64,000 nt of DNA from the NCBI GenBank assembly GCA_016292635.1, contig JAEDIC010000008.1, positions 150 to 64,149 of the forward strand. The letters run 5' to 3'. A program made the position numbers and the translations under genes. This document shows, piece by piece, positions 1 through 64,000 of this stretch (the first letter of the stretch is position 1; each line of letters opens with the position of its first letter). The notes below the pieces were generated by a model that was given only the letters and a program-made list of their open reading frames with translations, was not told the DNA's origin and made no database searches. Source of the DNA: Clostridia bacterium. Lineage in GTDB: Bacteria > Bacillota > Clostridia > Christensenellales > CAG-138.

Positions 1-26
1 AACCACGCGACTGTCGCGTGGTTTTC
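1..26 (+). terminator. Intrinsic terminator-like hairpin at the window edge
   Basis: AACCACGCGA (1-10) pairs with TCGCGTGGTT (14-23), a 10-bp stem with a 3-nt loop, followed by TTTC. It would end a + strand gene lying upstream of the window. Confidence 0.4.
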
Positions 27-86
27 TATATACAAAAAGACGGTGCGCCGGATGTAGCGCACCGCATGGGAAGTTATTCGTTTACA

Positions 87-713
87 TTAGAAAATCTGGC
101 CGGGAAGCTTCAGCTTTTCCTTGTAAGGAAAGGCTTTGTCGAATTCTTCTGCCGCCGCCTCATCCACAAAGTAGCCCCGCGGGGTGGCGTATTCCCCGGT
201 TATGCCGTCAAGGTAGCCGGGGATCAGCTCTTTGCAGAGGAAGAAGGACGCATCCTCGCCCTCCGGCAGCCCGTGATAGCGTATGCCGTATTCGGACGCA
301 TACTTGAATCCACTTTTACCGTAAAAGGCGATATTGCCTTCAAAACAGACCGCTCCGCATCCGAGTCCGGCGGCTTTTTCGAGAGAATAATCCAGCAGTA
401 TTTTGCCGTAACCCTGCCTTTTCAGCTCAGGGGCTATGCAGATAGGGCCCATTGTCATAATGGGTATATCCCGTCCGTTATCGGCCTTTATGGATGCCCT
501 CATGAAGATGTTTTGACCGATAAGCTTGCCGTCCTTCTCCATAACAAAGTTGAGCTCTGGCACAAAGGCCACATCCTCTCTCAGCTGATTCAGAACGTAG
601 TGCTCAAGACAGCCGGGACGGTATACGTTCCAGAATGCTTCTCTTACAAGGTGCTCTGTTTCACGGCGTTCTTCTTTTCTTTCCAAACGAATAGTATAGT
701 CATTTTTATTCAT
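87..713 (-). CDS. GNAT family N-acetyltransferase (208 aa)
   Basis: ORF 87..881(-) trimmed to the ATG at 713 (MNKNDYTIRL...). GGAGGAG lies about 8 nt upstream (721-727, rc) and the longer N-terminus is not protein-like. Contains a GNAT acetyl-CoA-site style motif, RQGYGKILLDYSLEKA. Confidence 0.85.
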   Translation of the reverse strand: MNKNDYTIRLERKEERRETEHLVREAFWNVYRPGCLEHYVLNQLREDVAFVPELNFVMEKDGKLIGQNIFMRASIKADNGRDIPIMTMGPICIAPELKRQGYGKILLDYSLEKAAGLGCGAVCFEGNIAFYGKSGFKYASEYGIRYHGLPEGEDASFFLCKELIPGYLDGITGEYATPRGYFVDEAAAEEFDKAFPYKEKLKLPGQIF

Positions 714-1230
714 TGTTTTTCTCCTCCTGATGATTGATGACCGCAATGCTGGGAGGCTTGTGCGAGATCGTATTTGCCCAAACCTCCCGGTTAGGCCACA
801 ATCTCCAAGGTGTTGTTCTTCTTCAAACAGCAAACTCCTTAAATGAATTGAATTATATGACCGGTCAGTATGCCGATTCATGTTCTTATTCTACTACCGC
901 AGAATGCGGTTTTCAACCATACAGAAAAAAACTGTATAAGTTTTTGTGGCTTATCACAGGCCGTATGATAACCTGCCCCTCGAGGTTATAGGAAATAGCG
1001 ATAAAACGCTTGTACCGGGGGAGGAGTATAAAGCTATAACCCGCAATATCGGCTATGGAGCGTATGCTCCGGATTCCGGATTTTTTATGGAATGAGGTAC
1101 GGAGAGCCGGGCCTTTTGCAAAGCCGCATTGATGCAGAATATGGAGAACGTAGATCTGCTGCCATATAAATACGGTTGAGTATGCCAATAAGAAGGACAC
1201 AAAATTCATATTGTTTTTCCATTTTATACG

Positions 1231-1259
1231 TTGCTATTCTCTGTAAAAAGGCATAATAT
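1231..1259 (+). promoter_or_regulatory. Sigma-A-like promoter for the hemolysin-III gene
   Basis: TTGCTA (1231-1236), 17-nt spacer, TAATAT (1254-1259), about 30 nt upstream of the ATG at 1290. Confidence 0.4.
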
Positions 1260-1289
1260 GTATTCATTCCTGGATTGGGGTGAGGCATT

Positions 1290-1961
1290 ATGCAGAGGAC
1301 TCGGATTAAAGACAGAGCCCTTCCCGACTATACCAAAGGGGAAGAAATATTCAATATGGCGTCCCATATCGCGGGGGCGGTATTCGGCGTTTTTGCATTG
1401 GTTACCTGTGTGATAACGGCGGCATCCCACCGAAACGTATGGAGTATAGTCAGCGGAGCGATATATGGTTTTTCCATGATTGTACTTTATACCGTATCCA
1501 GCGTGTATCACGGGCTGACCGGAAGCACGGGCAAAAAGGTGATGCAGGTGATAGACCACTGCGTGATATACCTGCTTATCTGCGGAACATATACGCCCAT
1601 TGTGCTTTGTGCGCTCAGGGAGTATTCCCCTGCGTTGGGATGGGGCATATTTGCCGCAGTGTGGGGAGTGGCGGCCCTTGGCGCAGTATTTACCGCCATC
1701 GATCTTAAAAAGTATTCCAAGCTTTCAATGGCGTGTTATATTGGAATAGGCTGGTGCATAATACTGGCAATAAAGCCGCTGCTGACGGTATTGCCCCGTG
1801 AGGCGTTTATGTGGCTTCTTGGGGGAGGCGTCGCCTATACGGTGGGCGCGGTGCTGTATGCTTTGGGAAGTAAACACAGATATATGCATTCGGTGTTCCA
1901 TCTGTTCGTATTGGCGGGAAGCATAACGCACTATATCACCATAATCAAATATATACTGTAG
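1290..1961 (+). CDS. Hemolysin III / PAQR family membrane protein (223 aa)
   Basis: Full ORF with about 7 hydrophobic helices. Family-typical His/Asp-containing motifs are present: SHIAGA, SSVYH, IDHCVIYLLI, HSVFHLFVLAG. Confidence 0.9.
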   Translation: MQRTRIKDRALPDYTKGEEIFNMASHIAGAVFGVFALVTCVITAASHRNVWSIVSGAIYGFSMIVLYTVSSVYHGLTGSTGKKVMQVIDHCVIYLLICGTYTPIVLCALREYSPALGWGIFAAVWGVAALGAVFTAIDLKKYSKLSMACYIGIGWCIILAIKPLLTVLPREAFMWLLGGGVAYTVGAVLYALGSKHRYMHSVFHLFVLAGSITHYITIIKYIL

Positions 1962-1964
1962 CTT

Positions 1965-1990
1965 AAAAGCACCCTCCTGGGTGCTTTTAA
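1965..1990 (+). terminator. Intrinsic terminator
   Basis: AAAAGCACCC-tcct-GGGTGCTTTT hairpin starting 4 nt after the stop codon, with a T-run. Confidence 0.8.
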
Positions 1991-2094
1991 TGCGCATTTG
2001 ATTTGCGGGCTATTCCATTTTTGGATAGTGAGCTCCTTTGCGTCAGTGGTTCTTATGTGAAATATTCGATGTTTTTTATCAAATGACAGGCCGT

Positions 2095-2123
2095 TTCACA
2101 AGGCGGTAAATATCTGATATAAT
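2095..2123 (+). promoter_or_regulatory. Sigma-A-like promoter upstream of the macro-domain gene
   Basis: TTCACA (2095-2100), 17 nt, TATAAT (2118-2123), about 50 nt upstream of the ATG at 2175. Confidence 0.5.
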
Positions 2124-2174
2124 CATCATAAAGAAATATGGCGATTATGACGACATAGCGAAGGGGGAAAGCGT

Positions 2175-3209
2175 ATGCCGCTGCATATAGTAAGAAACGA
2201 TATAACCAAAATGAAGGTGGATGCCATAGTAAACGCTGCCAACAGCACGCTGCTTGGGGGCGGCGGGGTGGATGGCTGCATACATCGGGCGGCAGGGCCC
2301 GAGCTTCTTGAGGAATGTAAAACCCTCGGCGGATGTCCTGCGGGAAGCGCAAAGATCACCGGGGCATATAAGCTGCCCTGCAAATACGTTATACATACCG
2401 TTGGCCCCCGCTGGATGGGCGGAAATCATGGGGAGAGGGAAAACCTGGCCTCCTGCTACGAAACCTCAATGCGCCTTGCAAAGGAGCACGGCTGCGAAAC
2501 CATAGCTTTCCCGCTGATATCCTCTGGCATATTCGGCTATCCCAAGGATGAGGCCCTCAGGGTGGCAGTGGATACAATAAGCGGCTTTCTGCTCCGTAAC
2601 GACATGACGGTATACATAACCATATTCGACAAAAATTCATACCGGATAAGCCAAAAGCTCTTTGCGGACATAGAGGAATATATCGACGACCTGTATGTGG
2701 ATGAGCATTTGGATAATAATGCCGAACGGCAGAGGAGGGAGTTTCAGCGGGAGGAGGTATTCCGGCAGGGGAAGCGTTTGCAAAGCAATGGGGATATGTG
2801 TATGTGCGCCCCAAGCTGCTATGTGGAAACGGCAAAGCCGGATTCCCTGGATGAGGCCCTGAAGGAGATGGACGAAAGCTTTTCAGAAATGCTGCTGAGG
2901 AAGATAGACCTGTCCGGAATGACGGATGCGGAGTGCTACAAAAAGGCAAACATAGACCGCAAGCTTTTTTCCAAAATACGTTTGGATAAGCAATATAAGC
3001 CCAGCAAGCCCACGGCGCTGGCTTTTGCCATAGCCCTTGAGCTTAGCCTTGAGGAAACAAAGGAAATGCTGAGAAAGGCGGGCTTTGCCCTGTCCCGTTC
3101 AAATAAGTTTGATATAATAATACAGTACTTTATCGAGCATAAGAATTACGATGTATTCCAAATAAACGAGGCGCTGTTCGCGTTTGATCAAAACCTGCTC
3201 GGGGGATAA
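2175..3209 (+). CDS. Macro domain (MacroD/YmdB-type ADP-ribose-derivative hydrolase) fused to a C-terminal HTH-like module (344 aa)
   Basis: The N-terminal ~165 aa carry macro-domain signatures: [21 protein letters not shown]. The C-terminal ~110 aa ([24 protein letters not shown]...[24 protein letters not shown]) resemble an XRE-type helix-turn-helix. RBS AAGGGGGAAA lies before the ATG. Confidence 0.85.
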
Positions 3210-3312
3210 AATGTCGCTTTCCATGCGACCAATACAGCTTCGCATATTCGTACAATATGACTGTAAGGCAAAAGCCGGGCAGTCATATTTTATTTTAGGA
3301 GGATATTTAAAT

Positions 3313-3960
3313 ATGAAAAAGAACCTGACAGAAATAGTGTTTATACTGGACAAAAGCGGCTCCATGGCGGGTCTTGAGGCGGACACCATAGGCGGATTCA
3401 ATTCCATGATAGAAAAGCAAAAAAAGGAGGAGGGAGAGGCCGTAATATCCACGGTATTGTTCAATGATATGTGCGAGGTGATACACGATAGGGTAAGCGT
3501 GAGGGATATAAAGCCTATGACGGAAGAGGAGTATTTCGTGGGGGGCAGCACGGCTCTTCTGGACGCCATAGGCGGGGCGATACACCATATTGGCAATGTT
3601 CATAAATATGCGAGGAACGAGGATGTGCCGGAGCATACACTGTTCGTTATAACCACAGACGGCATGGAAAACGCCAGCCGCAGCTATTCCGGCGAAAGGG
3701 TAAAGGAAATGATAGAGCGGCAGAAGAAAAAATACGGCTGGGAGTTCCTTTTCTTGGGGGCAAATATAGACGCCGTGGAGACGGCAGGGCGGTTTGGTAT
3801 AGATGCGGACAGGGCGGTGAACTATCATGGGGACAGGGAGGGAACGGCGCTGAATTACCGGGTGCTGAATGAAGCCATATGCTCCGTAAGGTCCAGTCGG
3901 CCACTAACGGCAGAGTGGAAAAAGTCCATAGATGAGGATTTTGAAAAGCGCGGCAAGTGA
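3313..3960 (+). CDS. Cytoplasmic von Willebrand factor A (vWA) domain protein (215 aa)
   Basis: ORF 3184..3960 trimmed to the ATG at 3313 (AGGAGGA at 3297-3303). MIDAS motif DKSGSM, plus GGSTAL and TTDGMEN. No signal peptide or TM segment. Confidence 0.8.
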   Translation: MKKNLTEIVFILDKSGSMAGLEADTIGGFNSMIEKQKKEEGEAVISTVLFNDMCEVIHDRVSVRDIKPMTEEEYFVGGSTALLDAIGGAIHHIGNVHKYARNEDVPEHTLFVITTDGMENASRSYSGERVKEMIERQKKKYGWEFLFLGANIDAVETAGRFGIDADRAVNYHGDREGTALNYRVLNEAICSVRSSRPLTAEWKKSIDEDFEKRGK

Positions 3961-3972
3961 GCAGCAATATAG

Positions 3973-4006
3973 AAAAGGCGGGGCTGGATTTCGGCCCCGT
4001 CCTTTT
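3973..4006. terminator. Bidirectional intrinsic terminator between convergent vWA and MFS genes
   Basis: AAAAGGCGGGGC-tggatttc-GGCCCCGTCCTTTT (one bulge), with A-run and T-run flanks on both sides. Confidence 0.75.
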
Positions 4007-4017
4007 GTATGCATGAT

Positions 4018-5421
4018 TTACGCTTTTTTGTGTATTCGGGGCAGAAGCTGCACTACGGCAATGTCCACAGCCACGCATATTATTTCTGCCCACGCAAGGG
4101 TACGGATGGAGGATACAGCCGCTGCGGCCTCGTTTGCGCCTGCGGCCATCTCCGCGGTAATGCGGTTTGTGAACATGGGTACGAACACCGCAACGCCAAA
4201 GGGGGCGGCAAGGTCACGGAACAGGCCATATGTGCCCGTACCTGCGCCGGCCTTTTCCGGCGGCAGTCCGGAGAGGGCTACCTTCATGAATATAGTGCCG
4301 TTTGCCCCAAGGCCAAAGCCCAGTATGCCGAGGGACAGGGCAAGGGTAAGCACAGAGGAACTTTCGGTAAACAGCAGCATTATGGCGCATCCGATGCCGG
4401 TGAGTAGCAGAGAACATGTGAGCACCGTCTTGGGCTCTTTTTTATCTGCCAACGGCCCAAGGAGCAAAGCTCCGAGGGACATTCCTATATACATTATGGA
4501 TATGGAATAGCTGGATATTATGGTGTTCTCCGGCTGGGTATACATGAGGAATACGATTATATTTGTCATGTTGGCCTGCATGAGACCCTGGGTTAGGAAA
4601 AGGGCGACAACGGACAGCAGAAACGCTCTGCGGGCCATAAAGCTTCCCTGCAGTATGGGATTTTTCGCGCGCTTTTCTGCATATATCAGCCCGAAAAGAG
4701 AAACTATCGCCGCCGCCAACACAGAGATGAAGGGCGTGGAGCTCCAGCCGAAATTCTGACCAAAGGAAGGCACGCACAGCACAAGGCTGAAAAATACCAG
4801 CACCAGCGCCCCGCCAAGACTGTCAAAGCCGGAAAGCCCTTTTGGAGAGGCGGTATTGCGCTCCCGGAAGAAAAGGCAGGCCGCGAATATCACGGCGCAG
4901 ATCCCCACGCATACCCACATCATTACCCGCCAGCCGTATGCGTTTATAATCAGGCCGCCCAGCGTAGGGCCGAATACCACCGATGCGCTGGATATGAGCA
5001 TATACAGGGAAAACCCCTTGGCAACATCATCAGGGGGAAAGCCGGTTACGATATATGACATTACCACCGGGGCTATTGCGGCAGAGCCTGTGCCCACAAC
5101 AAAGCGGGCAATGAGCATAAACAGCAATGACGGGGCGATTGCCGTAAGCAGGTTGCCCAATGTGTATATGGCGATGCCCAACAGCAGCGTCTTTCGCCTG
5201 CCTATGGCGTCGCCCAGCTTGCCCAGTACGGGGGCGAAGGCAGCGGTGGACATGGCTGTGGCAAGAGCCGTCCATGTGGTGTTGTTGTAGGGCAGGTCAA
5301 GGTCCTTAACAAAGGCAGGGCCAAGCACCGTGGAAAAGCCTCCCACTATGCCAACCAGGAATGCCGCCAGAGCATAGGGCAGGAAGCCTTTCATATGGGG
5401 TTTTCTCGTGGTTTTTTCCAT
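4018..5421 (-). CDS. MFS transporter, drug:H+ antiporter-like (467 aa)
   Basis: Full ORF with about 14 hydrophobic helices. MFS motif-A-like GKLGDAIGRRKTLL. GGGAGGAG RBS lies 9 nt upstream of the ATG at 5421. Confidence 0.9.
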   Translation of the reverse strand: MEKTTRKPHMKGFLPYALAAFLVGIVGGFSTVLGPAFVKDLDLPYNNTTWTALATAMSTAAFAPVLGKLGDAIGRRKTLLLGIAIYTLGNLLTAIAPSLLFMLIARFVVGTGSAAIAPVVMSYIVTGFPPDDVAKGFSLYMLISSASVVFGPTLGGLIINAYGWRVMMWVCVGICAVIFAACLFFRERNTASPKGLSGFDSLGGALVLVFFSLVLCVPSFGQNFGWSSTPFISVLAAAIVSLFGLIYAEKRAKNPILQGSFMARRAFLLSVVALFLTQGLMQANMTNIIVFLMYTQPENTIISSYSISIMYIGMSLGALLLGPLADKKEPKTVLTCSLLLTGIGCAIMLLFTESSSVLTLALSLGILGFGLGANGTIFMKVALSGLPPEKAGAGTGTYGLFRDLAAPFGVAVFVPMFTNRITAEMAAGANEAAAAVSSIRTLAWAEIICVAVDIAVVQLLPRIHKKA

Positions 5422-5538
5422 TGGTGATACTCCTCCCGGTGTCCCTTTGAATAACGCTTCGGGACAAACATTCTCTTAGTCAGTATGCCCGAATTTATGG
5501 ATTTGCCACGAGTCATTTTGATTGAATGGGGCATATAT

Positions 5539-5574
5539 AAAAAAGAACACTACCGCATCCTTGCGATAATGTCC
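5539..5574 (-). terminator. Probable intrinsic terminator after the YlmH-like gene
   Basis: On the minus strand, GGACATTATCGCA-agga-TGCGGTAGTGTTC (imperfect, 10/13 pairs) followed by TTTTTT. Confidence 0.45.
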
Positions 5575-5591
5575 TTATTTTTAAACTATCT

Positions 5592-6338
5592 TCAATATAC
5601 CCGTACTCTTACCCTTAGGCGTCCCTTCTTGGTCTCTCGTTCAATCCCCTCATAAGCAAACCTGCCCTTGCCCCGCACTGAAACAAGGGCGCCGGGGGCG
5701 AGGGAAGCGGAAGGGTTCTGGGTAAGGCGGCTGTTTATGAACACACGGCCCTGCTGTATTAGCTCCTTGCCGCCGTTGCGGGAAAGGAGGTATACGGCGG
5801 ATATGATCGCATCCAGCCTTTCCGATGCTACCACCACGGAGGTTATGGGCGGGGGTTCAAGGAGGAATTCGGGCGGTTCTGACAGAGAGCATCGCACCGT
5901 TGTGCGCTTTACCTCGCCAAGGCCGTCAATAATATAAGAAGCGATGGAGTCGAGGCAGAACAGATATCCCACATTGTCCGCAATGAGTATATCGCCCATT
6001 ACCTCCCGGCGAACGCCGAGACCCATCAACGCACCGAGGAAATCCCTGTGGTTTAGCTTATCCGCAAACTTTTGCGATGCGGGGGCGATTTTTATGCATA
6101 CTACGGGGGAGATATAGGGACAGCCGCACATATCTTCGCTGCCGAATGCCGCAACCTTTCGCTCTCCGTCAGGATATCCGGCATGGAGGGAAAAGGGCGC
6201 GGCAAGGCGCAGGGCGCATAGGATATCCTGCTCCGCAAGGGTGAGGAATTCCGTATCCGTCCAGAAGCCCTGCCTGTCCGCGCGCTCCGCAAGCTCGCTT
6301 AGGCGGTTTATCAGCTGTTGTCTTTCAGCGTCTGCCAT
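5592..6338 (-). CDS. YlmH-like RNA-binding protein with C-terminal S4 domain (248 aa)
   Basis: Full ORF. The length and layout match YlmH-type proteins. The C-terminal S4-like segment is ERLDAIISAVYLLSRNGGKELIQQGRVFINSRL. The start ATG at 6338 lies 28 nt inside the upstream gene, indicating translational coupling. Confidence 0.75.
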   Translation of the reverse strand: MADAERQQLINRLSELAERADRQGFWTDTEFLTLAEQDILCALRLAAPFSLHAGYPDGERKVAAFGSEDMCGCPYISPVVCIKIAPASQKFADKLNHRDFLGALMGLGVRREVMGDILIADNVGYLFCLDSIASYIIDGLGEVKRTTVRCSLSEPPEFLLEPPPITSVVVASERLDAIISAVYLLSRNGGKELIQQGRVFINSRLTQNPSASLAPGALVSVRGKGRFAYEGIERETKKGRLRVRVRVY

Positions 6339-8914
6339 ATGCTGTATGTCCCTCTGTTTTCTTTACGCATGGCTTCCATAAGCTCATTGAGCTCTCCGCA
6401 GGCTCTGTCCACCTCCTCACGGAAGGCCCGGGCGGGTACTCTGAGGGCGCCGCGGCCCAGCACGATAAGCTGCTCAAGTCCGTCCGACGTTGCCACCCGA
6501 ACGAGACCGGTTTCTTTTTTCAGCTGTTCTGTTACCCGCTCGATGTATACATCGGCTATTTCCGCCTCTCGGGTGTATACGATGTATATGCCGCCGCTTT
6601 TTTCAACCTTTTCTTCGCCGCTGCTTACCTTATATGCATCGAATACCAGAATAAGGTTGCATTTTTTAAAGCCCTGATAGTTTACCAACAGCCTTATCAG
6701 GGTTTCGCGGGCAAGGGATATGCTTTCCCGTGCCATGGCTCTGAGGTCATCCCATGCGAAGATGATATTGTATCCATCCACAAGGAGATAGCTTTCCGCA
6801 GGGTCCATACGCTTGAGCATGGCGGCGGTGTCCATGGTCTGCTCCGGTCGTCTTCTCAGCAGAAATGTTCTGTCCTTTACAGGGCCGTAGGTGCGTTCAT
6901 ATATTGCCATAAGCTCCGCATCGGTATCGCCTGTTTTTTTTGAAGGAGCGGGCCGGGGGTCAGAGGCCTCCTGCCGCTCAAGGTGGGGGATAAGCTCATT
7001 CCACTTTACCACGAAGCCTGCCCCATGGCTGCAGAATACCGAATCGGGAGAATTTTCCGTATCTGTCTCTGGGTCGTAGCCAAGCCTTGCTATAACTTCC
7101 TCCGCATTATGGCAGGGGCGGTAACCGCCGGGAGAAAGGGAAAACCTTCCCAGTCCACGGGTGTATGCCGCAACCTCGCGGGCGTAGTCTCCCATTGCGG
7201 AAACGGGTGCGCTGCCTGTAAGCAGGGCAAAGCCGCCGGAAGAGGCGGGCGGGTCGGTTTCGCCCTCCATGCGGCGTATGTCGGTTATGGCTCTGCCAAG
7301 GTTTTCCTGCGGCAGTTCAAGGCGAAATTCGTAATATGGTTCCAGCAGCAGGGACTTTGCCTGCATAAGACCCTGACGAACGGCCCGGTATGTGGCCTGA
7401 CGGAAGTCGCCGCCCTCGGTGTGCTTAAGGTGGGCCTTGCCGTTAAGGAGGGTTATGCGTATATCCGTTATGGGAGAGCAGGTGAGCACGCCACGGTGCT
7501 GTTTTTCCTGCAGGTGTGTAAGTATGAGCCGCTGCCAGTTTCTGTCCAATACATCCTCGCTGCAGGCGGTGTCGAATACAAGGCCGCTGCCACGGGGCAA
7601 AGGTTCCAGCAGCAGCTGAACATGGGCAAAGTGCTTCAGCGGTTCGTAATGGCCTATGCCCTCTACTGTATCAGCGATGGTTTCTTTATATAATATTGTG
7701 CCCTGTCCGAAGGAAACATCCAGTCCGAATCTATCCTTTATTATGGATTGCAACACCTCCCGCTGAACGTCTCCCATGAGCCGGGCCTGCATCTCCCTGC
7801 GCTGTTCGTCCCATAAAAGATGCAGCTGCGGATCTTCTTCCTGAAGTTTTTTCAGCTTTTGATAAGCATCCGGCAGGTTGGTATCAGCGGGGAACAGAAG
7901 GCGATAGGACAGCACAGGTTCAAGCGCGGAGGGGCTGTCATCCATTTCAAAGCCCAGTCCCTGCCCGGGATATGTGCGGCTGAGGCCGCATACGGCGCAT
8001 ATCATGCCGGATTCGGCGGTTTGCGCGGGGACGAATTTTGCCCCGGAGTATATCCGTATCTGGTCCGCCTTTTCTTCCCAAAGATTATCATTCCTGGTGG
8101 TGGCGGTGCGGTTGGTTATTACGTCTTTTACGGACAGGCTGCCGCCGGTTATCTTCATCCATGTGAGCCGGTTGCTGCCGTCGTAGGTTATCTTGAATAC
8201 CCTTGCGCCAAAATCCTCAGGGTAGCTGCGGCAGCGGGTAAAGCGCTCTATGGCCCGCAGGAAAGCTTCAACACCGTCAAGCTTCAGGGCGGCGCCAAAG
8301 AATACCGGGAAGATATGGCGGGAGAGTATTCCCCCGGCAAGCTGGTCATCCGACAGGCTTCCATTCTCAAGAAAGGCTTCCATAAGGGATTCGGAACACA
8401 TTGCGGCAGACTCATAAAGCTCTTCGGAATCGGTAAAGTCCACACAACCTTCGTGCAGCTGTTCCCGCAGGGTGAAGATCATCTCGGACTTGTCCGGCCC
8501 CGGCAGGTCGGTTTTGTTTACGAATATGAAAACCGGCACTCCGTGGCGCTCAAGAAGCTGCCAAAGGGTGCGGGTATGGGCCTGAATGCCGCCGCTTATT
8601 ACAAGTATTGCATAATCCAGCACTTGAAGGGTTCGCTCGGTTTCGGCGGAAAAGTCAACGTGTCCCGGGGTATCCAGCAGGGTGATGCGGGTATTGCCAA
8701 GCTCCATTATTGCCTGCTTGGAAAATATGGTGATGCCTCGCTCCTTTTCAAGGCAGTGGGTATCCAAAAAGGCGCTTTGATGATCCACCCGTCCAAGGCT
8801 GCGCAAAGCCCCGGCGGTATATAACATACCCTCGGACAAAGTGGTCTTGCCGGCATCCACGTGGGCCAGCATGCCTATTGTGAGAAAATTTGTTGTGCAG
8901 ACGCTACGATTCAT
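6311..8914 (-). CDS. Translational GTPase (EF-G/TetM-like, domains G-II-III-IV-V) fused to a C-terminal YacP/Rae1-type NYN nuclease domain (867 aa)
   Basis: G motifs are present: AHVDAGKTT, RGITI, DTPGHVDF, NKTD, GAALK. Domain II-V-like segments are colinear with EF-G/TetM over about 640 aa. A linker of about 65 aa follows, then the NYN domain. It is a single uninterrupted ORF. Confidence 0.85.
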   Translation of the reverse strand: MNRSVCTTNFLTIGMLAHVDAGKTTLSEGMLYTAGALRSLGRVDHQSAFLDTHCLEKERGITIFSKQAIMELGNTRITLLDTPGHVDFSAETERTLQVLDYAILVISGGIQAHTRTLWQLLERHGVPVFIFVNKTDLPGPDKSEMIFTLREQLHEGCVDFTDSEELYESAAMCSESLMEAFLENGSLSDDQLAGGILSRHIFPVFFGAALKLDGVEAFLRAIERFTRCRSYPEDFGARVFKITYDGSNRLTWMKITGGSLSVKDVITNRTATTRNDNLWEEKADQIRIYSGAKFVPAQTAESGMICAVCGLSRTYPGQGLGFEMDDSPSALEPVLSYRLLFPADTNLPDAYQKLKKLQEEDPQLHLLWDEQRREMQARLMGDVQREVLQSIIKDRFGLDVSFGQGTILYKETIADTVEGIGHYEPLKHFAHVQLLLEPLPRGSGLVFDTACSEDVLDRNWQRLILTHLQEKQHRGVLTCSPITDIRITLLNGKAHLKHTEGGDFRQATYRAVRQGLMQAKSLLLEPYYEFRLELPQENLGRAITDIRRMEGETDPPASSGGFALLTGSAPVSAMGDYAREVAAYTRGLGRFSLSPGGYRPCHNAEEVIARLGYDPETDTENSPDSVFCSHGAGFVVKWNELIPHLERQEASDPRPAPSKKTGDTDAELMAIYERTYGPVKDRTFLLRRRPEQTMDTAAMLKRMDPAESYLLVDGYNIIFAWDDLRAMARESISLARETLIRLLVNYQGFKKCNLILVFDAYKVSSGEEKVEKSGGIYIVYTREAEIADVYIERVTEQLKKETGLVRVATSDGLEQLIVLGRGALRVPARAFREEVDRACGELNELMEAMRKENRGTYSIWQTLKDNS
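6314..6790 (-). other. NYN (YacP/Rae1-like) nuclease domain-encoding part of the GTPase fusion (residues ~709-867)
   Basis: YLLVDGYNIIFAWDD..., NLILVFDAYKV..., VRVATSDGLEQLIV. The three acidic motifs typical of YacP-type NYN domains are all present. Confidence 0.7.
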
Positions 8915-8920
8915 GATACA

Positions 8921-8949
8921 ATTATAGCATACATCATATCTTTGATAAA
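8921..8949 (-). promoter_or_regulatory. Possible extended -10 promoter giving a leaderless mRNA for the GTPase-NYN gene
   Basis: On the minus strand, TTTATC (8949-8944), 17 nt, TGcTATAAT (8929-8921). Only 6 nt (TGTATC) separate the -10 from the ATG at 8914. No Shine-Dalgarno sequence is present. Confidence 0.3.
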
Positions 8950-8981
8950 TATGGTCGGATTTTCAATCCACCGGTCGCACA

Positions 8982-8999
8982 TTGTTATATTTATAACAA
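8982..8999. promoter_or_regulatory. Perfect 18-bp palindrome in a divergent intergenic region (candidate operator)
   Basis: TTGTTATA-tt-TATAACAA, between the GTPase-NYN gene (-) and the TAXI-TRAP operon (+). Confidence 0.3.
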
Positions 9000-9038
9000 C
9001 AAATTAATAAAATAATAATATATTATCTAATATTTGCC

Positions 9039-9067
9039 TTGAAAAAGCATTCTTAATGTGTTATTGT
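9039..9067 (+). promoter_or_regulatory. Sigma-A-like promoter for the TAXI-TRAP operon
   Basis: TTGAAA (9039-9044), 17 nt, TATTGT (9062-9067), about 60 nt upstream of the ATG at 9126. Confidence 0.35.
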
Positions 9068-9125
9068 ATACACGGATACAAGAATGCGAGTACAAAATCA
9101 TTAAAATATTTGGAGGGAAACAACA

Positions 9126-10091
9126 ATGAAAAAACTGATCGCAATCCTCATGGTAATGGTCATGGCACTGTCCTTTGCGGCCTGTTCCGGCGGCGCACCT
9201 GGCGGCGCGTCCGATGTGCATCGTCTCGTAATGGTAACCGGCGGCGACGCAGGCACCTATTATGCATTCGGCGGCGTTATCGCAAACGTACTCACCGAGA
9301 GCATTGACAATGTTGAAGTTACCGCCACCACTTCCGGCGCTTCCGCTGCAAACGCCCGTTCCCTGAACAACAAGGAAGCCGACCTTGCGATTCTCCAGAA
9401 TGACGTTCTCCAGTATGCCATCACCGGCACCGAGACCATGGCAGAAGACGGCGCTATGGAAAGCCTCTGCGCCATAGCTTCCCTGTATCCCGAAGCCGTT
9501 CAGCTGGTAGCTACCGCATCCAGCGGAATCACCAGCATTGCGGACCTTAAGGGCAAGAAGGTATGCGTTGGTGATCAGGGCTCCGGCTCCGAAGTAAACG
9601 CTCAGCAGGTTCTGGCTGCGGCCGGCCTCTCCTATGACGACTTTGACGTACAGTACCTGAGCTTCTCCGAGGCTTCCACCGCTATGCAGAACGGCACCGT
9701 TGACGCCGCATTCGCAACCTCCGCTCTGCCCAACAGCGCTATAACCGAGCTTGCAAACTACACCGATATCGTAGTTGTACCTATCGACGGTGAGATCGCC
9801 GATAACCTGATCGCTGCTCATCCTTTCTACGCAAAGACCACCATTGGCGAGGATGTATACGGCGTAGCCGCTGCCGATAGCGTAGCCATGATGGCTATCC
9901 TGGCCTGCACCACCGACCTTGACGAGGATGTTGTATACAACATCACCAAGACCATCTTTGAGAGCCAGGACGCTCTTGTTGCAGGCCATGCGCGCGGCAA
10001 AGACGTAACCCTCGAAACCGCATTTGACGGCGTAACCGTAGACTATCATCCCGGCGCAGTGAAGTACTTCACCGAGAAGGGTCTCATGTAA
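9126..10091 (+). CDS. TAXI-family TRAP transporter solute-binding lipoprotein (321 aa)
   Basis: Signal peptide plus lipobox (LSFAAC). The sequence pattern is typical of TAXI receptors: GGDAGTYYAFGG, LQNDV, HPGAVKYF. TGGAGGG RBS. Confidence 0.9.
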   Translation: MKKLIAILMVMVMALSFAACSGGAPGGASDVHRLVMVTGGDAGTYYAFGGVIANVLTESIDNVEVTATTSGASAANARSLNNKEADLAILQNDVLQYAITGTETMAEDGAMESLCAIASLYPEAVQLVATASSGITSIADLKGKKVCVGDQGSGSEVNAQQVLAAAGLSYDDFDVQYLSFSEASTAMQNGTVDAAFATSALPNSAITELANYTDIVVVPIDGEIADNLIAAHPFYAKTTIGEDVYGVAAADSVAMMAILACTTDLDEDVVYNITKTIFESQDALVAGHARGKDVTLETAFDGVTVDYHPGAVKYFTEKGLM

Positions 10092-10106
10092 TTGGCCCTG
10101 AGCTGA

Positions 10107-10649
10107 ATGAGCCCCGCTAATAAAACAACAAAAACGAAAAAGGGGAGCAAGTTCCTTGCTCCCCTGCTAATCGTTATGTTGGCGTTAATTTCTTTAACGC
10201 CTGTATGTACCAGACTGACCCTTAGAGGATATGACAGCGGCAAACTGATGCTTGCCCTGCCCATAGAGCCTGAGGAGCGCTTTAAACTGCGCTTTACCCA
10301 TTCCGTAAACCTTTCATACGTTACGGACGAAATAGAATGGACGGGAGAGCAGCTTATCACCCGTACCAGCCTTTTTACCTCGTTTGGCGCCGGTATGCCT
10401 GTAATTGCTGACGGCATAGGCACCGAGATGCATAATACCGACGAGGGCTTCCTCATAACCGGGATAGACGAGGTGCAGAAGGATGATTTTATTCCCATAA
10501 TGCTGCAGGAGGTGCCGGATCATCATCTGCTTTACAGGGGTCGGGAGATCAGCCTGAGAGACGCCGCGAACGGCACGGCCTTTGTAAAGCTCAGCGTGGA
10601 AAGGGTAAGCCCTTTTTTCGCACTGATACAGGGCATTTCCCATAAATAA
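10107..10649 (+). CDS. DUF1850 domain protein, a TAXI-TRAP accessory (180 aa)
   Basis: N-terminal TM anchor. RFKLRFTHSVNLSYVTDEIEW-type core. Positioned between the TAXI receptor and the fused permease, as is usual for DUF1850. Confidence 0.8.
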   Translation: MSPANKTTKTKKGSKFLAPLLIVMLALISLTPVCTRLTLRGYDSGKLMLALPIEPEERFKLRFTHSVNLSYVTDEIEWTGEQLITRTSLFTSFGAGMPVIADGIGTEMHNTDEGFLITGIDEVQKDDFIPIMLQEVPDHHLLYRGREISLRDAANGTAFVKLSVERVSPFFALIQGISHK

Positions 10650-10669
10650 ACATAACCGGAGAAACGATT

Positions 10670-12874
10670 ATGAGCATTTTTAAGAAAAAAGACAAACCGG
10701 CTAAGAAGAATGAAATCAAGCTGAACGTGGATACCACGGGAATGACCGAAGAGGAGATAGCGGCCCTTGAGGCTGCGGCGGTGCTTGAAGAATATGACAG
10801 AGAGTCGGCATATAGAAACAAGCTGCCCAAATGGATCACTTCGCTGATCTCGGCGATACTGCTTGCATTTGCACTGTTTCAGATATACACCAGTATCTGG
10901 ACAATACCCGCCCAGATGCTCCGCTCCATTCACCTTGCTTTTGCGCTGGCGCTGGTTTTTCTGCTTTATCCTGCGGGAAAACATATGCGCAAGGACAAGG
11001 TGGCGTGGTACGACTATGTGCTGACCATACTTGCCGCGGCGGTAGTACTGTATATTCCCTTCAATTACGAGTATATAATCAAGGCCGTAGGCAACTATAC
11101 CATAATGGATATCACCATTGGTGTGGTTGGCATACTGCTGCTGTTTGAGGCCTGCCGCAGGGTGGTTGGAATGCCCATACTCATCATCGTATGCTGCTTC
11201 CTGCTGTATGCGCTGTTCGGCAACCTTATCCCCGGCTCCTTCGGACACAGGGGATACAGCGTGCGCCAAATAGTAAACCATATGTACTACACCATGAGCG
11301 GCGTGTTCGGAACGCCCCTTGGAGTGTCGTCAACCTTTATATTCCTGTTCATACTGTTCGGCGCCTTCCTTGAGAAGACCGGCGTAGGCAAGCTGTTTAT
11401 TGACCTTGCCAACGCTATTGCGGGCAAGAGGATCGGCGGCCCCGCAAAGGTTGCGGTAATATCCTCCGCCCTGCAGGGCACCGTTTCCGGTTCTTCCGTT
11501 GCAAATACTGTAAGCACCGGATCCTTCACTATCCCCGCCATGAAGCGCCTTGGTTACAAGCCTGAGTTTGCGGGCGCAGTTGAGGCAGCGGCCTCAACTG
11601 GCGGTCAGCTCATGCCGCCCATAATGGGCGCGGCTGCTTTCCTTATGGCGGAAAGCACCGGCTTTACCTATGCCGAGGTGGTTAAATCCGCCATAATCCC
11701 CGCAGTACTATATTTCTCCGGCATACTGATAAGCGTCCATCACGAGGCGAGAAAGATAGGCCTTAAGGGCATGAACGACGAGGATATCCCAAAGGTTGGT
11801 CAGGTAATGAAGGAGCGGGGTCATCTGCTGCTGCCTCTGGCATTCATGATCTATATGCTGGCCGTAAAGGTAACCCCCACTTATGCTGCCCTGGGCGCCA
11901 TCGTTACTTCTCTCATCGCCAGCAGCATAGGCTGGCTGGCCGTGGTACCTGTGGGCGCCATGGTGGTGGGTATGAACATAGGTCTGCATTTCACCCATTA
12001 CGCCCTTGTGGCAATAGGCATATGGCTGGTCATCTGCATAATCCGTGGTCTCAAGTATAAGAATGCTTCCTCCGCTTACAAATGGATAGAAAACGCCCTG
12101 GGCTTTGATCCCTATGATATAATTGACGGCCTTAAGAGCGGCTCCAGAAACGTTCTTTCCGTAGCCATAGCCTGCGCTATGGCGGGTATGATCGTTGGTA
12201 CCGTTACCCTTACCGGCCTTGGTCTGAAGTTTGCAACCGGCCTTGCAAGGCTTGCGGGCGACAGCATTTATCTGCTGCTGTTCTTCACCATGTTGTCCTC
12301 CATAGTGCTGGGCATGGGCGTTCCTACCACTGCAAACTATCTGATCACCTCCACCATCTGCGCTCCCGCCATCATTTCCATGGTGTGCCAGATGAGGGGC
12401 GTGCCTGTGACGGAGCCCACAATGGCCATCGTCATGAGCGCGCACCTGTTCGTGTTCTATTTCGGCATTGTGGCAGATATAACGCCGCCCGTTGCTTTGG
12501 CGGCAATGGCAGGATCGGCAATAGCCAAGGGAGACCCGTTTAAAACGGGAGTAAACGCCACGAGGATAGCCATAGGCGCGTTCATAGTGCCTTATATCTT
12601 CGTGCTGAATCCCGCAATGCTGATGATCGATACTACCATCTTTGCCATAGTACAGAACGTTGCTACCGCCCTTATAGGTATGTATGCCCTTTCCGGCGGC
12701 CTTGCCGGTTTCGTGCAGGATCACTGCAGGTGGTATGAGCGGCTGCTGCTCATGGGCGGCGGCATGGGCATGATAATCCCGGGCACCGCATCCGACGTAG
12801 TAGGTTTCATTATCGCGGCTGCCATCTACATCATTCAGAAGCGCCGCGCAAACGCCAGAAGCGCCATAGCCTAA
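10670..12874 (+). CDS. TRAP transporter fused permease (TAXI-type 4TM/12TM fusion, 734 aa)
   Basis: Large polytopic ORF directly downstream of the TAXI receptor and DUF1850 genes. DctM-like repeats. Confidence 0.9.
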   Translation: MSIFKKKDKPAKKNEIKLNVDTTGMTEEEIAALEAAAVLEEYDRESAYRNKLPKWITSLISAILLAFALFQIYTSIWTIPAQMLRSIHLAFALALVFLLYPAGKHMRKDKVAWYDYVLTILAAAVVLYIPFNYEYIIKAVGNYTIMDITIGVVGILLLFEACRRVVGMPILIIVCCFLLYALFGNLIPGSFGHRGYSVRQIVNHMYYTMSGVFGTPLGVSSTFIFLFILFGAFLEKTGVGKLFIDLANAIAGKRIGGPAKVAVISSALQGTVSGSSVANTVSTGSFTIPAMKRLGYKPEFAGAVEAAASTGGQLMPPIMGAAAFLMAESTGFTYAEVVKSAIIPAVLYFSGILISVHHEARKIGLKGMNDEDIPKVGQVMKERGHLLLPLAFMIYMLAVKVTPTYAALGAIVTSLIASSIGWLAVVPVGAMVVGMNIGLHFTHYALVAIGIWLVICIIRGLKYKNASSAYKWIENALGFDPYDIIDGLKSGSRNVLSVAIACAMAGMIVGTVTLTGLGLKFATGLARLAGDSIYLLLFFTMLSSIVLGMGVPTTANYLITSTICAPAIISMVCQMRGVPVTEPTMAIVMSAHLFVFYFGIVADITPPVALAAMAGSAIAKGDPFKTGVNATRIAIGAFIVPYIFVLNPAMLMIDTTIFAIVQNVATALIGMYALSGGLAGFVQDHCRWYERLLLMGGGMGMIIPGTASDVVGFIIAAAIYIIQKRRANARSAIA

Positions 12875-12904
12875 AGCGCATCTGCGCCATATAGCCAAAA
12901 ACAT

Positions 12905-12940
12905 GAAATCCCCTGAAATTTCGGGGGATTTTTTTGTATT
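12905..12940 (+). terminator. Intrinsic terminator of the TRAP operon
   Basis: GAAATCCCC-tgaaatttc-GGGGATTT followed by TTTTTGTATTTTTT. Confidence 0.8.
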
Positions 12941-12956
12941 TTTTACTTAATATGGT

Positions 12957-12985
12957 TTGCCTTTGTGGGATAAATAATGTATAAT
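12957..12985 (+). promoter_or_regulatory. Sigma-A-like promoter for pnp
   Basis: TTGCCT (12957-12962), 17 nt, TATAAT (12980-12985). Confidence 0.45.
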
Positions 12986-13027
12986 AAATTGGTTTATAAT
13001 GAATAAGAGAAAAGAAGGAGCATGAAC

Positions 13028-15124
13028 ATGCAAGGAAAAGTTTATTCAATGGAGCTCTCCGGCAAGACACTGACCATAGAGACCGGCAAATACTGCGAAC
13101 AGGCCGGCGGCAGCGCATTCGTGCGCATGGGCGATGCCGTTGTTATGGTTAACGCCACCGTAGCCAAGGCCCCCCGTGACGGAGTGGATTTTCTCCCCCT
13201 GTCCATAGAATTCGAAGAAAAGATGTACGCAGTTGGCAAGATCCCCGGCGGATACATCAAGCGCGAAGGCCGTCCTTCCGAGAAGGCCATCCTGTCCTGC
13301 CGCCTTATCGACCGTCCCCTTCGTCCCCTTTTCCCGAAGGGCTTCTATAACGACATTCAGGTAATAGCCACCGTTCTTTCCAGCGAGCCTGACGTACAAC
13401 CCGAGATCCTGGGCATGGTTGGCGCTTCCGCAGCCCTGGCCATGAGCGAAGCTCCGTTTATGGGTCCCATCGGCGCAGTTGCCGTTGGTATGGTAGACGG
13501 CAAATACATCATCAACCCCAATTTGGAGGAGCGGGCCAACAGCCGCCTGAACCTTACCGTAGCCGGTACCAAGGACGCGGTCATGATGGTTGAAGCGGGC
13601 GCAAACGAGCTGACCGAGAAGGAAATGCTGGACGCCATACTGCTGGCACACGAAGAGATAAAGAGGATCGTGGCTTTCATTGAGAACATTGCTTCCGAAT
13701 GCGGCAAGCCCAAGATGGAAGTGAACATCTACAAGCCCGATGAAGAATTCACCGAGAAGGTGCGCGAGTACTCCCGCGAAAAGGTGGAGTGGCAGCTTGA
13801 TACCTTTGACCGCAAGGTGCGCGAGGAGCGCAGCGAGCAGGTAAAGGCAGAGGTCATTGAGCACTTTGCCGAGGAATACCCCGAGTCCGCGTCCGATATC
13901 GACATGATACTCTACAACCTGACCAAGGAAATCGTCAGGGATAAGATAATCAACCGCAAGATCCGCCCTGACGGACGCGCACAGGATGAGATTCGCCCCA
14001 TCTGGAGCGAGGTTGGCATACTGCCTCGGGTGCACGGCAGCGGCGTATTTACCCGTGGTCAGACTCAGGTTATGACCATAGCAACTCTTGCTCCCCTTTC
14101 TGAGGGACAGGATCTTGACGGTATTGACGAAGTTACCTTCAAACGCTATATGCATCAGTACAATATGCCTCCCTACAGCGTGGGCGAGGTACGCAGGGTA
14201 GGCAGCCCCGGCCGCCGCGAGATAGGCCACGGCGCCCTTGCGGAGCGTGCTCTGGTTCCCATGCTTCCCGATGAGTCAGAGTTCCCCTACGCAATGCGTC
14301 TGGTATCCGAGGTAGTAAGCTCCAACGGCTCCACCTCCCAGGCCTCCATCTGCGCCAGCACTCTGGCCCTTATGGATGCAGGCGTACCTCTGAAGAAGCC
14401 CGTAGCCGGCGTCGCCATGGGCCTTATAAAGGACGATTCCACCGGCAACATTGCCGTCCTTACCGACATACAGGGTCTTGAAGACTTCTTGGGCGATATG
14501 GACTTTAAGGTAGCCGGCACTAGGGAAGGCATCACTGCCATTCAGATGGATATAAAGATCAAGGGCATCGACGAGGAGATCCTCACCCGGGCTCTTGAGC
14601 AGGCACGCAGAGGCCGTCTATTCATACTGGACAAGATGGCGGAGACCATCGCCGCTCCCCGTGAGGAGATGTCTCCCTACGCTCCCCGCATCATGCAGTT
14701 CAGCATCCATCCCGATAAGATCCGCGAGGTCATCGGCTCCGGCGGTAAGACTATCAACGGCATCATCGCAGCAACCGGCGTTAAGATCGACCTTGAGGAT
14801 GACGGCCGAGTATTTATCGCTTCTCCCGATGCTGAGGCTGCCGCCGCCGCAAAGCGCATGATAGACGATATCTGCCGCGACATAGAAGTTGGCGGCGTGT
14901 TCCTGGGCAAGGTAGTTAACATTCTTCCCATCGGCGCTCAGGTAGAGCTGAAGCCCGGCAAGAAGGGCCTTGTACATATCAGCCGCCTTGCCAACCACAG
15001 GGTAGAAAAGGTTGAGGACGAGGTTCAGATAGGTGACGAGATACTGGTTCGCGTAATCGCAGTCAAACCCGACGGCAAGATCGACCTGACCCGCAAGGAG
15101 CTGCTTCCCGACGCAAAGAAATAA
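13028..15124 (+). CDS. pnp: Polyribonucleotide nucleotidyltransferase (PNPase)
   Basis: Two RNase PH domains plus KH plus S1, with unmistakable conservation along the full length. AAGGAG ends at 13020, so the ATG at 13028 has better spacing than the ORF-track ATG at 13022. Either start is possible. Confidence 0.95.
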
Positions 15125-15146
15125 ACCAAAAACACAAACCAATGCA

Positions 15147-15178
15147 TGCGGGCGGATATGTAACTCTATCCGCCCGCA
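15147..15178 (+). terminator. Strong hairpin after pnp (terminator/attenuator)
   Basis: TGCGGGCGGATA-tgtaactc-TATCCGCCCGCA, a 12-bp stem. The T-run is weak (GTGATTTAT), so read-through into the downstream genes is plausible. Confidence 0.45.
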
Positions 15179-15247
15179 GTGATTTATCGCCGTTCTTTTT
15201 GTGTACAGGCCCTCATATGCTGTAATAGTAAGGGGGTGCGCGTAACA

Positions 15248-15940
15248 ATGAAGAAAAAAAGCTGCCTTGGCAGCATATTTACAAATATTTTCCTTGCGGT
15301 GCTGATAATTGGGCTGTATCATGCTACTCAGCCGGGCAGTGACGTGATACCCGCCTCAGCTCCCGCGTACAGGGGCAGCGGCGAAATGGCGGCGCTGCAG
15401 TTTACCGTCAGCTGGAACGCGGCGGCTCTGTCTGATATAATGGATATACTGAAGGATGCGGATACCGCTGCTACCTTTGCCGTAAGCGGTGAATGGGCGG
15501 AACAGAATCCGGATGCTCTCAGGCGCATGGCAGAAGAAGGCCATGAGATAGCCACCATGGGATATTATCCAAATATGGACGGCGGGCTGAGCTGGGTAAA
15601 AGAAGACCTTGAGCGGGCCATATCATCTATCGAGAGCGTATGCGGCGAAAGGCCAGCCCTTTACTATGTGGGGGACCGAAGCATCGCAGTATCCTCTATA
15701 GTCTCCAAGAAAATGAAACTTACGCAGGTATCCTGCACCATAGATCTGCTCACTGCAAAGGGCAGCGGGGCGGATATAATCTCCCGCCTGCCGGAGAAGC
15801 CCATAGAGGGCAGCATAATGCTTTTGCAGCCCACCGCCGCATGTGCTGAGGCTTTGCCGGGAATACTTGCGGCATTAGAACAGAAAGGATTAAAGGCCGT
15901 CTGCACGGGAGACGTGCTTGGCCTGAGAGATCAGCTTTGA
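15248..15940 (+). CDS. YlxY-like polysaccharide deacetylase family (sporulation-associated) protein (230 aa)
   Basis: ORF 15179..15940 trimmed to the ATG at 15248 (GGGGGT RBS). N-terminal TM anchor. NodB-homology domain with a degenerate FTVSWN in place of the usual TFDDG-type motif. Synteny pnp-ylxY-mlpA as in Bacillus. Confidence 0.8.
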   Translation: MKKKSCLGSIFTNIFLAVLIIGLYHATQPGSDVIPASAPAYRGSGEMAALQFTVSWNAAALSDIMDILKDADTAATFAVSGEWAEQNPDALRRMAEEGHEIATMGYYPNMDGGLSWVKEDLERAISSIESVCGERPALYYVGDRSIAVSSIVSKKMKLTQVSCTIDLLTAKGSGADIISRLPEKPIEGSIMLLQPTAACAEALPGILAALEQKGLKAVCTGDVLGLRDQL

Positions 15941-17199
15941 TAATACGAGAAACACTTCCAAACGGCATAAAGCTTGTTGCGCAGCAGATGAGTTCCTTCC
16001 GCTCGGTATCCATGGGTATATGGGCGGGGGCAGGCTCAGTGTACGAAACAGAAAAAGAGGCGGGAATATCCCACTTTATAGAGCACATGGTATTCAAGGG
16101 CACAGAAAGCCGCACCGCTGCGGATATCGCCTCAGAGATGGACGGCATAGGCGGCAGCCTGAATGCTTTCACCGCCAAGGAATGCACCTGCTTTTATGCG
16201 AAGGTGCTTGGCGAAAACATAGACCTCGCCGCAGATATTTTGAGCGACATGGTATGCTCTCCAAAGCTGGACAATGAAGACATGGGCCGGGAAAAGGGCG
16301 TGGTATGCGAGGAGATACTCATGCTGGAGGATGATCCGGAGGATCTGGCGCATGAGAATCTTTGCCGGGTCATATACGGCGATACGCCCCTTGCAAGCCC
16401 CATACTTGGTACGGAGGAGACCGTGCGCGCATTTACCCGTGAGGATATACTTCGCTATATGGACAAGCGGTATATACCTTCAAATATGGTGTTCTCCTGT
16501 GCGGGCAACTTTAATATTGATGAGCTTCGCAGCGTTCTTTCGGATAAATTCTGCCGCAGGGGCGGGGGAGACAAGCCCCCAATGCCAAAGAGCGCCATTA
16601 TAGAGGGACGCAGCTTCCGTCCGGTTGAGAAAGATATAGAGCAGATGCATATCTGCCTTGGTTTTCCCGGCTTTGGCTCGGATGAAAAGGGCAGATTTCC
16701 CCTGCTGGTGCTGAATAACGCACTGGGCGGCAGCATGAGCTCCCGGCTTTTCCAGAAGATACGAGAGGAACACGGCATGGCATATTCCGTGTACTCCTAT
16801 CCCACAAGCTATGCTGATACCGGGTATTTCACCCTGTATGCAGGTACGGGAGAAAAGCAGGCGGCCGCGGTTACCGAGCTTATGCTGGAGGAAATCGCCA
16901 ATATCAGGAAGAACGGCATAACCGAGGCGGAATTCGCACGCAGCAAGCAGCAGCTCAAGGGCAGCTATATACTGGGCCTGGAAAGCACATCCTCCAGAAA
17001 CAGCGCCATAGGCAAGGGCGAGCTTATGCGGGGCAGGGTGGATACCGATGAGGAACTTATAGGCCGCATTGAGGCCGTAAGTATGGATGACGTTATGGAG
17101 ATAATTCCCATAGTGACGGATACCGGAAGAATGGCCTGCAGCGCCGTTGGCCGGGGCAGAAATATGGATAAAGTAGGCAAAGTATTCGAGCAGGCGTAA
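15937..17199 (+). CDS. M16 family zinc peptidase (MlpA/YmxG-like, 420 aa)
   Basis: Inverted zinc motif HFIEH...E in the N-terminal domain. The TTG start overlaps the upstream TGA by 4 nt. Confidence 0.9.
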   Translation: MIIRETLPNGIKLVAQQMSSFRSVSMGIWAGAGSVYETEKEAGISHFIEHMVFKGTESRTAADIASEMDGIGGSLNAFTAKECTCFYAKVLGENIDLAADILSDMVCSPKLDNEDMGREKGVVCEEILMLEDDPEDLAHENLCRVIYGDTPLASPILGTEETVRAFTREDILRYMDKRYIPSNMVFSCAGNFNIDELRSVLSDKFCRRGGGDKPPMPKSAIIEGRSFRPVEKDIEQMHICLGFPGFGSDEKGRFPLLVLNNALGGSMSSRLFQKIREEHGMAYSVYSYPTSYADTGYFTLYAGTGEKQAAAVTELMLEEIANIRKNGITEAEFARSKQQLKGSYILGLESTSSRNSAIGKGELMRGRVDTDEELIGRIEAVSMDDVMEIIPIVTDTGRMACSAVGRGRNMDKVGKVFEQA

Positions 17200-17214
17200 G
17201 CCGAAGGAGCATAA

Positions 17215-18372
17215 ATGGCAAGAACCAGAAGATTAAGGGTAAGCGGAAGATTTTATGTAATACTGCTGGGCCTGGCGATACTTATCGGAGTCGTGGCGCT
17301 GCTGGTGCCTGCCCGGGGAAGCGGAACGCTGAGAGGGGGCACCATGGAAGCGGTTTTTACTCCCACAGTAGCGGTTATACGGGATGAAAGCTGCATACCG
17401 ATAGAGCAGTTTGACATGGTGGATTACCTTGTAAACGAGGGGACAACGGTAAACGCCGAAATGCCTGTTGCCACAGTATATAAATGGGGCTATACGGATG
17501 AAATGGCCCAGTCTCTCGTGACCATACAGCAAAAGATATATGAAAAGCAGCTGAGCATACTGGACGGTATAGAGTCCACGGAGCTTGCCGCTGTAAATGC
17601 CGAGATAGCCGAGCTTCGCGGCAGAATAAAGGACTGCGTGAACGGCGCAAACGACAGCGATCTGCTTTCCCTCGAAAGGGATATGGAAGCACTGCTTTCC
17701 CAGCGGGCAACAATACTTAAAAACTTCGTTCAGCCGGATGTGGATCTGAATTCACTCTATACCGAGGAAGCCACAAAGCTTGCCCAGCTTTCGGAATATA
17801 CCAGCACCGTAAGCGCTAAGATGACAGGGATGGTCAGCTTTTATTTCGATGGATATGAGCAGATACTCTCCGCCGAAAAGCTGGATATGGTAAATGCGGA
17901 CGTACTGGAAATGGTGATAGACGGGAATACCGGAAGCAGCACCGCGTCCAGCGGAGATATGTTGTATCGGCTTGTTAATCCCAATAAGTGGTATGTTGCG
18001 TTTCTTACTTCTGCTTCTGACGGTCTGCGTCTGCAGGCGGGGCAGAGCTACCACGTTACCTTTGACGGCATACACGGCAAAACCAGCGTGGGTACGGCGC
18101 TTGCGCCCGTTGTGTATGACGGGGGAGTGGTGAACATTCTGCAGTTTGATGAAGAAATAGGCGATCTGCTCAGCGTGAGGACGGTTGATGCACATATATC
18201 CGCCACCATGACCGGCTTTGAGGCACCCATTGAGGCAGTAAAGGTAAAGGACGGAGTATGCACTATTTCCACCGACGGCGGGGATACCGCGGTAAACGTG
18301 GTTGCCGCAGGGGAGAATACTCTGCTCATCACGGGCGATGCCCTGTACGACGGACTGAGGTATAAAAAGTAG
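17215..18372 (+). CDS. Membrane-anchored HlyD-like (barrel-sandwich/coiled-coil) protein (385 aa)
   Basis: N-terminal TM, then a central coiled-coil-like segment (LAAVNAEIAELRGRIKD...), then a beta-rich C-terminus. AAGGAG RBS. The family assignment is tentative. Confidence 0.6.
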   Translation: MARTRRLRVSGRFYVILLGLAILIGVVALLVPARGSGTLRGGTMEAVFTPTVAVIRDESCIPIEQFDMVDYLVNEGTTVNAEMPVATVYKWGYTDEMAQSLVTIQQKIYEKQLSILDGIESTELAAVNAEIAELRGRIKDCVNGANDSDLLSLERDMEALLSQRATILKNFVQPDVDLNSLYTEEATKLAQLSEYTSTVSAKMTGMVSFYFDGYEQILSAEKLDMVNADVLEMVIDGNTGSSTASSGDMLYRLVNPNKWYVAFLTSASDGLRLQAGQSYHVTFDGIHGKTSVGTALAPVVYDGGVVNILQFDEEIGDLLSVRTVDAHISATMTGFEAPIEAVKVKDGVCTISTDGGDTAVNVVAAGENTLLITGDALYDGLRYKK

Positions 18373-18392
18373 CATTAATTGGGGGGACAGCC

Positions 18393-19097
18393 ATGAGCAT
18401 AGTGGAAAACTACAGCCGTGTAATGGAAAATATAGCGCAATCCTGCGCAAAGGCCGGGAGAAGGCCGGATGAGGTAAAACTCATTGCCGTTACCAAGTAT
18501 GTGGATACTGAGCGCATTGCCGAGGCCGTGGCCGCCGGGGCGAGAAGCGTTGGGGAAAACCGGGTGCAGGAGTTTCGGGACAAGCAGGAGTTTTTCAAAA
18601 ACCATGGGCTGGATGTTCATTTAATTGGACAATTACAGACAAATAAGGTAAAATATATTATTGGAAGTGACGCTCTTATCCAGTCTCTGGACAGGATAGA
18701 GCTTGCAAAGGAGATAAGCCGTATAGCTTCAGCAAGGGATGTTATACAAAACGCCCTTGTTGAGGTAAATATCGGCGGCGAGGCCCAAAAGGGCGGCATT
18801 GCCCCGGAAGGGCTGATGCCATTTCTTGAGATAGTTTCCGCTTTGCCCAATATACGCATTAAGGGGCTTATGTGCGTTCCTCCGGCTGTGGGACAGGAGG
18901 GCGCAAGGGTCTATTTTGCGGCTATGCGGCGGCTTTTTGAGGATATCCGCAGTATGGATATACCAAACGTGGATATGCTGGAGCTGTCCATGGGCATGAG
19001 CGGGGATTATAGATCCGCCATACTGGAAGGCGCTACTATGGTTCGAGTGGGAACGGCTATATTCGGCGCACGTCCGGTGGCGGTGGCAGGGGCGTAG
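18393..19097 (+). CDS. yggS: YggS/YlmE family pyridoxal-phosphate homeostasis protein (234 aa)
   Basis: Contains LIAVTKY (PLP lysine), GENRVQE and HLIGQLQTNKVKY, which are classic YggS motifs. Confidence 0.9.
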   Translation: MSIVENYSRVMENIAQSCAKAGRRPDEVKLIAVTKYVDTERIAEAVAAGARSVGENRVQEFRDKQEFFKNHGLDVHLIGQLQTNKVKYIIGSDALIQSLDRIELAKEISRIASARDVIQNALVEVNIGGEAQKGGIAPEGLMPFLEIVSALPNIRIKGLMCVPPAVGQEGARVYFAAMRRLFEDIRSMDIPNVDMLELSMGMSGDYRSAILEGATMVRVGTAIFGARPVAVAGA

Positions 19098-19186
19098 ACA
19101 GATATAGACCCCGCCTTAAAATGATTGTTTTTCTCCAAGCGCCAATTAAAAAACAGAATTTTTAATTGAAACGGAGGAAACACAGA

Positions 19187-19645
19187 ATGGCAGGATTGCT
19201 CAACAAGCTTATGGATTTCATCGGCATTGAGGATGCTGAAATGGACGACGTTTACGAAGAGGACTACTTTGCGGACGATCGTACCGTAGCCGAGGACAAC
19301 GTACTGAACCTGGGCAACAGGGGCAGGAAAAAGTCCGCTGCCGCAGGCAGCAGCAATGTGGTCAGCCTTCCCACGGCCGCCCCTATGAAGATGATGGTCT
19401 ATCGTCCCGTCAGCTATGAGGACACCCAGAACATCATCGACAACCTGAAGAGCCGCAAGCCCGTGATCGTAAACATGGAGGAACTTGAGATCGACTGCGC
19501 TCAGCGCATACTGGATTTCATGGCCGGCGCGATCTACGCTCTGGACGGCACTATTTACAAAATCTCCCGCGGTATCTTTGTCGTAGCTCCCACCAACTAT
19601 GACGTGATCGGCAACGACGGCTACACCGATGTTGACGTGATCTGA
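19187..19645 (+). CDS. sepF: Cell division protein SepF (152 aa)
   Basis: ORF 19166..19645 trimmed to the ATG at 19187 (GGAGGAAA RBS). N-terminal amphipathic MAGLLNKLMDFIG. C-terminal SepF core: PVIVNMEELEIDCAQRILDFMAGAIYALDGTIYKIS. Confidence 0.9.
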   Translation: MAGLLNKLMDFIGIEDAEMDDVYEEDYFADDRTVAEDNVLNLGNRGRKKSAAAGSSNVVSLPTAAPMKMMVYRPVSYEDTQNIIDNLKSRKPVIVNMEELEIDCAQRILDFMAGAIYALDGTIYKISRGIFVVAPTNYDVIGNDGYTDVDVI

Positions 19646-19666
19646 TATCTATCCGCAAAGGAGCAA

Positions 19667-19694
19667 TATGCGGGGCGTCCTTTCGCCCCGCATA
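19667..19694 (+). terminator. Hairpin between sepF and divIVA (weak terminator/processing site)
   Basis: TATGCGGGGCG-tccttt-CGCCCCGCATA, an 11-bp stem with no real T-run (AAATTTC). Confidence 0.3.
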
Positions 19695-19723
19695 AATTTC
19701 ATACTGACGGAGCGTAAGTTACC

Positions 19724-19930
19724 ATGAAGATAAGCGATATAGCAAACCGAAAATTCAGCCGGGCTTTTCAGGGCTATAATATCAGCGAGGTGGATGCCTT
19801 CCTTGATGATATTGCCCGGGAGATGGAGCGCCGAGAGCAGGATATGAAGCTGCTGGAACTGCGCAATGAGATGCTGATAGAGCGCCTTGCCGCAATCGGC
19901 GTTTCACTTGGTATGGAAAAAAGCGAATAA
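19724..19930 (+). CDS. Short DivIVA-domain protein (68 aa, N-terminal lipid-binding domain plus a short coiled coil)
   Basis: MKISDIANRKFSRAFQGYNISEVDAFLDDIAREME matches the DivIVA/GpsB N-terminal domain pattern. Located after sepF, as in ylm clusters. Confidence 0.8.
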   Translation: MKISDIANRKFSRAFQGYNISEVDAFLDDIAREMERREQDMKLLELRNEMLIERLAAIGVSLGMEKSE

Positions 19931-19948
19931 GCTGTGACAATAAACCAA

Positions 19949-19976
19949 AGACCGGGCAACCTCCCCGGTTTTTTTG
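19949..19976 (+). terminator. Intrinsic terminator
   Basis: GACCGGG-caacctc-CCCGGT followed by TTTTTTT. Confidence 0.8.
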
Positions 19977-20039
19977 TATGCTATTTTTTCCTGCTGCGAT
20001 CCATACTAACGGCATATGCAAAAAAACAGGGAGGCATTT

Positions 20040-23000
20040 ATGCTGCCAAACAGGACGTATAACGGATTGACTGACAGGGCCTGCAGAACGGATGAACTTA
20101 AGGAAGAAGCAAGGCTTAGGGCGGAGCTTTCGGTGAAGGGGAGAAGGCGCTGTTCGCTGCAGCTGGGAGCGGACAGACGTTTGCTCATCGCCGCATACAA
20201 AAAGGCAAGGGAAACACAGGCATCCGGGGCGCTGGAGGCTCTTCAGCGGGATTTTCACATAGTTGAACAGGCGCTGCTCGGTCTTGATGAGGAGGAGCAG
20301 AGGCGGCTTCCCGTGCTCATCCATGGCAGCCATGCGGGCCTACCAAGGGTGTATGACATAGCCGCGTGCATCGTGGGAGGTCGTGACGGCAGGGTGGACG
20401 AGGGGGCGATCAGCCGCTTCCTTGATGCGTATCAAAGCGTTGCTCCTCTTACAATGGCGGAGACAGGCGCTCTCAGGGATATGCTGAATGCGGCGCTGAT
20501 AAAGCTGCTCAGCGTGGAATGCGGCAGGGCGATGGACAGTCTGAAGGCGGAGGAGGCCGCCGGTGCGGCGGTGGATCAGCTTATGAAGCAGCGTACCAAA
20601 GACAGGCGGCGGTCCATACTGGAAAAGTTGGATTTGGGGGAAAATCCCGCTCTTGTGGAGCGGCTGTATACCTTGCTGTCCGAGCGGGATATGGGCGATG
20701 CGATTGATGGGCTTACGGAAAGGCTGTATCTGGAGGATCAGGATATTGAGGAGCTTTGCGCTCGGGCAAGGAGCGAAAGGGCTCGGGGAACCCAAAGGAC
20801 GGAAAACGCAATACACAGCCTTAGGATAATAAACTCCATGGACTGGGAAACCGCATTTGAGCAATACAGCTATACCCATCGGGAACTGAGCAAAGACGAT
20901 ACCTATATGCGGATGGACGCCCGCAGCCGGGGGTATTACAGAGCCTGTGTGGAGCGGCTTTCCGCACGGCTTGGCGGGGCGGAAACTGTGATAGCCCGTC
21001 AGGCGGTGCAGCTTGCCTCGGCCAAAGAGGGCAATGAGGGGGAAGCGGGCTGGTATCTTTTCCTGGATGGCAGGGAGCAGCTGTATGCCGCCCTTCGCCC
21101 GGATAAACGATTCAAAAGACCGGCGGAGGGCAAGACCCTACGGGCATTTGTGACAATAGAGGTTATATTTGCGCTGCTGCTCATATGGCTGGCCGCAACG
21201 GACGGCATAGCGCCGCTGGTGCTGGCCCTGCTGCCCGCATGGAGCATAGCGGGGCTTTTTACCGTGCGGCTTTTTATGAGCAGGGCCCCTGTGCGCTATA
21301 TACCGAGGCTTAAGGAAACTGAGCTGAGTTCTGAACGCACCCTTGTGGTGATACCTGCGCTGATAACCGATGAAAAGGCTCTGCGCACAGTAATGTCTCA
21401 GATAGAGAGGCATATGCTTTCCACCAGGCTGGACAGCTGCTTTTATGCTGTCCTTGGGGATTTTCCGGACGCGGAGGAGCCGAGGCTAAAGGGTGAGAAG
21501 GAGCTATTGAAGCTGGCAGAGAGCCTTACCGCCCGTTTAAACGCAAAATATCCATTCCAAATTCCCCGCTTTTACTATCTGCACAGGCATCGCGAGCTTA
21601 ACAGGGCGGACGGCATATACATGGGCAGGGAGCGCAAACGGGGAGCGGTATGCGATTTAGTTACGCTTATTTCAGAGGGCAATCGGACGCCCTTCTGCAC
21701 CATTACCCATGCCCTGCCGGAGAGTATACGGTATTGCCTTACTCTGGACGGGGATACCGTTTTGCCGCCCGGAGCGGGTGCGGCGCTTATAGGCTGCATG
21801 GAGCATCCCCTGAATAAACCCGAGGTGATAAACGGGACGGTAAGGAAGGGATACGGTCTCATCTCTCCACATATGGCATCTTCGCCGAGGGGGGCCGCAA
21901 AAAGCCCCTTTGCCAGGCTTGTTTCCGGCGAGCCGGGCATAGATGGTTACTTTCCCACGGCTGTGGAGTTTTATCAGGATGTGTTCGGTTCGGGCCTTTT
22001 CGGGGGGAAGGGTATATTTGACGTGGCGGCATTCAGGGATACCGTTATGGAGTGGATACCCGACAACACCGTGCTGAGCCACGATATGCTAGAAGGATGC
22101 TTTCTCCATTGCGGTTATGCGGGAGACATCACCCTCTTTGACAGCGAGCCATCCACGTTTATAGCATGGTGGAAGCGGCAGCATAGGTGGATGCGGGGAG
22201 ACTGGCAGCTGCTGCCTTTTTTGCGTGACAGCGTAAGGGATGCCAAGGGGGTAAGGCGGGAAAACCCCCTTACCATGCTTGCACGAAGGAAAATACTGGA
22301 TAACCTGCGCCGCTCAATGCTGCCATGGGGACTTATGTATACTGCTCTGCTGATACCATATACGGGCTTCGGGTGGCATTTTCTCCTTGCGCTGCTGGCA
22401 TTGTGGGATGGATTTGGTTTTGACCTGCTGACGCTGCCTTATCGTATGCTGACCGCAAGAAACGCCGACCCGGCCGGTATGATAAGGGATCTTCAGCGTC
22501 CCGCCAAGAGGGCGCTGCTGGATATAGTTACGCTGCCTTATGCCGCAAATCGATGCAGCAGTGCGAGAAACCGCAGCCTGTACAGGATATTTGTATCCCA
22601 TACCAAAATGCTGGAATGGCAGACTGCCGCTCAAGTATCCGGCAGGCCGGAGGGCATAAACGGCTACTACGGCGCACTGTACTTCAACCCGGCTGTGGGC
22701 ATAATCATGGCGGCGGGAGCAATACTGGGCAAGACGCCGCTGTTTGCCTCCACATTGGCGGTGCTGTGGATAGGTATGCCGCTGCTCATATGGGCGCTGG
22801 ACGCTCCGTATCCCAAGTACACAGCATCTGAGGATGAGCGGGAGACTCTGCTGACTATAGCCCGGGGCACTTGGGAGTTTTTTCAAAGCTTCTGCAAGGA
22901 AAGCAGCAATTATCTGCCGCCTGATAACTTTCAGCAGCATCCCCATCGCCGCCCCGCGCTGAACACATCCCCAACCAACATAGGCATGGCTGTCATGGCG

Positions 23001-26000
23001 GCGCTGTCCGCAATGGAGCTTGGCATTATTGACAGGGCGGAAGCCGCAATGCGCATAGAACGGACCGCGGAGACCATTGAGCGCATGGAAAAATGGCACG
23101 GACATCTTTATAACTGGTATCGTACGGATACCCTTGCCGTGCTGCCTCCAAGGTATGTTTCCACGGTGGACAGCGGCAACCTTGCAGCTTCATTGCTTAC
23201 AGCGGGTCAGGCCATGGAGGAGGCGGGAGAAACCTTGCTTTCCAAGCGGCTTTTTGCCCTTGCCCGAGGCATGGATTTTACTCAGCTGTATGACGGGGGG
23301 CGAAAGCTTTTCCACATCGGTTACGATGGGGACAGATGCGAACTGTCCTCATCGTGGTATGACCTGCTGGCCTCGGAAGCCCGGCTTACCAGCCTTGTGG
23401 CCATCGCCATGGGACAGGTGGATCATACGCACTGGTTCAGCCTTGGCAGACTTATGGCGCCGGTATGCGGCAGAAGTCTCGTATCATGGAGCGGCACAAT
23501 GTTTGAATACCTTATGCCGCTTATATTCACGGGGGCGGTACCGGGCACGCTGATACATGAAAGCTGCGACAGTGCCATACGGGCTCAGAAAAAATACTCA
23601 GGCGGGCAACTGTGGGGCATATCAGAATCCGGTTATTATGCCTTTGACAGAAATATGTATTATCAATACCGTGCCTTTGGCATACAGCGGCTCAGCCTTA
23701 TGGGTCTGCGGGAAGAGCGGGTCATATCACCTTATTCCACCCTGCTCGCGCTGCCCCTTGCCCCACGGGCGGCAATGGAAAACCTTGGTCAGCTCACCTC
23801 TCTTGGTATGCTGGGCCTGTATGGAATGTATGAGGCGGTGGACTATACCGAAAGCCGTGTACCCGAAGGCAGAAAATATGCCATGGTAAAAAGCTATATG
23901 GCACACCATCAGGGAATGGGTATATGTTCTATTGCAAACGCTTTGCTGGACGGCGTGCTTAGCGAATACTTCTGGCGGGTGCCGGAGCTTGGGGCGGTGC
24001 GGATACTCAGCGAGGAGCGTATACCATCATACGGCATTGCTGTAAAAAACCTGCATTCTTCCGAGGGGAGGGTCAGAAAAGCCAAAACACACAGAGAATA
24101 CAAACCGCGCCGCAGCATGGGGACGCTGGAAGTGCCGGAAGGCCAGCTCCTTTCAAACGGCAGCTATACCCTGTTTATCACGGATAACGGACTGGGATTT
24201 TCAAAGAAGGGGAATGTGATGCTTACCCGCTGGAGGCCGGATCACCTAAGGGGAGACGGGGGCATACATATACTCATTCGCTGCGACGGCGAAACATTTG
24301 ACGCTGCAAAGGACGCGGAGGCCGCGTTTTTGCCCTCCAAGGCGGAGTTTTTTCGCAGGGCGGGGGATATTGCCGCCAAGCTTGAGATTTGCGTATCCGC
24401 AAGGCAGGATGGTGAGATGCGCAGGCTCACCATTACAAATCACGGCGATGATGCAAAAACAGTATCGGTGGGCAGTTTTTTTGAGCCGTGTCTTTGTTCG
24501 TGGGCGGAGGATGCGGCCCACCCCGGCTTTAACAGGCTTACCATAGACGCAAGGCTGTGCCGGGATATGCTGATATTTGAAAAGCGCCCTAAATGGGGCG
24601 AGCAGGGAGAATATCTATACACAAAGCTCATATCCCCGGCGGATGTAGCTTACCTTTCGGACAGGCTAAAGGCACAGGGCAGGGCAAAAACTCTGGAGCA
24701 GGCCATGGCTCAGCCTGTGCGGGAGGAGGAGGTTTCATCTCCCGTGCTGCCATATGCCGCTGCCCGTACGGAGTTCGTCCTTGAGCCGGGGGAAGGGCAG
24801 GAGCTTTGGCTGCTTATGGGGCACGCAGAAAGCGCCGACAGGGCGGCTGAGGACTGCGAGGAGATGGAAAACGACCTTGGGGAGTGCTTTGCCCTTGCCG
24901 ATGCCCAGACAGACGGTATGCTTGCCATGACGGGAACGGAGCGGGGCAAGGCGGAGCTGTTTGAGCGGATAGCCGCCCGGCTGTTGCTCGCATTGCCCCA
25001 AAAGGACGGAGGCGGACAGGGCGGCGGCCTTGGGACGCTGTGGAAGCACGGCATATCCGGCGACAGGCCGGTGGTGCTGATAAAGGTCAGCCGGGTAACC
25101 GGGCTTAGGCTGCTTAAGTCCCTGGGCGAGTTCGCAGGCTATATGGAGCAGCGGCTGTGTCCCGTGGATGTGGCGGCTGTGGGCGATTACCCTGCGGAAT
25201 ACCGAAATGAGCTTAGGGAGAGGATGGAGGCCATGGAGGGCATACGCCTTATCCACGGCTACGATTTGGCGGAGGGTGAATATGAGGCCCTGCGTTCTGC
25301 AGCCCATCTTGAGGTAGATCCTGCCGTAAGCCTTAACAGGCAGTTTGCGCCAAAGCCCGTCAAAGACGGGGAATACCGCAATTACAGCGAAGAAAACCAC
25401 CCGCCTCTCAATATAGAGAAGCCGGAGCTTGAAATGGATAACGGCTGGGGCGGTTTTGGCAGTGGCGGTGAGTATGTGATAACCCTTGAACCGGGAAGAA
25501 GCACCCCCATGCCATGGAGCAACGTGATAGCCAACGACTGTTTTGGCGCCATAATTACCGAGAGGGGCGGCGGATATACATGGCATGAGAACAGCCGGGA
25601 AAACAAGCTGACCCCATGGTATGATTCCCCTGTGGATGACCCTCAGGGGGAATTCATACTGCTGACGGATACGGAAAGCGGGGAGACATTCTCGCCCTTT
25701 GCAGGGGCGCTGCAAAGGGGAAGGGTAATTGTGGAGCACGGCTACGGATACAGCCGCTTTACCACGGGGGACTGCGCTTTAAACACTCGGCTTACTGTGT
25801 TCGTCCACCGGGATAAGCCCGTAAAGTACAGCCATATCACAATAAAGAACCCGGGCGAGGGCAGGCGCACCCTCAGCATAATGTACGGGGTGGAATGGTG
25901 CCTTGGGGATATATCCCGTCCGGAGGCGGTATATACCCACGTGGAAAGCGGCTGCATATTTGCCCGAAACTGCCGCAGGGAGCGGCAGGAGCATGAGGCC

Positions 26001-27683
26001 TATATCGCATCCTCGGCTCAATGCGAGGCCTGTTCGGACAGAAATGCTATACTGCGGGCGGGCTGGGATGCAGAGGAACTGCCAAACACTCATGGAACGG
26101 GCCGGGCTGCGTCAGCACTGCGCACGGTTATTCATATTGAGCCGGGGGAGGAGAAGGATATAGTATTCTTCCTTGGGGAGGACACACAAGAGGGAGCGGC
26201 GGTGGCCATGGAGACGGATGTTCGTGAGGAGCTGAACCGTGTAAAGGAACTTTGGCGGCAGCGGCTGGACGGAATAACGATACGCACGCCAAACCCCGCC
26301 ATGGACAGGATGATGAACGGGCGGCTGCTGTATCAGGTTTGGGCTGCAAGGCTGCTGGGCCGGTGCGGATACTATCAAAGCGGCGGGGCGTATGGATTCC
26401 GCGATCAGCTTCAGGATGTGATGTCGTTGCTGCATCATGAGCCGGAAAGGTCAAGACAGCATATACTTCTTTGCGCATCAAAGCAGTTTAAGGATGGAGA
26501 TGTGCTTCACTGGTGGCACAGCCCCAGCCGTGGTGTGCGTACCCGTATAGCGGATGACAGGCTGTTTCTGCCATACGTTGCGGAGGAATACGTGGAGGTC
26601 ACCGGGGACGCGTCAATACTCAGAGAAATGGTATCCTATCTGGCCCACAGGCCCATCCCCGAAGGATATCGGGATCTGTATGATGAGATGCGGGACAGCA
26701 GGGAAAAGGAAAGCCTGTATATGCATTGCGTAAGGGCGGTTGACAGCGTGCATACGGGCTATCACGGTCTGCCCATTATGGGAGGCGGAGACTGGAACGA
26801 CGGTATGGATATGGTCGGAGCGAACGGCGGAGAAAGCGTATGGCTGGGCTGGTTTATGATTGATGTGCTGGAGCGGATGGAGCGCATGGCAAACAGGATG
26901 AACAGAAAAGCCGATGCAAGGCGCTTTGTATTCCGCCGGGAAAGGCTAAAAGCCAATCTGGAGCGTGCATGGGACGGAGCGTGGTATCGCAGGGCATATT
27001 ATGGGGACGGAACGCCTCTCGGTTCACGGGAAAACTCCATGTGCGAAATAGACTGCATATCTCAGGCCTGGGCTGCCGTAGCGGGCGGAGAAAGGGCAAA
27101 TGAGGCCATGGATTCCTTGCTCACCATGCTTTATGATGAGCAGGAGGGCATAGTAAAGCTGCTGACACCGCCCTTCCAGCCTTCGGAGCAGTCTCCGGGA
27201 TACATCCAGGCATATATCCCCGGCGTAAGGGAAAACGGAGGGCAGTATACCCACGGGGCTGTGTGGGCTGTGAAGGGCCTTTGTAAACTTGGCAGGGGAG
27301 ATGAGGCCCTAAGGCTGTTTGATGCCCTCAATCCCATAAACCATACCCTGACCCATGCACAGGTCACAAAATACAAAACAGAGCCTTACGCCGTGGCGGG
27401 GGACGTATATTCGGGGCTGAACGCCGGGCGGGGCGGCTGGACATGGTATACCGGCGCTGCGGGCTGGATGTACAATGTATGCCTTGAGGATATGCTGGGG
27501 ATAAGGCGGCGGGGAAACGTGCTGGAGATAGCGCCAACTGTGCCCTTTGAGAGCTTTTCCGTGGAATACCGCTGGGGCAATAGCCGGTATATACTGAACC
27601 TTCGGGGCAAAAGCCGGGGGAGAGTGGTATTGTCAGATGATGGCCTTACCCATGAAATCACCATGGAGCCTCTGGGGGATTGA
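20040..27683 (+). CDS. Cyclic beta-1,2-glucan synthase-like multidomain giant (GT84-like glycosyltransferase + TM segments + alpha-helical glucanase/cyclization-like region + C-terminal GH94 phosphorylase-like domain; 2547 aa)
   Basis: Single 7.6-kb ORF. AGGGAGG (20028-20034) favours the ATG at 20040 over the ATG at 20016. GT-A motifs: CLTLDGDTVLPP (DxD) and QHRWMRGDWQ (QxxRW). Three or more clusters of TM helices. The C-terminal ~850 aa are colinear with cellobiose/chitobiose-phosphorylase-type (GH94) domains, as in Cgs/NdvB/ChvB. Confidence 0.85.
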   Translation: MLPNRTYNGLTDRACRTDELKEEARLRAELSVKGRRRCSLQLGADRRLLIAAYKKARETQASGALEALQRDFHIVEQALLGLDEEEQRRLPVLIHGSHAGLPRVYDIAACIVGGRDGRVDEGAISRFLDAYQSVAPLTMAETGALRDMLNAALIKLLSVECGRAMDSLKAEEAAGAAVDQLMKQRTKDRRRSILEKLDLGENPALVERLYTLLSERDMGDAIDGLTERLYLEDQDIEELCARARSERARGTQRTENAIHSLRIINSMDWETAFEQYSYTHRELSKDDTYMRMDARSRGYYRACVERLSARLGGAETVIARQAVQLASAKEGNEGEAGWYLFLDGREQLYAALRPDKRFKRPAEGKTLRAFVTIEVIFALLLIWLAATDGIAPLVLALLPAWSIAGLFTVRLFMSRAPVRYIPRLKETELSSERTLVVIPALITDEKALRTVMSQIERHMLSTRLDSCFYAVLGDFPDAEEPRLKGEKELLKLAESLTARLNAKYPFQIPRFYYLHRHRELNRADGIYMGRERKRGAVCDLVTLISEGNRTPFCTITHALPESIRYCLTLDGDTVLPPGAGAALIGCMEHPLNKPEVINGTVRKGYGLISPHMASSPRGAAKSPFARLVSGEPGIDGYFPTAVEFYQDVFGSGLFGGKGIFDVAAFRDTVMEWIPDNTVLSHDMLEGCFLHCGYAGDITLFDSEPSTFIAWWKRQHRWMRGDWQLLPFLRDSVRDAKGVRRENPLTMLARRKILDNLRRSMLPWGLMYTALLIPYTGFGWHFLLALLALWDGFGFDLLTLPYRMLTARNADPAGMIRDLQRPAKRALLDIVTLPYAANRCSSARNRSLYRIFVSHTKMLEWQTAAQVSGRPEGINGYYGALYFNPAVGIIMAAGAILGKTPLFASTLAVLWIGMPLLIWALDAPYPKYTASEDERETLLTIARGTWEFFQSFCKESSNYLPPDNFQQHPHRRPALNTSPTNIGMAVMAALSAMELGIIDRAEAAMRIERTAETIERMEKWHGHLYNWYRTDTLAVLPPRYVSTVDSGNLAASLLTAGQAMEEAGETLLSKRLFALARGMDFTQLYDGGRKLFHIGYDGDRCELSSSWYDLLASEARLTSLVAIAMGQVDHTHWFSLGRLMAPVCGRSLVSWSGTMFEYLMPLIFTGAVPGTLIHESCDSAIRAQKKYSGGQLWGISESGYYAFDRNMYYQYRAFGIQRLSLMGLREERVISPYSTLLALPLAPRAAMENLGQLTSLGMLGLYGMYEAVDYTESRVPEGRKYAMVKSYMAHHQGMGICSIANALLDGVLSEYFWRVPELGAVRILSEERIPSYGIAVKNLHSSEGRVRKAKTHREYKPRRSMGTLEVPEGQLLSNGSYTLFITDNGLGFSKKGNVMLTRWRPDHLRGDGGIHILIRCDGETFDAAKDAEAAFLPSKAEFFRRAGDIAAKLEICVSARQDGEMRRLTITNHGDDAKTVSVGSFFEPCLCSWAEDAAHPGFNRLTIDARLCRDMLIFEKRPKWGEQGEYLYTKLISPADVAYLSDRLKAQGRAKTLEQAMAQPVREEEVSSPVLPYAAARTEFVLEPGEGQELWLLMGHAESADRAAEDCEEMENDLGECFALADAQTDGMLAMTGTERGKAELFERIAARLLLALPQKDGGGQGGGLGTLWKHGISGDRPVVLIKVSRVTGLRLLKSLGEFAGYMEQRLCPVDVAAVGDYPAEYRNELRERMEAMEGIRLIHGYDLAEGEYEALRSAAHLEVDPAVSLNRQFAPKPVKDGEYRNYSEENHPPLNIEKPELEMDNGWGGFGSGGEYVITLEPGRSTPMPWSNVIANDCFGAIITERGGGYTWHENSRENKLTPWYDSPVDDPQGEFILLTDTESGETFSPFAGALQRGRVIVEHGYGYSRFTTGDCALNTRLTVFVHRDKPVKYSHITIKNPGEGRRTLSIMYGVEWCLGDISRPEAVYTHVESGCIFARNCRRERQEHEAYIASSAQCEACSDRNAILRAGWDAEELPNTHGTGRAASALRTVIHIEPGEEKDIVFFLGEDTQEGAAVAMETDVREELNRVKELWRQRLDGITIRTPNPAMDRMMNGRLLYQVWAARLLGRCGYYQSGGAYGFRDQLQDVMSLLHHEPERSRQHILLCASKQFKDGDVLHWWHSPSRGVRTRIADDRLFLPYVAEEYVEVTGDASILREMVSYLAHRPIPEGYRDLYDEMRDSREKESLYMHCVRAVDSVHTGYHGLPIMGGGDWNDGMDMVGANGGESVWLGWFMIDVLERMERMANRMNRKADARRFVFRRERLKANLERAWDGAWYRRAYYGDGTPLGSRENSMCEIDCISQAWAAVAGGERANEAMDSLLTMLYDEQEGIVKLLTPPFQPSEQSPGYIQAYIPGVRENGGQYTHGAVWAVKGLCKLGRGDEALRLFDALNPINHTLTHAQVTKYKTEPYAVAGDVYSGLNAGRGGWTWYTGAAGWMYNVCLEDMLGIRRRGNVLEIAPTVPFESFSVEYRWGNSRYILNLRGKSRGRVVLSDDGLTHEITMEPLGD

Positions 27684-27714
27684 ATTATGCCCCGTCATGC
27701 TGTAAAGTTAAGAT

Positions 27715-29601
27715 ATGGAGAAGAAAAACGACAATTTCATGCCTGTTTCACGGGCGGACATGGAGCGGCAGGGCATTGACCGGCTGGATTTTGTGTATAT
27801 AATCGGGGATGCCTATATAGACCATCCCAGCTTTGGCCCTGCAATTATCAGCCGTGTGCTGCAAAGCAAAGGGTACACCGTGGGCATAATATCCCAACCG
27901 GACTGGCACAGCCCGGATGACTTCAGGCGGCTTGGAAAACCAAGGCTGGGCTTCCTCATAAGCTCTGGCAATATAGACTCCATGGTTAACCACTATACCG
28001 TCGCCAAAAAGCGCCGCACCACCGATGCCTATACTCCCGGCGGAGAGATGGGCAAGCGGCCTGACAGGGCGGTTATCGTATACGCCAACAGAGCCCGTGA
28101 GGCATACAAGGGCGTGCCGATACTGATAGGCGGCATTGAAGCCAGCCTTCGCCGCTTTGCCCATTACGATTACTGGGATGACAGGGTGCGCCGCAGCATA
28201 CTTTGGGACAGCGGTGCGGACCTTCTCATGTACGGCATGGGGGAGCGGGTCATAGCCGAGGTCGCGGAGGCGCTGGACGGCGGTCTGCCGGTTGAGCAGA
28301 TAACCTATATTCCCGGCACCTGCTGCCGGGTAAAGGATCTGGATCACATATACGACTATAAGCTCATTCCCGGCTATGATGAAGTATCTACGGACAAAAA
28401 AGCCTATTGCAAGGCGTTTATGGCCCAGTATCGGGAGCAGGATGCCATAAGGGGCAAGCGGCTGGTTCAGCCCCATGGGGATGGATACCTTGTTGTAAAT
28501 CCTCCCGCGGCACCATTGAGCGAAGCGGAGATGGACGAGGTATACGGCCTGCCTTATACCAGAATGCCCCATCCCTCATACAAAAAGCATATACCCGCAA
28601 TGGATGAGATAGAGTTCTCAATCACCTCCTGCCGGGGCTGCTTCGGAGCCTGCTCCTTCTGCGCCCTTACCTTCCATCAGGGGCGGGTGATACAGACCCG
28701 AAGCCACAGCTCCATAATAAGCGAGGCAAAGCTTCTTATCTCCCATCCCGGCTTTAAGGGATACATACACGACGTGGGCGGCCCCACGGCAAATTTCCGC
28801 CAGCCCGCCTGCTCCGGGCAGCTTAAGCACGGCGTATGCCCGGACAGACAGTGCCTCGGATACAAGCCCTGCCCCAATATACAGGTGAACCACAGGGACT
28901 ATATAAAGCTTCTCAGGGAGCTTAGGGAACTGCCCGGAATAAAAAAGGTATTTGTTCGCTCTGGTATACGCTATGACTATGCCATGTACGATAAGTCCGA
29001 CGCATTTCTGAGGGAACTTGTGGAGCATCATATAAGCGGCAGGCTTAAGGTTGCCCCGGAGCATGTGGACGACAGGGTACTTAAGCTTATGGGCAAACCC
29101 TCAAGGGAGCTGTATGACAGATTTACCCAAAAATACGCAAGCCTAAACCGGTGCTTGGGCAAGGACCAGTATCTGGTGCCATATCTTATGAGCTCCCATC
29201 CCGGCAGCGACCTTAGCTGCGCCGTGGAGCTTGCGGAATATATTCACAAAACAGGCCAGCGCCCCGAGCAGGTACAGGATTTTTATCCCACCCCCGGCAC
29301 GCTGTCTACCTGTATGTATCACACGGGCTTCGACCCACGCACAATGGAAAAGGTGTATGTGCCCAAGGACAGGCAGGAAAAGGAAATGCAGCGGGCGCTG
29401 ATGCAGTATTTCATGCCCCAATACAGGGAGAAGGCACGTCAGGCACTCATAAAGGCAAACCGGGAGGACCTTATTGGCACGGGTAAAAACTGCCTGGTGC
29501 CGCCCCGGAGGGAAGAACGACCCACTCAAAATGGCAAGTCAAAGGCCAAAAAACCACGCGGGGAAAAGAAAGGCATACCGCGGAAAAAACATGTAAAATA
29601 A
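27715..29601 (+). CDS. ygiQ: YgiQ family radical SAM protein (628 aa)
   Basis: N-terminal [19 protein letters not shown], a radical SAM cluster motif ([11 protein letters not shown]) and a basic C-terminal tail. An alternative start exists at the ATG at 27739. Confidence 0.9.
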
Positions 29602-29603
29602 TA

Positions 29604-29631
29604 AAATGAGCCGAAATTTTCGGCCCATTTT
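29604..29631 (+). terminator. ygiQ terminator hairpin, copy 1 (slightly degenerate)
   Basis: AAATGAGCCGA-aatt-TCGGCCCATTTT, with one A/C mismatch in the stem. It is 27/28 identical to 29831..29858. Confidence 0.55.
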
Positions 29632-29830
29632 AGGTTGTCGAAAAAGTGGCATTATGCCACTTTTTCGAGGTTTACATGGCTCCCTTGTGCCTGCGGCACG
29701 GCCAGGGATCCATGAAAAGAAACCCTTGCTGCGCAAGGCTTTTGCGGATTTGCCGCACATGTCGCCAAATCCGATTGAAGCCTTTGGGGGCTGCGGCCCC
29801 CAAACCCCCAAGGGGTTTTTTGACAGTCAG
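29632..29830 (+). repeat. Structured multi-hairpin intergenic repeat element, copy A (199 nt)
   Basis: Five to six consecutive hairpins ending in CCCC-aa-GGGG plus T6. About 90% identical (by eye) to the reverse complement of 34526..34696. Flanked by a duplicated terminator hairpin. Confidence 0.8.
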
Positions 29831-29860
29831 AAATGAGCCGAAATTTTCGGCTCATTTTTA
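29831..29860 (+). terminator. Terminator hairpin, copy 2 (perfect stem)
   Basis: AAATGAGCCGA-aatt-TCGGCTCATTT followed by TTATTTTT. Confidence 0.7.
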
Positions 29861-29905
29861 TTTTTATCATCTTTTGGGCAGATTAAAAAGAAAAAGGGGA
29901 AAACC

Positions 29906-30052
29906 ATGACAAAGAAAAGAATATTATGGCTGGCGCTGGCCATAGGGCTGATAGCCGCCATAGGTGCGTCGCTGCTGTTTCATAAGGACATTGAGAACAA
30001 AACCCATAACGGGGCCATGTTCGTAATGAGGGAAAATTATCAGATATCCTGA
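29906..30052 (+). CDS. Small single-TM protein (48 aa), not in the ORF track (<60 aa)
   Basis: ATG at 29906 preceded by AAAAGGGGAAAA. Sequence: MTKKRILWLALAIGLIAAIGASLLFHKDIENKTHNGAMFVMRENYQIS. Positive-inside N-terminus plus one hydrophobic helix. Its 3' end overlaps the convergent PII-like gene by 13 nt. Confidence 0.35.
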   Translation: MTKKRILWLALAIGLIAAIGASLLFHKDIENKTHNGAMFVMRENYQIS

Positions 30053-30732
30053 TCCTCGTCCTCCGGGGTGCGTATGCCGGCAACGGCCTCCACGGGCAGG
30101 GAGAACATTACGGTGCGGGCGGGGGATTTTACTCCCGCCTTTTGCATAATGGAGTTCATTATGGCTGTGCGCCTGTCAGTTGGGGCAACTATGTATACCA
30201 TGTCCTTTTCATCGGCAATGGATACGCCGAAGAACTTTGCCCGCTCTTCGCCCAGCGTGCCCTTGGCGTGTACTATTGTGCCGCCGGTGGCGCCCGCATC
30301 GCAGGCCGCGTCCATAACTATATCCGTATGACCGTGCTCGGTAATTGCTATTATAAGGGAATGCTTGCTTTCTTTCACTTTCTTTACCTCTTCTCCCATG
30401 ATGATGTCCTCGGTGCAGAGTGCCCGCAGGGCGGATGCCCCGCCGATACATTCAAGATTGACGAAAAACGCTATGCCGCTGTTTGGCGCATCTATGCGCA
30501 TCTCGGTGCGAAGATGTCTCAGTATGTGGCCTATGCGGGAGGAAGGTACAACGCAGGAGAGCATTTGCTTGTCCTTTGCCTCAAGGCCCAGCATATCCAG
30601 CAGCTTTTTGCGGGCAGAGCCCTCGCATAGGGTGCTGTATACCATACAGGCGCCGTTGTGCCGGAAAAAGTGGATATACTCCTCCGAAAGATCCCGCCTT
30701 ATTACGGCTATGGCCATGCTGTATCCGTTCAT
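30040..30732 (-). CDS. Tandem P-II-like (GlnB-superfamily) protein (230 aa)
   Basis: Two ferredoxin-like PII-type halves (MAIAVIRRD...ECIGG and HSLIIAITEHGHTDIVMDAACDAGATGGTIVHAKG...). The ATG overlaps the stop of the upstream DUF1538 gene (ATGA). Confidence 0.75.
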   Translation of the reverse strand: MNGYSMAIAVIRRDLSEEYIHFFRHNGACMVYSTLCEGSARKKLLDMLGLEAKDKQMLSCVVPSSRIGHILRHLRTEMRIDAPNSGIAFFVNLECIGGASALRALCTEDIIMGEEVKKVKESKHSLIIAITEHGHTDIVMDAACDAGATGGTIVHAKGTLGEERAKFFGVSIADEKDMVYIVAPTDRRTAIMNSIMQKAGVKSPARTVMFSLPVEAVAGIRTPEDEDQDI

Positions 30733-32282
30733 TCCTCTCCTCCTTCGAATACGATGATGATCTCTTCCCCGGTCTCAATATCCTCAGCTTGTTCTATGGG
30801 CTGAACAGCTTTGGCTGCCTGCTTTGCCTTGTGCTTATAAACAAGGCCCAGTACCTGTATGGTGATAAGGGGTATCATGGCAACCATGGCTACCACGCCG
30901 AAAGCGTCCTGCGCAACGTTTCCTCCCACCGCAACGCATAAGCCCATGGCGAGGGGCAGCAGGAATGTGGCGGCCATAGGGCCGGAGGCTACTCCGCCGG
31001 AGTCAAAGGCGATAGCGGTGAACATTGGGGGCACAAAGAAGCTGAGTATCAGCGCCGCGGCGTAACCCGGACCAAGTATCCACATTATGGGCAATCCGGT
31101 TAGCACCCTTGTCATGGCAAGGCCAACGGATATTGCCACGCCTATGGAAAGGCTAAGGCTCATGGCTTTCTGGGGTATGGCGCCTTCCGTCATATCCGCA
31201 ACCTGCTTGTTCAGCACATGAACGGCGGGCTCAGCGGCTACTATAAAGTAGCCCAGCAGCATGCCTATGGGTACGATTATCCACCTGTAAGGCAGTATGC
31301 CTATCAGCTCCCCAAGGTAATTGCCCACCGGCATAAAGCCGACGTTTGCCCCGGTAAGGAACAGCACGAGGCCGAGGTATGTATAAAGTATGCCAACCAG
31401 CGCGCGAACGAGCTCATTGCCCCGCATACGGGACTTGGGCAGCTGGAATACGGCGAATATGCCTGCTATTGGCAGGAATGCCATAGCTACTTCCTTAAAA
31501 TAATGAGGAAACGCGTCGGCGTACAGCTTCCACAGCTCCATTGAGTTGCTTATTTCAGGCACTACAAAGGGGGAGTATGCTCCGCCTTCGGTGCGATAAA
31601 GGAGACCCAGCAGCAGCACTGCGATAACGGGGCCAACCGAACAGAGGGCTATAAGGCCAAAGCTGTCCTCTCCGGCGCGTCTGTCGCTTCTAACGGAGGA
31701 CACGCCAACGCCCAGGGCCATTATAAAGGGTACTGTCATAGGGCCTGTGGTAACGCCGCCCGAATCAAAGGCTGTGGAAAGATAATCCCTTGGCACGAAG
31801 AAGGACAGTATGAACAGCGCTCCATAAAAACCAACCAGCAGCCAGCGCAGGGAAATATTGAGGAATATTCTCAGCATGGCAAGCACAAGGAACAGGCCGA
31901 CGCCCAGCGCAACGGACCATATTATAACGGGGTTGGGAATATTTGGCACCTGCTGGGCAAGCACCATGAGATCCGGCTCGGATACGGTTATAAAAATGCC
32001 CACCGCAAAGCTGACTATGAGGATCAGCCAAAGCTTTCTTGAGCGGGACATCACCGAGCCTATGTGCTCGCCTATGCGGCTCATGGCCATATCCGCGCCC
32101 AGAGAGAAAAGCCCCATGCCAACTATCAGGGAGCAGGCTCCCAGCACAAATGCCAGCATAACGCTGCTGGGGACCGGCGCCACAAAAAAGCATAGCAGAA
32201 ATATGACCGCCGTGACAGGCAGCACGGATTTTAGTGACTCCGCCAGCTTTTCCGGCAGAACCGTACGAAGTATGGATCTCAC
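30729..32282 (-). CDS. DUF1538 family polytopic membrane protein (duplicated domain, ~517 aa)
   Basis: ORF 30729..32462(-). The N-terminal 60 codons of the ORF are Cys-rich and AT-rich and not protein-like. The GTG at 32282 gives MRSILRTVLPEKLAESLKSVLPV..., which resembles typical DUF1538 N-termini. An alternative ATG lies at 32369. Two GGVTTGP / GGVASGP repeats. Confidence 0.8.
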   Translation of the reverse strand: MRSILRTVLPEKLAESLKSVLPVTAVIFLLCFFVAPVPSSVMLAFVLGACSLIVGMGLFSLGADMAMSRIGEHIGSVMSRSRKLWLILIVSFAVGIFITVSEPDLMVLAQQVPNIPNPVIIWSVALGVGLFLVLAMLRIFLNISLRWLLVGFYGALFILSFFVPRDYLSTAFDSGGVTTGPMTVPFIMALGVGVSSVRSDRRAGEDSFGLIALCSVGPVIAVLLLGLLYRTEGGAYSPFVVPEISNSMELWKLYADAFPHYFKEVAMAFLPIAGIFAVFQLPKSRMRGNELVRALVGILYTYLGLVLFLTGANVGFMPVGNYLGELIGILPYRWIIVPIGMLLGYFIVAAEPAVHVLNKQVADMTEGAIPQKAMSLSLSIGVAISVGLAMTRVLTGLPIMWILGPGYAAALILSFFVPPMFTAIAFDSGGVASGPMAATFLLPLAMGLCVAVGGNVAQDAFGVVAMVAMIPLITIQVLGLVYKHKAKQAAKAVQPIEQAEDIETGEEIIIVFEGGEE

Positions 32283-32419
32283 CTTAAGAAAAACACACCC
32301 TTCCGATATGTACTGATATAATCTTAACTTATTTGTACCTTCCGCACAACACCGAAGGAAAAAGTTCATCTTTTTTAACGAAATAAAAACACACATTGAC
32401 GGCAATGTAACCAACGCCT

Positions 32420-32448
32420 GCATAAATGCCGCCCCCCTGCGCAAAATA
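32420..32448 (+). promoter_or_regulatory. Forespore sigma (sigma-G/sigma-F)-like promoter upstream of the spoVA genes
   Basis: GCATA (32420-32424), 17 nt, CAAAATA (32442-32448). This is close to the GnATR-N17/18-CAtAnTA consensus as I remember it. The spoVA operons of Bacilli are sigma-G dependent. Confidence 0.4.
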
Positions 32449-32489
32449 TACCGAGAATACAAAAGCTGTTAAAAAGGGGGCATGTAATA

Positions 32490-32627
32490 TTGAGCAAGGC
32501 AAAGGAACGGGCAACACTGCCTGAAATGGAGCTTATACCCCGTGAGGAACGGGATCAGGAGGAGATAAGATACAGAGGATATACGGAAAAGGTATACAAC
32601 AGGGAGGTGAGCGTCTGTGGCAAATAA
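32490..32627 (+). CDS. Candidate 45-codon highly charged ORF overlapping the spoVAC start
   Basis: TTG at 32490 preceded by AAAAAGGGGG (9-nt spacing). Sequence: (M)SKAKERATLPEMELIPREERDQEEIRYRGYTEKVYNREVSVCGK. The stop TAA at 32625-32627 lies 11 nt inside spoVAC. It is the first ORF after the sigma-G-like promoter. Confidence 0.25.
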   Translation: MSKAKERATLPEMELIPREERDQEEIRYRGYTEKVYNREVSVCGK

Positions 32628-33078
32628 AAAGCAGAAAACGCCGGAACAGCAACGGTATCAGCAGCGGGTAAACGAAAAAATGCCACGCAGCAAAACATTC
32701 AGCCAATGCATACGGGCATTCATATCCGGAGGCATCATCTGCTGCATAGGCCAGCTGGTGCGGGATGCAGGCGAAAATCTGCTGATGCTGGATGAGGAAG
32801 GCGTGGCGGCTTTCACCGCCATAGTGATGGTATTCCTTGGCGCAAGCCTCACCGGCCTCGGCGTATACGACAATATTGGCACATGGGCCGGAGCGGGCAG
32901 TATTGTACCCATTACCGGTTTTGCCAATTCTATAGTGTCTCCTGCGATGGAATTTAAGCGGGAGGGATTCGTTACGGGTACCGCGGCGAAAATGTTCACC
33001 ATTGCCGGGCCTGTGCTGGTATACGGCGTAGGCAGCTCCGTAATAGTTGGGCTGATATATGCCCTGTTCAGAATGTAA
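32617..33078 (+). CDS. spoVAC: Stage V sporulation protein AC (153 aa)
   Basis: GTG start with GGGAGGTG 9 nt upstream. Four TM helices. CIRAFISGGIICCIGQ and ITGFANS motifs are typical of SpoVAC. Confidence 0.9.
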   Translation: MANKKQKTPEQQRYQQRVNEKMPRSKTFSQCIRAFISGGIICCIGQLVRDAGENLLMLDEEGVAAFTAIVMVFLGASLTGLGVYDNIGTWAGAGSIVPITGFANSIVSPAMEFKREGFVTGTAAKMFTIAGPVLVYGVGSSVIVGLIYALFRM

Positions 33079-33093
33079 AAGGGGGAAAATAAT

Positions 33094-34140
33094 ATGGAAT
33101 CCCTTATGCAGAGCGGAAAACGCATGGGCAGGCAGACGTTGATATTCTCCAATCCGGGTGCTGTCATAAGCTCCGGGGCAATAGTTGGACCTATGGAGGG
33201 CAGAGGGCCCCTCAGAGAGTGTTTTGACAAGGTATTGATGGACGATACATGGGGAGAGGACAGCTGGGAAAAGGCGGAGCGCAAGATGTTCGAGCAGGCG
33301 GTGCGCACCGCCATGGACAAGGTGGAGCTTAAGCAGGGGGACGTGGACTGTTTGCTGGGCGGCGATCTGCTGAATCAGATAATATCCGCAAACTTTGCCG
33401 CCCGTGAGCTTAAGCTGCCTTTTCTGGGGCTTTATGGGGCTTGCTCCACAATGGCGGAATCATTGCTGATAGGCGGGATGCTGCTTGATGGAGGCTATGC
33501 AAACTGCGTGGCCTGCATCGCAACAAGCCATTTTTCCACGGCGGAGCGGCAGTATCGCAACCCTCTGGAAATGGGGGGGCAGACCACCCCCACGGCCCAG
33601 CGCACGGTTACCGGAGCGGGGTGCAGCATTGCCGCCAACGCGAATTTTTCCGGCAGCAGGATATACCGCAATGTGTTCATTACCGCCGGAACTATCGGAA
33701 AAGTAATAGACCTAGGCATAACCGATGCAAACAATATGGGCGCCGCCATGGCTCCCGCTGCGGCGGATACATTGGCCGCGCATCTCAGCGACACCGGACG
33801 TGGCGTGATGGATTACGATCTGGTGGTTACGGGAGATCTGGGCAGATTCGGCAGCGAGATGTTCATAGACCTTTGCCGGGATAGCGGGATAGACCTGATC
33901 GGCAGGCATATGGACTGCGGCAACGTGATTTTTTCCAGGGACCAAAAGGTGGATTGCGGCGGCAGCGGCTGCGGCTGCAGCGCCGTGGTGCTTAATGCGC
34001 ATCTGCTTGAGCGGATAGAAAAGGGCGAGCTTCGCCGCATATTCTTCATGGCTACAGGGGCGCTGATGAGCCCCACCAGCAGCATGCAGAGCGAAAGCAT
34101 ACCGGGCATAGCCCACGGAGTAGTGCTGGAAAGGAAGTAA
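33094..34140 (+). CDS. spoVAD: Stage V sporulation protein AD (348 aa)
   Basis: Thiolase-like fold pattern (GLYGACST...). Position between spoVAC and spoVAE. AAGGGGGAAAA RBS. Confidence 0.9.
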   Translation: MESLMQSGKRMGRQTLIFSNPGAVISSGAIVGPMEGRGPLRECFDKVLMDDTWGEDSWEKAERKMFEQAVRTAMDKVELKQGDVDCLLGGDLLNQIISANFAARELKLPFLGLYGACSTMAESLLIGGMLLDGGYANCVACIATSHFSTAERQYRNPLEMGGQTTPTAQRTVTGAGCSIAANANFSGSRIYRNVFITAGTIGKVIDLGITDANNMGAAMAPAAADTLAAHLSDTGRGVMDYDLVVTGDLGRFGSEMFIDLCRDSGIDLIGRHMDCGNVIFSRDQKVDCGGSGCGCSAVVLNAHLLERIEKGELRRIFFMATGALMSPTSSMQSESIPGIAHGVVLERK

Positions 34141-34142
34141 GT

Positions 34143-34499
34143 ATGGATTATTTTTGGGCATTCGTTGTGGGCGGAGGTATATGCGTTATAGGTCAGCTGC
34201 TGATGAGCCTGACACGGCTTACCCCGGCCCGCATACTGGTAACGTTTGTTACAGCGGGGGTGGTGCTGTCCGCGCTTAACCTGTATGAGCCGCTGGTGGA
34301 GCTTGCGGGGGCGGGGGCTACCGTTCCCCTTACCGGATTTGGCTATTCCCTTGGCAAGGGGGCAATAGAGGCGGTAATGGAAAAGGGCGTGATAGGAGCC
34401 TTTACCGGCGGCATAACCGCCACGGCGGGTGGCGTAGCGGCGGCGATAGTATTTGGCTATATTTTTGCGCTTATTTTTAACCCAAAGACCAAGATGTAG
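34143..34499 (+). CDS. spoVAE: Stage V sporulation protein AE(B) (118 aa)
   Basis: Small 4-TM protein paralogous to SpoVAC (VPLTGFGYSLGKGA). The start lies 2 nt after the spoVAD stop. Confidence 0.9.
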   Translation: MDYFWAFVVGGGICVIGQLLMSLTRLTPARILVTFVTAGVVLSALNLYEPLVELAGAGATVPLTGFGYSLGKGAIEAVMEKGVIGAFTGGITATAGGVAAAIVFGYIFALIFNPKTKM

Positions 34500-34525
34500 G
34501 CAGATGTGAGAAAGCTGCCTATGGG

Positions 34526-34696
34526 AAAAACCCCCTGGGGGTTCGGGGGCGGAGGCTTCAATTGGATTTGGCGACCAGTGGGGCAAATCCGCAAAAGCCT
34601 TGCGCGGCAAGGGTTTCTTTACATGGCTCCCTGGCCGTGCCGCAAGCGCAAGGGAGCCATGTAACCCTTGAAAAAGTGGCCTAATGCCACTTTTTC
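34526..34696 (-). repeat. Structured multi-hairpin intergenic repeat element, copy B (inverted relative to copy A)
   Basis: The reverse complement aligns with 29638..29820, with the same hairpin series. An 11-nt deletion lies in hairpin 5 and most substitutions fall in loops or linkers. It ends in CCCCC-a-GGGGG plus T5. Confidence 0.8.
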
Positions 34697-34697
34697 A

Positions 34698-34738
34698 ACA
34701 TATAAAAAGTCCGGCTCAAGCCGGACTTTTTATATGTT
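34698..34738. terminator. Bidirectional intrinsic terminator (VanW gene / spoVA side)
   Basis: ACATATAAAAAGTCCGG-ctcaag-CCGGACTTTTTATATGT, a 17-bp stem with A/T runs on both sides. Confidence 0.8.
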
Positions 34739-34746
34739 GTAAGGTT

Positions 34747-36411
34747 CTATTGTGTGGTTGTTCCGGTGGTGGGATCCACCGTGGGCGTTGCAAGGGAGAG
34801 GTTGCCGTCATCATCGGCTACCAGCTGATACTGGGAATTCAGAGGCTCTCCCGCATAGCCGGGCCATACATAGTAGCGGGTGGGATGCATCTTGTAGGTG
34901 GTAAGGCCTATGGACTTGGTCTCAACTTCTTTGCCGGCCAGCTTATAGGTCTTGAAGGATTCGTAAACATAGCCGGTAACGGCGTCGTTCTTTATCATCC
35001 AGTAGGGGGAATACAGCGAGCTCTTTACTTCGTATTCAGGCGCACCGGGCACGAGAGTTTCAATCAGCTTTGAGCTGAGCTCTATCTCGTCGAATGTATC
35101 CGGGAAAGCTTCGCCGTATATATCGCAATGGACATAATAGTTTTTGGTGTCTATCCAGGTGAAAACATAGAGGGGGGATTCGGTATTGTTTTTCCACTGG
35201 AAGTCTATATCGCCGGTAACGGTGTTTATGGTGGCGTCAAGGCCGTCGGGATAGCCGCTGGGGGTGGAGTGGGGGCGGCGATAAACAACCTCATAGTCGC
35301 CATACAGCACCGCCATGTATGTGGTGGTGGCTATCTGGCATACGCCGCCGCCGGGCTGGTCTTCATGGGCTGCGCCGCCGGATATTACTGCTGAAGCAGG
35401 CTTCCAGTTGAGCGCCAGCGTACGGTCGCCCAGTATGCCGTTGGCGGAGAATACTTCGCCGGGCTGAAGGGTGGTGCCGTATACCATGCCGCAGGCCTTT
35501 TCAAGATTGAAGCAGCGGTTTTCGTTGCGGCGCTTGCTGCGGTAGCTTGTGGAGGCGGAGCCGCGAAGCACGAGGGATTCCTTCAGCGTCTCAATGGTGA
35601 TATCGGACTGTATGGGCGCCATCTGTACTTCGATATCGCCAAAATCCAGCGCTTCGCAGCGCTGTTGAACGGTTTCCATAAGGCCGGGGATATCCACGCC
35701 GTAGCCATCCACAGCCTCAACGAAATCAAAGAATACATCCCGCACATCGGTTATCGCGATTGCCTCCTCGCCCAGCTTGGCTTCCTTGGCGGCCTCGCCT
35801 ACAAGGCCAAGGTTGCGGGTGTCGGGAACCTTGGTGTTTTCTTTTATTTTTGGAATGCGCACCGTAAAGGTGGCGGGGGTGGGCTCTATGGTAACGGCGT
35901 CCGCGAAGGTATGTATGAAGGCTTCAATGCCGGTGGGTTCAACAGAGTATTCTATGGTAAATTCCCGGCCGTTCTCTTTAATATCCCGAAGCTGCTCCCG
36001 AATGTCGGTATATTCGCCATCCCGAACCAGGCCCATGGCTTCCTCCAGAACCTGCTCGGTGGTATAGGTGATAGTAAAGTAGGAGGAATCGGCGGCGTAG
36101 CTTTGACCGTTGCAGGTGAAATTAAGATGGACGCCGGCGGCTATGTCCTTTTCGACAGAGTCCTTAAGGGCGGTCCGAGCCGCATCCATGGTCATGCCAG
36201 AAATATCCACGCCGTTTACGGAAATGCCTTCATGGAAGGTGGTGCCGTTTATTATGGATTCACGCTGCTGCTCTCTGTATATGACAAAGTAATACAGAGT
36301 TCCTAACACTGCCACCAGAGCAGCGAGCACTATGAGCAAGGTTTTCAGAGCCTTGCCTGAGGATTGCTTTTTCTTTTTTCTCGAGGTTTTTTCTTTGGTG
36401 TTAGCTTCCAT
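34747..36411 (-). CDS. VanW family protein (membrane-anchored, 554 aa)
   Basis: ORF 34747..36489(-) trimmed to the ATG at 36411 (MEANTKEKTSRKKKK... followed by a TM). VanW core: GEVFSANGILGDRT...GGGVCQIATTTYMAVL. Confidence 0.85.
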   Translation of the reverse strand: MEANTKEKTSRKKKKQSSGKALKTLLIVLAALVAVLGTLYYFVIYREQQRESIINGTTFHEGISVNGVDISGMTMDAARTALKDSVEKDIAAGVHLNFTCNGQSYAADSSYFTITYTTEQVLEEAMGLVRDGEYTDIREQLRDIKENGREFTIEYSVEPTGIEAFIHTFADAVTIEPTPATFTVRIPKIKENTKVPDTRNLGLVGEAAKEAKLGEEAIAITDVRDVFFDFVEAVDGYGVDIPGLMETVQQRCEALDFGDIEVQMAPIQSDITIETLKESLVLRGSASTSYRSKRRNENRCFNLEKACGMVYGTTLQPGEVFSANGILGDRTLALNWKPASAVISGGAAHEDQPGGGVCQIATTTYMAVLYGDYEVVYRRPHSTPSGYPDGLDATINTVTGDIDFQWKNNTESPLYVFTWIDTKNYYVHCDIYGEAFPDTFDEIELSSKLIETLVPGAPEYEVKSSLYSPYWMIKNDAVTGYVYESFKTYKLAGKEVETKSIGLTTYKMHPTRYYVWPGYAGEPLNSQYQLVADDDGNLSLATPTVDPTTGTTTQ

Positions 36412-36491
36412 TATCTTTCCGCTTTCTCTTTGTTTTTTGATGAAAAATGCGGCGGCACGGGTACCCTTGGGCACATCGCCTATGCCCATAT

Positions 36492-36520
36492 ATTATATGT
36501 GATTTAAGGGATAAGGTAAA
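36492..36520 (-). promoter_or_regulatory. Sigma-A-like promoter for the VanW gene
   Basis: On the minus strand, TTTACC (36520-36515), 17 nt, TATAAT (36497-36492). Confidence 0.45.
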
Positions 36521-36579
36521 GCGTTTGTTGCCCTTTTGGATGCTGTGAATTTGTTAATTTTCTTAGTTTGAGGTATATG

Positions 36580-36608
36580 TTGCATAATGGTATTCCAAAT
36601 GTTAAAAT
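36580..36608 (+). promoter_or_regulatory. Sigma-A-like promoter for the ECF-S/coaX operon
   Basis: TTGCAT (36580-36585), 17 nt, TAAAAT (36603-36608). Confidence 0.5.
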
Positions 36609-36653
36609 ACTAAGTTGTGGTATGAATGGCAAAAAAGGGAGGAAAATACTGAA

Positions 36654-37292
36654 ATGAGAGAGAATAGCGTAAAAGCATTGGTCTTATATGGAATGTTTAT
36701 CGCTGTGATATTCTTGCTTGGCCTTACTCCGCTGGGCTATATTTATTTGCCCATGGCAGCCATAACCACAGTGCATATCCCCGTAATAGTGGGCGGATAC
36801 AGCCTGGGCAAAAAGGGCGGCGCCGTGCTGGGCTTTTTCTTTGGCCTTACCAGCTTTATTCGCTGCTTTACCACCCCTGATGCCACCGCCGCAGTCGTAC
36901 TTGGCACTGCTACCGGATTTGGCGTATATAACCTGCTGCTCGTCGTGGCGGTGCTGTTTTTGCCCCGTGTGCTCACCGGCTTGTTTTCTGCCATCGTATA
37001 TCAGCTTATAGGGGGCACCGGCAAGCGGCAGATAGCCGCAATGGGCGTAAGCGCTTTTGTGGGCAGCATGACCAATACAGTGTTTTATCTCGGCGGGTTG
37101 TATCTGCTCGCATTTGAGCAGACTGCTGATATAATGGGCGTTGCGGGCAGCGCTCTGCTTACCGCGCTCCTCGGCATAGTTGCAGGCAACGGCATAATCG
37201 AGGCGATAGCCGCCGTGATAATCTGCACCGCTGTGGGCAAGGCCATAAGCGCCTATACCGGAAGGAACAAAAACGAAGTAACGGAGAAATAA
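36654..37292 (+). CDS. ECF transporter S component (possibly pantothenate-specific, PanT-like; 212 aa)
   Basis: ORF 36615..37292 trimmed to the ATG at 36654 (GGGAGG RBS). Six hydrophobic helices with the typical S-component layout. Immediately upstream of coaX, which is the only support for the substrate guess. Confidence 0.8.
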   Translation: MRENSVKALVLYGMFIAVIFLLGLTPLGYIYLPMAAITTVHIPVIVGGYSLGKKGGAVLGFFFGLTSFIRCFTTPDATAAVVLGTATGFGVYNLLLVVAVLFLPRVLTGLFSAIVYQLIGGTGKRQIAAMGVSAFVGSMTNTVFYLGGLYLLAFEQTADIMGVAGSALLTALLGIVAGNGIIEAIAAVIICTAVGKAISAYTGRNKNEVTEK

Positions 37293-37296
37293 TCCC

Positions 37297-38064
37297 ATGC
37301 TGATGGTAATGGACATAGGCAATACCAATATTAAGACCGGCCTTTTCGTGGACGGCAAGCTTAAAAACTCATGGAGGCTGCAAACCAACCATCTGCGTAC
37401 ATCCGATGAGTACGGCACCATGATGGAGAACTTCTTTCGCCATCTGAATATACCCACCTCCGCTGTGGACGGCATAATAATGTCCTCGGTAATACCCTCC
37501 ATAAACTATACTATGGAGCACATGTGCGAGCTGTACTTTCATAACCACAGGGTAATGGTGGTAAACAGCGACATGAAGCTGGGGCTGAATATAAAGTACG
37601 ACCTGCCCTCTCAGCTTGGGTCAGACCGTATATGCAACGCCGTGGAGGCGTATCATCGTTATGGAGGCCCTTGTGTCGTTGTGGATTTCGGCACGGCAAC
37701 AAACTTTGCCGTTATATCCGCCGAAGGGGACTTTCTGGGCGGCCTTATCTGTCCCGGAATAATGGTATCCGCGGACGCCCTTGTGGAGCGTGCGGCAATG
37801 CTGCATAAGGTGGAGTATGTAAAGCCCGAAAAGGTTATCGGCACCAATACAAAAGAAGGAATACAGTCCGGCGTTATCCGGGGATATGTGGGCCAGGTGG
37901 ATTATATCCTCCAGCAGATAGAAAAGGAGCTGGGGGCAAAGCCCACCGTGGTGGCCACGGGCGGCATGTCCGGCATGATAGCCAGCGAGACAAAGCGGAT
38001 AGACATAGTGAACCACACCCTTACTCTGGAGGGCCTTGCCCGCATATACGAAATGAACAGGTGA
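37297..38064 (+). CDS. coaX: Type III pantothenate kinase (255 aa)
   Basis: Contains MDIGNTNIKTG, VDFGTATNF and ATGGMS, the ASKHA motifs of CoaX. Confidence 0.95.
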   Translation: MLMVMDIGNTNIKTGLFVDGKLKNSWRLQTNHLRTSDEYGTMMENFFRHLNIPTSAVDGIIMSSVIPSINYTMEHMCELYFHNHRVMVVNSDMKLGLNIKYDLPSQLGSDRICNAVEAYHRYGGPCVVVDFGTATNFAVISAEGDFLGGLICPGIMVSADALVERAAMLHKVEYVKPEKVIGTNTKEGIQSGVIRGYVGQVDYILQQIEKELGAKPTVVATGGMSGMIASETKRIDIVNHTLTLEGLARIYEMNR

Positions 38065-38065
38065 T

Positions 38066-38236
38066 TCAGCCACTTATATAATCAACAATATAACTGATGC
38101 TCAGCAGTAACTGCATAGCGAACAGCACATAGCACACATTGCGCCGGCGGACATCCTTCCGGCGCTTAAATATTTCCGCTCCAATAAGGGGCACAAGGGG
38201 TATTGCCCCGGCGTAAAGCAGCAGCAGTATGGTCAC
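38066..38236 (-). CDS. Small two-TM membrane protein (56 aa), not in the ORF track
   Basis: GTG at 38236 preceded by GGAGGA with 7-nt spacing (38249-38244 rc). Sequence: VTILLLLYAGAIPLVPLIGAEIFKRRKDVRRRNVCYVLFAMQLLLSISYIVDYISG. Two hydrophobic helices are joined by a basic loop. I translated this by hand, codon by codon. Confidence 0.4.
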   Translation of the reverse strand: MTILLLLYAGAIPLVPLIGAEIFKRRKDVRRRNVCYVLFAMQLLLSISYIVDYISG

Positions 38237-38423
38237 GGTATGTTCCTCCAGCCAAATGATAAATATACATGAAAGATAACATGGAGGCCATTTAAAGACG
38301 ATAGTGGGAAAGTGGAAAAGGGGGAATAATATAGTGCAGAAGGTGGAGGTGCTGTGCTATAATAAATGATACATATGGCGCAGCTGAATTATGGATCAAT
38401 CTATCATTTAAGGAGATAAATCA

Positions 38424-38705
38424 ATGGTAACCCACATCGTATGTCATAAGTATACCGACAGGGAAGAAGCAAAGAAGATAGCTCCCATGCTCAAGGCATT
38501 GGTGGGCAAGGTGCCCGGCCTTCTCAGCATGGAAGCGGGAGCGGATTTTGTCGGCAGCGCAAGGAGCTTTGACCTGGCGCTCATAGCCAAGTTTGAGACT
38601 CGTGAGGATCTGGCGGTGTATGCGGACCATCCGGAGCATGTAAAGGTAAAGGAATACATCCACACCGTGCTTGAAAAGGGCATATCCGTGGATTTTGAGG
38701 ACTGA
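38424..38705 (+). CDS. Dabb (stress-responsive dimeric alpha/beta barrel) family protein (93 aa)
   Basis: MVTHIV...FDLALIAKFETREDLAVYADHPEHVKV matches the Dabb pattern. AAGGAG RBS. Confidence 0.85.
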   Translation: MVTHIVCHKYTDREEAKKIAPMLKALVGKVPGLLSMEAGADFVGSARSFDLALIAKFETREDLAVYADHPEHVKVKEYIHTVLEKGISVDFED

Positions 38706-38717
38706 TAAAGCAATAAT

Positions 38718-40724
38718 ATGGGCGAGTTCAAAGTAGTATCCCCATTCCAGCCTCAGGGCGATCAGCCTGAGGCTATTGCCGCGCTGAGCGAAGGCGTAAA
38801 GGCGGGGGAAAAAGTGCAGGTGCTGCTGGGGGTTACCGGCAGCGGAAAGACCTTCACCATGGCAAAGGTGATAGAACAGGTGCAGAAACCCACCCTCGTG
38901 ATTGCCCACAACAAAACTTTGGCGGCCCAGCTCTGCGGCGAACTCAGGGAATTTTTTCCGAACAGCGCTGTGGAGTATTTCGTAAGCTATTACGATTACT
39001 ATCAGCCCGAGGCCTATATCGCCGCGTCGGATACATATATAGAGAAAGTCGCTACGGTAAATGACGAGATAGACAAGCTGCGCCACAGCGCTACCTGTGC
39101 GCTGAATGAGCGCAACGATGTTATAATAGTTGCCTCGGTAAGCTGCATATATGCCCTTGGCGATCCTGCGGAATACCTTAAGCTGTCCATTTCACTGAGA
39201 AAGGGGATGACCATAGACCGGGATGAGGTCATGCGGCGCTTAGTGGATATACAGTATCAGCGCAATGAGTATGATTTCGTGCGCGGCACTTTCCGGGCAA
39301 GGGGCGACGTGCTGGAGATATTCCCCTCAAACTGGTCCGACAAGGCCCTGAGGGTGGAGTTTTTCGGGGATGAGATAGATCGCATAAGCGAGGTAAACTG
39401 CCTTACCGGAGAAATACTGCTGGACAGGGCACACGTTGCCGTATTCCCCGCATCCCACTATGCCACCGGGCGGGATAAGCTTATACAGGCCCTTCAGGAG
39501 ATAGAAAAGGACCTTTATAAGCGGGTGGATGAGCTTAAGGCGCAGGGGAAACTGCTGGAGGCCCAGCGTCTTGAGCAGCGCACCCAGTACGATATGGAGA
39601 TGATGCGGGAGATAGGCTACTGCCAGGGCATAGAGAACTATTCCAGGTATTTTGACGGGCGAAAGCCGGGACAGCCCCCCTATACCCTCATTGACTATTT
39701 CCCCAAAGATTTCCTCATGATAATAGACGAGTCCCACGTTACGCTTCCCCAGGTGCGGGGTATGTACAGCGGGGATCTGTCCAGAAAGAAGGAACTGGTG
39801 GAATACGGCTTCCGCATACCCAGCGCATATGATAACCGGCCTTTGAAGTTTGATGAATTCAAAGAGCGGATACATCAGCTCATCTGTGTATCCGCCACGC
39901 CAGGCGACTACGAACTGGGCCTTGCGGAGCGTGTTGCGGAGCAGGTGATACGCCCCACCGGCCTTGTGGATCCCGAAATAGACATCCGTCCCGTGGACGG
40001 GCAGGTGGACGACCTGCTGGGCGAAATACGAAAGACTGTCGAAAAGGGCTGTCGTGTGCTGGTGACCACCCTTACAAAGCGCATGGCGGAGATGCTTACG
40101 GAGTATCTGGACGGCATGGGCGTAAGGGTGCGGTATATGCATTCCGAAATAGAGACCATCGAGCGCATGGAGATAATAAGGGATCTGCGCCTTGGAGAGT
40201 TTGACGTGCTGGTGGGCATAAACCTTTTGCGGGAGGGTCTCGACCTGCCTGAAGTTGGCCTTGTTGCAATACTGGATGCGGACAAGGAGGGATTCCTGCG
40301 TTCCGCAACTTCACTTATACAGACCATCGGCCGCGCCGCAAGAAATGCGGAAGGCCGCGTAATAATGTATGCGGATGAGATTACTCCTTCCATGAAGTCT
40401 GCCATGGATGAGACTGCAAGAAGGCGCGAAAAACAGAAAGCATACAATATCGCCCACAACATAACTCCAAAGAGCATAACCAAGGCGGTGCATGACATAA
40501 TCGAAATAAGCGGGCGGCCCAGGGAAATGGCGGAGGAAAATCTGGAGGCCCAGATAGACCTCCTCAGAGAACAGATGAGAGCGGCTGCGGCGGAACTGGA
40601 TTTCGAGACCGCCGCAAAGCTGAGGGACAGGCTGTTTGACCTTACCGGGGAGAACAAGCCCCAGAAGGCTGCGCCGGGAACCCCCGGCAGCAGGCGAAAC
40701 GCAAGAGGAAGAACGAGAAAATAG
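38718..40724 (+). CDS. uvrB: Excinuclease ABC subunit B
   Basis: Highly conserved throughout: [15 protein letters not shown], and the C-terminal UVR domain [12 protein letters not shown]. Confidence 0.97.
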
Positions 40725-40725
40725 C

Positions 40726-43584
40726 ATGAATGAACAACTTATCATCAAGGGAGCAAGGGAACATAACCTTAAGGATATAGACATAACCCTGCCCCGAAAC
40801 AAACTTATAGTATTCACGGGCCTTAGCGGCAGCGGAAAGTCGTCTCTGGCCTTTGATACCATATACGCAGAAGGACAGCGGCGGTATGTGGAATCCCTTT
40901 CCTCATACGCAAGGCTGTTCCTTGGTCAGATGGACAAGCCGGATGTGGACTACATAGAGGGTCTTTCTCCCGCAATAAGCATAGACCAAAAGAGCACATC
41001 CAACAACCCGCGCTCCACCGTGGGCACGGTAACAGAGATACACGACTATTTCAGGCTGCTGTACGCCCGCACGGGACACCCGCACTGCCCAAAGTGCGGC
41101 CTGCCCATTGAACGGCAGAGCATAGATGTGGTAGTGGACAGGATAATGTCCATTGGGGAAGGGCGCGTACAGGTCATCGCTCCCGCAGTGCGGGCCAAAA
41201 AGGGCGAGCACGCAAAGCTTCTTGAGCAGATACGCAAGGATGGCTATGTACGTGTAAGAGTGGATGGCGAGGTATATGATATAAACGATGTGCCTCCGCT
41301 GAACAAGCAGAAAAAACACACCATAGATGTGGTGGTGGACAGGCTTAAGATAAAGCCCGGCATAGAGAGCAGGCTGGCGGAATCCATGGAGACGGCCTTC
41401 GCATTCGGCGACGGTCTTGCAAAGGTGGATGTTATAGGCGGGGAAGAGCTTATCTTTTCCGAAAAATACTCCTGTCCGGACTGCGGCATAAGCATAGAAG
41501 AGCTCACCCCCCGTATGTTCTCGTTCAACAACCCATACGGCGCCTGCCCCTGCTGCGGCGGATTGGGTTCACTGATGAAGGTGGACCCGGATCTTGTTGT
41601 GCCGGATAAATCGCTGTCCCTTGCAGAGGGGGCAATATGCGTAAGCGGCTGGCAGAGCGGGCCAAACGGCGGCGGCATGGCGGATATGTACTTCGGAGCC
41701 ATTGCCAACCACTATGGGTTTTCTCTGGATGTGCCATATGAGCAGCTGCCTGAAAAGGCGAAGCATGTGCTCATGTACGGCACAGGAGAGGAAAAGCTTG
41801 AGGTAAAATATCAGCGTGAATTTGGCAGCGGCATATTCAAGACATCCTTCGAGGGGGTCATAACCAACCTTGAGCGGCGGTATCGCGATACCCAGTCCGA
41901 GGGCATGAAGCAGACTATCGAGGGCTATATGTCCAACATACCCTGCCCGGGCTGCGGCGGAAAGCGTCTTAAGCCCGAGAGCCTTGCCGTAACCGTTGGA
42001 GGGAAATCCATCGCCCAGGTAAGCGATATGACGGTATCCGAAGCGGGCGAGTTTATAAACGGCCTGAAGCTTACGGAAAATGAGACCATAATCGCAGAAC
42101 GCATAGTAAAAGAGATAAGCGCGAGGCTGGGATTCCTTAAAAACGTTGGTCTGGATTACCTTACCCTGTCCAGAGGCGCCTGCACTCTGTCCGGCGGCGA
42201 GGCCCAGCGCATACGCCTTGCTACCCAGATAGGCAGCGGCCTTATGGGAGTGCTGTACATACTGGACGAGCCCAGCATAGGCCTGCATCAGCGGGATAAT
42301 GCAAGGCTGCTGGACACGTTAAAAGGTATGCGGGATATGGGCAACACCCTCATCGTTGTGGAACACGATGAGGAGACCATGCTCAGCGCGGATTATCTTG
42401 TGGATATAGGTCCCGGGGCAGGGGAGCACGGGGGAAGGATAGTTGCCGAAGGAACTCCCACAGAAATAATGGCCTCCGAGGATTCAATAACAGGCCAGTT
42501 CCTGTCCGGGCGCAGGTTCATTCCCGTGCCGGAGCGGCGCAGGGATAATGGCGGCAGATGGCTTCGGGTAAAGAACGCCCGGGTAAACAACCTTAAGAAT
42601 ATCGATGTGGATATTCCCCTTGGGGTATTTACCTGCGTAACAGGCGTATCCGGCAGCGGCAAGAGCAGCATAGTAAACGAAGTAATAAAAAAGACGCTGC
42701 TCCACGACCTGAACCGGGCAAAGCACTGCCCAAAGGACGTATGCGATTCCATAGAGGGCGTGGAACTGCTGGATAAGATAATCGATATAGACCAGTCCCC
42801 CATAGGCCGCACCCCCAGAAGCAACCCCGCCACATATACCGGCCTTTTCGATATGATAAGGGATATATTTGCCATGACTCCGGACGCCAGGGTGAGGGGC
42901 TATAACAACGGCCGCTTCAGCTTCAATGTAAAGGGCGGGCGCTGCGAGGCCTGCCGGGGCGACGGTATGCTCAAGATAGAGATGCATTTTCTGCCGGATG
43001 TATATGTTCCCTGCGAGGTGTGCAAGGGCAAGCGATACAACCGGGAAACCCTTGAGGTAAAATACAAGGGCAAGAGCATAGCGGATGTGCTGGATATGAC
43101 GGTCGAGGAGGCGCTGGAGTTTTTCCATCCCATCGAGAAGATAAGGCGCAAGCTGCAGACTCTGCAGGATGTGGGCCTTGGCTACATAAAGCTCGGCCAG
43201 CCTTCCACTACCCTTTCCGGCGGCGAAACCCAGCGGGTAAAGCTTGCAACCGAGCTTTCCAGGCGGGATACGGGCAATACTCTGTATGTGCTGGATGAGC
43301 CTACAACGGGATTGCACATGGCGGACGTGGAGCGGCTGCTGGACATACTGAAGCGCCTTGCGGACGGCGGCAGCACCGTAGTGGTAATTGAGCACAATTT
43401 GGATGTGATAAAGTGTGCCGACCATATAATCGACATGGGCCCCGAAGGGGGAGCAGGAGGCGGTATGGTTATTGCGGCGGGCACTCCGGAGCAAGTTGCG
43501 GCGGTTTCGGGCAGCTACACGGGAAAATACCTTGCCCCAATACTTAAACGGGACAGGGAAAGAAGTGATAAAAATAAATCATGA
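40726..43584 (+). CDS. uvrA: Excinuclease ABC subunit A (952 aa)
   Basis: ORF 40636..43584 trimmed to the ATG at 40726, 2 nt after the uvrB stop ([18 protein letters not shown]...). Two ABC ATPase modules and zinc-finger Cys clusters. Confidence 0.97.
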
Positions 43585-43607
43585 TCGTTCAGGATGTGTC
43601 AAATCTC

Positions 43608-43636
43608 TTGAAAAAAATCCATGATGAGCGTATAAT
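43608..43636 (+). promoter_or_regulatory. Sigma-A promoter for rex
   Basis: TTGAAA (43608-43613), 17 nt, TATAAT (43631-43636). Confidence 0.6.
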
Positions 43637-43693
43637 CATTAATGGGTAATGATGGGCAAAAATGCCCGGTACATATAACGCTTGGAGGGAAAA

Positions 43694-44320
43694 ATGGAAG
43701 TTCGCAGGGTTTCAGAGGCGGTTATAAGGCGTATGCCAAAGTATTACAGGCAGCTTCAGGTGCTGCAGGCTCAGGGCGTAGAGCGTATTTCCTCCGGCAA
43801 GCTTGCCCAGATGATGCGGCTGAACGCATCTCAGGTGCGGCAGGATTTTAATTGCTTTGGCGGCTTTGGTCAGCAGGGCTACGGCTACAACGTTAATACC
43901 CTTCTTAATGAGATCAAGGGCATACTGGCGCTTAACCAGACCCATGTGGCCATAGTGGCTGGTGCGGGCAATATCGGCCGCGCACTTGCCAGCTTTGACA
44001 ATTTTGAACAGCAGGGCTTCAGCATTACCGCCCTTTTCGATATTAACGAAGAGCTGGTGGGCACCCAGGTAAACGGCAAGCCGGTGCTGAACATAAGCGA
44101 AATGGAAGAATATGTAAAGCAGAACAACGTTACCGTGGGTATAATTGCCGCCCGCAGGAGCGCGGCCCAGGAACTTGCGGACCGCATGGTGCAGGCGGGC
44201 ATAAAAGGCATATGGAACTTCGCCCCAATCGACGTTACAGCGTCCGTACCTGTGGAGAATATTCACATGACCGACAGCCTCATCTGCCTCACATACAAAA
44301 TGTTCCACAATGTGGGATAG
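43694..44320 (+). CDS. rex: Redox-sensing transcriptional repressor Rex (208 aa)
   Basis: ATG at 43694 after GGAGGG. RRMPKYYRQL winged-helix region and a GAGNIGRAL Rossmann motif. Confidence 0.9.
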   Translation: MEVRRVSEAVIRRMPKYYRQLQVLQAQGVERISSGKLAQMMRLNASQVRQDFNCFGGFGQQGYGYNVNTLLNEIKGILALNQTHVAIVAGAGNIGRALASFDNFEQQGFSITALFDINEELVGTQVNGKPVLNISEMEEYVKQNNVTVGIIAARRSAAQELADRMVQAGIKGIWNFAPIDVTASVPVENIHMTDSLICLTYKMFHNVG

Positions 44321-44359
44321 GACCAGCAATAAAAGAAAAAACAAGCTTGCAAAGCACAA

Positions 44360-44400
44360 AAAAAGCAGCCGCATATGAGATTGCGTCTGCTTTTTGTTTT
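44360..44400. terminator. Bidirectional terminator between rex and maf
   Basis: AAAAAGCAGCCGCA-tatgagat-TGCGTCTGCTTTTT (one mismatch). Confidence 0.7.
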
Positions 44401-44422
44401 GCCTTAATTTATAAATTACGGA

Positions 44423-45010
44423 TTAGTCCGCAGCGCAGCGATTCTGCCATTTGGGATATATGCCCACGTTTTTCAGCATATCGCACAGCCTGGGAATGGA
44501 CATTCCTATGACGGTAAAGTAACAGCCTTCAACTCTTTTTACCAGCACAGCGCCCAGGCCCTGTACGCCGTAGGAGCCTGCCTTGTCCATGGGGTCGCCG
44601 GTGTCTATGTAGTCCCAGATAAGGTCGTCGGACAGTTCTTCAAAGGTTACATGGGTGGCTTCGTGGCAAATCTGGGTGGAATCGTCGGTAAGCACAGCTA
44701 TGCCTGTGTATACCGTATGGGTGCGGCCGGAAAGCTTGCGGAGTATCCTGTAGGCGTCATCCCGGTCTTTGGGCTTTCCAATTATCTCGTTATCCAGCCA
44801 TACCACCGTATCCGAGCCCACAACGCAGCTGCCGGGATGCTTTTTCTTTACTGCGGCGGCCTTTCTGAGAGCCAGAAGCTCCACAAATTCGCCCGGCTCT
44901 GTAAAGGCTACATTTTCATCGGCGTCGCTGGGGATACAGGTGTATTCCAGGCCTATCAGCCGAAAAAGCTCCCTGCGCCGCTGGGACTGGGAGGCGAGAA
45001 TAAGCTCCAT
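44423..45010 (-). CDS. maf: Maf-like nucleoside triphosphate pyrophosphatase (195 aa)
   Basis: Only the last 195 codons of ORF 44423..46240(-) are Maf (MELILASQSQRRRELF...GSDTVV...DKAGSYGVQG). The ATG is at 45010. Confidence 0.9.
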   Translation of the reverse strand: MELILASQSQRRRELFRLIGLEYTCIPSDADENVAFTEPGEFVELLALRKAAAVKKKHPGSCVVGSDTVVWLDNEIIGKPKDRDDAYRILRKLSGRTHTVYTGIAVLTDDSTQICHEATHVTFEELSDDLIWDYIDTGDPMDKAGSYGVQGLGAVLVKRVEGCYFTVIGMSIPRLCDMLKNVGIYPKWQNRCAAD

Positions 45011-45139
45011 AAAGCACCTCTGTCTATAAAAATCACAAATAGAATACCACAGAGCGGATTGGGAAACAATCCCCGCCTGTATAACACAAACAATATATGG
45101 AAATACTTTCCCCATAACAGATTCGGAGGTATCCATACA

Positions 45140-46180
45140 GTGTTTGGAATGAAAATATTGCGGGATGTGTTTTGCGAGGGCGTGGCTTTGGACCTTGGCA
45201 CGGTGAATACCCTTGCCGCCATACGGGGCAAGGGCATAGTGCTGAGAGAACCCAGCGCCGTGGCGGTGTCCACCGGTGAGGATAGGGAAATAATCGAGAT
45301 AGGCAGCAAGGCCATGCTTATGCTGGGACGCACCCCCGGGCAGCTTACGGTATGCTATCCCATGAGGGATGGGGTAATATCCGACATGGAACTGGCGGAG
45401 GCAATGATACGCTTCTGCATACGGGAAGCCCTGGGACGCAAGGCAGGGCCAATGGGCATACGTCTTGCGCTGTGCCTGCCCCTTTGCGTAAGCGATATCG
45501 AGCGGAGGGCGCTGATGGAGGCGGCGAAAAACGCGGGAGCACGGGAGATAATAGTGCTGAATGAGGCGCTGGCAGCCGCAATAGGCGCGGGGATTCCCGT
45601 AACAGAGCCAATAGGCCATATGGTGGTTGACATGGGCGGCGGCACCACGGATGCGGCGGTGGTAACATTGGGAGGCATTGCGGCACATAAATCCGTGCGC
45701 ACGGGCGGAACCCATCTTGACAAAGCCATAGTTGAATATATCGGCAGGGAATACCGCCTGAGCATAGGCGAGCGAACTGCGGAGCAGGTGAAGATGAACA
45801 TAGGCAGCGCGCTGCTGGGCGGAGAGGATCATATGCAGATTCGGGGACGCAATATGGAGACGGGAATTCCGGAAAGCATAATAGTGGGCCGTGGAGAGAT
45901 AAGCTACGCCATAAAGAATGAGGTGCGGGATATGGTGAACGCCATAAAGGAAACGCTGGCCCAAACACCTCCGGAGCTTGCCGGGGATATATACGACACC
46001 GGCATTACCCTTACCGGCGGCGGGGCGAACCTTGACGGAATAGCGGAGCTTGTTGGCAGGGAGACCGGCATGGCTGTGCGGGTAGCGGAGGACCCTGAAA
46101 ACTGCGTGGTAAAGGGGGCGCTTATGGCGCTGGATATGGGCGAAGAGGCCGGAATATACCATGAGGCGGTGAGCGCATAG
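45140..46180 (+). CDS. mreB: Rod-shape-determining protein MreB (346 aa)
   Basis: GTG at 45140 is 10 nt after GGAGG (45125-45129). An alternative ATG lies at 45149. Actin-fold motifs: LDLGTVNT, DMGGGTTD. Confidence 0.9.
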   Translation: MFGMKILRDVFCEGVALDLGTVNTLAAIRGKGIVLREPSAVAVSTGEDREIIEIGSKAMLMLGRTPGQLTVCYPMRDGVISDMELAEAMIRFCIREALGRKAGPMGIRLALCLPLCVSDIERRALMEAAKNAGAREIIVLNEALAAAIGAGIPVTEPIGHMVVDMGGGTTDAAVVTLGGIAAHKSVRTGGTHLDKAIVEYIGREYRLSIGERTAEQVKMNIGSALLGGEDHMQIRGRNMETGIPESIIVGRGEISYAIKNEVRDMVNAIKETLAQTPPELAGDIYDTGITLTGGGANLDGIAELVGRETGMAVRVAEDPENCVVKGALMALDMGEEAGIYHEAVSA

Positions 46181-46340
46181 CGGCATATTTTCGCATAAAA
46201 TGACCAAATGGGTAAACATAATGTAACGATTTGCCGCCACGCCTTGCGCATGGCGGTACTTGCATTTATAATAATTATCGGGATTTCATGGCGTTGCGGC
46301 GCCTTGCCCACGGGAACCGACTTTGCAAAGGAGACGCTCA

Positions 46341-47186
46341 ATGGGAGGCTTTTTTCAGAGCAAGGGTTTTATAATTCTGCTCGTGGTTATTGCGGTGCTG
46401 GCCATTCTGGCTGCCGTCACATATGACGACAGGGCAGAGGTGACTTTTATTGAGGATGTCGTAAATACCGTTGTTGCCCCCATACAGTCCTTCTCGGTAA
46501 AGGCGTCAAACTCCATAATAGCCTTTTTTGAGAGGGTGTTCAGCTCCACGGATCTTGACAAGGAAAACGAGCAGCTAAAGGTGCGGCTTGCCCAGTATGA
46601 AATAATCGAAAGCGAGCTCAATACACTTCGTGAAGAAAATGAGAGGCTGAAGGAGCTGCTCAATTATACCGAGGTAACTGAAACATACAAATACATCACC
46701 GCTACAGTAATAGGCAAGAGTCAGGGAGTATGGTTCAGCGAGTTTACCGTAAACGCCGGGCGAAACGACGGCGTTACGGAAAACCAGGCAGTGGTGAACG
46801 CTGACGGCCTGGTTGGCAGGGTAAGCAGCGTAAGCGCCAATACCTGCAAGGTAACTTCCATAATAGACAGCACATCCGACGTAAGCGTAATGGTGGAACG
46901 TACCCGCGATTATGGCTTTGCCCGGGGCATACTCAATACCGATGACGACGAAAAGCTGGAGCTTTATTATCTGCCCAGCGGCTACGACCTTGTGCCCGGC
47001 GACAATATACTCACCAGCGGCATCGGCGGCATATTCCCCAAAGGTATCGCCGTGGGTACCGTAACCGAGGTTTCCCGCGCAAACGAGGATACCGAGGACA
47101 GAAACGCCATCATACAGCCCGCCGTGGATTTCCTCCGCCTTGAAGAGGTTATGATAGTAAACGTGGCTGAAGAGGAGGAGGAATAA
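46341..47186 (+). CDS. mreC: Rod-shape-determining protein MreC (281 aa)
   Basis: ATG at 46341 after AAAGGAGA. N-terminal TM, then a coiled coil (ENEQLKVRLAQYE...LREENERLKELL), then beta-barrel domains. Position after mreB. Confidence 0.85.
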   Translation: MGGFFQSKGFIILLVVIAVLAILAAVTYDDRAEVTFIEDVVNTVVAPIQSFSVKASNSIIAFFERVFSSTDLDKENEQLKVRLAQYEIIESELNTLREENERLKELLNYTEVTETYKYITATVIGKSQGVWFSEFTVNAGRNDGVTENQAVVNADGLVGRVSSVSANTCKVTSIIDSTSDVSVMVERTRDYGFARGILNTDDDEKLELYYLPSGYDLVPGDNILTSGIGGIFPKGIAVGTVTEVSRANEDTEDRNAIIQPAVDFLRLEEVMIVNVAEEEEE

Positions 47187-47704
47187 TGCATCGGCTGTAT
47201 GTTGCCCTAACTCTGATATTTGCCATATTTATGGATTCCGTCATATTTGCCCGCTTCAATATACTGGGCGTGGTGCCGGATTTCGTGCTGGTAGTAACGG
47301 TATGCGTGGGCATACTGATGGGCGCAACGGAGGCGGCGGCTGTGGGATGCCTGACAGGCCTTGCAATAGACGTGCTTTTCGGCAAGGCGGTGGGTGTAAA
47401 CGCCATGGCATATATGCTTGCCGGATTGGTGGGCGGAATATTTTACAAAAAGTATTTTGCGGATAATATGCTGATACCGGTGGCCACGGTGGCGGTATGC
47501 GCTTTTTTTAAGGAAAACTTTATGGCGCTGATGACCGGTCTTATAGGCGGGTCATTCAATTATTTCGAAATGCTGGCAACTTACATAGTGCCCTCGGCCC
47601 TCATGTCTGCGGCGCTGTGTTTGCCGGTGCATTTGTTCCTGAAGCCCAGGGTGCTGCGCTCTTCGAAGAAGCGCTATGACCGCAGCGCCGGAGGAGTTAA
47701 ATGA
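47186..47704 (+). CDS. mreD: Rod-shape-determining protein MreD (172 aa)
   Basis: Polytopic small protein. The ATG overlaps the mreC stop (TAATG). Position between mreC and PBP2. Confidence 0.8.
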   Translation: MHRLYVALTLIFAIFMDSVIFARFNILGVVPDFVLVVTVCVGILMGATEAAAVGCLTGLAIDVLFGKAVGVNAMAYMLAGLVGGIFYKKYFADNMLIPVATVAVCAFFKENFMALMTGLIGGSFNYFEMLATYIVPSALMSAALCLPVHLFLKPRVLRSSKKRYDRSAGGVK

Positions 47705-50289
47705 AAAGTACTTCATCCAGATTTATAATACTTATAATTGTTTTGGCGCTCCTTATGGGTGCGCTTATTTATCAGCTTTATCAGGTTACCATGGTGGAAG
47801 GCGCCGAGTATGCCGTGGACGCCACGAACCGCCGCACCAGCACCATAGACATAAAGGGAACCCGAGGCAGAATACTTGACCGCAACGGCGTTGTGCTGGC
47901 ATACAGCAAAAACAGTTACAATGTAGAATTCCTTCGGGATGCCGACAACCGAACAAACTACGACTCCGCCGTATATACCGAGTCCCTTATAAAGGCAATA
48001 GAAATAATAGAGGCAGGCGGCGGCGAGACCATAGACACATCCTACATCCGCAAGGACGAGGAGGGTAATTTCTATTATGACTGGGGCGTGGAAAGCCAGG
48101 CCGCAATAGTTGCCCGCTACAAGAATTTCTGCGAGGCCATGGGCTTCTATATAGAATACGATGATACCATAAAGGACAAGTCCAAATGGGATACCAGCGA
48201 ATGGCCTACAGCGGAGGAAGCCTATAACGACCTCAGGGCATATTGGTTTATCCCGGAAGAGCTGGGCTTTGAGGAGGCAAATAAGGTTATCTCCATACGA
48301 CAGGAAGTTCTGCTGAACAACTATCGCGCCTATGAGCCTATCACCATAGCTTACGATGTGGGCATGGAGGTGGTGGCGGAGATAAAGCTCAGAGCGGATG
48401 AGCTTACCGGCCTTCAGACCTCTCAAAGCACAATAAGGGTATATCCCAGAGGCACAACAGCCGCCCATGTGGTTGGATACCTTGGCAAGACGGTTACCCC
48501 GGAGCTTAAAAAGCAATACGGCTATTCCTATGAAGACTATATAGGCATATCCGGCATAGAGGCAACCATGGAGCAGTATCTTACCGGCTCTACAAACGTG
48601 CATCAGGGCAAGCGGGAGCTGGAGGTAAACAAAAACGGCAGCACCATAAGGGAACTGTCCTATACCCCTGCGTCCGACGGCGACGATGTTATGCTTACGC
48701 TGGATATAGAGTTGCAGGCGGTGGTAGAGCAGGCTCTTACGGACCTTATAGCAGCCATAAACGAAAAGGAAGTTGCCCAGATTGAGGAGAAATACGCCGC
48801 ATACGAGGAAAAGACCAACGGCAAGGTGGATGGCATAGAGACCGCTAAGACCGGCGCAGCGGTGGTAATGGATGTGAACACGGGACAGGTGCTGGCTATG
48901 GCGTCCTATCCTTCCTTCGACCCCAACTGGTTCATAGAAGGCCTTAGCGATGAACAGGCTGAGGAACTTTTCCAGAGCGAATGGGCGGCGGATACCACTC
49001 CGACGCGAAACAAGGCCATATCCACCAAGCTGGCCCCAGGCTCCATATTTAAAATGGTAACCGGCATTGCAGGCGCAGCCGAGGGCGTACTGAACATAAA
49101 TGAACAGATAAGCTGCGACTGGGAGTATATCATACGGTATACAGATGACGACGGCGACCTGGTAGAGGTAACCTCCAATGCCCCTAAGTGCCATCTTACC
49201 TCGCGATCAAAGATAGGTAAGCACGCCAACCAGACCCTTGCGGACGCGGTGAAAAACTCCTGCAACTATTACTTCTGCGAGGTGGCGAACCGTGTCGGTA
49301 TCGATAAGCTGAACGAATGGGCCGGCAAAATGGGCCTTACCAGCAAAACTGGCATAGAGCTTACCGGAGAGGCAGAGGGTATAGTTGGCGGCCAAAGCAT
49401 ACTTTTTGACAATAGCCTTATGGGCGAGGACGGTACGCTGGATATATACAATCAAAAGACCAGCCTGCCCGGACTTATATACCGCAAGCTGAAGGAAGAA
49501 CTGATGCGCTTTATCGAAATGCGTAACATGGAGGTGGATGACGCTGCCATAGAAAGCTGTGCGAAGAGACTCATGGAGCTTCAGGATGGCTCCATAACCG
49601 GCGAGGGCGCCCAGATACGACGTATAATCAGCGATGAGCTGGGCATCCCGGAAGGTATAACCCAGGAGCGAGACGACTGGATAAACGCCATAACTTCTCT
49701 GCTAAACGAGATACAGTGGAAGCCTACTCAGACCATCCGCGCAGGATTCGGACAGGGCACCACCCTTGTTACTCCTATAGCCGTTGCCCGGTATGTAAGC
49801 GCAATTGCCAACGAAGGCACGGTATACGACGCCCATATTGTGGACCGTGTGCTGGATGAGGACGGAAACATTGTAAAGGTGGTTAAGCCCAGCGTATTCA
49901 ACCAGATAGATATACCCGATGAGATATGGGACTCCATAAAGACGGGCATGAAGGGCGTTGTATCCCCTGAGGACGGCGGTACTGCGGCGCAGGCCTTTAC
50001 GGATGAGGCGTTCATTGAAAAATACCTTGAGACTGAGTCCTTTGCCGGCAAGACGGGAACGGCGCAGGTAGGCGCGCGAGCCACCAATATAGATATAGAA
50101 AATACTTCCTGGTTCGTGTGCTTTGCACCTCGTGAGGAGCCCGAGATAGCCATAGTGGTATGCGTGCCCTACGGCCTGTCCGGTTCGTCCAGCGCTCCGG
50201 CAATTGAGGATATACTTTCCTACTATTTCGCCCAGAGCGAAAACGCCGCTCCGGAAAACCTTGTGGCGATAAACGGAGTAACCGAATAA
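47701..50289 (+). CDS. mrdA: Class B penicillin-binding protein 2 (elongasome transpeptidase, 862 aa)
   Basis: SxxK (SIFK), SxN (SCN) and KTGT motifs. N-terminal TM plus pedestal domain. The ATG overlaps the mreD stop (ATGA). Confidence 0.9.
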   Translation: MKSTSSRFIILIIVLALLMGALIYQLYQVTMVEGAEYAVDATNRRTSTIDIKGTRGRILDRNGVVLAYSKNSYNVEFLRDADNRTNYDSAVYTESLIKAIEIIEAGGGETIDTSYIRKDEEGNFYYDWGVESQAAIVARYKNFCEAMGFYIEYDDTIKDKSKWDTSEWPTAEEAYNDLRAYWFIPEELGFEEANKVISIRQEVLLNNYRAYEPITIAYDVGMEVVAEIKLRADELTGLQTSQSTIRVYPRGTTAAHVVGYLGKTVTPELKKQYGYSYEDYIGISGIEATMEQYLTGSTNVHQGKRELEVNKNGSTIRELSYTPASDGDDVMLTLDIELQAVVEQALTDLIAAINEKEVAQIEEKYAAYEEKTNGKVDGIETAKTGAAVVMDVNTGQVLAMASYPSFDPNWFIEGLSDEQAEELFQSEWAADTTPTRNKAISTKLAPGSIFKMVTGIAGAAEGVLNINEQISCDWEYIIRYTDDDGDLVEVTSNAPKCHLTSRSKIGKHANQTLADAVKNSCNYYFCEVANRVGIDKLNEWAGKMGLTSKTGIELTGEAEGIVGGQSILFDNSLMGEDGTLDIYNQKTSLPGLIYRKLKEELMRFIEMRNMEVDDAAIESCAKRLMELQDGSITGEGAQIRRIISDELGIPEGITQERDDWINAITSLLNEIQWKPTQTIRAGFGQGTTLVTPIAVARYVSAIANEGTVYDAHIVDRVLDEDGNIVKVVKPSVFNQIDIPDEIWDSIKTGMKGVVSPEDGGTAAQAFTDEAFIEKYLETESFAGKTGTAQVGARATNIDIENTSWFVCFAPREEPEIAIVVCVPYGLSGSSSAPAIEDILSYYFAQSENAAPENLVAINGVTE

Positions 50290-50363
50290 ACGGCAAAACC
50301 AAACTGAACGGTCAAAGCATTTGCAGAATGATAAATCCTGACGGGATATATTCCCCAAAAACA

Positions 50364-50390
50364 AAAGGACGGCGGTGCGCCGTCCTTTTT
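50364..50390. terminator. Strong (bidirectional) intrinsic terminator
   Basis: AAAAGGACGGCG-gtg-CGCCGTCCTTTTT. Confidence 0.85.
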
Positions 50391-50568
50391 AACGTTAATC
50401 GTCATCATCTGTGCTACCCGAAAGGATTTGAAGCTTTGCGTCAAGGCGTCAGCCGTATCCGCGCTCAAGCGAAAACGGCTTTATTTATCAGCGGGCCGGG
50501 TTTTTTCGCTAATTCTGCCTATAGCCCCGATATCTCCTGTTTTTTGAGTGATAAACGGGAAATAACTA

Positions 50569-51030
50569 TTATTTCTCTTCCTTTATGCCAAGCTCCCGGC
50601 AGATGATATGGGCGGCCTCGGTAACGGCGGCTTCCACTATCTCGGTGCAGTATGCCTTGCGCTCGGGTGAGTTGCGGTCTTCATAGCCGGCGATGAGCTT
50701 GCCGCAGCAGGTAGAGCCGAATTTGGATATCATGGCATCTCCGAATTCTTTGGTGAGCACATGGCAGTTGGTTATGGAAGGATCGCCGGGGGTGCGGCGG
50801 CCGAACAGGAAGCCTAGGCACATGGTTGCGCCGGCCACGGCGCCGCATATGCAGCCTACGCCGCCCAGTCCCCAGGGGAATCCGGTGCTCATGGCGATGG
50901 CGTCGTCGGATATATCCAGCTCAAAATCCTTGCGGAGGGCGTATATGACGGACTCGGAGCAGGCGAAGCCGTTGTGGAAAATGTGAACTGCGTCCTTGCG
51001 CAGCGTGTCAAGATTGATGGACTGTACCAT
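50569..51030 (-). CDS. C_GCAxxG_C_C family (putative redox-active) protein (153 aa)
   Basis: FACSESV...GCICGAVAGATMCLG...CCGKL...YCTEIV, the eponymous Cys pattern. GGAGGA RBS. Confidence 0.85.
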   Translation of the reverse strand: MVQSINLDTLRKDAVHIFHNGFACSESVIYALRKDFELDISDDAIAMSTGFPWGLGGVGCICGAVAGATMCLGFLFGRRTPGDPSITNCHVLTKEFGDAMISKFGSTCCGKLIAGYEDRNSPERKAYCTEIVEAAVTEAAHIICRELGIKEEK

Positions 51031-51080
51031 TGCGGTTTGTTCCTCCTGATTGTGTGCTTTTTTTGTGTGGATGTATTGCT

Positions 51081-51542
51081 TTAGCTTTCCAGCCGTTCCT
51101 TAAGGTCGGTAAGACTTTTTTCCATTGACCGGAGGAAGGAGTACGCCGCGGCGCGCTCATCGGGCGTTAACTCCTCAAGCATGGTGGTGAAGAACATATC
51201 GTAATCTATACTGCACCAGCGGGCAAATTCTTCGCCTTTTTGGGTGAGGGTGAGACGTATGCAGCGGGTATCCTTTTTATCCCGGGTGCGTTTTATAAAG
51301 CCGCCGCTTTCAAGGCGGCGTATGGATACGCCGGCGGAGGCCTTGCCTATGCCGAGATGGGACGCAAGCTCGTTTTGGGTGGGGGCGCCAAGCTCCTTCA
51401 AGGCGAAGAGGACCTGAGGCTGTCCGGGGTATAGGTTATACTTGCTCAGCAGCAGCTGCATACAAAGGGCGCTTGTATGCTGAAGGGATAAAAAGGCGCT
51501 GCCAAAATCCCGGGTGATTTTTTCTCTTGTTACGGTCTCCAT
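51081..51542 (-). CDS. MarR family transcriptional regulator (153 aa)
   Basis: ORF 51081..51758(-) trimmed to the ATG at 51542 (METVTREKI...). Winged-helix core: PTQNELASHLGIGKASAGVSIRRLESGGFIKRTRDKKDTRCIRLTLT. Confidence 0.85.
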   Translation of the reverse strand: METVTREKITRDFGSAFLSLQHTSALCMQLLLSKYNLYPGQPQVLFALKELGAPTQNELASHLGIGKASAGVSIRRLESGGFIKRTRDKKDTRCIRLTLTQKGEEFARWCSIDYDMFFTTMLEELTPDERAAAYSFLRSMEKSLTDLKERLES

Positions 51543-51602
51543 GGGATTCCTTTCGGGATTGGTTTCTGTATTTAGAATGATAGACCTATTAAAACCGTAT
51601 GT

Positions 51603-51623
51603 CAACATTTCAATTTTATGTTG
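51603..51623. promoter_or_regulatory. Inverted repeat in the marR/glgP divergent region (candidate MarR operator)
   Basis: CAACAT-ttcaatttt-ATGTTG, about 60 nt upstream of the marR start. Confidence 0.25.
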
Positions 51624-51784
51624 CGGAAGGAGTTGGAAAAGAATCCGCCGCGGTGGAAGCAGGATAGAAAAAAACAGATGACTTGGTGTTCTCAAAGTGT
51701 GCATTTTGTGGTAAACTACTTTGGTATTTGATGATGCGGGAGGCATTCTCTCCGGCAAAAAATAGGATTTGGAGAAATATAACT

Positions 51785-54148
51785 ATGATGGAGCCCAAGA
51801 TGATAATCCGCCGAATGGAAGAAGAGCTCAGGAGCGATTATCAAATCGAAATTGCCGAGGCAAATACTTATCAGCTGCATAAGGCGCTGTCCAATGCGGT
51901 AATGTACGCCATATCCGACAACTGGCGCAGGGCGCGGAGAAACCATGAGCACGTTCGCAGGGCATATTATCTTTCTGCGGAATACCTTATGGGCCGTATG
52001 GTGTTCAATAATCTGTACTGCCTTGGTCTGCTGGATGAGGTAAAGGAACTGCTCAGAGCAAGGGGATCCGACATAAATGCCCTCGAGGATATTGAGGACG
52101 CGGCCCTTGGCAACGGCGGCCTTGGCCGTCTTGCCGCCTGCTTCCTTGACAGCGCAGCCACCCATGACATTCCTCTGGATGGTTACGGTCTCCGCTATAA
52201 GTTCGGCCTGTTCAAGCAGAGCTTTAAAGACGGCTATCAGGTTGAAAAGGCAGACGACTGGCAGCGATACGGCGATCCCTGGAGCCGCCGTCGTGACGAT
52301 AAGACCGTTGAGATAACCTTTGCGGATGAAAAGGTACTTGCCGTGCCTTACGATATGCCCATAATCGGCTACGGCACCGACAACATAGGCACTCTGCGCC
52401 TCTGGCAGAGCGAGCCCGTTGAGGAATTCGACTTTAATCTGTTCAACGATCAGGAATATGACCTTGCCGTTCGCCAGAAGAACAAGGTGGAGGATATCAC
52501 CCGCGTGCTGTATCCCAACGACAGCACCTATGAGGGCAAGCTTCTCCGCTTCAAGCAGCAGTATTTCCTTTCCAGCGCCTCCATGCAGGATATTATCCGC
52601 CGCTATAAGAGGGTGAGGGGCAATGATATGTCCGGCTTTGCCGCCCATTGCGCCATTCAGCTGAACGATACCCATCCTACTGTATCCATTCCCGAGCTCA
52701 TCAGGCTGCTGATGAAGGAAGGCATGGACTTTGACGCAGCCCTTAAGATCGCAAGGGCGACCTTCAGCTATACCAACCACACTATAATGAGCGAGGCTCT
52801 GGAAAAATGGAATTACGACCTGGTGGCAAGCGTAGCGCCTGAGATAACCGGCATTATCAGCCGCATAAACGATGTGCAGAACGCCGAGCTTCGGGAAAAG
52901 GGCGTATCTCAGGAGCAGATAGACCGTATGCAGATAGCCACCGGCGGTCAGATACACATGGCACGCCTGGCGGTATTCGCAGGCACCTATGTAAACGGCG
53001 TTGCGGAGATACATTCCGGCATACTCAAGAGCGACCTGTTTAAGGATTGGTATGCCGTATCCCCAGAAAAGTTCCAGAACAAGACCAACGGCATCACCCA
53101 GCGCCGTTGGCTGGGCCTGTGCAATGGCGAGCTTACCTCCTTCATCAAGGACCGTATCGGCGACGGTTTCCTTAGGGACCTGAGCCAGATCTCCAGGCTG
53201 AAGGACCATATGGATGACGACAGCGTGGCCGGCTTCAATGCCGTAAAGCATATTAAAAAGGCTCGGCTTTCTGACATAATACGGGAAAAGGAAGGGGTAA
53301 ATATACCCTCATCTTTCGTGTTTGATATTCAGGTAAAGCGTCTCCATGAGTACAAGCGTCAGCTGCTCAACGCCCTGTCCATAATGGATATCTATTATTC
53401 CCTCAAGGACGGAAGCCTTACCGACTTTACCCCCACGGCCTTTATATTCGGTGCCAAGGCGGCCCCCGGATACCTCAGGGCAAAGAGCATTATCAAGTAT
53501 ATCAACGAGATTGCCAAGCTGATAAACTCCGATCCCGATATGCAGGATAAGCTCAGGGTGGTATTCGTACAGAACTACAATTGTTCCTATGCCGAGCATA
53601 TTATTCCCGCTGCGGATATATCCGAGCAGATATCCCCGGCAGGCACAGAGGCCAGCGGCACCGGCAACATGAAGTTCATGCTGAACGGCACCGTAACCCT
53701 CGGCACCTACGACGGCGCAAACATAGAGATCGCCGAGGAGGCAGGGGAGGAAAACAACTACATATTCGGCGCGCGTGTTGAGGATATCAACCGCATAAAG
53801 GACAGCTACAATCCCCGAGAGATATACGAGAGGGAATACCGTGTAAAGCGTGCTCTGGATACCCTGATAAACGGTACGGCAAGCGATGGAGGCACCGGCA
53901 AGTTCCGGGAGCTTTACGACGCCATTCTCAACGGCACCAGCTGGCATAAGGCAGACCATTACTATCTGCTGCTGGACTTCCTGCCCTATGTTGAAGCTAA
54001 GCTCCGCGCAAACCGCGACTATCGTGACCGCATAGCTTTCGGCCGCAAGTGCCTTATGAACACCGCAAGCGCAGGAAAGTTCTCCAGCGACCGTACCATT
54101 GCGGAATATGCAAAGGAACTCTGGCATATCGAACCCACAACAAAGTGA
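51785..54148 (+). CDS. glgP: Glycogen/maltodextrin (alpha-glucan) phosphorylase (787 aa)
   Basis: ORF 51683..54148 trimmed to the ATG at 51785 (GGAG 10 nt upstream). GT35 signatures include the PLP-lysine region EASGTGNMKFMLNG. A TGgTAAACT extended -10 lies at 51709-51717. Confidence 0.93.
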   Translation: MMEPKMIIRRMEEELRSDYQIEIAEANTYQLHKALSNAVMYAISDNWRRARRNHEHVRRAYYLSAEYLMGRMVFNNLYCLGLLDEVKELLRARGSDINALEDIEDAALGNGGLGRLAACFLDSAATHDIPLDGYGLRYKFGLFKQSFKDGYQVEKADDWQRYGDPWSRRRDDKTVEITFADEKVLAVPYDMPIIGYGTDNIGTLRLWQSEPVEEFDFNLFNDQEYDLAVRQKNKVEDITRVLYPNDSTYEGKLLRFKQQYFLSSASMQDIIRRYKRVRGNDMSGFAAHCAIQLNDTHPTVSIPELIRLLMKEGMDFDAALKIARATFSYTNHTIMSEALEKWNYDLVASVAPEITGIISRINDVQNAELREKGVSQEQIDRMQIATGGQIHMARLAVFAGTYVNGVAEIHSGILKSDLFKDWYAVSPEKFQNKTNGITQRRWLGLCNGELTSFIKDRIGDGFLRDLSQISRLKDHMDDDSVAGFNAVKHIKKARLSDIIREKEGVNIPSSFVFDIQVKRLHEYKRQLLNALSIMDIYYSLKDGSLTDFTPTAFIFGAKAAPGYLRAKSIIKYINEIAKLINSDPDMQDKLRVVFVQNYNCSYAEHIIPAADISEQISPAGTEASGTGNMKFMLNGTVTLGTYDGANIEIAEEAGEENNYIFGARVEDINRIKDSYNPREIYEREYRVKRALDTLINGTASDGGTGKFRELYDAILNGTSWHKADHYYLLLDFLPYVEAKLRANRDYRDRIAFGRKCLMNTASAGKFSSDRTIAEYAKELWHIEPTTK

Positions 54149-54168
54149 CATATTTATGACATTTGACG

Positions 54169-54194
54169 AAAAAGGGGCCTTCGGGTCCTTTTTT
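54169..54194 (+). terminator. Intrinsic terminator after glgP
   Basis: AAAAAGGGGCC-ttcg-GGTCCTTTTTT (G-U wobbles). Confidence 0.8.
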
Positions 54195-54281
54195 GTTGAA
54201 TTTCACTTTAAAAGATGGGCTTGCTAATATATAATAATATATTGGAAATAACCTTTTACAAACTGAAAGGAAACTAATACA

Positions 54282-55262
54282 ATGAGCAGCATCATCAACG
54301 TACTTGCCAGGGAACTTATGAACGACAGCTCTGTGAAGCAGATAGCCAAGGCTTCCGGCGTAAAGGCCAAAGAGGCGGAAAACGTTATCGGCAACGCTAT
54401 ACCTCTTCTGGTTCAGGCAATGTCCGACAACGCCGGCACAAAAGAGGGAGCGGAGTCTCTGTATGGCGCCCTTGGCGATCATAAATGCGACAAATCCGCC
54501 GCAGATCAGCTGAAGAACGCCGATACTGTGGACGGCGATAAGATCATAGGCAAGATATTGGGCGAAAACAAGCAGGGCGTTACCGATGCCCTGGCAAAGC
54601 AGGCAGGCATCACCCGGGGAAACACCGCCTCCATACTGGCGCTTCTTGCCCCCGTGCTGCTTTCTCTTATAGGGTCACAGACCAGCAATAACAACACTTC
54701 CTCCGGCGGACTGTCCTCACTGCTGTCCCTGTTCACAGATGACGATATCGGCCAGGATAACGGCACTACCAGCTCCAATTCCGGCATGGGTGATATCGGC
54801 ACCGCTCTGCTCATGAGTGCCCTTATGGGCGGAAACAGCAGCTCCGGCTCCGGCAATCTGCTTTCTTCCATGCTGGGCGGAGGTAATAGCTCCTCCGGTT
54901 CCGGTTTGGGCGGCGCTTTGCTGTCCTCCATGCTGGGCGGCGGCGGCAACTCCGGCAGCTCCACCGGTCTGGACGGCGCCCTCCTTGGCGATAACAGCAG
55001 CAACAGCGACAACGGCGCGGATCTGCTGAGCGCTCTCCTCGGCGGCGGCAGCAGCAATAATAACAGCAGCGGCGGCAGCTTCCTGAGTTCCGTGCTGGGC
55101 GGTGGCGGCGGAAATCTGCTAACCTCTCTGCTGGTAGACAATATGTCGGATATGCGTTCTACCAGCGGCAAGAAGGCCGGCGCAAAGAAGAAGGTATCCG
55201 CCAAGGAGAAAGAAGCGGGCGCAAAACTGCTGGGTGCGGTGATGAAGAACTTCCTTAAGTAA
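54282..55262 (+). CDS. DUF937 domain protein with a Gly/Ser/Asn-rich repeat region and a Lys-rich tail (326 aa)
   Basis: The N-terminal ~130 aa match the DUF937 pattern (two helical repeats: VKQIAKASGV...AIPLLVQAM and GVTDALAKQAGITRGNTASILALLAPVLL). About six degenerate LLSxxLGGG(N/S)SS repeats follow. Confidence 0.8.
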   Translation: MSSIINVLARELMNDSSVKQIAKASGVKAKEAENVIGNAIPLLVQAMSDNAGTKEGAESLYGALGDHKCDKSAADQLKNADTVDGDKIIGKILGENKQGVTDALAKQAGITRGNTASILALLAPVLLSLIGSQTSNNNTSSGGLSSLLSLFTDDDIGQDNGTTSSNSGMGDIGTALLMSALMGGNSSSGSGNLLSSMLGGGNSSSGSGLGGALLSSMLGGGGNSGSSTGLDGALLGDNSSNSDNGADLLSALLGGGSSNNNSSGGSFLSSVLGGGGGNLLTSLLVDNMSDMRSTSGKKAGAKKKVSAKEKEAGAKLLGAVMKNFLK

Positions 55263-55284
55263 TTTGCGATATAGCTGTTCTTCG

Positions 55285-55313
55285 TTGATATGAATGAAGA
55301 AAGTTGATATAAT
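55285..55313 (+). promoter_or_regulatory. Sigma-A promoter
   Basis: TTGATA (55285-55290), 17 nt, TATAAT (55308-55313). Confidence 0.55.
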
Positions 55314-55362
55314 TAATAAAGATGTGCCGCAAAGACACGAATTGAAGGGAGAAAATTGGATA

Positions 55363-56187
55363 ATGGCAAAGAAGATCGAGCGTGAAATAGTCAAGGCGTC
55401 TTCTGCAAAAAAGGAGACCGAAAAGGAAAAGGCACCTGTTCGTGAAAAGAAGCAGGAAGTAGAAAAGGTAGAGCATAAGGGCGACAGGCCCAAGAGAGCT
55501 ACCGGTCATCGTATTGCGGCTATCATTTTCTGGTTGTTGGCGATAGCGGCGGAAGTAGCCGTAATAATGCTGCTCAACGGCTATATGTATCTGCCCTATG
55601 ACATTAAGACCCTCATCATAATCGGCCTTGTAGTCGATATGGTATTCGTAATTGTAGGCTCCCTGTTTTGGAAGAAGGCAAACCGCATCAATCCTCCTTC
55701 CGAGAAGAACAAGGTATGGTTCTTCCTTTGCAGCCAGATGGGCCTTATCGTAGCCATAATTGCCTTCGTTCCCCTTATCGTTATCCTGCTGAAGGATAAG
55801 AGCCTGGATAAGAAGACCAAGAAGATAGTATCCGTAATAGCCGCCATCGCTCTGGTGATCGCAGGCGCCGCTTCCGTGGACTATAACCCCGCTTCCGCTG
55901 AGGATCTGGCTGAGGCAAAGGTTGAGGCCGCAGAGATGGGTTACGGTGACGCGGTGTACTGGACTCAATACGGCCGCAGCTATCACCTTGATCAGGACTG
56001 CCACACTCTTGCCCGTTCCAAGGTGCTGTATGAAGGCACTATGGACGAAGCATTCGAAGCAAAGCGCAATGATCCCTGCGATTACTGCGCTGACGGCGGC
56101 GCCGTAAGGTCTGCCGCTGCCGGGGAATCCGGCGTGCTGGAAGAAGTGGTTGAAGAAGTTGTAGAGGACCTTGAAGTGGTAGAATAA
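55363..56187 (+). CDS. Four-TM membrane protein with a Lys/Glu-rich N-terminus and a C-terminal Cys/His motif (274 aa)
   Basis: ORF 55294..56187 trimmed to the ATG at 55363. Four hydrophobic helices. C-terminal YWTQYGRSYHLDQDCHTLARS...NDPCDYC, then an acidic tail. Confidence 0.7.
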   Translation: MAKKIEREIVKASSAKKETEKEKAPVREKKQEVEKVEHKGDRPKRATGHRIAAIIFWLLAIAAEVAVIMLLNGYMYLPYDIKTLIIIGLVVDMVFVIVGSLFWKKANRINPPSEKNKVWFFLCSQMGLIVAIIAFVPLIVILLKDKSLDKKTKKIVSVIAAIALVIAGAASVDYNPASAEDLAEAKVEAAEMGYGDAVYWTQYGRSYHLDQDCHTLARSKVLYEGTMDEAFEAKRNDPCDYCADGGAVRSAAAGESGVLEEVVEEVVEDLEVVE

Positions 56188-56200
56188 CCTTACAATAACG

Positions 56201-56231
56201 AAAAGGCTCTCCGTTTACGGGGAGCCTTTTT
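56201..56231. terminator. Bidirectional intrinsic terminator
   Basis: AAAAGGCTCTCCG-ttta-CGGGGAGCCTTTTT. Confidence 0.8.
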
Positions 56232-56250
56232 ATCGAATGACTTTTCTGCT

Positions 56251-56805
56251 TTAGGAGTGCAGATATTTTACCATGTATACCTCGGTTTTATGCCGTCCGT
56301 CCTTCATTCGGGAGCCCCGCTCAAGGCGGCCCCACTGCTCGAAGCCAACACTTTTATAGAGGGCAATGCCTTTGTGGTTTTCTTCAAGGGCGGTAAGCTC
56401 TATCTGCTCATAGCCCATATCGAGGGCGCACTGTATGCAGGCTTCCGTAAGCAGCCGCCCAAGGCCCAGCCCCCAGAACTCCTTCAGTACTGCAATGCCG
56501 AATACCGCCCTGTGATGGAACTTTATCCTGCCGCTGTATGGGGCGAGGGAAGCGTTCGCGGCAAGTATTCCGTTTATAAATGCGGAAATCTGTACGCTGT
56601 TTGGGCTGGCCAGGATGCTTTCAAGAAAAGCGGATTCGTATTCCGGCGTTTCGGTTATCTCCTCCGAATAGCGGCCCACGCACTCGGTTTCTCCGGACAT
56701 GGCTTTCATGTAGCGTATCATCTGCTCCGCATCATCGGGGCCGGGGCTTCGGAGGGAAGCGATATCGCCGTTTTTCAATGTAACTGTGCGTTCCGTGTAG
56801 TTCAT
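56251..56805 (-). CDS. GNAT family N-acetyltransferase (RimJ/RimL-like, 184 aa)
   Basis: Full ORF. AGGAG lies 6 nt upstream. Acetyl-CoA-site motif WGLGLGRLLTEACIQCA. Confidence 0.85.
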   Translation of the reverse strand: MNYTERTVTLKNGDIASLRSPGPDDAEQMIRYMKAMSGETECVGRYSEEITETPEYESAFLESILASPNSVQISAFINGILAANASLAPYSGRIKFHHRAVFGIAVLKEFWGLGLGRLLTEACIQCALDMGYEQIELTALEENHKGIALYKSVGFEQWGRLERGSRMKDGRHKTEVYMVKYLHS

Positions 56806-56814
56806 ATGGCGCTC

Positions 56815-57900
56815 CTATTCCTTAAACAGATTTTTTATGCTTTCGGATATATTGGCGAAAAATCCGCCGGAGGATGCTTTCTGCATTGCAGATATAAAGG
56901 TGGTTTCCCCATCCATGGCAATATGCAGCGTGCCCAGTTCGTCTGTGCGGAATACTTCAACGCCGCGGTTTTTGAGCTTGTTCAGGGTGCTTTGATGGGG
57001 GTGACCATAGTCGTTGCCGCTGCCTACGGATATCACCGCGTATTTGGGAGCGGCTGCGGTAAGGAACGCATCGGACAGGGAGGAAAGTGAGCCGTGATGG
57101 GGCACTTTCAGCACGGTGCAGCGGAATTTATCCGCAGTGTTTCTTGCAAGGGCGGTATACTCTGCCGAATATACGCCGCCCCCTTCCGCGTCCCCCGTGA
57201 ACAGCATGGAGGTATCGCCGTATGACGCACGCATTATTACGCTGTAATCATTTATGCTTTCGTAGGCGATATCCTCAAAGGGAGAGAGTATTTCGATGAT
57301 CACGTCCTCATCCCAATCTATGGTTGGGGTGCGTGTGGCTGAAATATAGTTTACCCGTATTGCGCTGCCGTTCAGGGCGGATATCATGTCATCATAATCT
57401 GAGGAAGGGCTGGATACATCCGGCATATAGAACGCTCCAACCTCGAAGGAACTGAGTATACCCCTCATTCCTCCGACGTGGTCGCTGTGGGGATGGGTTG
57501 CAACTACCGCGTCGAGTCGTTTTATCCTGAGGCTTTTCAGCACGGAGCGCACGGAATAGAGGGCGGTGCTTTCTCCCGCGTCTATCAGCATGGTTTTGCC
57601 ATTTGGGGAGATGAGCAGAATGCTGTCGCCCTGGCCCACGTCTATAACGTATGCGTCAAGGGTGGGGCCATCTCCGCCGGGCTCCGCCGAAGGGGCGGGG
57701 GAGGCTGAAGCCGAAGGGGAGGAGACGGGGATATTCTGAGAGAATGCGGGCAGCTGGATGTCCCCAAAGAAATTGTCCGGCATGGCAAAAAGCACCGCCG
57801 ATATGAATATAACGATGATGAGGGCAACGAGGACTTTTCTGAAGAAAGAGCCCCGCTGTTTTTTCTTTTTGCTTTCAGATCTGGCTACCTTTGCCGCCAT
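56815..57900 (-). CDS. Membrane-anchored MBL-fold metallo-hydrolase (ComEC C-terminal-domain-like, 361 aa)
   Basis: N-terminal basic segment plus TM. VIDVGQGDSILL...THPHSDHVGG metallo-beta-lactamase motifs. GGAGGA RBS. Confidence 0.85.
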   Translation of the reverse strand: MAAKVARSESKKKKQRGSFFRKVLVALIIVIFISAVLFAMPDNFFGDIQLPAFSQNIPVSSPSASASPAPSAEPGGDGPTLDAYVIDVGQGDSILLISPNGKTMLIDAGESTALYSVRSVLKSLRIKRLDAVVATHPHSDHVGGMRGILSSFEVGAFYMPDVSSPSSDYDDMISALNGSAIRVNYISATRTPTIDWDEDVIIEILSPFEDIAYESINDYSVIMRASYGDTSMLFTGDAEGGGVYSAEYTALARNTADKFRCTVLKVPHHGSLSSLSDAFLTAAAPKYAVISVGSGNDYGHPHQSTLNKLKNRGVEVFRTDELGTLHIAMDGETTFISAMQKASSGGFFANISESIKNLFKE

Positions 57901-57972
57901 GCTTTCCTCCTAATTTATTGCGCCGTATATATTATACCATATGGGTACAACATGATAAAAGGGAAATAGCCA

Positions 57973-58001
57973 TTGACAATTTGCTGTGGGTCGGATAGAA
58001 T
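57973..58001 (+). promoter_or_regulatory. Consensus-like sigma-A promoter for the orphan ACP gene
   Basis: TTGACA (57973-57978), 17 nt, TAGAAT (57996-58001). Confidence 0.6.
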
Positions 58002-58067
58002 GTCATGGTATTTTTTATCAATATTTGCAGTAGTATTGAATATGCTGCAAAGCGGAGGACTTATAAT

Positions 58068-58289
58068 ATGCAGAACTTTGAACGCATCTGCGAGCTGATG
58101 AACGAGATCGCAGGTGTACCCAGAGAAAAGGTTACTCCTGAATCCACCGTGGATCAGCTTAACCTTGACTCGCTGGATGTGACCGAGCTTATCCTCAGCA
58201 TAGAGGACGAATTCGGCATACTGGTGGAGGACGACAGCGCAATACGCAGCGTTGGCGATCTGCTCCAAAGGCTTGATAAAACCGCATAG
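58068..58289 (+). CDS. Acyl carrier protein-like (73 aa)
   Basis: ORF 58005..58289 trimmed to the ATG at 58068 (GGAGG 9 nt upstream). Phosphopantetheine-site motif NLDSLDVTELI. Acidic helix II/III. Confidence 0.85.
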   Translation: MQNFERICELMNEIAGVPREKVTPESTVDQLNLDSLDVTELILSIEDEFGILVEDDSAIRSVGDLLQRLDKTA

Positions 58290-58296
58290 CGTACTA

Positions 58297-58333
58297 AAAA
58301 AGCGTTCCCGGAATCATCTGGGAATGCTTTTTA
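58297..58333. terminator. Bidirectional terminator between the ACP and SDR genes
   Basis: AAAAGCGTTCCC-ggaatcatct-GGGAATGCTTTTT. Confidence 0.8.
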
Positions 58334-58344
58334 TGTTGATTATG

Positions 58345-59076
58345 CTATATAACCAGTCCGCCGTTTACTCCCAGCACAGCGCCGGTTATAAAGGAGGACT
58401 TTTCTGAAGCGAGGAAAAGTATCGCCTCAGCCGCTTCCTCCGGAGTGCCTATGCGGCAGAGGGGAGTTTCGTCTTTGAGCTCCGCAATGTCATCGGGGGT
58501 GAGGTTATGGTTCATATCGGTATCTATCACCCCGGGCGCCACGCAGTTTACCCGTATGCCTGAAGGGCCAAGCTCCTTGGCAAGGGCCTTTGTAAGGCCT
58601 ATGATCGCCGCCTTTGAGGCGGAATAGGCCACCTCGCAGCTGGCTCCGGTAACTCCCCATATGGAGGAAACGTTTACTATGGCGCCGGATTTTCTATATA
58701 TCATTCCATCCAGCACTGCGCGGCAGCAATTATATGCCCCGTCAACATTTACGGCGAATGTGTGCCGCCAGATATGGGGAGATGTGTCCGTGAACATCAT
58801 ATCGCAGGATATGCCTGCATTGTTTACCAATGCGTCTATATGACCAAAGGCGTCCTCTGCCTTCCGCACCATGGCGGCGCAGGCATCGTGATTGGATATG
58901 TCGCACTGTATGGCTATGGCGGTACCCCCCGTGGCCTTTATTTCGCTTACAAGAGAAAGGGCCTCCGCTTGGGCCCGGTTATAATTGGCGGCTACCCACC
59001 AGCCCGCTTTTGCGAAGGCGAGGGCGGCGGCGCGGCCTATGCCCCGGGAAGCACCGGTTATCAGTACGGATGGCAT
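58345..59076 (-). CDS. SDR family oxidoreductase (FabG-like, 243 aa)
   Basis: ORF 58345..59106(-) trimmed to the ATG at 59076 (GGAGG 8 nt upstream). TGASRGIG, NNAG, and YSASK catalytic motifs. Confidence 0.9.
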   Translation of the reverse strand: MPSVLITGASRGIGRAAALAFAKAGWWVAANYNRAQAEALSLVSEIKATGGTAIAIQCDISNHDACAAMVRKAEDAFGHIDALVNNAGISCDMMFTDTSPHIWRHTFAVNVDGAYNCCRAVLDGMIYRKSGAIVNVSSIWGVTGASCEVAYSASKAAIIGLTKALAKELGPSGIRVNCVAPGVIDTDMNHNLTPDDIAELKDETPLCRIGTPEEAAEAILFLASEKSSFITGAVLGVNGGLVI

Positions 59077-59205
59077 AATTTTTACCTCCAGCAGTATTAC
59101 TTTCATACTGGTATAACATTATCATATTTTTAGCCGCCGCGCCACGATATACGTTGATTATCCCATTCTCAAGTATTAAAATCATGGATAGGACGGTGAA
59201 TTTAT

Positions 59206-60786
59206 ATGTTTGATATTCTCATAAAAAACGGAACGGTATACGATGGAAAGAACGCTCCCTTCCATGGCGACGTGGCTGTGTCCGGTGGAAAGATAGCCGC
59301 CGTGGGCAATATTCGCGCAGAGGCCAGGCAGACGATAGACGCCTCCGGGATGTGCGTTGCTCCCGGCTTTATAGACATACACCGCCATGGGGATATGGCG
59401 ATATTCTCAGATGGCTTTGGCGCTGCCGAGCTTATGCAGGGTCTTACCTCCATAGTAAACGGAAACTGCGGTATGGGGCCTTCTCCGGCAAGGGCGGACG
59501 ACCACGCGCTGGAACGGTATCTTAAACCGGTATTGGGAAAGAGGGCGCAGGGTGTGGATACCTCCTCGCTGGAAAGCTATCTTAAGGACCTTGAGAGGGC
59601 GGGAGCGCCACTTAATGTGGGTATGCTTGCGGGTTGCGGCACCATATGGGCAAATGTGCTTGGTTATGGCGGCAGGCGGCCGGAAAAAGCGGACGTCACG
59701 AAATTCCACTCCATGCTGGAGCGGGAGCTTTCGGCGGGCGCTTTGGGGGTATCTTTGGGCCTTGGCTATGCGCCTGAATGCTTTTTGACGACAAATGATC
59801 TTATAGAGGGACTTGCGCCACTGAGAAACGGCGATATACCAATAACCTTCCATATGCGTCAGGAGGGAGACGGAGTATGCGCCGCAATAGAGGAGGTTAT
59901 CGCCGTATCAAAAGCGCTTAACGCTCCTGTGCACATAAGCCACCTTAAAGCCATGGGCAAGCGCAACTGGAATAAGCGCATACCCGAAGGGCTGGATATT
60001 ATAAAGAAAGCCGCAGATGAGGGAGTGGATATAACCTTTGACGCTTATCCCTATACCGCCGGCTCAACCCAGCTTATGCACCTGCTGCCGCCGGATTTTA
60101 TTGAAGGGGGAACGGACAGGACGGTTTCCAGGCTGAAGGACCGGGAGCTAAGACGGGAACTTGATGAGCGCATAAAAAACGGAGGGGATTTTGACAACAT
60201 CGCCGGCATGGTGGGCTGGGATAATATTCTTATATCCGTAGTGAATACAGAGGCAAACAGGCCCTTTGAGGGAATGACGCTTGTGCGGGCGGCAGAGCTT
60301 CGCAACGAAACGCCGCTGGATTGTCTTTGTGATATTCTCATAGAGGAAAACTGCGCCGTTACCATGATAGACTTTATTACCTGCGATGAGGATATAGTAA
60401 GGATACTCAATACCCCCGGAGCAAGCGTCATATCGGATTCCATATACCCTATGGGCGGCAGGCCGCACCCCCGGCTTTGCGGCAGCTTCCCGAGGGTAAT
60501 CCAGCGATATGTAAACGAGCAGGGCAGCATGACCCTTCAAAGGGCGATAGAAATAATGACGTCAGCCCCCGCAGCCGCCCTCAGGCTGAAGGAAAAGGGA
60601 AGCATTGCCGTGGGCATGGATGGGGATATAACGGTATTCGATTCAAAGAAAATTCGGGAAAACGGCAGCTATGCAGAGCCGGATAAGCTTGCTTCAGGCA
60701 TGGAATATGTGTTGCTGGGCGGCAGGGCTAAGATATGGAAAGGGCGCATCGCGGGGGATGTAAAGGGCGCTGTTATACGCCGATAA
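59206..60786 (+). CDS. D-aminoacylase (N-acyl-D-amino-acid deacylase) family amidohydrolase (526 aa)
   Basis: MFDILIKNGTVYDG...GFIDIHRHGD (metal-binding HxH region). The length and layout match D-aminoacylase-type amidohydrolases. Confidence 0.85.
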   Translation: MFDILIKNGTVYDGKNAPFHGDVAVSGGKIAAVGNIRAEARQTIDASGMCVAPGFIDIHRHGDMAIFSDGFGAAELMQGLTSIVNGNCGMGPSPARADDHALERYLKPVLGKRAQGVDTSSLESYLKDLERAGAPLNVGMLAGCGTIWANVLGYGGRRPEKADVTKFHSMLERELSAGALGVSLGLGYAPECFLTTNDLIEGLAPLRNGDIPITFHMRQEGDGVCAAIEEVIAVSKALNAPVHISHLKAMGKRNWNKRIPEGLDIIKKAADEGVDITFDAYPYTAGSTQLMHLLPPDFIEGGTDRTVSRLKDRELRRELDERIKNGGDFDNIAGMVGWDNILISVVNTEANRPFEGMTLVRAAELRNETPLDCLCDILIEENCAVTMIDFITCDEDIVRILNTPGASVISDSIYPMGGRPHPRLCGSFPRVIQRYVNEQGSMTLQRAIEIMTSAPAAALRLKEKGSIAVGMDGDITVFDSKKIRENGSYAEPDKLASGMEYVLLGGRAKIWKGRIAGDVKGAVIRR

Positions 60787-60847
60787 GCGGGCAGAAAAAC
60801 GCTGCTGAAAAAAATTGCGAAAAGCTAAAAATTTTTTAGATTAGTGA

Positions 60848-60876
60848 TTGAAAAGTCAACGCCGCTGTTATATAAT
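60848..60876 (+). promoter_or_regulatory. Sigma-A promoter for ygeY-ygeW
   Basis: TTGAAA (60848-60853), 17 nt, TATAAT (60871-60876). It is followed by a TGTCAAT-N20-ATTGACA inverted repeat (60877-60910) in the ~85-nt leader. Confidence 0.55.
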
Positions 60877-60964
60877 TGTCAATAGAAAACGGCATTGAGC
60901 CTGATTGACACGTAAAACCGCATCTTAGTTATTTCAATTTTCAACAAAAAGAAAGGAATAAACC

Positions 60965-62335
60965 ATGGATTACGAAGCCATCAAAAAAGCGGCACAAGCT
61001 TACATCCCCGACATGACCAAATTCCTCAGGGACCTTATTGCCATCCCCAGCGAAAGCTGCGACGAAGAGGGCGTAGTTAGGCGTACCATCGAGGAAATGA
61101 ACAAGCTGGGCTTTGACAAGGCCGAGATTGACCCCCTGGGCAACGCCCTTGGCTGGATGGGCGACGGCGAAAAGATCATCGCTTTCGACGGTCATATCGA
61201 TACCGTTGGCATCGGCAACATCGCCAACTGGGAACACGACCCCTACGAGGGCTACGAGACCGATGAGATCATCTACGGTCGCGGCGGCTCCGACCAGGAA
61301 GGCGGCGTGGTATCCGCAGTTTATGGCGCAAAGATAATGAAGGACCTTGGCCTCATTCCCGATGGCTACAAGATCCTGGTAGTTGCTTCCGTACAGGAAG
61401 AGGACTGCGACGGTATGTGCTGGCAGTATATCTACAACGAGGACAAGATTGTTCCCGAATTCGTAGTATCCACCGAGCCTACCGACGGCGGCATCTATCG
61501 CGGTCATCGCGGACGTATGGAGATCCGCGTTGACGTTAAGGGCGTATCCTGCCACGGTTCCGCTCCCGAGCGCGGCGACAACGCTATTTACAAGATGGCG
61601 GACATCCTTCAGGAAGTTCGTGCCCTTAACGAGAACGACGCCGAGGAAGGCACCGAGATCAAGGGCCTCGTAAAGATGCTGGACGCCAAGTACAATCCCG
61701 AACACTGGGAAGATGCACGCTTCCTGGGCCGCGGCACCATTGCTGCCTCTCAGATATTCTATACCTCTCCTTCCCGCTGCGCCGTTGCGGACTCCTGTGC
61801 CGTGTCTCTTGACCGCCGCATGACCGCCGGTGAAACCTGGGATTCCTGCCTTGAGGAGATACGCAACCTGCCCGCCTGCAAGAAGTACGGCGACGATGTA
61901 AAGGTCTCCATGTATATGTACGACCGTCCCGCATGGACAGGCCTGGTATACGAGACCGAGTGCTATTTCCCCACCTGGATCAACAAGGAGACCGCCGCTC
62001 ACGTTCAGGCTCTGGCAGATGCCCACAAGGCTCTCTTTGGCGAAGAGCGCATAGGCGCACCCTCCTCCATGGATAAGCGTCATCGCCCCCTGATCGACAA
62101 GTGGACCTTCTCCACCAACGGCGTTTCCATCCAGGGACGTTACGGCATCCCCTGCGTAGGCTTCGGCCCTGGCGCAGAGAGCCAGGCTCATGCCCCCAAC
62201 GAGATCACCTGGAAGCAGGATCTTGCCACCTGCGCAGCGCTGTATGCGCTTGTTCCCTCCATGTACAAGGCTGAGAACAAGACCGATGACGTTTGCCAGT
62301 TCCGTGCCGGCAAGACTAACAACGACATCCGCTGA
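60965..62335 (+). CDS. ygeY: YgeY family M20 peptidase/hydrolase (selenium-metabolism-linked cluster type, 456 aa)
   Basis: M20 motifs ([22 protein letters not shown]). Overall YgeY-like N-terminus. Immediately followed by ygeW. Confidence 0.9.
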
Positions 62336-62365
62336 TTTAAATTTAAAAATATTTGGAGGAAAAAT

Positions 62366-63562
62366 ATGAGCAACGTTAAGCAGTTTACCGATAAGCTGGA
62401 TAAGCTGAATTTTGAAAATATGTATGAAGGCGACTTCTTCCTTACCTGGGAGAAGAGCCGTGAAGAGCTAGAAGCTGTATTCACCGTAGCCGACGCCCTG
62501 CGTCATCTGCGTGAGAACAACATCTCCACCAAGATATTCGACAGCGGCCTTGGCATCAGCCTTTTCCGCGATAATTCCACCCGCACCCGTTTCTCATTTG
62601 CCTCCGCATGCAACCTGCTGGGCCTTGAGGTACAGGATCTGGACGAGGGCAAGAGCCAGATAGCCCACGGCGAGACCGTTCGCGAAACTGCCAACATGAT
62701 CGCCTTCATGGCTGACGTTATCGGTATTCGTGACGATATGTACATCGGCAAGGGCAATACCTATATGCACAACGTGGTTGACGCCGTTACCGATGGTCAC
62801 AAGGCCGGCGTTCTGGAGCAGAAGCCCACTCTGGTTAACCTCCAGTGCGACATCGACCATCCCACTCAGGCTATGGCAGACGCTCTGCATCTTATCAACC
62901 TCTACGGCGGCGTGGAGAACCTTAAGGGCAAGAAGATAGCCATGACCTGGGCATACTCCCCCAGCTACGGCAAGCCCCTGTCCGTACCCCAGGGCATCAT
63001 TGGCCTGATGACCCGTCTGGGCATGGATGTTACTCTCGCCTATCCCGAGGGATACGAAGTAATGGACGAAGTTGTGGAAGTTGCCAAGAAGAACGCTGCC
63101 GAGCAGGGCGGTAAGTTCGAGATCACCAACTCCATGGCTGAAGCCTTCAAGGATGCCGACGTTGTATATCCCAAGAGCTGGGCTCCCTTCAAGGCCATGG
63201 AAGAGCGTACCGAGCTTTACGGCAAGGGCGACATGGACGGAATAAAGGCTCTGGAGAAGAGGTTGCTTGCCCAGAACGCCGAGCACAAGGATTGGGAGTG
63301 CACCGAAGAGATGATGGCTCTCACCAAGGACGGCAAGGCCATGTATATGCACTGCCTGCCCGCCGACATCACCGATGTTTCCTGCAAGGAAGGCGAAGTA
63401 GCCGCTTCCGTATTCGATCGTTATCGCGATCCTCTCTACAAGGAAGCTTCCTACAAGCCCTACATCATCGCTGCCATGATATTCCTGGCCAAGGTAAAGG
63501 ATCCTTCTGCAAAGCTCAAGGAGCTTGAGGAGAACGCCAAGAAGCGCCAGAACATCGACTAA
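62366..63562 (+). CDS. ygeW: YgeW-type knotted carbamoyltransferase (398 aa)
   Basis: STRTRFSF carbamoyl-phosphate motif and HCLPA. The extended N-terminus and ~400-aa length are typical of YgeW rather than ArgF/PyrB. Confidence 0.9.
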   Translation: MSNVKQFTDKLDKLNFENMYEGDFFLTWEKSREELEAVFTVADALRHLRENNISTKIFDSGLGISLFRDNSTRTRFSFASACNLLGLEVQDLDEGKSQIAHGETVRETANMIAFMADVIGIRDDMYIGKGNTYMHNVVDAVTDGHKAGVLEQKPTLVNLQCDIDHPTQAMADALHLINLYGGVENLKGKKIAMTWAYSPSYGKPLSVPQGIIGLMTRLGMDVTLAYPEGYEVMDEVVEVAKKNAAEQGGKFEITNSMAEAFKDADVVYPKSWAPFKAMEERTELYGKGDMDGIKALEKRLLAQNAEHKDWECTEEMMALTKDGKAMYMHCLPADITDVSCKEGEVAASVFDRYRDPLYKEASYKPYIIAAMIFLAKVKDPSAKLKELEENAKKRQNID

Positions 63563-63581
63563 TTAAGTTAAAAACACATAG

Positions 63582-63613
63582 CGCCGGGGAGGAAAACTTC
63601 CCCGGTGTTTTTA
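63582..63613 (+). terminator. Intrinsic terminator after ygeW
   Basis: CGCCGGGGA-ggaaaact-TCCCCGGTG followed by TTTTTATGTTTTT. Confidence 0.75.
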
Positions 63614-63684
63614 TGTTTTTCACCCTATTGTTTCGCTTCGCATACTTTTGGGAATAATAAGCCCCAAAAAAGGAGCGTGATACA

Positions 63685-64000
63685 GTGATAAACCGAAACA
63701 GAACATATCAGGCCGCTTTGCTTGGACTGGCGCTGCTGATGCTTGGCATAGGCGCAGGATACAGCATAGGAAAGGAGCAGCCGCCTGAGGAGGCCATAGA
63801 GGTGCGGGAACTTGCGGCGGAAATGCCGGCCCCCGTAACGGCGGAGGAGAGCTTTGCCATAACAACGGTGAACATATTCAGCTGCGGCCACATACTGGAG
63901 CGGCAGGAGGGGGAGACGGTTAACACATCCCATGCGGAGCAGGCCATGGAGCGCTACGGCGGATATAACTTTGAACTTAAGGATGGGGTTATGGCCCTGT
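63685..64000 (+). CDS. 5' part of a membrane-anchored protein of unknown function (open to the window end)
   Basis: GTG at 63685 is 9 nt after AAGGAG (63670-63675). Sequence: (M)INRNRTYQAALLGLALLMLGIGAGYS..., a TM anchor followed by 105 stop-free codons to the window edge. It is absent from the ORF track because there is no stop codon. Confidence 0.45.
   Translation, partial: MINRNRTYQAALLGLALLMLGIGAGYSIGKEQPPEEAIEVRELAAEMPAPVTAEESFAITTVNIFSCGHILERQEGETVNTSHAEQAMERYGGYNFELKDGVMAL

Follow-up and report, generated by a model that had tools for sequence, protein, structure and literature searches.

In a 64,000-nucleotide stretch of the genome of a gut Clostridia bacterium (hereafter, the window), we found a gene for one polypeptide that joins a translational GTPase (trGTPase) of the EF-G/TetM type to a NYN_YacP nuclease of the Rae1 type (Table 1). 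The protein is one of a large family, spread across Clostridia, whose members carry a flexible tether of ~55-130 aa between the GTPase and the nuclease, and in the lineage of the window its gene overlaps a gene of the ylmH family. Elongation-factor mimicry that brings a nuclease to stalled ribosomes is a plausible role for such a protein. We give roughly even odds (about 0.5) to a GTPase-guided, tethered endonuclease that would act on stalled or collided ribosomes and that, in this lineage, would be co-expressed with a factor of ribosome-associated quality control (RQC).

Table 1. Features of the fusion gene and its ylmH-like neighbour, in window coordinates
Feature	Position	Strand	Basis
Fusion gene (Tet/EF-G-like translational GTPase + NYN_YacP nuclease)	6311..8914	-	Single open 867-aa frame (ORF list)
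G domain, residues 10-225	8240..8887	-	Pfam GTP_EFTU, E 1.9e-43
Domain II, residues 236-313	7976..8209	-	Pfam EF-G_D2 (weak match); beta-barrel in AF2 model
Domain III, residues 344-403	7706..7885	-	Pfam EFG_III, 26 bits; AF2 model
Domain IV, residues 406-520	7355..7699	-	Pfam EFG_IV, E 3.9e-19
Domain IV tip loop G492-KAHLKHTEGGDFR-505, family signature KH[TS]xGxDFR	7400..7441	-	Invariant in alignments A1 and A2
Domain V, residues 523-603	7106..7348	-	Pfam EFG_C, E 1.7e-16
C-terminal extension, residues 604-650: helix, beta-hairpin PDSVFCSHGAGFVVKW, helix	6965..7105	-	AF2 secondary structure, pLDDT ~80
Flexible tether, residues 651-709	6788..6964	-	AF2 pLDDT <50 at 652-664 and 679-692
Short conserved tether motif E667-LMAIYERTYGPVK-680, consensus ELxAIFERTYGPVK	6875..6916	-	L668, I671, T675, Y676 and G677 invariant in alignments A1, A2 and A3
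NYN_YacP (Rae1-type) nuclease domain, residues 710-854	6353..6787	-	Pfam E 4e-44, 151 bits vs cutoff 24.6
YlmH-family gene, 248 aa: N-terminal domain, YlmH_RBD, C-terminal S4	5592..6338	-	Pfam, TIGR03069
Overlap of fusion 3' end and ylmH-like start, 28 nt	6311..6338	-	GAGGG 11 nt upstream of ylmH-like ATG
Promoter-like element: TTATCA, 16-nt spacer, TG-extended TATAAT	8921..8948	-	Consensus match only, 10/12 + extended -10 TG
Terminator-like hairpin: 15-bp stem, then T-run TTTTATATAT	5543..5576	-	Consensus match only

The first-pass annotation had described a single uninterrupted protein with intact acidic nuclease motifs, and both points held. Every quoted GTPase motif was found in the one open frame (AHVDAGKTT 17-25, RGITI 59-63, DTPGHVDF 81-88, NKTD 133-136 and GAALK 207-211), and the profile-HMM check of the domain borders matched GTP_EFTU, EF-G_D2, EFG_III, EFG_IV, EFG_C and NYN_YacP (Pfam). 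The elements G1 (AHVDAGKT), G2 (RGITI), G3 (DTPGH, with the catalytic His85), G4 (NKTD) and G5 (GAALK) stay constant throughout alignments A1 and A2. The nuclease part carries LLVDGYN (710-716, with the GYN motif at 714-716), LVFDAY (756-761) and ATSDG (808-812), and its putative catalytic residues D713, D759, D788 and D811 align to B. subtilis Rae1 D7/D53/D81/D104 (5MQ8/5MQ9, E 2e-22); the four Asp are likewise invariant in A1 and A2. In the AF2 model of the protein (pLDDT 81.8) the body is EF-G-like, confidence is low in the tether and high in the NYN domain, and the inter-domain geometry is uncertain (pTM 0.63); the top structural matches of the model are ribosome-bound EF-G structures (Foldseek E ~1e-52). 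The linker between GTPase and nuclease, previously put at about 65 aa, is present, but the span from domain V to NYN is ~105 aa, made up of the structured extension (residues 604-650) and a tether of ~55-60 aa. The hairpin motif of the extension recurs in 270/277 members and at the C-terminus of an unfused sister trGTPase of 648 aa with the same signatures (Neobacillus relative, locus L011). Tether length varies, with a hairpin-to-NYN distance of 84-215 aa (median 99, n = 220 members), whereas the short tether motif was matched by regex in 225 of the 277 members and is specific enough for pulling the fusion family out of metagenomes.

The 120 top-ranking database homologs, with identities as low as 56%, all have the fusion architecture; thus, the fusion is real and not a sequencing artefact. 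Clustered at 50% identity, the family numbers at least 343 clusters that match the linker + NYN region with E <= 1e-30, and most of the best 150 clusters matching this region have lengths of 830-1150 aa. Among the full-length members, DTPGH and the first NYN Asp motif are each kept in 275/277 and Asp2-4 in 271-274/277. This joint retention of GTPase and NYN motifs indicates that both activities are under selection together. The distribution in Clostridia is broad and apparently vertical. Contrary to the first-pass view that the fusion was undescribed, TetM-like–NYN_YacP fusions have been recorded in Clostridia, in 'ten species' or 'some Clostridia' (Atkinson 2015 BMC Genomics PMC4342817; Matelska 2017 NAR PMC5499597), and the window protein, with the same architecture and from the same taxonomic group, is a member. 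Those reports listed the architecture, discussed tetracycline resistance, left the function open and did not mention ylmH (PMC4342817, PMC5499597). Beyond them, we find a family that is far larger, fails the Tet criteria and conserves a tether motif and the domain IV tip, as well as an unfused sister and, in one subclade, an operon coupling to ylmH.

Proteins >90% identical to the fusion are named 'TetM/TetW/TetO/TetS family tetracycline resistance ribosomal protection protein' at NCBI, a mislabelling that the first-pass annotation had predicted. The product names, together with a suggestion by Atkinson 2015 (PMC4342817), raise the possibility that the fusion confers antibiotic resistance as a ribosomal protection protein of the tetracycline type, its RNase domain adding a new resistance mechanism. 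Consistent with this, tet_protect gives the best NCBIfam match (NF012153, E 2e-108), TetM ranks first among PDB sequences (218 bits), and the protein shares with Tet(M)/Tet(O) the five-domain layout, the short G' region and a C-terminal extension past domain V; its alignment to TetM is one colinear stretch, compared with two stretches for EF-G. However, the tet_protect score of 363 bits is under half of the cutoff (775), the specific Tet models all fall far under theirs, and the overall score against EF-G (217 bits) is about that against TetM. Domain IV is nearer to EF-G (46 bits) than to TetM (34 bits), and at its tip H495 aligns with His573 of T. thermophilus EF-G, where TetM has YYSPV; this TetM loop III sequence aligns to AHLKH in the fusion, and TetM Pro509 corresponds to K497. 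The tip signature is found in 252/277 full-length members and also in the unfused Neobacillus relative. Unlike Tet(M)/Tet(O), the fusion carries an additional tether and nuclease, and its gene lies off mobile elements: the window is a housekeeping part of the chromosome (PNPase, UvrAB, PBP, SepF) in which mobile-element genes are absent, only two 'plasmid' records carry the fusion, both very large and non-mobilizable, and no verified phage does. On score, loop III residues and context, the protein was thus rejected as a bona fide tetracycline protection protein, and, given also the vertical-looking spread of the family, a resistance role seems highly improbable. Nor is the protein simply an EF-G: it has the fold, the GTPase motifs and the tip His of that factor, but its TIGR00484 score is 249 bits (cutoff 659), and it lacks the full G' subdomain, has KHTEGGDFR in place of the EF-G tip loop HEVDSSEMAF, and bears the added nuclease.

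The neighbouring 248-aa protein was confirmed as a YlmH-family member whose gene overlaps the fusion by 28 nt, as first annotated. It contains YlmH_RBD (residues 88-151, E 7.7e-13) and S4 (173-217) domains, and aligns over its full length to TIGR03069 (94 bits, under cutoff). Its residues 26-244 match B. subtilis YlmH (PDB 8S1P, E 7e-20), with which it shares the same three-domain layout (8S1P/8S1U); at least 120 homologs are 244-257 aa long. An overlap of 28-31 nt is kept in loci L081-L086. The end of the -10 box is 6 nt upstream of the fusion ATG (8914), so the fusion mRNA may be leaderless, and no SD-like motif was seen upstream of this ATG. The terminator-like hairpin lies 16 nt past the ylmH-like stop codon, and the promoter-like and terminator-like sites enclose these two genes alone. 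In the lineage of the window the fusion gene and that lineage's ordinary ylmH form a two-gene operon, with co-transcription and probable translational coupling.

We further asked how general this coupling is, and found that it is lineage-specific. The fusion adjoins ylmH in 3 of 32 assessable clusters. Two of the three are sisters with ylmH downstream and overlapping, in which the pair is kept at 64-100% identity although the flanking genes differ; the third, Lachnospiraceae AC2029 (locus L012), is independent and has the reverse order, with ylmH upstream. By a rough Poisson estimate, two independent adjacencies among ~32 lineages would arise by chance with a probability of ~2e-4. A fusion-ylmH operon holds for the subclade of the two sister clusters, where the frames overlap, but not for the family as a whole. 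The most recurrent neighbour of the fusion is an lspA-like gene, which, together with the absence of ylmH in 29/32 clusters, means that a rescue role draws little general support from the gene neighbourhoods. Whereas in B. subtilis the ylmH gene belongs to the ylm operon, downstream of dcw, the YggS-SepF-DivIVA-like cluster of the window (18393-19930) contains no ylmH, in agreement with the first-pass annotation; it consists of YggS/YlmE (18393-19097), SepF (19166-19645) and a 68-aa ORF (19724-19930) that was judged DivIVA-domain-like by eye rather than by profile. The proposal that ylmH was recruited from that cluster is weak, because in related genomes YlmH orthologs (54-63% identity) are dispersed across varied contexts, outside the dcw/ylm cluster and away from the fusion. 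The same dispersal makes it a serious possibility, which we rate at somewhat less than even, that a housekeeping ylmH landed beside the fusion by chance in one Christensenellales-type subclade and was kept there by inertia, the fusion working independently of YlmH. The rarity of the adjacency fits this account, as does the lack of paralog-like divergence in fusion-adjacent YlmH (identity declines without a break from 100% to 54%, whether or not the copies are adjacent), but overlapping frames that persist through sequence divergence and changed flanks, the independent adjacency with reversed gene order, and the documented stalled-ribosome roles of both protein families argue for a functional link.

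The RNA substrate is a separate question. The NYN domain could act on rRNA or tRNA rather than mRNA, as part of a biogenesis, maturation or turnover factor whose EF-G-like body docks on subunits or 70S for rRNA trimming or inactivation. The trGTPase paralogs BipA and LepA work in ribosome assembly, and the existence of an unfused sister trGTPase and the presence of TrmO (a tRNA methyltransferase) directly downstream of the fusion in 2 clusters are in line with such a role. Moreover, the cysS-mrnC-yacO-yacP operon led to the first prediction for NYN_YacP, a function in rRNA/tRNA processing (PMC5499597; Atkinson 2015 PMC4342817). However, Rae1, the sole characterised NYN_YacP enzyme, cuts mRNA in a way that depends on translation, rRNA-processing genes are not recurrent among the fusion neighbours, and the ylmH coupling favours rescue or RQC over biogenesis, which leaves an rRNA or tRNA substrate unlikely. 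We also considered a stress- or phage-triggered shut-off toxin, in which GTPase-gated global destruction of ribosome-bound RNA would lead to growth arrest or abortive infection, and for which ribosome-dependent mRNA interferases such as RelE are a precedent. A BrnT/CopG toxin-antitoxin pair adjoins the fusion gene in A. rectalis, and HTH-domain neighbours occur (Matelska 2017 PMC5499597; also locus L001). Against this, PADLOC gave no defence-model match, the window operon has no cognate antitoxin-like small gene, a 'phage' contig carrying the fusion holds no phage genes, and the fusion is widely conserved, single-copy-looking and found in varied housekeeping contexts; a toxin is thus very improbable.

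The reading as a stalled-ribosome nuclease follows the analogy of stand-alone Rae1. This endonuclease depends on translation, cuts mRNA upstream of stalled ribosomes, thereby feeding rescue by tmRNA, and works together with tmRNA where ribosomes collide; its cleavage maps 12 nt upstream of the stalling codon (PMC12407103, PMC13622287), which makes the A-site premise of the first-pass annotation dated. The nuclease domains are homologous, with GYN and four Asp in common and ribosome-bound RNA as the presumed substrate. Rae1, however, has ~170 aa and finds the ribosome unaided, whereas in the fusion a covalent tether joins the NYN domain to a 650-aa GTPase that would provide ribosome targeting and timing; the cut position may likewise be other than 12 nt upstream. 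We infer that the five-domain body, in its GTP form, would bind the ribosomal factor-binding site, its domain IV extending to the decoding region like that of EF-G. Docking would keep the tethered nuclease beside ribosome-bound RNA. If Rae1 is a guide, this RNA would most probably be the mRNA of a stalled or collided ribosome, and GTP hydrolysis would then release the factor. The unfused sister implies that the body may have a function of its own, not necessarily stall sensing. A comparable combination of a ribosome-recognising module with an endonuclease-fold domain for stalled or collided ribosomes is found in the NTPase-plus-nuclease collision sensors MutS2/RqcU (ATPase + SMR domain) and E. 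coli SmrB, although the folds are unrelated (trGTPase and NYN versus ABC-like ATPase and SMR) and B. subtilis MutS2 does not cleave mRNA. In the MutS2/RqcU system, RQC by RqcH with RqcP or YlmH lies downstream. YlmH is itself an RQC factor (PMC11317155), which on obstructed 50S subunits supports the addition of alanine tails by RqcH. Pairing of the fusion with YlmH in the window lineage would thus connect mRNA cleavage to downstream ribosome-associated quality control.

In the ORF list, the fusion of a translational GTPase with a Rae1-type nuclease forms a single uninterrupted 867-aa frame, as the first-pass annotation had claimed, and every motif quoted there was found in the translation. The GTPase part carries G1-G5, the catalytic His of DTPGH and domains II-V in order, consistent with the EF-G/EF2 branch of the translational GTPase superfamily, and the C-terminal region scores as NYN_YacP, as had been proposed. 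The family-defining GYN motif directly follows the first putative catalytic Asp (LLVD713-GYN716), which is the NYN_YacP criterion of Matelska 2017 (PMC5499597). The acidic residues D713, D759, D788 and D811, whose motifs had been read as intact, align with D7, D53, D81 and D104 of Bacillus subtilis Rae1/YacP (5MQ8/5MQ9, E 2e-22), giving the at least four active-site Asp that characterize NYN_YacP, and all four are invariant in both alignments of fusion homologs (A1 and A2). Their catalytic role is putative, based on the PIN-superfamily classification (PMC5499597) and the alignment to 5MQ8/5MQ9. Two long ORFs antisense to the fusion gene were taken for shadow ORFs arising from the GC-rich coding region.

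Features of the fusion gene, its product and the surrounding region (nucleotides are window positions; residues refer to the 867-aa protein unless otherwise named)
Feature	Position	Strand	Evidence or remark
Fusion gene	6311..8914	(-)	867 aa
GTP_EFTU	residues 10-225		Pfam E 1.9e-43
EF-G_D2	residues 236-313		weak Pfam match
EFG_III	residues 344-403		Pfam
EFG_IV	residues 406-520		Pfam
EFG_C	residues 523-603		Pfam
C-terminal extension	residues 604-650		AlphaFold2 model; small, structured
Tether	~ residues 651-709		AlphaFold2 model; low confidence
ELxAIFERTYGPVK motif	residues 667-680; 6875-6916	(-)	inside tether
NYN_YacP (PF05991; Rae1 family)	residues 710-854		Pfam E 4e-44, 151 bits vs gathering threshold 24.6
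ylmH-like gene	5592..6338	(-)	248 aa
YlmH_RBD (PF17774)	88-151 of 248-aa protein		49 bits vs cutoff 23
S4 (PF01479)	173-217 of 248-aa protein		C-terminal; 25.2 bits vs cutoff 22.8
Promoter-like site	8948-8921	(-)	consensus match: TTATCA, 16-nt spacer, TG-TATAAT (extended -10)
Terminator-like hairpin after ylmH-like stop codon	5576-5543	(-)	consensus match
Antisense ORF in fusion gene	6983-7693	(+)	236 aa
Antisense ORF in fusion gene	7820-8824	(+)	334 aa
DivIVA-like ORF	19724-19930	(+)	68 aa
Giant ORF	20016-27683	(+)	2555 aa

AlphaFold2 modelling with 46 family members (mean pLDDT 81.8) shows a five-domain EF-G-like body, then a structured extension whose hairpin is PDSVFCSHGAGFVVKW, a tether of low confidence and a confident NYN domain; the best Foldseek matches to the body are ribosome-bound EF-G structures (E ~1e-52). 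From hairpin to NYN, the tether measures 84-215 aa across the family (median 99). Inside this otherwise variable segment lies a nearly invariant short motif, ELxAIFERTYGPVK, which is missing from stand-alone Rae1 and from an unfused GTPase relative, and which may serve in docking or auto-inhibition.

That the fusion exists and is conserved in relatives was confirmed. Every one of the 120 top-scoring database homologs (identity down to 56%) has the same fused domain set, and a linker+NYN query (residues 600-867) searched against 1.84 billion cluster representatives retrieved at least 343 at E<=1e-30, the best 150 of which are mostly 830-1150 aa long or fragments thereof. Among 277 full-length members, DTPGH and the first NYN Asp motif (GYN) were each kept in 275, and the other three Asp motifs in 271-274, so both enzymatic modules are kept intact together. 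Across reference genomes and metagenomes, the family was seen in Oscillospiraceae, Lachnospiraceae (Blautia, Acetatifactor, Pseudobutyrivibrio and Agathobacter rectalis), Monoglobus, Flavonifractor and Christensenellales-type MAGs. For locus searches, a full-length alignment scanned on genome contigs relied on generic G1/G3 patterns and returned mostly EF-G, with fusions at 12 of 80 loci; an alignment of the C-terminal part only, rescanned on metagenomes, proved specific for the fusion. Four short proteins whose first residues fall at the linker boundary (P0252, P0257, P0295 and P0309) look like truncated gene calls and were not used as evidence for split versions. In two further database proteins, linker+NYN runs into an RNase R-like C-terminus (P0359, 414 aa) or a DnaJ-like zinc-finger segment (P0333, 214 aa); these are probably assembly or frameshift chimeras and were likewise not used as evidence for alternative architectures.

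A 648-aa translational GTPase of Neobacillus cucumis (NZ_PGVE01000017.1; locus L011, 5144-7090) is 42% identical to the fusion and unfused, ending exactly where the tether starts. Since it shares the domain IV tip (KHTSGGDFR) and the C-terminal hairpin, it suggests that Bacilli have a distinct Tet-like/EF-G-like subfamily, apparently uncharacterised, a pre-existing form to which the nuclease would have been appended in Clostridia.

The first-pass annotation was wrong to regard the fusion as undescribed, because a TetM-like-NYN_YacP fusion family in Clostridia is on record in Atkinson 2015 (PMC4342817) and Matelska 2017 (PMC5499597). The protein studied here, from a Christensenellales/Clostridia MAG, has the make-up that defines this family, a Tet-like GTPase followed by NYN_YacP in one polypeptide, and the window gene is a further member of a catalogued but uncharacterised family. 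In the searchable literature we found no paper that characterises the fusion, ties it to current knowledge of Rae1 or names ylmH with it, and no account of how large the family is, that it fails the Tet criteria, that its domain IV tip resembles that of EF-G, or that it has a conserved tether motif, an unfused sister and a lineage-specific ylmH operon.

The predicted mislabelling of the gene is real, as NCBI tags proteins >90% identical to the fusion 'TetM/TetW/TetO/TetS family tetracycline resistance ribosomal protection protein' or 'NYN domain-containing protein'. The best NCBIfam model is tet_protect (NF012153), at 363 bits vs a cutoff of 775; NF033148 gave 229 vs 1100 and NF000120 gave 273 vs 900, and all specific Tet models scored far below their curated cutoffs. 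In PDB sequence comparison, TetM (218 bits) and EF-G (217 bits) were equal, whereas for domain IV alone EF-G (46 bits) exceeded TetM (34 bits). Like EF-G, the fusion keeps the tip histidine, with H495 in the invariant loop GKAHLKHTEGGDFR aligned with Thermus thermophilus H573. The TetM loop III YYSPV (506-510) aligns to A494-H-L-K-H498, so that Pro509 faces K497 and is not conserved; YYSPV with Pro509 are the domain IV residues that dislodge tetracycline. With TetM the protein shares a short G' region, and the full G' subdomain of EF-G is absent, splitting EF-G alignments in two around the missing segment. EF-G proper was therefore rejected (TIGR00484, 249 bits vs cutoff 659.4; no full G' subdomain), as was a Tet ribosomal protection protein (Tet(M)/(O)/(W)/(Q), Otr(A)), for which curated cutoffs and loop III both failed.

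The genomic setting is that of an ordinary chromosome, including genes for MFS and TRAP transporters, PNPase, YggS, SepF, UvrB, UvrA, a PBP and glycogen phosphorylase. Carriage of the fusion on plasmids was limited to two records of 252 kb and 518 kb, both non-mobilizable and with housekeeping neighbours; they carry methionyl aminopeptidase, SSB and CotJ, and may represent chromids or parts of a chromosome. The fusion also occurs on two unverified faecal 'Bacteriophage sp.' contigs (MT835563.1, locus L178, and MT835514.1), which are probably bacterial DNA because L178 contains no phage hallmark genes; it has NAD(P)HX dehydratase, LysR and citrate-transporter genes. That phages or plasmids carry the fusion was accordingly rejected. 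Taken together, the NCBIfam scores, the domain IV comparison, the chromosomal setting and the lack of verified mobile carriage argue that the tetracycline-resistance label is unjustified. That the product is a resistance factor, as its names imply, is very unlikely, given the missed Tet cutoffs and the unconserved TetM loop III. A widespread gut-Clostridia gene is thus being counted, probably wrongly, as a tetracycline-resistance determinant, and its routine annotation as such inflates resistome counts in metagenomic surveys. No PADLOC defence model matched the fusion or the ylmH-like neighbour, so a role in a defence system is unsupported; that the fusion is a toxin that shuts off translation is also very unlikely.

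As had been claimed, the 3' end of the fusion gene overlaps a 248-aa frame by 28 nt. The encoded protein shows the YlmH/Sll1252 family layout (N-terminal domain, YlmH_RBD and C-terminal S4, ~250 aa) and aligns over 26-244 with B. subtilis YlmH in a 50S complex (8S1P, E 7e-20); it also aligns end to end with the equivalog model TIGR03069 (Sll1252/YlmH), but at 94 bits, below the cutoff of 201.55. NCBI names proteins >90% identical to it 'YlmH/Sll1252 family protein'. Promoter-like and terminator-like sites bracket these two genes alone. The promoter-like site ends 6 nt before the fusion ATG, upstream of which no Shine-Dalgarno sequence is visible, and the operon mRNA may, on this sequence, be leaderless. 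One relative (P0014) is called 14 aa longer, which makes the start codon provisional. Scanning the window with Rfam gave no match, and therefore no leader or riboswitch for the operon.

Conservation of the ylmH adjacency held only in part. The pair recurs with an overlap of 28-31 nt in other loci, namely L081 (81% identity, same flanks), L082-L086 (64-66% identity, wholly different flanks, with rubredoxin-oxidoreductase on one side and SpoIVA/Der on the other) and L096; it is missing from relatives at 56-58% identity, where lspA, TrmO or no same-strand gene lies downstream. We pooled 103 fusion-bearing loci into 35 clusters (80% identity, C-terminal 260 residues), 32 of them assessable. The ylmH gene lay downstream of the fusion in two of the 32, which are sisters, and immediately upstream, with a 3-nt gap, in one independent cluster (L012, Lachnospiraceae AC2029); in the remaining 29 it was not beside the fusion. 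The most recurrent neighbour overall was an lspA-like gene (5 clusters). In two clusters (L090/L091 6131-6820, Flavonifractor-type), a TrmO-family tRNA methyltransferase gene overlaps the fusion 3' end by 4 nt, another translation-related neighbour that is not general across the family. In A. rectalis NZ_CP143948.1 (L177 2444-2952), a BrnT/CopG toxin-antitoxin pair lies directly upstream on the opposite strand. A coupling to ylmH devoid of specific functional meaning is a serious possibility, at somewhat under even odds. By rough estimate, two independent adjacencies in ~32 lineages, together with an overlap kept although the flanks changed, exceed what is expected by chance; our rough Poisson figure for two such adjacencies is ~2e-4, assuming ~3000 genes per genome. 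The pair would be read as co-expression of the fusion with an RQC factor in a Christensenellales-type lineage.

YlmH orthologs of 54-63% identity in related genomes occupy assorted contexts, neither beside the fusion nor in the dcw/ylm cluster, and identities run continuously from fusion-adjacent to non-adjacent copies; the window ylmH is therefore the lineage's ordinary ortholog. As had been noted, the local YggS-SepF-DivIVA-like cluster has no ylmH, but this absence is no evidence of recruitment from the ylm cluster. Neither ylmG nor ylmH lies between sepF and the DivIVA-like ORF, which by eye resembles the N-terminal DivIVA domain (MKISDIANRKFSRAFQGYNISEVDAFLDDI...) and is much shorter than canonical DivIVA. 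Directly after these genes, a giant ORF carries GH94 catalytic, supersandwich and glucoamylase-like domains, presumably resembling a cyclic beta-1,2-glucan synthase or phosphorylase.

Factors of the EF-G type dock at the ribosomal GTPase-associated centre and place domain IV in the decoding site. Rae1, an endonuclease that depends on translation, cuts 12 nt upstream of the codon at which the ribosome stalls and works together with tmRNA on collided ribosomes (PMC12407103, PMC13622287), and YlmH assists RqcH on obstructed 50S subunits; 50S-peptidyl-tRNA binding and support of RqcH alanine tailing are known for B. subtilis YlmH only (PMC11317155). Given this background and the anatomy of the fusion, we propose, with a probability of about 0.5, that its GTP-form body would dock on stalled or translocation-blocked ribosomes and thereby hold the tethered nuclease beside the ribosome-bound mRNA, while the Christensenellales-type lineage would co-express YlmH as an RQC factor. 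Collided trailing ribosomes would presumably be natural substrates of an EF-G-type factor. A role directed at rRNA or tRNA, in biogenesis or turnover, appears unlikely. Architecture, motif integrity, conservation and operon structure were observed; whatever goes beyond them we infer. More tentatively, and in our judgement doubtful as a whole, the fusion might be a GTP-gated stall or collision sensor, whose EF-G-like body would recognise translocation-blocked or vacant-A-site ribosomes, whose Rae1-type nuclease would be positioned to cut the mRNA, and whose tether motif would serve as a ribosome-docking or auto-inhibitory element. Genetically hard-wired to YlmH in the Christensenellales-type lineage, this would be a compact bacterial 'no-go decay plus RQC' module, if true not described before.

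How Rae1-type nucleases find and engage the ribosome is currently debated: in one model they enter the A site, in the other they cut upstream of ribosomes that have stalled or collided. A widespread natural protein that joins such a nuclease to an EF-G-like GTPase amounts to a built-in answer for one lineage, predicting the factor-binding site as the docking point. It also gives structural and genetic work direct access to this engagement, and its large, rigid GTPase body should bring a nuclease-ribosome complex within reach of cryo-EM. Its carriers include abundant human-gut Clostridia, among them the cultured A. rectalis and Monoglobus pectinilyticus, and the lineage-specific ylmH operon hints at coordination of endonucleolytic cleavage and RQC.
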